From: a virus
Lineage: Duplodnaviria > Heunggongvirae > Uroviricota > Caudoviricetes
Reading direction: 5' to 3' (one strand)
DNA length: 10,211 bases
IMG/VR virus record: IMGVR_UViG_2531839265_000002
In this document: positions 1 through 10,211 of the stretch, piece after piece
Position numbering within the stretch: position 1 is the first letter of the stretch
Layout of the letters: each line of letters starts with the position of its first letter
Position numbers and translations under genes: made by a program
Notes under the pieces: generated by a model
The model's input: the letters and a program-made list of their open reading frames with translations, nothing else
Database searches by the model: none
Told to the model about the DNA's origin: nothing

Positions 1-91
1 GCAGAACATGCCGGACGGTCACGGTTTGCCCGTTCTGATATGCTGCTTCAATTTCTGCAGCGCCGGACGTTGTCAGAATCAGTCCATTCAT
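1..91 (-). CDS. Tail fibre protein, N-terminal fragment (P2 gpH-like N-terminus); gene continues beyond the window start
   Basis: ATG at 91..89 overlaps the gpI-like stop (ATGA). Translation MNGLILTTSGAAEIEAAYQNGQTVTVRHVL resembles the conserved N-terminus of P2 H-type fibres (..VITTAGAAKLAAA..). Position directly after V-W-J-I matches P2 gene order. Only 30 codons are visible. Confidence 0.5.
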   Translation of the reverse strand, partial: MNGLILTTSGAAEIEAAYQNGQTVTVRHVL

Positions 92-678
92 ACACCTGCC
101 TCACTCTGCCCGCCTGTGGGCACTGTCTTTGTTGTCACACCGGTACTTCTGATTTTTTCTGTCGCCATCACATAGCCGTAACCAAATCCACGCCCTGTGC
201 TGTTCCCGTAAACGTGAATACTGAACCAGCTGCGCAGATTTTTGGCACGGAGCACCGCATGCTTCAGATCCTGATGATCATTCATAAGCACCGGTAAATC
301 TTTCTGCTCCACGTTCAGACGGAAGGTATACGGCTCCCCGGGTGGGGTCTGCTCATACCACTCAACAATCTGCGACCGGAAGGGACTGTCAGCCAGCGAT
401 GCCATCAGCGCCGCTTTAGTCCCTCTGTGGCGGTGGATGTATGCAGCACGTTTTATCGCAGACCTTTTTTCCGCCTCCGTCCAGTGTTCATTCCAGGTGT
501 CCACCGCCATTTCCCAGGCCAGCCATGGCAGCAATTCAGCAGGACATAAATCGGGATTTTTCACATAGCGGATCAGACATACTGCGATTTCCGCCAGCAT
601 ATCACCGGCGGTACTGTCCACCACCCGCTCTGCCCGGCTGGTGCTGACAGGAAGTATGCTTCTGATTTTGTCATTCAT
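88..678 (-). CDS. I: Baseplate assembly protein, P2 gpI-like
   Basis: 196-aa ORF with ATG start and a GGTGGAG Shine-Dalgarno. Motif CPAELLPWLAWEMAVDTWNEHWTEAEKR matches P2 gpI (CPANLLPWLAWAFSVDRWDEKWPEATKR) from memory. Start overlaps the gpJ-like stop. Confidence 0.8.
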   Translation of the reverse strand: MNDKIRSILPVSTSRAERVVDSTAGDMLAEIAVCLIRYVKNPDLCPAELLPWLAWEMAVDTWNEHWTEAEKRSAIKRAAYIHRHRGTKAALMASLADSPFRSQIVEWYEQTPPGEPYTFRLNVEQKDLPVLMNDHQDLKHAVLRAKNLRSWFSIHVYGNSTGRGFGYGYVMATEKIRSTGVTTKTVPTGGQSEAGV

Positions 679-1585
679 CGGTTGTCTCCACCTTGTTCAG
701 CGTTACCTTACGGCACCACGGTGCCTGCCCCATCGCAGGAACGATATCACTGCCCGGAGAGGTCAGATTCACCGTAATCACCCCGGTCTGGTGAAGGGCA
801 CCATCCATGCCAGAACGGGATGCCACCGAGCCAATCCGGTGGACGCTGTCAGTGTATGACTGCAGCGCCTTGCGGGCATTTGCCATAACCAGTTCACCAT
901 CCAGTCCGTAGGGAATATGAATATCCGCCACCACATCGTAGGGAATAATTTCTGCCGTCCGGACACTGACAAAATCCGTCAGGGGACGGGTTTCATCATC
1001 ACAGACTGATGCTGCCACCTTATCCAGCAGGGGTTGTGGTGCAGTGCCATTTCCGGAGCGGGATAACACATAAAGAAAAACCCGGCCTTCCTGCGAATGC
1101 GTTTCCGGCCCGTAAGCCTTCACATCCAGCACATCAGGATCAGCACTTTGTGCAAAATAGTGATACGCATTTTTCGCGCCAGCGGTGCTGAGTCGTGCCC
1201 ATGACAACTGGATACGTTCGCGAAAAGCATCATCATCTTCATACACCGCAGGCGTGGGCGGGATGGTGCTGTCATCTGCCGGGGTAATCACCAGACGTTG
1301 CACCTGAAAATTCGCACCAATCTGATCCAGGTCGTTCCTCCGGGCGCTGGCAAGCAGTGCCCCCCGGACAGCATCATTGACCTGCTGGCGCATCAGCGCC
1401 ACGCGAAAAGCCAGTGCCTCTGCCCATTTATACGCCGGATCGGATTCCACCAGGGCCGAAAACAACGTGTCCAGCTCCTGATACTTCGCCACTATCTGAG
1501 TGACCAGCACAGCAGTGTCCGGCACCTCCACCGCATCCGGTACCGGTATCGCGGACAGATCAATGATTGCCTGAGACGTTGCCAA
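671..1585 (-). CDS. J: Baseplate wedge protein, P2 gpJ-like
   Basis: 304 aa, close to P2 gpJ (about 302 aa). N-terminus ..AIIDLSAIPVPDAVEV.. resembles P2 J (MPIIDLNQLPAPDVVEEL). Start is TTG at 1585 preceded by a strong GAGGAG Shine-Dalgarno; overlaps the gpW-like 3' end by 26 nt. Confidence 0.8.
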   Translation of the reverse strand: MATSQAIIDLSAIPVPDAVEVPDTAVLVTQIVAKYQELDTLFSALVESDPAYKWAEALAFRVALMRQQVNDAVRGALLASARRNDLDQIGANFQVQRLVITPADDSTIPPTPAVYEDDDAFRERIQLSWARLSTAGAKNAYHYFAQSADPDVLDVKAYGPETHSQEGRVFLYVLSRSGNGTAPQPLLDKVAASVCDDETRPLTDFVSVRTAEIIPYDVVADIHIPYGLDGELVMANARKALQSYTDSVHRIGSVASRSGMDGALHQTGVITVNLTSPGSDIVPAMGQAPWCRKVTLNKVETTDE

Positions 1586-1916
1586 TTTTTATCTCCTCGA
1601 GTCGAATCGTATCCTGTGTTTCGTTATTCACCCCGACAAGCGTCAGCCAGGCGCAGCCTTCTCCGGTCCACGTCACCTCCACCCGGCGAAGGGTCAGGCG
1701 GGGTTCCCAGCGTTCGAGGGCGGTTGCCGTTTCACGGACAATCCTCACCCGTGTGAAATCATCCTGTGGGTTATCAAGCAGACTGAAAAGTCTGCTGCCG
1801 TATTCCCTGAGCAGGACCCGGCTGCCGACCGGTGTTGACAAAATATCGGTGACGGACTGGCGCAGATGTTCGTTACCGTGCAGATATCTGCCGGTGGCTG
1901 AATCAATACCAATCAT
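1560..1916 (-). CDS. W: Baseplate protein, P2 gpW-like (gpW/T4 gp25 family)
   Basis: 118 aa with ATG start. Motifs ILSTPVGSRVLLREYGS and RLTLRRVEV resemble P2 gpW (ILRTPVGSRVMRRDYGS, RVTLSSVT). Sits between the V-like and J-like genes as in P2. Confidence 0.8.
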   Translation of the reverse strand: MIGIDSATGRYLHGNEHLRQSVTDILSTPVGSRVLLREYGSRLFSLLDNPQDDFTRVRIVRETATALERWEPRLTLRRVEVTWTGEGCAWLTLVGVNNETQDTIRLEEIKIGNVSGNH

Positions 1917-1949
1917 GTTGTTTATTCCGGAAAAAGAACTGAAAGGAGA

Positions 1950-2573
1950 TTACATTTGCTGACCAGGCTGTCCGGTGCTGCCACCACTGTCGCCCCGGTG
2001 ATTGTGACCGTTATAGACAATTCTGATTTGACTCATCGTTCCGTGATAATCAGAAACCTCACCACCGACCATCAGATCCGCCTTAACCACCACCTCAGCA
2101 TTCATGGTTGCTTTACCCTGTACAGTCAGGGTATCTGTGATTTCTACCGGACCGTCCAGGGTTCCCCTGCCGGTAATTTTATAGCTGCCGCCTTCAGCCA
2201 GCGTGATGGACAGGGCATTAGCCTGACGGTCGTAACGGATTTCCGTTCCGGTATCAAACAAAATAACATGTTCGTATTCACTGCCCTCAGGGACAGGAAT
2301 GGCGTCAATATTAGCCCCCGGATACACCCGACCGTTACGCAGATCGCCCGCCTCCGATATCACTGTAACGGCATCTCCGGGAGCCGGGTAATTACTGACC
2401 TGCATGTAGCGCCCGGACTGTACCTGAATCCAGGGCAACGGAGGCGAAAGCACATCCCCGATATCCACCCGAACCATAACCGGGCTACCCGGGATCACCT
2501 CGTCCACCACGCCGCGACGGACCATGTCCGCCACCCTGCGGCGTAACTCTGCCACTTCATCTGCCAGACTCAT
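1950..2573 (-). CDS. V: Baseplate spike/assembly protein, P2 gpV-like
   Basis: The track ORF (1950..2867) is open upstream, but homology to P2 gpV begins at an internal ATG at 2573 (MSLADEVAELRRRVADMVRRG..), giving 207 aa against 211 aa for P2 V. C-terminal motif HNHRGDSGGSTGQP matches P2 V HKHPGDSGGTTGSP. Start overlaps the upstream gene by 17 nt. Confidence 0.8.
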   Translation of the reverse strand: MSLADEVAELRRRVADMVRRGVVDEVIPGSPVMVRVDIGDVLSPPLPWIQVQSGRYMQVSNYPAPGDAVTVISEAGDLRNGRVYPGANIDAIPVPEGSEYEHVILFDTGTEIRYDRQANALSITLAEGGSYKITGRGTLDGPVEITDTLTVQGKATMNAEVVVKADLMVGGEVSDYHGTMSQIRIVYNGHNHRGDSGGSTGQPGQQM

Positions 2574-3120
2574 CACCGGTGCCCTCCGATTTCCAGATAA
2601 GACGATAATCCTGCTCATGTCTCTTGCCGGTTTCCGGTACTTTACCCAGCCAGACTTCCTGTAACGGCGCACCTGCCGGAACCGCAAACGGATCTTCGCC
2701 GACCGGAATGTCCTGTTCAAAAGAGACACGGAAAACGATGTAGTCGTCCAGCAGCCGGTCGAAGGTATCCACCTCAGCATCGATAAAAACCGCCGGATCA
2801 ACGTTATCCAGCCCGAACGTGGCTCCCTCAATCCAGTCAGATAAATCCATCGCCAGACAACGGACAAAAATCTGCGGTTTTGGCACGTTTTCCGTCTTCC
2901 CGGCCCGGTCTGTCACCACAAACAGATCACATTTCAGCGTGACCCGCGTTTGCCCGTCAGCAAACTGAGCCTTGTCCCAGCCCGGTACATCCACAAACAC
3001 AGCAGGCGTCACCAGTTGCGTCACTTTTTCCGGGTACTCATCGGCATCTTCCACCCAGGGAATTTGTTTCAGACTGTCAATCACCGCCTGATGCCAGGCG
3101 CCCATCATCAATGGCTCCAT
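2557..3120 (-). CDS. Hypothetical protein; by position a candidate tail terminator or tail completion protein
   Basis: 187-aa acidic ORF, tightly coupled on both sides (TGATG overlap with the Z-like stop; 17-nt overlap with V). I do not recognise the family. It occupies the slot of lambda gpU or P2 gpR/gpS between the connector genes and the baseplate genes. Confidence 0.5.
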   Translation of the reverse strand: MEPLMMGAWHQAVIDSLKQIPWVEDADEYPEKVTQLVTPAVFVDVPGWDKAQFADGQTRVTLKCDLFVVTDRAGKTENVPKPQIFVRCLAMDLSDWIEGATFGLDNVDPAVFIDAEVDTFDRLLDDYIVFRVSFEQDIPVGEDPFAVPAGAPLQEVWLGKVPETGKRHEQDYRLIWKSEGTGDESGR

Positions 3121-3842
3121 CACTCCAGCCCCTTAAATACCCGGAATTTCAGTTCATGCTCAAAATTTTTCAGGATCAGTGCTTCCGCATCCGGAAAAAC
3201 AAAATCCTCTATACGGTTCAGCATGGCTTCATAAATATCAATTTCCGCTTCACGCACCCTCCGTCGTCCGGATGCCTGTCGGATCAGTATCGTTTTCCTT
3301 TTTGATATACGTCCGTTACGATTTTCCGCTTCGAACTGATTGATAAAGGCATCATCCGTTGACCAGGTGGTGACAGGCAGGGATTCCCCGGCAGGTTTAA
3401 AACGGATCTCCCGTGCCTTCCTCCGGTGGGAAGCTGGTGCAAAACGCCCCCGCTCATCGCGCAACTGATGGCGTTCGCCACGTCGTCCCCCACTGATGCG
3501 TCCGCGCAGATCGCGTACTTTGATGGCGTTCAGACCGAACCATACCTTCGCCTCATCAAACTCATCACCGTTACGACAAATGATAAAATTATGCAGAACA
3601 CGCTTTTTGATCATTTTCTGACTGCGTGGGGCAACCTGTTTTTTAAACTCTGCCATAGACTTCATTCGCAGTGCAGACGCGGCTCTTTTCAGCGCCACGC
3701 CCCAGGCTTTACGGATCTGACTTTTTGACCCACCCAGTTTAGCGATAATTTTCAGCACCTCATCTTCATCAATATCGACGACGAGGTTTCGTGCCAGCCG
3801 TCGCTGCCGGGCACTGCTTCGTTCATGCTCTCTGACTGCCAT
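3120..3842 (-). CDS. Z: Tail completion protein, lambda gpZ-like (arginine-rich)
   Basis: The track ORF starts at TTG 3902; the first ATG is at 3842 (MAVREHERSS..), which I take as the start. Highly basic protein with an Arg-rich central segment; its C-terminal region loosely resembles lambda gpZ, and it follows the FII-like gene as Z does in lambda. Start choice and family are both uncertain. Confidence 0.5.
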   Translation of the reverse strand: MAVREHERSSARQRRLARNLVVDIDEDEVLKIIAKLGGSKSQIRKAWGVALKRAASALRMKSMAEFKKQVAPRSQKMIKKRVLHNFIICRNGDEFDEAKVWFGLNAIKVRDLRGRISGGRRGERHQLRDERGRFAPASHRRKAREIRFKPAGESLPVTTWSTDDAFINQFEAENRNGRISKRKTILIRQASGRRRVREAEIDIYEAMLNRIEDFVFPDAEALILKNFEHELKFRVFKGLE

Positions 3843-3994
3843 AACGTTTACTCGGTCGTTCCGGTGCAGCAGGTGTATTTCTCCCCGGCTCTCCACGCGC
3901 AAGGGTGATGGTAATCACCCCCTGACCCGCAGTGCCTGACTCATCCCAGCCGGGATCGACTACCTGATAGGGTTCGCCGTGGATCATGACCCTG

Positions 3995-4228
3995 TCATAT
4001 TTTTTTCAGACCGGCGGCCCATGTGCTCCGGGTAAATAACACGGGCGCAGTATCACGAATTTCGCCGCTGCCAGTGTTCATCCCGGTGTTATCTGCCGGG
4101 GCATCAAAAACGGCACGGATTCTTCTTTCCGTGCCGCCCGGATATATGCTGATTTCCGTCCCCATCGTATCCAGGATGATGTCATCCGCATCACTCATGG
4201 CCTGATCGAACAGATTATCGAACATCAT
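3995..4228 (-). CDS. FII: Head-tail joining protein, lambda gpFII-like, N-terminal part only (frame broken at an A7 run)
   Basis: MFDNLFDQAMSDADDIILDTMGTEISI..RAVFD..PVLFTRS resembles lambda FII (MADFDNLFDAAIARADETIRGYMGT..IRGVFD..SLFVRT). The in-frame ORF stops after 77 codons just past an A7 run (T7 on plus, 4000..4006). The conserved FII C-terminus (YDRVMIHGEPYQVVD..) continues in the +1 frame down to a stop at 3825..3823. Start taken as ATG 4228 overlapping the FI stop. Confidence 0.7.
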   Translation of the reverse strand: MMFDNLFDQAMSDADDIILDTMGTEISIYPGGTERRIRAVFDAPADNTGMNTGSGEIRDTAPVLFTRSTWAAGLKKI

Positions 4229-4593
4229 CACTCCCGGATTTTTTCTGCCAGACCGTCCGCCAGCAACGCAGGAACTGCGGCTTCATTAACCAGCACAACA
4301 CTGGAGGCCCGGGCAAACATCAACATTTTTCCCGTCACAGCATCACAGGCTGGCATATGCGCCGTTTTCAGCATACGCACCCGGGCGAGTCCCCGCTCAG
4401 AATGCATTCCGTCGCCGGATGCATCGTTGCCCACCTCTTCCTTCCCTGTCTCCTCCCCATCGAATCCGGCGGCCTCCTCTTCCCATTCCGCCAGGCGCTG
4501 CTCAAGATCGGCTTTTGAACCTGAAATATCTGCTTCACGCCCCAGAATAACTGCCAGCGCCTGAAGGCGTTCCGTCATCTGCTCTTTTGTCAT
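4228..4593 (-). CDS. FI: FI-like head assembly/DNA packaging accessory protein
   Basis: ATG at 4593 preceded by GGGAGAG. N-terminus MTKEQMTERLQALAVILGREADISGSKADLEQRLAEWEEE matches lambda FI (MTKDELIARLRSLGEQLNRDVSLTGTKEELALRVAELKEEL), followed by an acidic linker. In the raw sequence this ORF is read through from the frameshifted E gene. Confidence 0.75.
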   Translation of the reverse strand: MTKEQMTERLQALAVILGREADISGSKADLEQRLAEWEEEAAGFDGEETGKEEVGNDASGDGMHSERGLARVRMLKTAHMPACDAVTGKMLMFARASSVVLVNEAAVPALLADGLAEKIRE

Positions 4594-4611
4594 CAAATCT
4601 CTCCCGTGCGC

Positions 4612-4640
4612 TAAAGAAAAAGGCGGGAATATCCCGCCCC
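4612..4640 (-). terminator. Intrinsic-terminator-like hairpin plus U-tract just downstream of the major capsid gene
   Basis: On the transcribed strand: GGCGGGA-UAU-UCCCGCC (perfect 7-bp GC-rich stem) followed by UUUUUCUUU. It lies between the homology-defined E stop (4646..4644) and the FI start (4593). Confidence 0.5.
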
Positions 4641-4643
4641 GTC

Positions 4644-5673
4644 TTATTTCACCTGAACCACCACAAACGCATCCGGATCCGGCAGCACCATCAACGGCGC
4701 AGACTGCGTCATGGTATATTCGCAACCAGGATCCCCCCACTTCCTCCCAGTGTTTCGGATAACGAATCGCAGAGGTGATCCCTTCACTCAGTGCCTGATT
4801 ATCCTGAATGGCACCATAACAACGGACGCCTTCCGCCTGAGTGTTCCCCAGAATCAGTGTACCTTCCGGCAGATAACGCTGTTCATCCCCGTTTTCGTCA
4901 ACATACGTTGTCTTCGCCACCACAATTGCCAGATCGCCGTAATAACCTTTAAAGGAAACCACGGAGCCCAGGTCTTTCAGTGCCGTTTCCAGCTCAGATT
5001 TGGAGCCACGGCGGGTATCCAGTTTTTCACGGAACAGTTTAAAACCGTTCAGCATACGCCAGACCGTGCCGTCCATAATCGCGATATTGATGGTGCCGGA
5101 AGCGAAATCGCAGTACGCATCCAGATCATGCGTCGGATCGAAGGTGTCAGCATTCTGCTGTGACCATTCGCGTCCGCCAGCCTGCGTAATGTTATTGGCG
5201 GCAGAACGCCCAAAATCCACTTCCACCGTCTCAAACTGCTCGCCGCTCATGGTGTATTTACCCTGCAGAACGGCACTGACCGCCTGCATTTCTTCCACCT
5301 GCACAATCGCCTGCTCTTCCTGTTTCAGGTTGTCTGTCAGAATACGCAGACGGCGGTAAGCCGGGTCATTAAGGCGGGCCGGATCCTCTCCCGGAAGACG
5401 TTCCACTGCCTGCTGATAATCAAAGCGGTGTTTTGGTTTTACATAACCGGGACGTAACACGCGGGTTTCACCACCACGGCTGCGCAGCACTTTGCCTGAC
5501 ACCACCGGAGACACATACGCCGCGACCGGTGTTTTGCCGGTAATTTTATCCAGCATGACTTCCTGAGTATGGAAAGTGATCGTGCGACGAAAGAACAGCT
5601 CCAGAAACAGCGCACGAAATTTCACTTTCTGCTCGGTGTACCCGAGTAACTGACGCGTGGTAAATAACCCCAT
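4644..5673 (-). CDS. E: Major capsid protein, lambda gpE-like (frame broken by one extra base in a G6 run near the 3' end)
   Basis: ATG at 5673 with AAGGA Shine-Dalgarno. Strong similarity to lambda gpE across the protein (MGLFTTRQLLGYTEQKVKFRALFLELFF.. against MSMYTTAQLLAANEQKFKFDPLFLRLFF..; KPKH, AYRR, DTRRGS, LGNTQA motifs). After ..YPKHWEEVG the gpE-like C-terminus (DPGCEYTMTQSAPLMVLPDPDAFVVVQVK) is in the +1 frame and ends at TAA 4646..4644. As sequenced the ORF instead runs on to 4228, fused to FI. Confidence 0.85.
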
Positions 5674-5696
5674 AATTTATTTTCCTTCAGAAACAC

Positions 5697-5721
5697 AAAC
5701 GGGCCGCATCGCGACCCGTTT
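5697..5721 (-). promoter_or_regulatory. Stable RNA hairpin in the D-E intergenic region (possible attenuator or mRNA-stability element)
   Basis: Transcribed strand reads AAACGGGUCGC-GAU-GCGGCCCGUUU, an 11-bp stem with one G-U wobble and a 3-nt loop. It is followed by GUGUUUCUG, which is only a weak U-tract. Located 21 nt after the D stop and 24 nt before the E start. Confidence 0.3.
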
Positions 5722-5741
5722 TTCAGTTAATCACTTCACCA

Positions 5742-6077
5742 TCAGGCGTGGCTGATGGCACTTCCCACAAATGCGTTGGCTTTTTTCACCGCATCCACAG
5801 AGTCAGGCCAGACCAGCGACTCAGTGGCAAACGTACCGCTTTTGTAGTACGTCAGCATGGACTCAGTCCCGGTAAGCGCCAGAGCCAGCACGCCCACTGC
5901 CGTTCCGGCTTTCTGACCATCCCATGCCACCAGTTTACCGGTGGCGTCATCCAGCATCAGTGGCGTCAGTGCAGGCATGGCGGCACTGATACCACTGGTG
6001 GCTTTTGCGGTATGCGCCGGATCGTTTCCGGCAAAAATGTGCACATCCGCGCGCTTTTCCGTGGTGGTTTTAATCAT
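5742..6077 (-). CDS. D: Head decoration protein, lambda gpD-like
   Basis: 111 aa against 110 aa for lambda D. Motifs NDPAHTA, TPLMLD, KLVAWDG, YYKSGTF match lambda D (SDPAHTA, TPLMLD, KLVAWDG, FYKSGTF). ATG start with AGGAGG Shine-Dalgarno. Confidence 0.9.
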   Translation of the reverse strand: MIKTTTEKRADVHIFAGNDPAHTAKATSGISAAMPALTPLMLDDATGKLVAWDGQKAGTAVGVLALALTGTESMLTYYKSGTFATESLVWPDSVDAVKKANAFVGSAISHA

Positions 6078-6115
6078 TTTTCAGCCTCCTGATTTATCTG
6101 AATTCCGGATATCGC

Positions 6116-6826
6116 TTACGGCATACTCATCAGCAGGTCTTCCTCCCCGCGCCCGGCAGTTCCGCCACCGGAAACCGCACTGGCAGCATGCTGTGCCATA
6201 AAGCGATCAAAAAGTGTTTCCTGTGACGGTTGCGATGCCGCCGGCGCGGCTGCCAGTAGCGTTTTCGCCTGCGCCACCGTCATTCCCGGTTGTTCTGTCA
6301 GTGCCTGTGCAAGTTGCTCGCGCCCTTTTGCCTCCGGCAGCGCCATAATCTGATCGCCGACACTTGCAGAACCAGCAACCGGTGCCGCCGCCAGTAACGT
6401 TTTGGCCTGGTCAACGGTCATTCCCGGCTGTTCAGCCAGCGCCTGCGCGAGTTGTTCACGCCCTTTTGCTTCCGGTAACGCCATAATCTGATCGCCTGTG
6501 CCTGCAGCACCGGCAGCAGGGGCTGCCGCCAGAAACGCTTTCGCCTGCTTCACCGTCATCCCCGGCTGACCTGCCAGCATCTGTGCCAGTTGCTCACGCC
6601 CCTTTGCTTCCGGCAGCCCCATAATCTGATCACCTGTATTTGCCACACTGGCAGCAGGCACAGCAGCCAGGAACGCTTTCGCCTGCTCTACCGTCATTCC
6701 AGGCTGACCTGCCAGCATTTGCGCCAGTTGCTCGCGCCCTTTCGCCTCCTGACAATTCAGGATCCCCATCACGCGCTGATTTTCCTGGGCCACCGCTTCA
6801 GCAACGGTGAGATTTTTAACAGTCAT
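6116..6826 (-). CDS. nu3: Nu3-like scaffolding protein, nested in-frame within the 3' part of the C-like gene
   Basis: Internal ATG at 6826..6824 preceded at ideal spacing by AAGGAG (transcribed strand CGAAGGAGAATGCAATG). Translation MTVKNLTVAEAVAQENQRVMGILNCQEAKGRE.. parallels the lambda Nu3 region (..AAVAAENSRIMGILNCEEAHGRE..). In lambda, Nu3 is an in-frame internal initiation product of the C reading frame. Confidence 0.55.
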   Translation of the reverse strand: MTVKNLTVAEAVAQENQRVMGILNCQEAKGREQLAQMLAGQPGMTVEQAKAFLAAVPAASVANTGDQIMGLPEAKGREQLAQMLAGQPGMTVKQAKAFLAAAPAAGAAGTGDQIMALPEAKGREQLAQALAEQPGMTVDQAKTLLAAAPVAGSASVGDQIMALPEAKGREQLAQALTEQPGMTVAQAKTLLAAAPAASQPSQETLFDRFMAQHAASAVSGGGTAGRGEEDLLMSMP

Positions 6827-7732
6827 TGCATTCTCCTTCGTAACAGAGTCATTCAGTGCAGAAACCATCACTTCAACGGCATCTGCAGCATTAATCAGTT
6901 GATCAGCCAGGCCTGCATCAATGCCTGCCTGACCGTCATAAACGGCAGCCTCGGTATTCATCACCGCCTCTGAACTCAGCCCCGTATAAAGCGCCACCTT
7001 ATCGGCAAACATCCGGCGGGCCTCATCAATACGGCGCTGAAAATCTGCACGCACACCTGCCGGCAATGCCTGAATACTGTTGCCGTCAACCTTGTGCTGC
7101 CCGGAGTAAATCAGCGTGATGTCCACCCCTTCCTGTGCCAGTTGTTTCTCATAACTGGTGTGCGCCATCATCACGCCAATCGAACCAATTTTTGCCGTCT
7201 GCGTGACCAGCCGACGGGTACAGGCTGCCGCCAGCAACATAGCGGCTGAACAGGCCATGTCATTACACAGCGCCCACACGGGCTTCTGTTCCCGCAGACG
7301 GTAAATCATGTCAGCACAGTCAAACGCCCCGGCAGCCTGACCGCCCGGGCTGTCGATATCCAGCAAAATGCCGCGCACATCCGGATCATTCACCGCCATC
7401 TGAAGACGAGCAGTCAGACCGTCATAGCCTGTCATGCCGGAGTAAGGCCGCAGGGTACCCAGTTTATGCACCAGCGTGCCGCTCACCGGCAGAATGGCAA
7501 TGCCATTCTTCACCTGGTAACTCTTTGCCGGACGCTGACCGCCCGCCATATAGTCAGTCACCGCCAGTTGCATACCATCAGCATCAAGCTGAACAGCCTG
7601 CTGAGGAACGGCAAGGCTGCCGGCCCCTATCTCTTTACCCAGCGCGCAAAAGAAAACCCGCGCATAGGCGGGTTCCAGTAAAAGCGGCTCATTAAATGCC
7701 ATGGCGGCAATATGCGATAAATTACGACGCAT
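6116..7732 (-). CDS. C: Capsid assembly protease, lambda gpC-like (S49/SppA-type peptidase) with in-frame scaffold region
   Basis: The track ORF is open to 7864, but homology to lambda C begins at ATG 7732 (MRRNLSHIAAMAFNEPLLLEPAYARVFFCAL against ..LRNLPHIASMAFNEPLMLEPAYARVFFCAL). Further matches: PYSGMTGY, AGAFDCAD, KPVWAL, TGSIGVMMAH, ITLIYSG.HKVDGN, TEAAVY.GQ..IDAGLAD. Overlaps the portal gene 3' end by 11 nt. About 100 aa longer than lambda C because of the C-terminal tandem repeats. Confidence 0.85.
   Translation of the reverse strand: MRRNLSHIAAMAFNEPLLLEPAYARVFFCALGKEIGAGSLAVPQQAVQLDADGMQLAVTDYMAGGQRPAKSYQVKNGIAILPVSGTLVHKLGTLRPYSGMTGYDGLTARLQMAVNDPDVRGILLDIDSPGGQAAGAFDCADMIYRLREQKPVWALCNDMACSAAMLLAAACTRRLVTQTAKIGSIGVMMAHTSYEKQLAQEGVDITLIYSGQHKVDGNSIQALPAGVRADFQRRIDEARRMFADKVALYTGLSSEAVMNTEAAVYDGQAGIDAGLADQLINAADAVEVMVSALNDSVTKENAMTVKNLTVAEAVAQENQRVMGILNCQEAKGREQLAQMLAGQPGMTVEQAKAFLAAVPAASVANTGDQIMGLPEAKGREQLAQMLAGQPGMTVKQAKAFLAAAPAAGAAGTGDQIMALPEAKGREQLAQALAEQPGMTVDQAKTLLAAAPVAGSASVGDQIMALPEAKGREQLAQALTEQPGMTVAQAKTLLAAAPAASQPSQETLFDRFMAQHAASAVSGGGTAGRGEEDLLMSMP
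6241..6769. repeat. Four tandem copies of a 138-bp (46-codon) unit, diverged, inside the C/Nu3 coding region
   Basis: Unit start codons (ATG on minus) recur at 6769, 6622 (147 bp, first unit 3 codons longer), 6484 and 6346 (138 bp spacing). The plus-strand motif ccataatctgatc(g/a)cc recurs at 6343, 6481 and 6619. Encoded units read M(A/G)LPEAKGREQLAQ(A/M)LA(E/G)QPGMTV.QAK..LAAAP......GDQI. Copies are clearly related but diverged at DNA level. Confidence 0.8.
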
Positions 7733-9293
7733 CGCCTTTTTCTCCCGTTGTCTGTCGGATCTGCTGCTGAAACGTGTCCTTAATCCAGATGGGGCGGGGA
7801 AGACCCGCTGCCTGTCGCTCCTGGCTTTCACGCAGTTGCTGACGGAAAATCTCCTGATAGTCATCGCCCATCAGAGCCAGCTCTTTCTCGTACGTGCTTA
7901 AACCACCTTCAATACGCATCACCGCTTCCTGCACTTCCTTAAGGCCATCAATCGCCATGCGACCGGCACCAATCCACTCGGCACGACACCATCCGGAACG
8001 GGCCTCCCAGAATGAAAAACGGGATTTCGGCGGGCGGATCACACCGCGAATAAGAGCTTCCTCCAGCCAGCAGGCAAACATCTGTGATGCCAGCCGGCTG
8101 GCCACAAATTTTCGTTTGCCCATAAAATACCGCCACGACTCATTGGCGGATGCCCTGGCACTGGAATAACTGACCTGTGAATAATCACGGGAAAGCTGTT
8201 CATAGGACACCCCCAGTCCGGCAGCGATGTAACGTAACAGCGCCTTTTCCAGTTCAGAGAAACCATTATCTGCATTCTGCGCTGTCTGCAGATTCAGTGA
8301 ATCCCCCGGATAAAGATGCGGAATACGGACCCCACCCAGCTTTACCGTATTGGTGGCGTAATAACGCGCGTAGCCTTTCATGATGGTGTTCAGGGGATTT
8401 TTACCGCCATCTCCCACCCCGGCGATATATTCAAATGCTTTTTCCGAATCCAGCGTGGATTCAATCGTCGCGGCATACATCGCCCGCACCACCGCCGACT
8501 GCAGTTGCGTGGCCTGCAGTGTGTCGAGCATCTTGAGACGCTCCATGACAGAATAAAACTGGTTGGCCCCGCGCGTCTGCCCGTCCTCCTGCGGCTGAAA
8601 CACATGGATCATTCCCGGTCGCCCGGAGGGCAGCGTCGCCGCAATCCGCGTCCAGTTGCTGACACCGTAACCGGGCCAGTCATCTTCCTGAACATGGTAG
8701 GCCAGTGCTTTTCCGTACCGGTTGATCTCCACCCCGGCACGCATAAAACGATCGCCGGTACCATAACCGGGTGTACTGACACGTTTCGGGCTGATGGTCT
8801 TGAATTTCGTCCGGAATAATGACGTGGATTCCGTATCCCATACGGGCTGGACAAAAATTTCACCGTTAAACGTATGAACGCCCACCCCTTCACGAATAAA
8901 TTCGGTAAACGAGCGACGCCCCTCCACATCCATCGAACCAAACACAGGATCGCAATATTCCATCCACGCCGCCTCCACATCTTCAATAAAGGCATGCGAA
9001 TCAGCTTCCGACATCCCCAGCCAGCGCCAGTTGGGCCGGTAGCTCAGGCGAAACATGTGCCCGACGATATGGTCTTTATGAATTTCCACTGCATTTGCGG
9101 CAATACCGTTGTTACGGACCAGATCATCCGCACGGGCGTTACCCAGCTGAATGGAAGGTAAGAGCGCCACGTCGGCACTTTCCGGTGCAGGCAACCATTC
9201 CGCAAGCTGCCCGCCAAATCCGGTACCCCCTCCGGAATATCCCATACTCTGCCGCAATGGCTGCCCGTGAAGATCCACCAGTTCCCTGTTCAC
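7722..9293 (-). CDS. B: Portal protein, lambda gpB-like
   Basis: 523 aa against 533 aa for lambda B. Similarity throughout (GGGTGFGGQ, LLP..GNARADDLVRNNG.AANA, FNGE.FVQ..WDT, DGQTRGAN.FYSVME.LKMLDTLQ.TQLQSA, GLGVSYEQLSR.Y.Q.SYS.ARASANESW, RMAIDGLKEVQEAVM). Start is GTG at 9293 overlapping the gpW stop (GTGA). Confidence 0.9.
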   Translation of the reverse strand: MNRELVDLHGQPLRQSMGYSGGGTGFGGQLAEWLPAPESADVALLPSIQLGNARADDLVRNNGIAANAVEIHKDHIVGHMFRLSYRPNWRWLGMSEADSHAFIEDVEAAWMEYCDPVFGSMDVEGRRSFTEFIREGVGVHTFNGEIFVQPVWDTESTSLFRTKFKTISPKRVSTPGYGTGDRFMRAGVEINRYGKALAYHVQEDDWPGYGVSNWTRIAATLPSGRPGMIHVFQPQEDGQTRGANQFYSVMERLKMLDTLQATQLQSAVVRAMYAATIESTLDSEKAFEYIAGVGDGGKNPLNTIMKGYARYYATNTVKLGGVRIPHLYPGDSLNLQTAQNADNGFSELEKALLRYIAAGLGVSYEQLSRDYSQVSYSSARASANESWRYFMGKRKFVASRLASQMFACWLEEALIRGVIRPPKSRFSFWEARSGWCRAEWIGAGRMAIDGLKEVQEAVMRIEGGLSTYEKELALMGDDYQEIFRQQLRESQERQAAGLPRPIWIKDTFQQQIRQTTGEKGDAS

Positions 9294-9499
9294 AGCCCCA
9301 CTCCTGCCGGGCCACGACGCCGTCCGGATACGCCCAGCGCACTTTCCAGCTCTTCAATATACTGGCGTAGTTCACCAATCGTCGCCCGCGAATACTGAAC
9401 CTGACGCCCGTCCTTACTGACGGAAACCACAGCACGTCCGATCATCAGTTCATGTAATGCCCGGCGGGCATCACAAAGCATTTCATGCGTATAAACCAT
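9290..9499 (-). CDS. W: Head-tail joining protein, lambda gpW-like
   Basis: 69 aa against 68 aa for lambda W. ARRALHELMIGRAVVSVSKDGR.V.YSRATIGELRQYIEELE...G..RRRGPAG resembles lambda W ([56 protein letters not shown]). ATG with GGAGG Shine-Dalgarno, 2 nt after the terminase stop. Confidence 0.85.
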   Translation of the reverse strand: MVYTHEMLCDARRALHELMIGRAVVSVSKDGRQVQYSRATIGELRQYIEELESALGVSGRRRGPAGVGL

Positions 9500-9501
9500 T
9501 T

Positions 9502-10211
9502 TTATCCTCCACTCAGTGCAGCCGCGATTTCTTCCAGACTCATCTCATCGTCGTCCTGCTCATCTCTTCTGGCACGGGCCAGTGCTTCAAGATCCAGCTG
9601 CCACCGCTGAACTGAAATACGCAGGGCAGCATAGGCATATACCAGGCAGTCGAGGGCTTCGTTGCGTCGCCCTTTTTTATCCCACAGCAGTTTTACCCTG
9701 CCATTAACCACCTTCTCCACCAGCTCTTCCGCCACGATCTGACGCGCCTCTTCTTCCGAAAAAATGTCGGGGTTATCCGGAAAACGGAAGGTATACGGGG
9801 CGGCTTCACTGGCAGAGACCACCGGCAGTGCAAAACGGGCGTACAGCATTTCCTTGACGGTATCGGAGCCCACCTCACACAAAAACACACCACGCTGGTT
9901 GCGCTTTTTGGGCATGGTGATCACCGGCTTGCCGTACACCGATGCCCCTTTTATGGGAAGCACAAAAAAAGTGCCGTGTTTCCTGGAACGCTGATACACA
10001 ATGTCCTGGTCGATACCACCGGTATCCCAGCAGACACGGGAAATGGAAATTTCAGTACCGTCAGCATGACGATATTTTTTCCGGATCACCGTATCAACAC
10101 GTTTAAGGGTGTCCTCGTCTTCCGGTCGCCCCATGATAATTTGCTTATCAATCAGAAAGGCTTCTTCGCCGGGAGCCCAGCCCCACACATAAATTTCATA
10201 GCGATCTTTCT
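9502..10211 (-). CDS. A: Terminase large subunit, lambda gpA-like, C-terminal portion (5' end beyond the window)
   Basis: The reading frame is open to the window edge and ends at TAA 9504..9502. Called from its size, its position immediately upstream of the W-B-C-D-E block, and my recollection of the lambda gpA C-terminal region; no motif was aligned residue by residue. Confidence 0.8.
   Translation of the reverse strand, partial: KDRYEIYVWGWAPGEEAFLIDKQIIMGRPEDEDTLKRVDTVIRKKYRHADGTEISISRVCWDTGGIDQDIVYQRSRKHGTFFVLPIKGASVYGKPVITMPKKRNQRGVFLCEVGSDTVKEMLYARFALPVVSASEAAPYTFRFPDNPDIFSEEEARQIVAEELVEKVVNGRVKLLWDKKGRRNEALDCLVYAYAALRISVQRWQLDLEALARARRDEQDDDEMSLEEIAAALSGG

Follow-up and report, generated by a model that had tools for sequence, protein, structure and literature searches.

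How do lambda-type head genes and P2-type baseplate genes come to adjoin in one late region, and what is the 187-aa protein encoded where they meet? An earlier note on the window, as we call the whole 10,211-nt stretch of DNA analysed here, had described positions 2557–3842 as a notable mosaic junction, at which lambda connectors would be forced to adapt to a foreign tail, and had named the 187-aa protein as the obvious candidate for an adaptor or tail terminator. On our analysis one joint reading is highly probable: the window holds the late structural genes of a lambdoid prophage of E. coli, whose particles pair a head of lambda type with a contractile tail of P2/R-pyocin type; the 187-aa protein is the terminator of that tail; and this combination of head and tail is an old one.

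Every gene of the window lies on the minus strand. The head side begins with the C-terminal part of the terminase large subunit (9502–10211; Pfam GpA_nuclease, E = 2.2e-42), whose gene continues past the window edge, followed by the gpW head-tail joining protein (9290–9499; Pfam gpW, E = 4.1e-25), a portal of the lambda B family (7722–9245; Pfam Phage_portal_2, E = 1.7e-95; 74% identity to phage 21), an S49 head protease/scaffold of lambda C/Nu3 type (6116–7732; Pfam Peptidase_S49) with a tandem repeat at 6243–6749 (3.7 copies of a 46-aa unit), and the head decoration protein D (5742–6077; Pfam HDPD, the lambda D family, E = 6.5e-23; 74% identity to phage 21). Major capsid and packaging genes E and FI, the FII-like, Z-like and 187-aa genes come next. 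On the tail side, the genes follow the P2 order V-W-J-I: a gpV-type baseplate spike (1950–2573; phrog_9992; identity 27% to P2 V and 53% to the Hafnia phage yong2 protein), a gpW/gp25 baseplate wedge protein or sheath initiator (1560–1916; Pfam GPW_gp25), the gpJ baseplate wedge protein (671–1585; Pfam Baseplate_J; E = 9.6e-56 to PA0618; 40% identity to P2 J), and the gpI baseplate/fibre-attachment protein (88–678; Pfam Tail_P2_I, E = 2e-35). These Pfam and PHROG matches, with the head-side Pfam hits exceeding the Pfam cutoffs, agree with the gene-by-gene assignments already proposed, lambda head order and then P2 V-W-J-I. Fibre, fibre-assembly, sheath and tube genes, predicted earlier to lie past coordinate 1, are present in L001, a 98.1% identical E. 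coli prophage in which sheath, tube, tape-measure, U, X and D genes follow the window equivalent. Counting the sheath and tube genes of L001, a single late region unites head genes of lambda type (terminase, gpW, portal, S49 protease, D, E) with P2-type genes for V, W, J, I, sheath and tube. Around the junction the genes are packed tightly: the FII-like and Z-like reading frames overlap by 20 nt, the Z-like stop and the ATG at 3120 overlap as TGATG, and the 187-aa and gpV-type genes overlap by 17 nt. No promoter-like site was found in the interval 1900–4700.

Two frameshifts had been missed in the earlier gene map, whose assignments otherwise stand. E and FI are read as a single 481-aa ORF (4228–5673), with Phage_cap_E over residues 5–318 and Packaging_FI over residues 362–476, through an additional C in the run of Cs at 4733; the FII-like head-closure protein (Hc1; 3823–4231) is split into ORFs of 78 and 54 aa by a single T added to a run of Ts at 4000. 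Relatives keep E (342 aa) and FI (121 aa) as separate genes and FII intact at 134 aa. The FII fragment in the window (3995–4231) scores 29.2 bits against Phage_attach (cutoff 26), compared with 49.8 bits for an intact relative, and the FII-like protein matches phrog_82, the lambda FII family, at E = 7.4e-30, with 33% identity to lambda FII and 34% to its yong2 counterpart. Taken literally, the window copy could not make heads able to join tails, given the FII and E/FI frameshifts.

These lesions, together with the membership of a headless R2 pyocin in the terminator family, could be read as signs of prophage decay, the region being a remnant without function or on its way to becoming a tailocin, with neck genes that no longer matter. 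We consider this unlikely. Both frameshifts are single extra homopolymer bases private to the window sequence, the shorter run being found in L001 and in every same-context IMG/VR relative (18 loci for the FII run, 11 for the E run). Moreover, the 481-aa fusion has been seen on a single contig, from E. coli 4_1_47FAA, while the other cluster members read include many 342-aa proteins; PGAP calls intact, separate E, FI and FII genes in the 98.1% identical best match, which also has a full lambdoid early region; and at least 80% of the window is found in 75 complete E. coli genomes. Strain ETEC1732 (NZ_CP122823, 2961396–3001541) is one carrier of an intact copy of the prophage. The E–FI fusion and FII split were rejected as real biology, being private single-base homopolymer insertions.

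The 187-aa ORF (2557–3120) is real, with RefSeq placing the start instead at 3108 to give 183 aa. Its product is acidic (pI 4.3) and matches phrog_1072 at E = 6.4e-51, residues 4–178 aligning with profile positions 3–173 of 174. With a profile built from 131 family sequences, PA0615, the collar protein of the R2 pyocin, is matched from residue 4 to residue 164 of 171 (E = 3.6e-33), C-terminal motif included. The modelled architecture consists of an N-terminal domain with the gpU-like alpha/beta fold, followed by a C-terminal arm of ~45 residues with a conserved P..G..H..DY motif, of which P158, G161 and Y168 occur in at least 90% of the 131 sequences and align with PA0615. Two Pfam models, Phage_Mu_Gp37 and Phage_tail_terminator, are touched by a few family members. 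All tail terminators have one fold in common (PMC11784142), and the canonical Type-1 neck has the gene order Hc1 (FII), Ne1 (Z), Tc1 (U) (PMC4362835); here the order is FII-like, Z-like, 187-aa gene, V. As judged by sequence, the 187-aa protein is most probably a tail terminator (Tc1) related to PA0615, the gpU fold and the PA0615 family profile match bearing out the earlier guess.

Could the 187-aa protein instead be a diverged orthologue of P2 gpR or gpS, and the entire tail half simply P2? Its position relative to V is that of R and S in P2, and the terminator role is alike: the P2 virion has gpR as its terminator (preprint 10.64898/2026.09.14.750843), the gpR family, phrog_65, is named tail terminator in PHROGs, and the shared terminator fold would extend to it. 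Against this, the protein matched no Pfam family, P2 R and P2 S included, and the PHROG families are distinct (1072 here, 65 for R and 26 for S). Probabilities from hhalign for the 187-aa profile were below 1% against both P2 proteins (gpR 0.7%, gpS 0.6%), with sensitivity limited by the single-sequence templates. In addition, gpR is reported to bind the sheath in another way than PA0615 and to be closest to siphophage terminators (preprint 10.64898/2026.09.14.750843), and L001 carries X between U and D and lacks lysis genes separating head and tail genes, unlike P2. Such an orthology is therefore very unlikely. According to the earlier note, a match to P2 R or S would have made the junction ordinary; there is no match in sequence, but the protein is homologous to the collar of the P2-like R2 pyocin and appears to fill the role that R has in P2, and the junction is ordinary in that reader's sense.

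Upstream of the terminator gene, between the Hc1 and Tc1 genes, lies the gene for a 240-aa protein (3120–3842) with a match to phrog_27 (E = 1.2e-28; profile positions 3–194 of 199), the family to which lambda gpZ also belongs (E = 3.2e-69). The protein is strongly basic (pI 10.8), with an Arg-rich region modelled at low confidence, and long N- and C-terminal helices flank a beta insert in its model, a helix / beta-insert / helix topology described for gpZ-type proteins (PMC11661146). Structural matches were weak, and a PDB sequence search with the family profile returned chance-level matches only. The Pfam Minor_tail_Z threshold was not attained, one of 20 relatives reaching E = 0.021, and hhalign of the family profile against the single lambda Z sequence, a template that limits sensitivity, was negative. 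Mainly on the one PHROG match, the 240-aa protein is probably a gpZ-type tail completion protein (Ne1), and the 240-aa and 187-aa genes would together make up the tail side of an ordinary Type-1 neck.

A plausible course of assembly can be outlined for this neck. As PA0615, Mu gp37 and lambda gpU suggest by analogy, six terminator copies would cap the finished tube via the gpU-like domain, and the C-terminal arm with its P..G..H..DY motif would clamp the last sheath ring as in PA0615. The collar protein tethers tube to sheath (PMC11329794); PMC4684702 makes no mention of PA0615 or a terminator. The arm is modelled with a pLDDT of only about 55–58, so sheath binding by it rests on PA0615 homology. 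The FII ring of a DNA-filled head would dock on the upper face of the terminator ring; where the Z-like protein sits in the particle is likewise an inference.

Where, then, do the exchanged modules begin and end? From terminase through E, protein identity to phage 21 is 61–82%, collapsing after E, and DNA similarity to phage 21 ends near 4475. FII, Z-like, terminator and V-W-J-I share 34–59% identity with yong2. A further E. coli relative, L021, retains 152–3906 (one block, Z-like through I) at 92.7% identity with a different head, of yong2/Chris1 type (71–84% identical at the protein level); its FII is 42% identical overall, with the C-terminal ~30 residues near-identical. Because FII, Z-like, terminator and V-W-J-I change together, the exchange boundaries lie in FII (~3906) and at E/FI (~4475–4640), not at the 187-aa gene. 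The same concerted change with the tail genes speaks against lambda connectors having been forced to adapt to a foreign tail. Head modules in this lineage thus appear to be swapped at or before FII, with Z-like and terminator travelling with the contractile tail.

The order FII / Z-like / terminator / V recurs in Hafnia yong2, Wolbachia phage WOcauB1, Citrobacter Chris1, Vibrio Valp1, Burkholderia vB_HM795 and E. coli vB_EcoM-569R10, which supplies the other genomes with the same junction that the earlier note had suggested looking for and spans phages of Alpha-, Beta- and Gammaproteobacteria. A lambda/P2 chimera has been known for Wolbachia phage WO (from 2000 onwards) and for Xylella prophages (PMC3235987). 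Since the terminator has the gpU fold and the position of lambda U, the neck order FII, Z, U runs unbroken into the baseplate genes. With a layout that is widespread and already published, and a neck order that is uninterrupted, the notion of a notable mosaic junction at 2557–3842 does not hold. That a lambda-like siphophage and a P2-like myophage recombined recently with a crossover in 2557–3842, making the 187-aa protein a new adaptor for lambda FII and Z, is barely credible: the phage 21-like head beside a P2-like V-W-J-I, and a protein that lacks a Pfam family and belongs to a PHROG listed as of unknown function, would suit it, but V-W-J-I is just 27–40% identical to P2 and the tail half has no DNA-level match there, comparison with yong2 places FII, Z-like and terminator with the tail genes (in L021, Z-like and terminator stay with them), the gene order is common to three proteobacterial classes, and the 187-aa family, with at least 356 clusters at 50% identity, includes a solved terminator. 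The lambda-head/P2-tail combination is, on these comparisons, probably an old and widespread lineage and not a recent lambda × P2 cross.

Two further proposals, taken jointly, are tentative: that Z-like, terminator and P2 tail form a portable cassette, and that R-type pyocins derive from the lambda-head/P2-tail lineage and not from P2 proper. In E. coli the cassette would dock onto at least two unrelated lambda-type heads with the crossover in FII; if so, FII would be a two-part adaptor, its N-terminal part head-specific and its C-terminal ~30 residues tail-specific. R-type pyocins and the lambda-head/P2-tail lineage have one terminator family in common. The PAO1 pyocin locus presumably has the U-X-D gene order of this lineage; P2 uses gpR and places gene X elsewhere.

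The results are of value chiefly for annotation: a family that had no name can be called tail terminators of the PA0615 collar type; the listed E. coli members of the terminator cluster are all labelled 'hypothetical protein'. The corrected boundary, with head exchange at or before FII, can serve both the typing of prophages and the engineering of tailocins or chimeric phages. Nothing here points to a novel type of head-tail interface, and the layout itself is not a new mosaic.

Among known systems, the R2 pyocin collar PA0615 (PDB 6u5f/6u5j) forms one sequence family with the 187-aa protein over its full length, motif included; the window J protein matches PA0618 and the L001 sheath protein matches PA0622. 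We take PA0615 to lie directly upstream of the gpV homologue PA0616 in PAO1; an alignment-based scan of genome contigs gave no confirmed relative. The R2 pyocin is headless, so that PA0615 is a free cap, whereas the prophage ring must also dock an FII-capped head; in the prophage, unlike the pyocin, a Z-like tail completion gene precedes the terminator gene. Lambda gpU (PDB 3fz2; neck order W, FII, Z, U) occupies the same gene position after FII and Z, and lambda FII and Z fall into PHROG families identical to those of their prophage counterparts. However, gpU (131 aa, phrog_37) caps a non-contractile tube and lacks a sheath-binding arm, and hhalign of the terminator family profile against the single lambda U sequence, a template that limits sensitivity, gave a probability of only 20%. 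In P2, gpR (terminator) and gpS (Ne1, tail completion) are functional equivalents encoded just before V-W-J-I (PMC4362835; preprint 10.64898/2026.09.14.750843). Sequence similarity of the prophage neck proteins to gpR/gpS was not detectable by hhalign with single-sequence templates, the 240-aa profile reaching 0.2% against the single gpS sequence, whose use limits sensitivity. P2 R and S close the O operon and V opens an operon with its own promoter, whereas the prophage frames overlap instead; P2 builds its head from genes that have no kinship with those of lambda type. The model for the Mu tail terminator (PDB 9khy; Pfam Phage_Mu_Gp37) is touched by 4 of the 131 terminator family members, the window protein itself having no Pfam match, and the Mu head and baseplate modules differ from those of the prophage. 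In WO, yong2, Chris1, Valp1, vB_HM795 and vB_EcoM-569R10, lambda-type terminase, W, portal and protease are followed (in most) by D and E, and then by FII-like, Z-like, a PA0615-type terminator and P2-type V, as in the prophage. Yong2 and Chris1, unlike the prophage, have a fused protease-capsid gene and carry sheath and tube between V and W-J-I, and the prophage head is far nearer that of lambdoid siphophage 21 (61–82% protein identity) than are the heads of the other chimeric myophages.

All genes in the window lie on the minus strand, and their map in an earlier note was correct. Pfam matches at or above curated thresholds assign the head genes: the terminase large subunit with its C-terminal GpA nuclease domain (9502–10211), gpW (9290–9499), a lambda-family portal (7722–9245), an S49 protease (6116–7732), decoration protein D (5742–6077), capsid protein E and packaging protein FI in a single ORF (4228–5673), and FII (Phage_attach; 3995–4231). 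PHROGs places the 240-aa Z-like protein (3120–3842) in phrog_27 (E = 1.2e-28) and the 187-aa protein (2557–3120) in phrog_1072 (E = 6.4e-51). On the tail side, Pfam and PHROGs assign gpV-type (1950–2573), gpW/gp25 (1560–1916), gpJ (671–1585) and gpI (88–678) genes, arranged as in P2. A prophage of E. coli ETEC1732 (L001), situated next to the trp operon at an ompW gene that is truncated, shares 98.1% identity with the window, and at least 80% of the window is present in 75 of 5,426 complete E. coli genomes. Past window coordinate 1, L001 carries fibre, fibre assembly, sheath, tube, tail assembly, tape measure, U, X and D genes, bearing out the expectation that sheath and tube would lie there; lambdoid early genes, including Q and RusA, occupy the other side. 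A second fibre gene pair is found at the prophage end (L001 8652–11224), and L001 also carries (7482–8621, 33860–35013) genes for tRNA-Gly, tRNA-Thr, a DNA methyltransferase and a TerB-family protein, besides the toxin–antitoxin genes RelBE and Hok/Gef.

The 187-aa ORF opens with an ATG that overlaps the Z-like stop (TGATG), and at its other end the ORF shares 17 nt with the V gene; its start at 3120 is favored over the RefSeq start at 3108 because homologues begin four to five residues earlier. Pfam gives no match for this acidic protein (pI 4.3), and phrog_1072 is labeled 'unknown function'. A profile of 131 family members matched PA0615, the R2 pyocin collar protein, over its full length (E = 3.6e-33), including a C-terminal P..G..H..DY motif that is near-invariant across the family. 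This match identifies the protein, at the sequence level, as a PA0615-type tail terminator, the guess of the earlier note. It is organized into a gpU-like domain (~135 residues) and an arm of ~45 residues at the C-terminus. The related collar of the diffocin holds the tube with its N-terminal domain and has a C-terminal strand joined to the last sheath subunit, tethering tube to sheath (PMC11329794). By analogy, the 187-aa terminator would tether tube and sheath in the same way, through an arm predicted at low confidence. In the protein collection, the terminator (183 aa) and the Z-like protein (240 aa) share one 90%-identity cluster (1,223 members), suggesting that in some assembly these overlapping genes are fused by read-through.

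Neither the 187-aa nor the Z-like protein is P2 R or S by sequence: no Pfam link to these proteins was found, hhalign probabilities were below 1%, and gpR and gpS belong to other PHROG families, phrog_65 ('tail terminator') and phrog_26 ('tail completion or Neck1'). According to a preprint of 2026, the terminator of the P2 virion is gpR, which is nearest to siphophage terminators and binds the sheath in a different manner from PA0615 (10.64898/2026.09.14.750843).

The Z-like protein shares phrog_27 with lambda gpZ (E = 3.2e-69, PHROGs) and is very basic (pI 10.8). Its model (pLDDT 66) shows a beta insert between long N- and C-terminal helices, together with an Arg-rich low-confidence segment. 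This predicted arrangement matches the topology of gpZ-type tail completion proteins (PMC11661146), and we infer the location of the Z-like protein in the virion.

In Type-1 necks of siphophages and myophages alike, genes are ordered adaptor, head closure (Hc1), neck (Ne1) and tail terminator (Tc1), represented in lambda by W, FII, Z and U; P2 gpS is an Ne1 protein (PMC4362835). The window matches this order exactly, with the 187-aa terminator in the U (Tc1) position; the lambda order therefore runs on through this gene, and the orphan adaptor that the earlier note had considered disappears. Siphophage and myophage terminators share one common fold (PMC11784142), so it is normal for a myophage terminator to meet a head closure of the FII type. 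The order FII-like, Z-like, PA0615-type terminator and V also follows lambda-type head genes in six other phages: Hafnia phage yong2, Wolbachia phage WOcauB1, Citrobacter phage Chris1, Vibrio phage Valp1, Burkholderia phage vB_HM795 and E. coli phage vB_EcoM-569R10. WO was recognized as a lambda/P2 chimera by Masui et al., with Xylella prophages noted as similar chimeras (PMC3235987). Given the standard neck order, its recurrence in these six phages and a module boundary that falls elsewhere, the notable mosaic junction proposed at 2557–3842 is not supported.

Protein identities fall in a clear gradient from the head to the tail side: 61–82% to lambdoid siphophage 21 for terminase to E, 38% to phage 21 for FI, 33% to lambda and 34% to yong2 for FII, 52% to yong2 and 29% to WO for the terminator, and 40–59% to yong2 and 27–40% to P2 for V, W, J and I. 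DNA similarity to phage 21 stops near 4475, and no phage record is similar at the DNA level to 1900–4470. Among 29 close IMG/VR relatives compared, the E. coli prophage L021 (IMGVR_UViG_2917403263_000003, 1–10000) keeps window 152–3906 at 92.7% nucleotide identity and nothing beyond. Its upstream genes form another head module with a fused protease–capsid gene, 71–84% identical to yong2/Chris1 and only 22–25% to the window type. The L021 Z-like and terminator proteins are 96–97% identical to their L001 counterparts. Overall identity is 42% for the L021 FII, whose last ~30 residues are near-identical, and the crossover falls within the 3′ end of this gene. As read from these alignments, this pattern indicates that the Z-like, terminator and baseplate genes are a single inherited block and that one head module replaces another at the FII 3′ end or just before it.

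Within the protease/scaffold gene, 6243–6749 holds 3.7 tandem copies of a 138-bp unit (80% matches) encoding a 46-aa repeat of the form ...LPEAKGREQLAQ.LA.QPGMTV.QAK..LAA.P.A....; split alignments in two relatives (L017 and L027) suggest that its copy number varies. Directly after the E stop and ahead of FI, a strong terminator-like hairpin (4620–4640, minus strand; 9-bp stem, 6 G–C pairs, followed by a T run) may attenuate transcription past the major capsid gene; it lies ~150 bp to the E side of the end of phage 21 similarity.

Compared with L001, an extra T in the T run at 4000 (T7, not T6) breaks FII into ORFs of 78 and 54 aa, and an extra C at 4733 (C6, not C5) creates the 481-aa E–FI fusion. 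The shorter runs are present in L001 and in all IMG/VR relatives that share the sequence context; both indels are private to the window. The fusion comes from a single contig (E. coli 4_1_47FAA, EHP62742.1), and many of the other cluster members read are 342-aa proteins; the 481-position phrog_2353 profile matches it end to end. Sequencing errors in homopolymers, or private mutations that arose very recently, are the likeliest source of the extra bases, and the frameshifts have no bearing on module biology.

Two results are of use: an unannotated terminator family gains a functional name, and the module boundary is corrected. In yong2 (L002 7955–9101) and Chris1 (L007 8986–10150), the terminator overlaps V, as in the window; there V is followed by sheath, tube, tape measure, U, X and D, with W-J-I last, so terminator–V adjacency is better conserved than V–W adjacency. 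The terminator–V pair brings together a gene for one end of the tail and a gene for the other. In L001 (11249–13009), gene X is flanked by U and D, whereas in P2 it lies between L and the holin gene; U-X-D is presumably also the order of the R2 pyocin cluster. The terminator is a further member of the known PA0615 collar-type family, and the prophage belongs to a known lineage of myophages with lambda-type heads and P2-type tails.

Follow-up and report, generated by a model that had tools for sequence, protein, structure and literature searches.

The stretch of DNA analyzed here (hereafter, the window) is 10,211 nt long and, when reverse-complemented, corresponds exactly to the start of the locus on draft scaffold JH594577.1 from Escherichia coli 4_1_47FAA (assembly GCA_000243195.1). 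The window stops at a scaffold gap of 69 Ns (positions 10212..10280 of L032, the longer stretch of JH594577.1 of 20,124 nt that comprises the window and the next ~9.8 kb), and its source is therefore a contig within a draft scaffold. The head module follows the lambda-type order (the nuclease domain of the large terminase gpA, gpW, portal, S49 protease, decoration protein D, major capsid protein E, FI, and FII), and on the 3' side of FII, a tail completion/Neck1 gene and another gene without an assigned function precede the P2-type baseplate genes V, W/gp25, J, and I. By these gene assignments, the prophage combines a lambda-type head module with a P2-type contractile tail. The two genes between FII and baseplate gene V encode the 240-aa tail completion/Neck1 protein (3120..3842, minus strand; phrog_27) and a 183-aa protein without an assigned function (2557..3108; phrog_1072). 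The former gene begins inside the FII-like gene, with a 20-nt overlap at the true 3' end of the latter, in the window as in its relatives. Two genes in the mechanically produced list of open reading frames (ORFs) are overlong when compared with the starts called in relatives or in existing annotations. The protease ORF (6116..7864; affected segment 7722..7864) begins upstream of the start in relatives, which is the equivalent of 7732 (538 aa), and for the portal (affected segment 9246..9293) the start differs among annotations (GTG at 9293, giving 523 aa, or 9245, giving 507 aa). In the relatives L030 and L031, a full P2-type tail set can be seen (V, W/gp25, J, I, fibre, sheath, tube, TAC_7, gpU, X, and D).

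The FII-like gene lies on the minus strand in two parts that are separated by a frame break. The N-terminal part (3995..4228) encodes 77 aa from an ATG at 4228, the equivalent of the start used by RefSeq in relatives, and ends at a UGA at 3995..3997. The deposited FII-like ORF (4228..3995) closes with CUG AAA AAA AUA UGA, and the translation of the ORF at 3995..4231 on the minus strand ends in ...TRSTWAAGLKKI*. Read along the minus strand, a GGT precedes the CTG at 4009..4007, which is followed by a run of seven As (A7; 4006..4000), an ATA at 4000..3998, and the TGA at 3997..3995. The C-terminal part (3823..3999, minus strand) is in the +1 frame, where translation from 3999 reads YDRVMIHGEPYQVVD... 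and continues for 58 codons to a stop at 3825..3823; in all relatives this part is contiguous with the N-terminal part. The break is the extra A of the A7 homopolymer (4000..4006, minus strand), which appears as a single-base gap in comparison with every relative. The preliminary description, according to which the FII-like frame ends CUG AAA AAA AUA UGA and the C-terminal half continues in the +1 frame to 3825..3823, is correct in its coordinates and in its account of the sequence. In the -1 frame the run leads to KKNMTGS* and not to the FII C-terminus, and -1 frameshifting on the run was rejected for this reason.

When one A is dropped, the two halves join as a 134-aa protein that can be assigned with three resources. 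This repaired protein matches the Pfam family Phage_attach (PF05354) with an E-value of 1.6e-12 and a score of 48.3 bits at a threshold of 26 (residues 7-98 aligned to positions 4-92 of the 99-position profile), the structure of lambda gpFII (PDB 1K0H) with an E-value of 1e-7 (residues 3-99 on 4-100 of 117), and phrog_82 'head closure Hc1' with an E-value of 2e-29 (residues 2-120). The Pfam, PDB, and PHROG matches all cross the junction at residues 77/78, and the N-terminal fragment alone gives only a 'weak' Pfam match. Membership in the lambda FII type is indicated both by the match above the curated threshold across most of the domain and by the position of the gene at the end of the lambda-type head cluster, directly after FI, in the window and in all relatives. 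Because the break at residues 77/78 sits inside one known domain, the two FII-like halves are a single gene broken mid-domain. The frame break is real in the deposited sequence and does not stem from a fortuitous arrangement of ORFs, given that the two halves are parts of a single known protein.

A second break occurs in the neighboring gene for the major capsid protein E, where a G6 homopolymer on the minus strand (4733..4738) carries one G too many. The extra G shifts the last ~31 codons of E and joins E in frame to FI. A 481-aa ORF (4228..5673, minus strand) that contains both Phage_cap_E (residues 5-318) and Packaging_FI (residues 362-476) thus results from the difference between G6 and G5, E and FI being separate proteins of 342 and 121 aa in relatives. 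The fusion is on record once, as EHP62742.1 'major head protein [Escherichia coli 4_1_47FAA]', and the FII N-terminal fragment was deposited as the 76-aa EHP62741.1 'hypothetical protein HMPREF0986_05241', which is called from the next ATG. For this reason, exact look-ups with 77-aa and 78-aa versions of the truncated product returned no match, and the source record was reached through the 481-aa ORF. The second single-base break in a head gene that had been pointed out from the sequence of the window is likewise present in the deposited sequence, and the breaks in E and FII are attributable to private homopolymer changes of the same kind (G6 and A7).

The prophage is common in E. coli, with 75-78 of 5,426 complete genomes carrying it. 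The question of whether homologues contain A6 or A7, which the preliminary description had proposed as a check, is answered by a survey of other loci from complete genomes, IMG/VR contigs, metagenome contigs, and NCBI, ENA, and Logan assemblies (the source locus being left out): A6 and one continuous gene for a protein of 133-134 aa are found in 43 of 43. This result supports the earlier suggestion that a one-base insertion, arising as a sequencing artefact or through prophage decay, is the simpler explanation of the break. The G run in E is G5 in each of the 30 other loci that carry the flanking motif. A 131-nt query around the A run aligns to 130 nt in all 60 of the listed rows from 75 matching complete E. 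coli genomes, and in these listed rows the feature underlying the 130-nt match is annotated as 'head-tail joining protein'. An uninterrupted 405-nt gene is annotated by RefSeq in the three loci checked. A pattern scan permitting A6, A7, or A8 returned 17 IMG/VR and 7 metagenome matches, all of them A6; the same scan of a collection with one genome per species gave no match, nor did a megablast search of the region against a phage collection. At the protein level, continuity extends to every full-length homologue retrieved, with identities as low as 59% and Salmonella among the sources; all are 133-134 aa long, and the motif at the junction, G(L/I/M)(K/A)K(Y/R/H)DRV, is retained. The 90% identity cluster has 520 members, and among the members read, the 4_1_47FAA entry alone is truncated at the A run. 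A search with the D protein of the window added 10 intact loci; this protein offers no strain-specific handle, because it is common (477 blocks) and the private substitution in D is synonymous.

Comparison with the closest relatives allows changes that are private to this scaffold to be separated from ordinary variation. Over the length of the window, five relatives (L030, L031, L033, L034, and L035, taken from ENA, NCBI, and Logan) share 99.95-99.96% identity with it, and only two indels set the window apart from them, namely one additional G at 4738 and one additional A at 4006. Beyond the 69-N gap, the next ~9.8 kb of L032 differ from L030 and L031 by four more one-base changes in A runs (A5 versus A6, A7 versus A8, and A7 versus A6 twice; L032 11613, 13683, 14734, and 15660), which are again private to the scaffold. 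Two tail ORFs of L032 differ accordingly from those of the relatives: the tube ORF has 128 aa instead of 172 aa, and in place of one tape-measure ORF of 550 aa there are two, of 299 aa and 232 aa. The observation that both breaks in the window consist of one extra homopolymer base in a head gene is thus borne out, and it extends to four similar changes outside the window on the same scaffold. In total, ~20 kb of the scaffold contain six private homopolymer indels (four overcalls and two undercalls) versus two private substitutions (window 5865, which is the one inside the window, and L032 13008). Relative to L031, discordance is seen at 4 of 20 A/T runs of 6 nt, at the single A/T run of 8 nt, and at 1 of 16 G/C runs of 5 nt, and at none of 226 runs of 4 nt or 59 A/T runs of 5 nt; none of the A/T runs of 7 nt is discordant either, which speaks against miscalling, although the reference contains only six of these. 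One-base changes aside, gene order and ORF lengths over the 20 kb are those of the intact relatives, and all five substitutions between L032 and L031 are transitions. A comparison with distant relatives only gives a misleading figure of ~25 private substitutions, of which the near-identical relatives leave one in the window.

Differences in run length also occur elsewhere among these prophages. In comparison with the 98%-identical L002, the window has one-base intergenic differences at 6082 (A5 versus A6 upstream of the D start) and at 9501 (one G fewer in the gap that separates the end of the terminase gene from the start of gpW), both of which are common to the near-identical relatives and are therefore ordinary polymorphisms, not errors. 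E. coli ETEC4073 (L003 6169) has a private change from A6 to A7 near the end of FI that fuses FI and FII, annotated as a 256-aa 'head-tail joining protein', and E. coli A36 has two private changes from G5 to G6 in the portal gene (L004 2106 and 2200), which RefSeq labels 'frameshifted'. These private changes in L003 and L004 could be either errors or real decay. Another frameshifted FII variant, P0008 from a Logan assembly, has its break at a different site.

The available evidence indicates, with a probability of roughly 80%, that A7 is a one-base homopolymer miscall (an overcall of A6) in the draft assembly of E. coli 4_1_47FAA. A sequencing error is the most likely source of the extra A because the base is found in one draft assembly only and is accompanied there by five more one-base run-length changes within 20 kb. 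The change affects a single base of a homopolymer, is private to one assembly, and has intact homologues; additionally, changes of length exceed substitutions, go in both directions, and are confined to the long runs. One-base changes of long runs in both directions, in a draft with hardly any private substitutions, are the signature of homopolymer miscalling, which suggests that the cause is a base-calling or consensus error of a homopolymer-sensitive platform as opposed to a mutation. Literature searches by assembly accession, scaffold accession, and strain name turned up no useful information on how 4_1_47FAA was sequenced; the Broad Human Microbiome Project (HMP) reference drafts of that period were presumably often 454/Newbler assemblies. 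On the miscall reading, the organism would most likely carry an uninterrupted 134-aa head-tail joining/head closure gene of the lambda FII type, and this gene would be translated conventionally, without recoding. The finding is most likely an ordinary one, namely a gene split at a homopolymer and not a programmed frameshift.

Alternatively, A7 may be a genuine recent one-base insertion that arose by replication slippage in 4_1_47FAA, in which case the FII-like gene is a pseudogene and the prophage has been inactivated by several homopolymer frameshifts, possibly in a lineage deficient in mismatch repair. Structural genes of a prophage are not under selection in the lysogen, and homopolymers are mutational hot spots; since replication slippage likewise favors long homopolymers, the confinement of the changes to long runs is also compatible with mutation. 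The exclusive presence of transitions among the substitutions between L032 and L031 fits the spectrum of a mismatch-repair-deficient strain, although it fits ordinary polymorphism as well, and assemblies of related prophages in complete genomes also contain private homopolymer frameshifts, one of them labeled 'frameshifted' by RefSeq. However, six private indels to two private substitutions in 20 kb is far from the ratios expected of E. coli, where substitutions reportedly outnumber indels about tenfold in mutation accumulation experiments and where the ratio in mutators is also far from 6:2. The 20 kb are free of the other marks of a decaying prophage, with no deletions, insertion sequences, rearrangements of gene order, or extra substitutions, and the allele occurs in none of the other genomes compared, which would require an extremely young lineage that has nevertheless been struck six times. 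A genuine insertion is consequently considered unlikely. If it were genuine, full-length FII would be produced only through unprogrammed leakiness, by erroneous +1 slippage of tRNA-Lys on the A run or by slippage of RNA polymerase. In E. coli, test cases that need -1 slippage have shown non-programmed suppression of frameshifts at levels of 1-10% (PMC10861913). It is very improbable that A7 is real and, in addition, that a little full-length FII arises through errors, either because Lys-tRNA slips by +1 on the A run ahead of the rare AUA or because RNA polymerase slips, so that a 'problem indel' in a phage head-completion gene is partly compensated in decoding.

The remaining alternatives give the break a function. 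The preliminary description had noted that a slippery lysine run followed by a rare codon and a stop is a possible site of +1 recoding. Under such a programmed +1 frameshift, the Lys-tRNA on the second AAA would occupy the P site while the rare AUA or the UGA awaited decoding in the A site, re-pair on A5-A7, and resume with UAU GAC, producing full-length FII in a set ratio to an 8.5-kDa product. In favor of this, the shift would give exactly the protein of the A6 allele (...LKKYDRV...), the tRNA would move from AAA to AAA without any mismatch, and AUA is a rare codon, at 3.6 per 1000 in the genes of the window. Structural genes of a phage are also known to use +1 frameshifting, as Listeria phage PSA does for its capsid and tail shaft proteins (PMC5009743). 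Against this, re-pairing of this kind holds for any A7 run, and the slow A-site codon AUA, with the UGA after it, is the displaced UAU GA(C): an A inserted into AAA AAA UAU GAC automatically gives AAA AAA AUA UGA C, and the AUA UGA context is therefore a by-product of the insertion and not an independent feature. The two-frame arrangement and its shift site are not conserved: none of the 43 other loci has them, nor does any of the 60 listed rows from 75 matching complete genomes, and the full-length homologues, with identities as low as 59%, each consist of a single ORF of 133-134 aa. Neither type of cis stimulator was found. The 40 nt upstream contain no Shine-Dalgarno-like element near the site, the sole such tetramer being a GGAG at -23, and the 85 nt downstream fold worse than shuffled sequences (minimum free energy of -24 kcal/mol versus a shuffle mean of -27.6; z = +1.14). 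The five other homopolymer changes in the scaffold lack this context and are equally private. As the homologues have A6, +1 recoding is not supported, and a programmed shift is regarded as extremely improbable. Programmed transcriptional slippage or phase variation at the A run, with mixed A6 and A7 in mRNA or DNA, is a prospect that can be given almost no weight. The break does lie in an A run, where RNA and DNA polymerases slip, but seven As fall below the lengths at which such behavior is usual. Programmed slippage typically takes place in runs of eight or more (PMC3711429), and selection against slippage-prone runs becomes evident at nine nucleotides in a large share of bacterial genomes (PMC1088944). 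A phase-variable or slippage site would also be expected to vary in length or to conserve its break, and the run is an invariant A6 in 43 of 43 other loci, the opposite of a contingency locus.

The value of these results is mainly corrective, in that two mis-predicted proteins are flagged in the deposited annotation. EHP62741.1 and EHP62742.1 are probably products of one-base homopolymer errors, and they are unfit as evidence for recoding or for a fusion of the capsid protein with FI. If A7 were confirmed, the gene would still be an ordinary prophage pseudogene, and some leaky full-length product would then be expected as error-level decoding of that pseudogene and not as the output of a programmed device. 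For scans that search for recoding sites of this kind, a cheap test is available in the comparison of near-identical relatives and in the count of private homopolymer indels versus private substitutions per contig.

The comparison with known systems places the different aspects of the locus in context. The FII-like gene resembles lambda gpFII, PF05354, and PHROG 82, all of which the repaired protein matches over the break, and it follows FI directly as in the lambda-type order. It differs from lambda FII in possessing a C-terminal tail of ~17 residues that is absent from the lambda protein, and the genes downstream are also unlike those of lambda, which has the siphovirus tail genes Z-U-V where the window has the tail completion/Neck1 gene and the P2-type contractile-tail baseplate genes (V, W/gp25, J, and I). 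The site shares with the +1 frameshift of prfB (RF2) a P-site codon that is able to re-pair in the +1 frame and a UGA close behind, but it is without a Shine-Dalgarno stimulator at the required spacing, its stop is one codon further away, its arrangement is not conserved, and its context follows trivially from the insertion. As in Listeria phage PSA, structural genes of a phage are involved and a +1 shift is needed. In PSA, the shift takes place at a proline codon beside a pseudoknot or a stop and yields a C-terminally extended second functional product (PMC5009743), whereas the FII-like site has no downstream structure or second functional product, and a shift there would merely repair a private indel. 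Low-level frameshifting is known to compensate for indels in homopolymer runs (e.g., the G run of herpesvirus thymidine kinase; PMC5009743), and a real A7 would be buffered in the manner of the 'savior' and 'problem' indels described in the same work, with infrequent slippage on the run supplying some full-length protein; unlike those cases, nothing here suggests selection for the indel, and five other frameshifts are present in the same copy of the prophage. Drafts from homopolymer-sensitive platforms that carry run-length errors provide another parallel, since over- and undercalls occur together in one scaffold and indels exceed private substitutions, although six errors within 20 kb would be many even for a draft made by pyrosequencing, which counts against the miscall reading. 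The locus likewise resembles the 'singleton' frameshifted genes of Antonov et al. (2013; PMC3711429), in which a one-base difference in a run of at least 5 nt is found in one assembly only and the homologues are continuous.

Follow-up and report, generated by a model that had tools for sequence, protein, structure and literature searches.

The major capsid gene in the stretch of DNA analysed here (10,211 nt, hereafter the window) is put out of frame by one surplus G in a mononucleotide run, and this extra base is very probably a homopolymer-length miscall in the draft assembly GCA_000243195.1 of Escherichia coli 4_1_47FAA, in which the window forms one contig of scaffold JH594577.1. The frameshift is present in the deposited sequence; in the organism itself it is most likely not real. 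The actual prophage would carry G5 and a normal 342-aa capsid gene of the lambda gpE type ending in TAA at 4646..4644, followed by a terminator-like hairpin and then by a separately initiated 121-aa FI gene, and the 481-aa E-FI protein would exist in annotation only.

The capsid gene, its G run and the FI gene

The genes of the window lie on the minus strand. The capsid gene (4644..5673, minus) is 1030 nt long as deposited, and its G run at 4738..4733 (minus; C6 on the plus strand) reads T-GGGGGG-A, with one G more than in every relative; with one G taken out, the gene is 1029 nt long and encodes 342 amino acids. An initial sequence-only reading had proposed that one extra base in this C6/G6 run breaks a gpE-like gene, which the relatives, all one base shorter here, bear out. 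As deposited, the gene runs into a 481-aa E-FI read-through ORF (4228..5673, minus), which is recorded in GenBank as EHP62742.1 under the annotation "major head protein" and is judged here to be an artefact. Residues 5–318 of this ORF match the Pfam family Phage_cap_E (profile positions 1–307 of 329) up to ...IRYPKHWEEVG, the very point to which the sequence-only reading had traced the likeness to gpE. On the 3′ side of the G run, the ORF continues with an out-of-frame stretch, GSWLRIYHDAVCAVDGAAGSGCVCGGSGEIRRGGIFPPFSLAHGRDL, and then with complete FI, residues 362–476 matching Pfam Packaging_FI over the whole profile (1–131 of 131).

Removal of one G gave a 342-aa protein with the C terminus DPGCEYTMTQSAPLMVLPDPDAFVVVQVK and the TAA stop at 4646..4644. 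This corrected protein matches Pfam PF03864 (Phage_cap_E) across the full profile (1–329 of 329, E = 5.4e-66) and aligns end to end (1–341) with lambda gpE (PDB 7vi9, E = 1.5e-129), in agreement with the earlier proposal that a gpE-like C terminus lies in the shifted frame and that taking out one base restores 342 amino acids. Gene calls, Pfam matches and the PGAP annotation of relatives place the gene in a head-gene cluster comprising portal, S49 protease/scaffold, decoration protein, capsid, FI and FII. Judged both by family match and by position in this cluster, the corrected product is a major capsid protein of the lambda gpE type.

Between the capsid stop and FI lies a terminator-like hairpin with a T tract (4640..4620, minus), formed by 9 pairs, 6 of them G-C, with a loop of 3 and the tail TTTCTTT; it is conserved in relatives. 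The FI gene itself, encoding a DNA-packaging protein, is intact (4228..4593, minus; 121 aa; Pfam PF14000, profile 1–131 of 131) and has a start of its own, with the Shine-Dalgarno sequence GGGAGAG at 4605..4599 and ATG at 4593..4591. The 481-aa ORF traverses the hairpin as well as the FI Shine-Dalgarno sequence and ATG, so the read-through to a 481-aa chimera that had been described from the sequence was found as stated. An identical stand-alone 121-aa FI product was present in 106 collection blocks and stood 3′ of a 342-aa capsid gene in every place shown, these genomic places being taken from the 24 of the 106 blocks with the longest contigs, with short Logan contigs outside this set. Its own start and the full-length PF14000 match identify FI as an independent gene.

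Compared with phage lambda, the gene order W-B-C(S49)-D-E-FI-FII is the same, and FI is likewise preceded by an intergenic hairpin and has a start of its own. Two differences were apparent: as deposited, out-of-frame sequence replaces the last 28 residues of gpE, and the prophage couples its lambda-like head module to a contractile tail module of the P2 type, not to a lambda tail. This mosaic was seen across the whole window and L032/L042 (about 20 kb), where the packaging and head genes are lambda-like (Nu1, A, W, portal, S49 protease/scaffold, D, E, FI and FII) and are joined to a P2-like set of contractile-tail genes (V, gp25/W, J, I, fibre, sheath, tube, chaperone, tape measure, U, X and D). 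Among these prophages, the length of the S49 protease/scaffold gene differs (1617 nt here, 1755 nt in STEC005 and 1608 nt in OkiPb01676; window about 6240..6750 against 3050..3700 of L001), owing to an internal repeat of ~138 nt and to a repetitive Ala/Gly-rich segment that differs by 9 nt.

Run length in relatives and databases

In the alignments, one base was missing at exactly the G run in every relative examined, so the extra base is no effect of chance alignment. Eight E. coli prophages, 95–98% identical, all carried G5 (GGGTG in strain M8), and in each the annotation shows a major capsid gene of 1029 nt and, after it, gpFI as a gene of its own. Whether close homologues have five rather than six bases at this position, the comparison put forward in the sequence-only reading, was thereby answered: all have five.

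Wider searches gave the same picture. Of the 72 complete E. coli genomes hit by a 70-nt query with the run at its centre, none had G6 (0/72), and the best match was 69/70 with one gap. When a pattern allowing either G5 or G6 was used, 14 viral and 4 metagenome contigs matched, and all 18 had G5 and none G6; a 40-mer containing G6 found no match in 185,579 species-representative genomes. At the protein level, the exact 481-aa product occurred on only 1 contig among about 15 billion proteins, namely scaffold JH594577.1, and the cluster to which it belongs has 660 members, the listed full-length members being 342 aa long. The phage-isolate collection yielded no close relative of the window, the best entry showing 74% identity over 39% of its length, in the head module only (phage 21 and lambda types).

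Near-identical prophages were found by means of the lineage-specific amino-acid variants that they share with the window. Thirteen independent assemblies cover the stretch at 99.90–99.96% identity to the window (2–8 substitutions in 10,211 nt). Five of them are NCBI assemblies of isolates and two are ENA assemblies of metagenomes; the others are Logan assemblies made from five SRA runs. All 13 have G5 at the capsid run and A6 at a second run described below, with intact genes for E (342 aa), FI (121), FII (133), tube (172) and tape measure (550).

Other run-length changes on the source scaffold

The window extends from the scaffold end to a gap of 69 N (scaffold 10212..10280), which lies just beyond window position 1. 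In intact relatives the gap stands for only 17 nt of real sequence, its size having been over-estimated, which suggests that the region was poorly covered or poorly assembled. A Logan contig of SRR028720 (1,354 nt) corresponds to scaffold 8848..10201, or window 11..1364, at 100% identity; it lies outside the G run and stops 10 nt short of the same contig break. SRR028720 is an old SRA run and may be the read set of strain 4_1_47FAA itself. A search of the literature with the strain, assembly, scaffold, protein and run accessions found no mention of the sequencing platform.

A second frameshift, missed in the sequence-only reading, was located in the window at an A7 run (4000..4006, minus) that is A6 in relatives. 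It lies in the FII-like head-tail joining gene (3823..4228, minus; Pfam Phage_attach), which it splits into ORFs of 78 and 54 aa in place of the 133–134 aa seen in relatives. A truncated 76-aa FII product is recorded on a single contig, again scaffold JH594577.1. Beyond the window, the scaffold carries four further changes that are absent from the near-identical prophages: A6>A5 at scaffold position 11614, A8>A7 at 13684 in the tube gene (called at 128 aa versus 172), and A6>A7 at both 14734 and 15660 in the tape-measure gene. Besides the G run, the scaffold thus has private length changes of one base in five other runs, and in four cases an essential gene is hit (FII, tube and twice the tape measure).

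Two intergenic single-base differences between the window and some relatives are harmless and common to the near-identical prophages. At 6077..6085, in the spacer 5′ of the decoration-protein ATG, the window has A5 where some relatives have A6 or A7; this is a real polymorphism, as strains A36 and cq9 share the A5. At 9497..9501, a G is missing from the 3-nt spacer that separates the stop of the terminase gene from the start of gpW.

Substitutions and indels were then set against each other. Relative to the first 26 relatives (95–98% identical), the window had 28 private substitutions and 2 private indels, a ratio that fits natural divergence too; the comparison became informative once the near-identical prophages had been found. 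On the branch belonging to the scaffold itself, six run-length changes (G5>G6, A6>A7 three times, A8>A7 and A6>A5; four of +1 and two of −1) were counted against 2 substitutions over 17,075 compared positions. The changes fell preferentially in long runs, affecting 0 of 226 runs of length 4, 1 of 76 of length 5, 4 of 23 of length 6, 0 of 6 of length 7 and the only run of length 8 (1/1). Indels make up about one tenth of natural mutations in E. coli mutation-accumulation studies. If they are taken as ~10%, the computed probability of at least 6 indels among eight events is ~2e-5.

In the G run, then, a single-base length change is private to one assembly and near-identical genomes agree on the other length; several such events occur in the same assembly, where they exceed substitutions, go in both directions and favour long runs. 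These observations suggest that the discrepancies arose in sequencing or assembly and not in the cell, and the six-change pattern is the one expected when run lengths are miscalled in a draft of thin coverage. Broad HMP drafts of the period of GCA_000243195.1 were presumably made by 454 pyrosequencing, a flow-based method. Miscalling of run lengths is a failure mode of 454 pyrosequencing. The closest known parallel is with draft or long-read assemblies in which homopolymer errors give rise to frameshifted or fused CDS annotations; they share the features seen here, namely single-base gains or losses in runs of at least 5 that are private to one assembly, come several to a scaffold, run in both directions and affect long runs. 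The outcome is shared too, genes being either split (FII, tube and tape measure) or fused (E-FI). The present case differs in that the changes are known from assembled sequences.

Competing explanations and consequences

Of the alternatives, the one that survives best is that the extra G is a real and very recent frameshift, the prophage of 4_1_47FAA being under inactivation and making a non-functional, C-terminally truncated capsid protein fused to FI. We regard this as improbable. Homopolymer runs are natural hotspots for indels, so that each of the events, taken singly, is compatible with real mutation, and frameshifted structural genes are common in cryptic E. coli prophages; a mismatch-repair-deficient or long-passaged isolate could also enrich run-length changes over substitutions. 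Even so, a real origin would require run lengths to have mutated independently six times on a single terminal branch that has only 2 substitutions, none of the six is common to any of the 13 near-identical prophages, and the assembly is a gapped draft in which 69 N span just 17 nt.

The marks of a pseudogene in a decaying prophage were also looked for and were not found. After frame correction, none of 14 genes (0/14) contained an internal stop or other nonsense mutation, no deletions or insertion sequences were seen, and gene order and gene lengths equal those of intact relatives. The 28 lineage-specific substitutions comprise 18 synonymous and 10 nonsynonymous changes, with no sign of relaxed selection, and just 2 substitutions are private to the scaffold. 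Since the substitutions are mostly synonymous and internal stops are absent, there is no sign of decay beyond the run-length changes themselves, and error is favoured over decay because six private run-length changes stand against two private substitutions on a draft scaffold when near-identical prophages are used as the reference. The order in which the sequence-only reading had ranked the causes (sequencing error, then a real inactivating mutation, with slippage least likely) is supported by this comparison.

Complete genomes of relatives also contain private run-length frameshifts of their own, which could be taken to speak for real mutation. ETEC4073 (relative L006, 5820..6590) has a private A6>A7 change that fuses FI and FII into a 771-nt CDS; A36 (L007, 1168..2693) has two private G5>G6 changes in its portal gene, and cq9 (L008, 2681..4298) has a change in the S49 peptidase gene, both genes being marked "frameshifted" by PGAP. 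It is just as likely, however, that these are errors in the assemblies concerned, and the frameshifts in these "complete" genomes probably belong to the same class of assembly error. If the frameshift in 4_1_47FAA were real, it would add merely one more dead prophage.

It is very hard to credit that G6 is a recoding or slippage site from which normal gpE and a minor E-FI fusion would both arise, through +1 frameshifting by the ribosome or slippage during transcription. Judging from the sequence, a +1 re-pairing of tRNA-Gly from GGG to GGG inside G6 is possible in principle and would restore ..VGDPG.., and the shifted frame is open into FI in most close relatives. This open frame spans only ~48 codons, however, which is unremarkable in G+C-rich DNA, and it is closed before FI in the relatives L002, L004 and L014; in OkiPb01676, the hairpin between the two genes has one G more, so that the shifted frame stops after 60 aa and no longer leads into FI. 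The slippery run is not conserved either, G6 being found in no other genome and the run being interrupted in strain M8 (GGGTG), and relatives with G5 obtain full-length gpE without leaving the zero frame. No stimulatory structure lies beside the run, the sole hairpin being ~93 nt downstream with a terminator-type stem. Finally, gpE is needed in hundreds of copies per capsid, a number beyond the reach of rare slippage. Programmed ribosomal frameshifting and transcriptional slippage were accordingly rejected, since neither the run nor a product of the alternative frame is conserved and no stimulatory structure lies nearby. The programmed frameshift of T7 gene 10A/10B offers the closest parallel, as there too a capsid ORF can be extended at its C terminus in another frame, but here neither a slippery site nor the frame relation is conserved, a stimulatory structure is absent from the vicinity, and the extension is simply the next gene, FI, in one assembly only. 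Scarcely more credible is the variant in which G6 would be real in 4_1_47FAA as a slippage-prone switch giving mostly E-FI fusion and little normal gpE; if true, it would amount to contingency-type on/off control of prophage capsid production.

With a miscall as the preferred reading, the main value of the result is one of data hygiene. The comparison also provides a practical test for cases in which reads are not at hand: near-identical copies are found, and private run-length changes are compared with private substitutions. The scaffold's divided gene calls (FII, tube and tape measure) should not be counted as evidence of a defective prophage, nor the 481-aa entry EHP62742.1 as a natural capsid-FI fusion; all of these are best flagged as artefacts.

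Follow-up and report, generated by a model that had tools for sequence, protein, structure and literature searches.

The record of the phage 21 head gene operon (GenBank M81255, Bacteriophage 21) marks three repeat regions in gene 6, which it labels Tri1 box, Tri box and Tri3 box, each with the remark 'function unknown; putative'. The annotation dates from the 1990s, and we take its source to be the work of Smith and Feiss in 1993. Our literature searches on the phage 21 repeat and on Nu3 domain mapping found no paper discussing these repeats, and we know of no structure that shows how lambda-type scaffolds and the protease fused to them engage the procapsid. As for lambda itself, Nu3-Nu3 and Nu3-E interactions were reported in a two-hybrid study (PMC3224144), and Nu3 is required for incorporation of the portal protein B and is degraded by C (PMC3224144, Table 2). 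[quoted passage not shown] The locus described here adds to these systems a protease/scaffold gene with four tandem, in-frame copies of a 46-residue unit.

Gene identity and the putative nested scaffold start

The stretch of DNA that we analysed (10,211 nt, hereafter the window) covers head and baseplate genes of a prophage, all of them on the minus strand and in the order terminase, W-like, portal, C/Nu3-type gene, D-like, E-like, FI and P2/Mu-like baseplate genes. The C-terminus of the terminase large subunit (9502-10188) is followed by a W-like head-tail joining protein (9290-9499), the portal gene (7722-9293), a C-type head maturation protease/scaffold gene (6116-7732; 538 aa plus stop; PHROG 53, E=5.6e-223), a D-like decoration protein (5742-6077) and an E-like major capsid ORF (4228-5673; 481 aa), all on the minus strand. 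The C/Nu3-type gene, then, has the portal gene on one side and the decoration and major capsid genes on the other, which is the placement of C/Nu3 in lambda, and RefSeq gives the same head gene order in E. coli cq9, R1, A34 and OkiPb01676. The protease/scaffold ORF stays open back to 7864, and the start that we chose, MRRNLSH at 7732, is homologous to the lambda, phage 21 and RefSeq starts and overlaps the end of the portal gene. Residues 146-290 (6863-7297, minus strand) make up an S49 (SppA/ClpP-like) peptidase domain, matched by Pfam PF01343 with E=4.5e-33 and 114.8 bits against a curated cut-off of 24.9; the NCBIfam SppA matches to this domain were weaker and under their cut-offs. An identical 538-aa protein is present in NCBI as EHP62744.1, an S49 family peptidase of E. 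coli strain 4_1_47FAA, and the prophage of E. coli cq9 is 97.8% identical to the whole window. We hold it as nearly certain that this is the head protease/scaffold gene of an E. coli prophage whose head module is lambda-like, and that it has the nested layout of lambda C/Nu3 and of phage 21 gp5/gp6.

The putative start signal of the nested scaffold lies inside the C reading frame, where a Shine-Dalgarno-like AAGGAG (6838-6833, minus strand) is found 6 nt upstream of an internal ATG (6826-6824). From this codon (M303) to the stop runs a Nu3-like ORF of 236 aa and 24.0 kDa (6116-6826, minus strand). Protein alignment places M303 in the same column as Gifsy-1 M302, lambda C M309 and the start of phage 21 gene 6, the last of which carries an annotated putative RBS. 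In a set of 84 related loci taken from IMG/VR and GTDB, a Bryobacter MAG among them, a Shine-Dalgarno-like site and an ATG precede unit 1 in every case (84/84); the ATG sits 8-32 codons before the unit, and the core of the site reads (A)GGAG(G) or GAGG. The codons that overlap the site encode differing peptides across loci (VTKENA, HDTGGT, NVRGGT, KTKGGN, INREVN, STKGAA), and the persistence of the site and of the ATG while the encoded peptide varies makes a good comparative case for a functional nested start. Internal initiation at 6826 is quite probable and would yield a free scaffold of 236 aa. In the original prediction, an AAGGAG site 7 nt before the ATG at 6826 was taken to support separate expression of a Nu3-like scaffold; the site and the ATG are as it described and the spacer is 6 nt, not 7, and conservation of the putative signal in phage 21, in Gifsy-1, at lambda M309 and in the 84 loci speaks for its main point.

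What the same prediction missed is that the Nu3-like product exceeds the 201-aa Nu3 annotated in lambda by only 35 aa. GenBank J02459 gives lambda nu3 as 201 aa, with the start at residue 239 of C, and several phage records copy this annotation. The lambda start that aligns with that of phage 21 gene 6 is instead Met309, which has a GGAGG-type Shine-Dalgarno sequence and gives a product of 131 aa and 13,394 Da. The 13.4-kDa size of gpNu3 agrees with the Met309 product.

Other features of the window and of its relatives should be mentioned. The counterpart of the S49 peptidase/scaffold gene in cq9, whose genome is the nearest of the complete ones, has 1618 nt where the window has 1617 nt, and its annotation calls it a frameshifted pseudogene. 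The E-like capsid ORF of the window, on its part, has an extra G near 4738 (GGGGGG, versus GGGGG in cq9) that shifts the frame, and the shifted frame runs through into FI; cq9 and other relatives keep FI apart from a capsid gene of 342 aa. This frameshift is either a homopolymer sequencing error or the mark of a pseudogene and, if real, it would leave this prophage unable to build heads, so that the copy in the window may be non-functional. The lambda-type head module of the window is joined to the P2/Mu-like baseplate genes V, W/gp25, J and I (88-2867), whereas behind the homologous head module of E. coli R1 (four-unit scaffold, 86% identity) come tail genes of lambda type (minor tail U family), which indicates that the head module is mosaic for tail type.

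The repeat array and selection on its copies

Four in-frame units of 138 nt (46 aa) follow one another in exact register over 6775-6224 of the minus strand (aa 320-503 of 538). Unit 1 (6638-6775; aa 320-365, RVMGILNCQEAKGREQLAQMLAGQPGMTVEQAKAFLAAVPAASVAN) is the positional counterpart of the single unit of lambda and of Tri1 in phage 21, and units 2, 3 and 4 occupy 6500-6637 (aa 366-411), 6362-6499 (aa 412-457) and 6224-6361 (aa 458-503), respectively. A non-repeated C-terminal tail closes the protein (6119-6223, minus strand; QETLFDRFMAQH...EEDLLMSMP), and in alignments its pattern (..LDRLM....NDLLNTPV) is common to phage 21, Gifsy-1 and lambda. Tandem Repeats Finder reports a single array in the window (6243-6749; period 138, 3.7 copies, 80% matches, 0% indels, score 573). 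Residue identity within the 236-aa Nu3-like part is 0.60 at a lag of 46, 0.46 at 92 and 0.35 at 138, whereas the background averages 0.09 and none of 1000 shuffles exceeds 0.23, and the periodicity is hence well above chance. A fourfold 46-residue tandem repeat with 138-bp periodicity had been predicted, and the array program, the translation and the self-alignment all bear it out. Its siting in a Nu3-like domain was likewise right, as the array occupies the C-terminal part, homologous to Nu3, of an S49 protease gene of lambda C type (PF01343), and so was the estimate of a protein about 100 aa longer than that of lambda (538 aa versus 439 aa for lambda C, a difference of 99 aa). The limits given for the repeat, 6241-6826, need correction: 6241 falls 17 nt inside unit 4, and 6826, although correct as the internal ATG, is not the end of the array, which is at 6775.

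Twenty-six of the 46 columns are invariant among the four units. The signature I-x4-EAKGRE-x-LA-x2-LA-x2-PGMT-x3-A-x3-LAAAP delimits a module of about 40 residues, and the conserved residues sit inside the modules, while the Ala/Gly/Ser-rich linkers between them vary freely. In E. coli OkiPb01676, a four-unit allele lacks 9 nt (3 aa) of the linker that joins units 2 and 3, a deletion common to several Okinawa bovine isolates, which shows that linker length is unconstrained. PHROG 8399, a head scaffolding protein family, matches the Nu3-like part in 4 stretches. A unit HMM finds one match in lambda C (aa 361-404, 53.9 bits), exactly the one copy that had been predicted for lambda, and three each in phage 21 gp5 and Gifsy-1 gpC; the C-terminal region of the window gene is homologous to lambda Nu3 in both its core unit and its tail. 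Unit 1 is 82% identical to Tri1. An attempt to match units 2-4 with Tri2 or Tri3 was given up, because identities of 55-71% do not resolve the matter and gene conversion blurs orthology.

Structure prediction suggests that the units are separate bodies. For the 236-aa scaffold (30-sequence alignment), AlphaFold2 returned a model with pLDDT 70 and pTM 0.27, in which pLDDT is 75-81 within units and about 58-65 at linkers, and which has short helices in each unit and no fixed arrangement between units. Prediction of one unit, a check that had been proposed earlier, was more rewarding: the model of unit 3 (73-sequence alignment) has pLDDT 86 and pTM 0.62 and consists of three helices (residues 2-6, 15-22 and 29-38), with the near-invariant EAKGRE in the turn before helix 2. 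Each unit is therefore predicted to be an independent three-helix mini-domain on flexible Ala/Gly/Ser linkers. Lambda gpNu3 is reportedly described as intrinsically disordered by Medina et al. in 2011, and this sits uneasily with a confidently predicted folded unit. A phmmer search of the PDB with the 236-aa scaffold gave a chance match only (E=1.1), the 73-sequence unit profile matched nothing in the PDB but designed helical repeat proteins and a fragment of a globin, and a fold search of the PDB found no solved structure resembling the unit. Pfam and NCBIfam held no family for it, the only matches being sub-threshold ones to DUF732 and Bac_DNA_binding.

At the DNA level the four copies in the window are 62-79% identical, and their differences are concentrated at third codon positions (pS 0.49-0.65). 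Synonymous sites are near saturation, with dS of about 0.8-1.5 between copies, and in the core (codons 9-40) dN/dS between copies is 0.03-0.19. Such values indicate that the array in the window is old and that every copy is kept by protein-level selection, in agreement with the earlier proposal that copies diverged in DNA and yet still in frame reflect an old, selectively maintained expansion. When the window is compared with the R1 allele, the four units show positional orthology and are 82-86% identical.

Copy number among related genes

A profile of the four units, searched against 1.84 billion protein representatives, recovered 425 proteins at E<=0.001 (50%-identity clusters), ranging from Enterobacteria to Bradyrhizobium and a Bryobacter MAG. 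Among the best 150 of these 425, representatives of at least 380 aa comprise 57 with a single copy, 1 with two and 1 with three, and at all lengths the figures are 135, 8 and 1; no representative among those best 150 has four or more units. A 661-aa metagenomic representative with five matched stretches (P0198) was set aside as an unrelated HTH-repeat protein: a sequence of about 48 aa (type KIDxDKLKQIIxENPNMTLKQIAxIFNCS, transposase-like helix-turn-helix) recurs many times in tandem along it, and its weak match to the unit profile, over helix 2, the turn and helix 3, is probably a generic helix-turn-helix resemblance. Scanning GTDB species genomes with the unit alignment gave only 4 loci, and the taxonomic survey consequently rests on the protein libraries. 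As single-copy representatives dominate the survey, the single-copy form is widespread and probably ancestral. In the surveyed proteins, expansions are confined to enterobacterial prophages and to stand-alone proteins of Bradyrhizobium and Afipia, which have about 160-230 aa and two unit copies and lack a protease domain; the latter suggest an independent duplication in separate scaffold genes.

Within E. coli, the full-length (603 nt), three-copy gene 6 of phage 21 type is found in 1,864-1,870 of 5,426 complete genomes, and the four-unit type of the window in 105-106 of them. Unit counts in the 84 IMG/VR and GTDB loci were four in 42, three in 37, two in 3, and five and one in a single locus each. 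The lineage of the window itself includes alleles with 2, 3, 4 and 5 units, some with middle units that are 100% identical. In one such allele family a first unit A and a last unit C flank n middle units B, identical in every nucleotide, with n = 0, 1, 2 or 3. In NCBI, the three-unit allele of this family (492 aa) occurs in 106 contigs, the longest of 4.96 Mb, the four-unit allele in 16 contigs, the two-unit allele (446 aa; WP_001678595.1) in 2 and the five-unit allele (584 aa; WP_024196908.1) in 1, although some of the copy-number alleles stem from draft assemblies of short reads and could be artefacts of assembly. Units 2-4 of E. coli A34 are 94-97% identical in nucleotide sequence. Among E. 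coli variants of phage 21 type, one (P0040) has two units in total, one of them a Tri1/Tri2 hybrid, and others (P0044/45/47/48) have a truncated middle unit, as would be consistent with unequal crossing-over and internal deletion in the array. Identical middle units, copy numbers from 2 to 5, the A34 array and the hybrid unit together indicate repeated and ongoing unequal recombination and gene conversion, and some alleles, that of the window included, are stabilised by the sequence divergence of their copies.

These data bear on the claim that the array is an expansion relative to lambda and not a universal fourfold ancestral state. The prevalence of the single-copy form upholds it (57 representatives of at least 380 aa, against 1 with two copies and 1 with three), and so far the proposed survey of homologues answers as expected. 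A jump from one to four, in contrast, does not hold, because the nearest relatives, of phage 21 and Gifsy-1 type, already have three units and the step here is from three to four; nor is four a fixed number, given the alleles of 2, 3 and 5 units in the same lineage.

A possible role for the modules and comparison with described scaffolds

On balance, the explanation that we favour, as a probable though by no means secure one, is a nested protease/scaffold gene with four docking modules. The full-length 538-aa product is an S49 protease that carries the scaffold sequence as its C-terminal part, and the scaffold part consists of four tandem Nu3 core modules on linkers predicted to be flexible, followed by the conserved tail. 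The array grew by tandem duplication or unequal recombination from fewer copies (one in lambda, three in the phage 21 and Gifsy-1 type), and is still undergoing resizing, from 2 to 5 copies, in related prophages. Each module might dock independently on a procapsid partner, be it the E-type major capsid protein, another scaffold or a portal subunit, so that a chain with four modules would bind with higher valency, and the C-terminal part common to both products might carry the protease into the procapsid. Multivalent docking is the more tentative component of this scheme, and we put it forward as a possibility rather than an expectation, because it draws on analogy with other scaffolds, on the interactions of lambda Nu3 and on the need for Nu3 in portal incorporation. 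Against it, the lambda head assembles with a single module, and the coexistence of alleles with 2-5 modules suggests that valency may matter little.

The main rival to docking is that the extra units are neutral padding: one module and the tail would do the work, and the other copies would be tolerated products of unequal recombination. That lambda functions with one unit, that copy number runs from 1 to 5 among apparently intact genes whose alleles coexist, and that scaffold length is nearly equal in lambda and phage 21 (annotated Nu3 of 201 aa, gp6 of 200 aa) would all fit such a reading. Padding, however, would have decayed, whereas all four copies are conserved: the same 26 residues are invariant in every copy of the window in spite of the near-saturated synonymous sites and with the low core dN/dS given above, and the four-unit layout, with its positional orthology, is kept between alleles that are about 14% diverged (window versus R1). 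We therefore regard padding as unlikely. Somewhat less likely still, in our opinion, is that repetition tunes scaffold removal or portal incorporation, with the linkers offering the S49 protease a series of cleavage sites, or with the modules recruiting the portal. The Ala/Gly/Ser-rich composition and predicted flexibility of the linkers would suit cleavage, and in lambda Nu3 is both needed for incorporation of portal B and degraded by C (PMC3224144), but conservation resides inside the modules and not in the linkers, which are free to vary and can lose 3 aa.

A sequencing or assembly artefact, or a cis-acting repeat at the DNA level, hardly deserves credence as the source of the periodicity. 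Some related alleles do have 138-nt units that are 100% identical and that short-read assemblers could miscount. The copies of the window, on the other hand, differ at 21-38% of bases and cannot be collapsed or duplicated reads, which rules out an assembly artefact for the window, and the four-unit gene is also present in about 105 complete E. coli genomes. The codon-structured pattern of substitution suits neither an artefact nor a DNA-level repeat, and an Rfam search of the whole window gave no match.

Multivalent docking, tentative as it is, leads to a broader idea that we consider rather doubtful and nonetheless worth stating, namely that the unit of about 40 residues, EAKGRE...PGMT, is an undescribed, autonomously folding docking domain of all C/Nu3-type scaffolds, with copy number as an evolvable valency dial. 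If this were true, E. coli prophages would hold a live allelic series of 1-5 units that alters the loading of scaffold and protease into procapsids. The natural alleles with 1-5 copies already form, in any case, a series on which the importance of scaffold valency could be tested, and a predicted self-folding module, together with the Nu3 identity of the Tri boxes, makes the question of how scaffold and procapsid interact experimentally approachable. In other respects the gene is ordinary: it is frequent in E. coli, and databases already list it as 'S49 family peptidase'.

When the locus is set beside the systems mentioned at the outset, the most remote is P22 gp8, where the likeness is one of functional analogy only: in both cases a small helical element, predicted as such in the window, belongs to a largely flexible scaffold, C-terminal in gp8. 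The P22 protein has this element in a single copy and no fused protease, whereas the window has four modules and a fused S49 protease, and our PDB sequence and fold searches found no relationship in sequence or fold between the unit and the P22 coat-binding helix-turn-helix. Lambda C/Nu3 shares with the window the S49 protease, a scaffold with an internal in-frame start (putative in the window), one copy of the unit and a related tail; it differs in having only that single unit, a long low-complexity stretch from Met309 to the unit, and a C protein of 439 aa, not 538 aa. The Gifsy-1 gpC homologue (STM2605, from a Salmonella prophage) is likewise a C-type protease/scaffold with a conserved internal Shine-Dalgarno site and ATG, with three units instead of four and a scaffold part about 60% identical to that of the window. 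Phage 21 gp5/gp6 resembles the window in gene position, in the putative nested in-frame start with its RBS, in the tandem unit family and in the pattern of the C-terminal tail. Its three units, however, are more diverged from each other and not strictly spaced at 46 aa, whereas the window has four at exactly that spacing, with units 2-4 nearer to each other than to Tri2 or Tri3, and DNA identity between the two is only about 74% and confined to the protease part. The window thus has the tandem, in-frame Nu3 core units of the Tri-box type, in four copies and not in three, and its array is one more version of the repeat that the phage 21 record already marks, not a repeat of a new kind. What can be added is that the Tri boxes, listed in GenBank as of unknown function since the 1990s, are now recognised, from sequence comparison, as copies of the single core module that is conserved in lambda Nu3.
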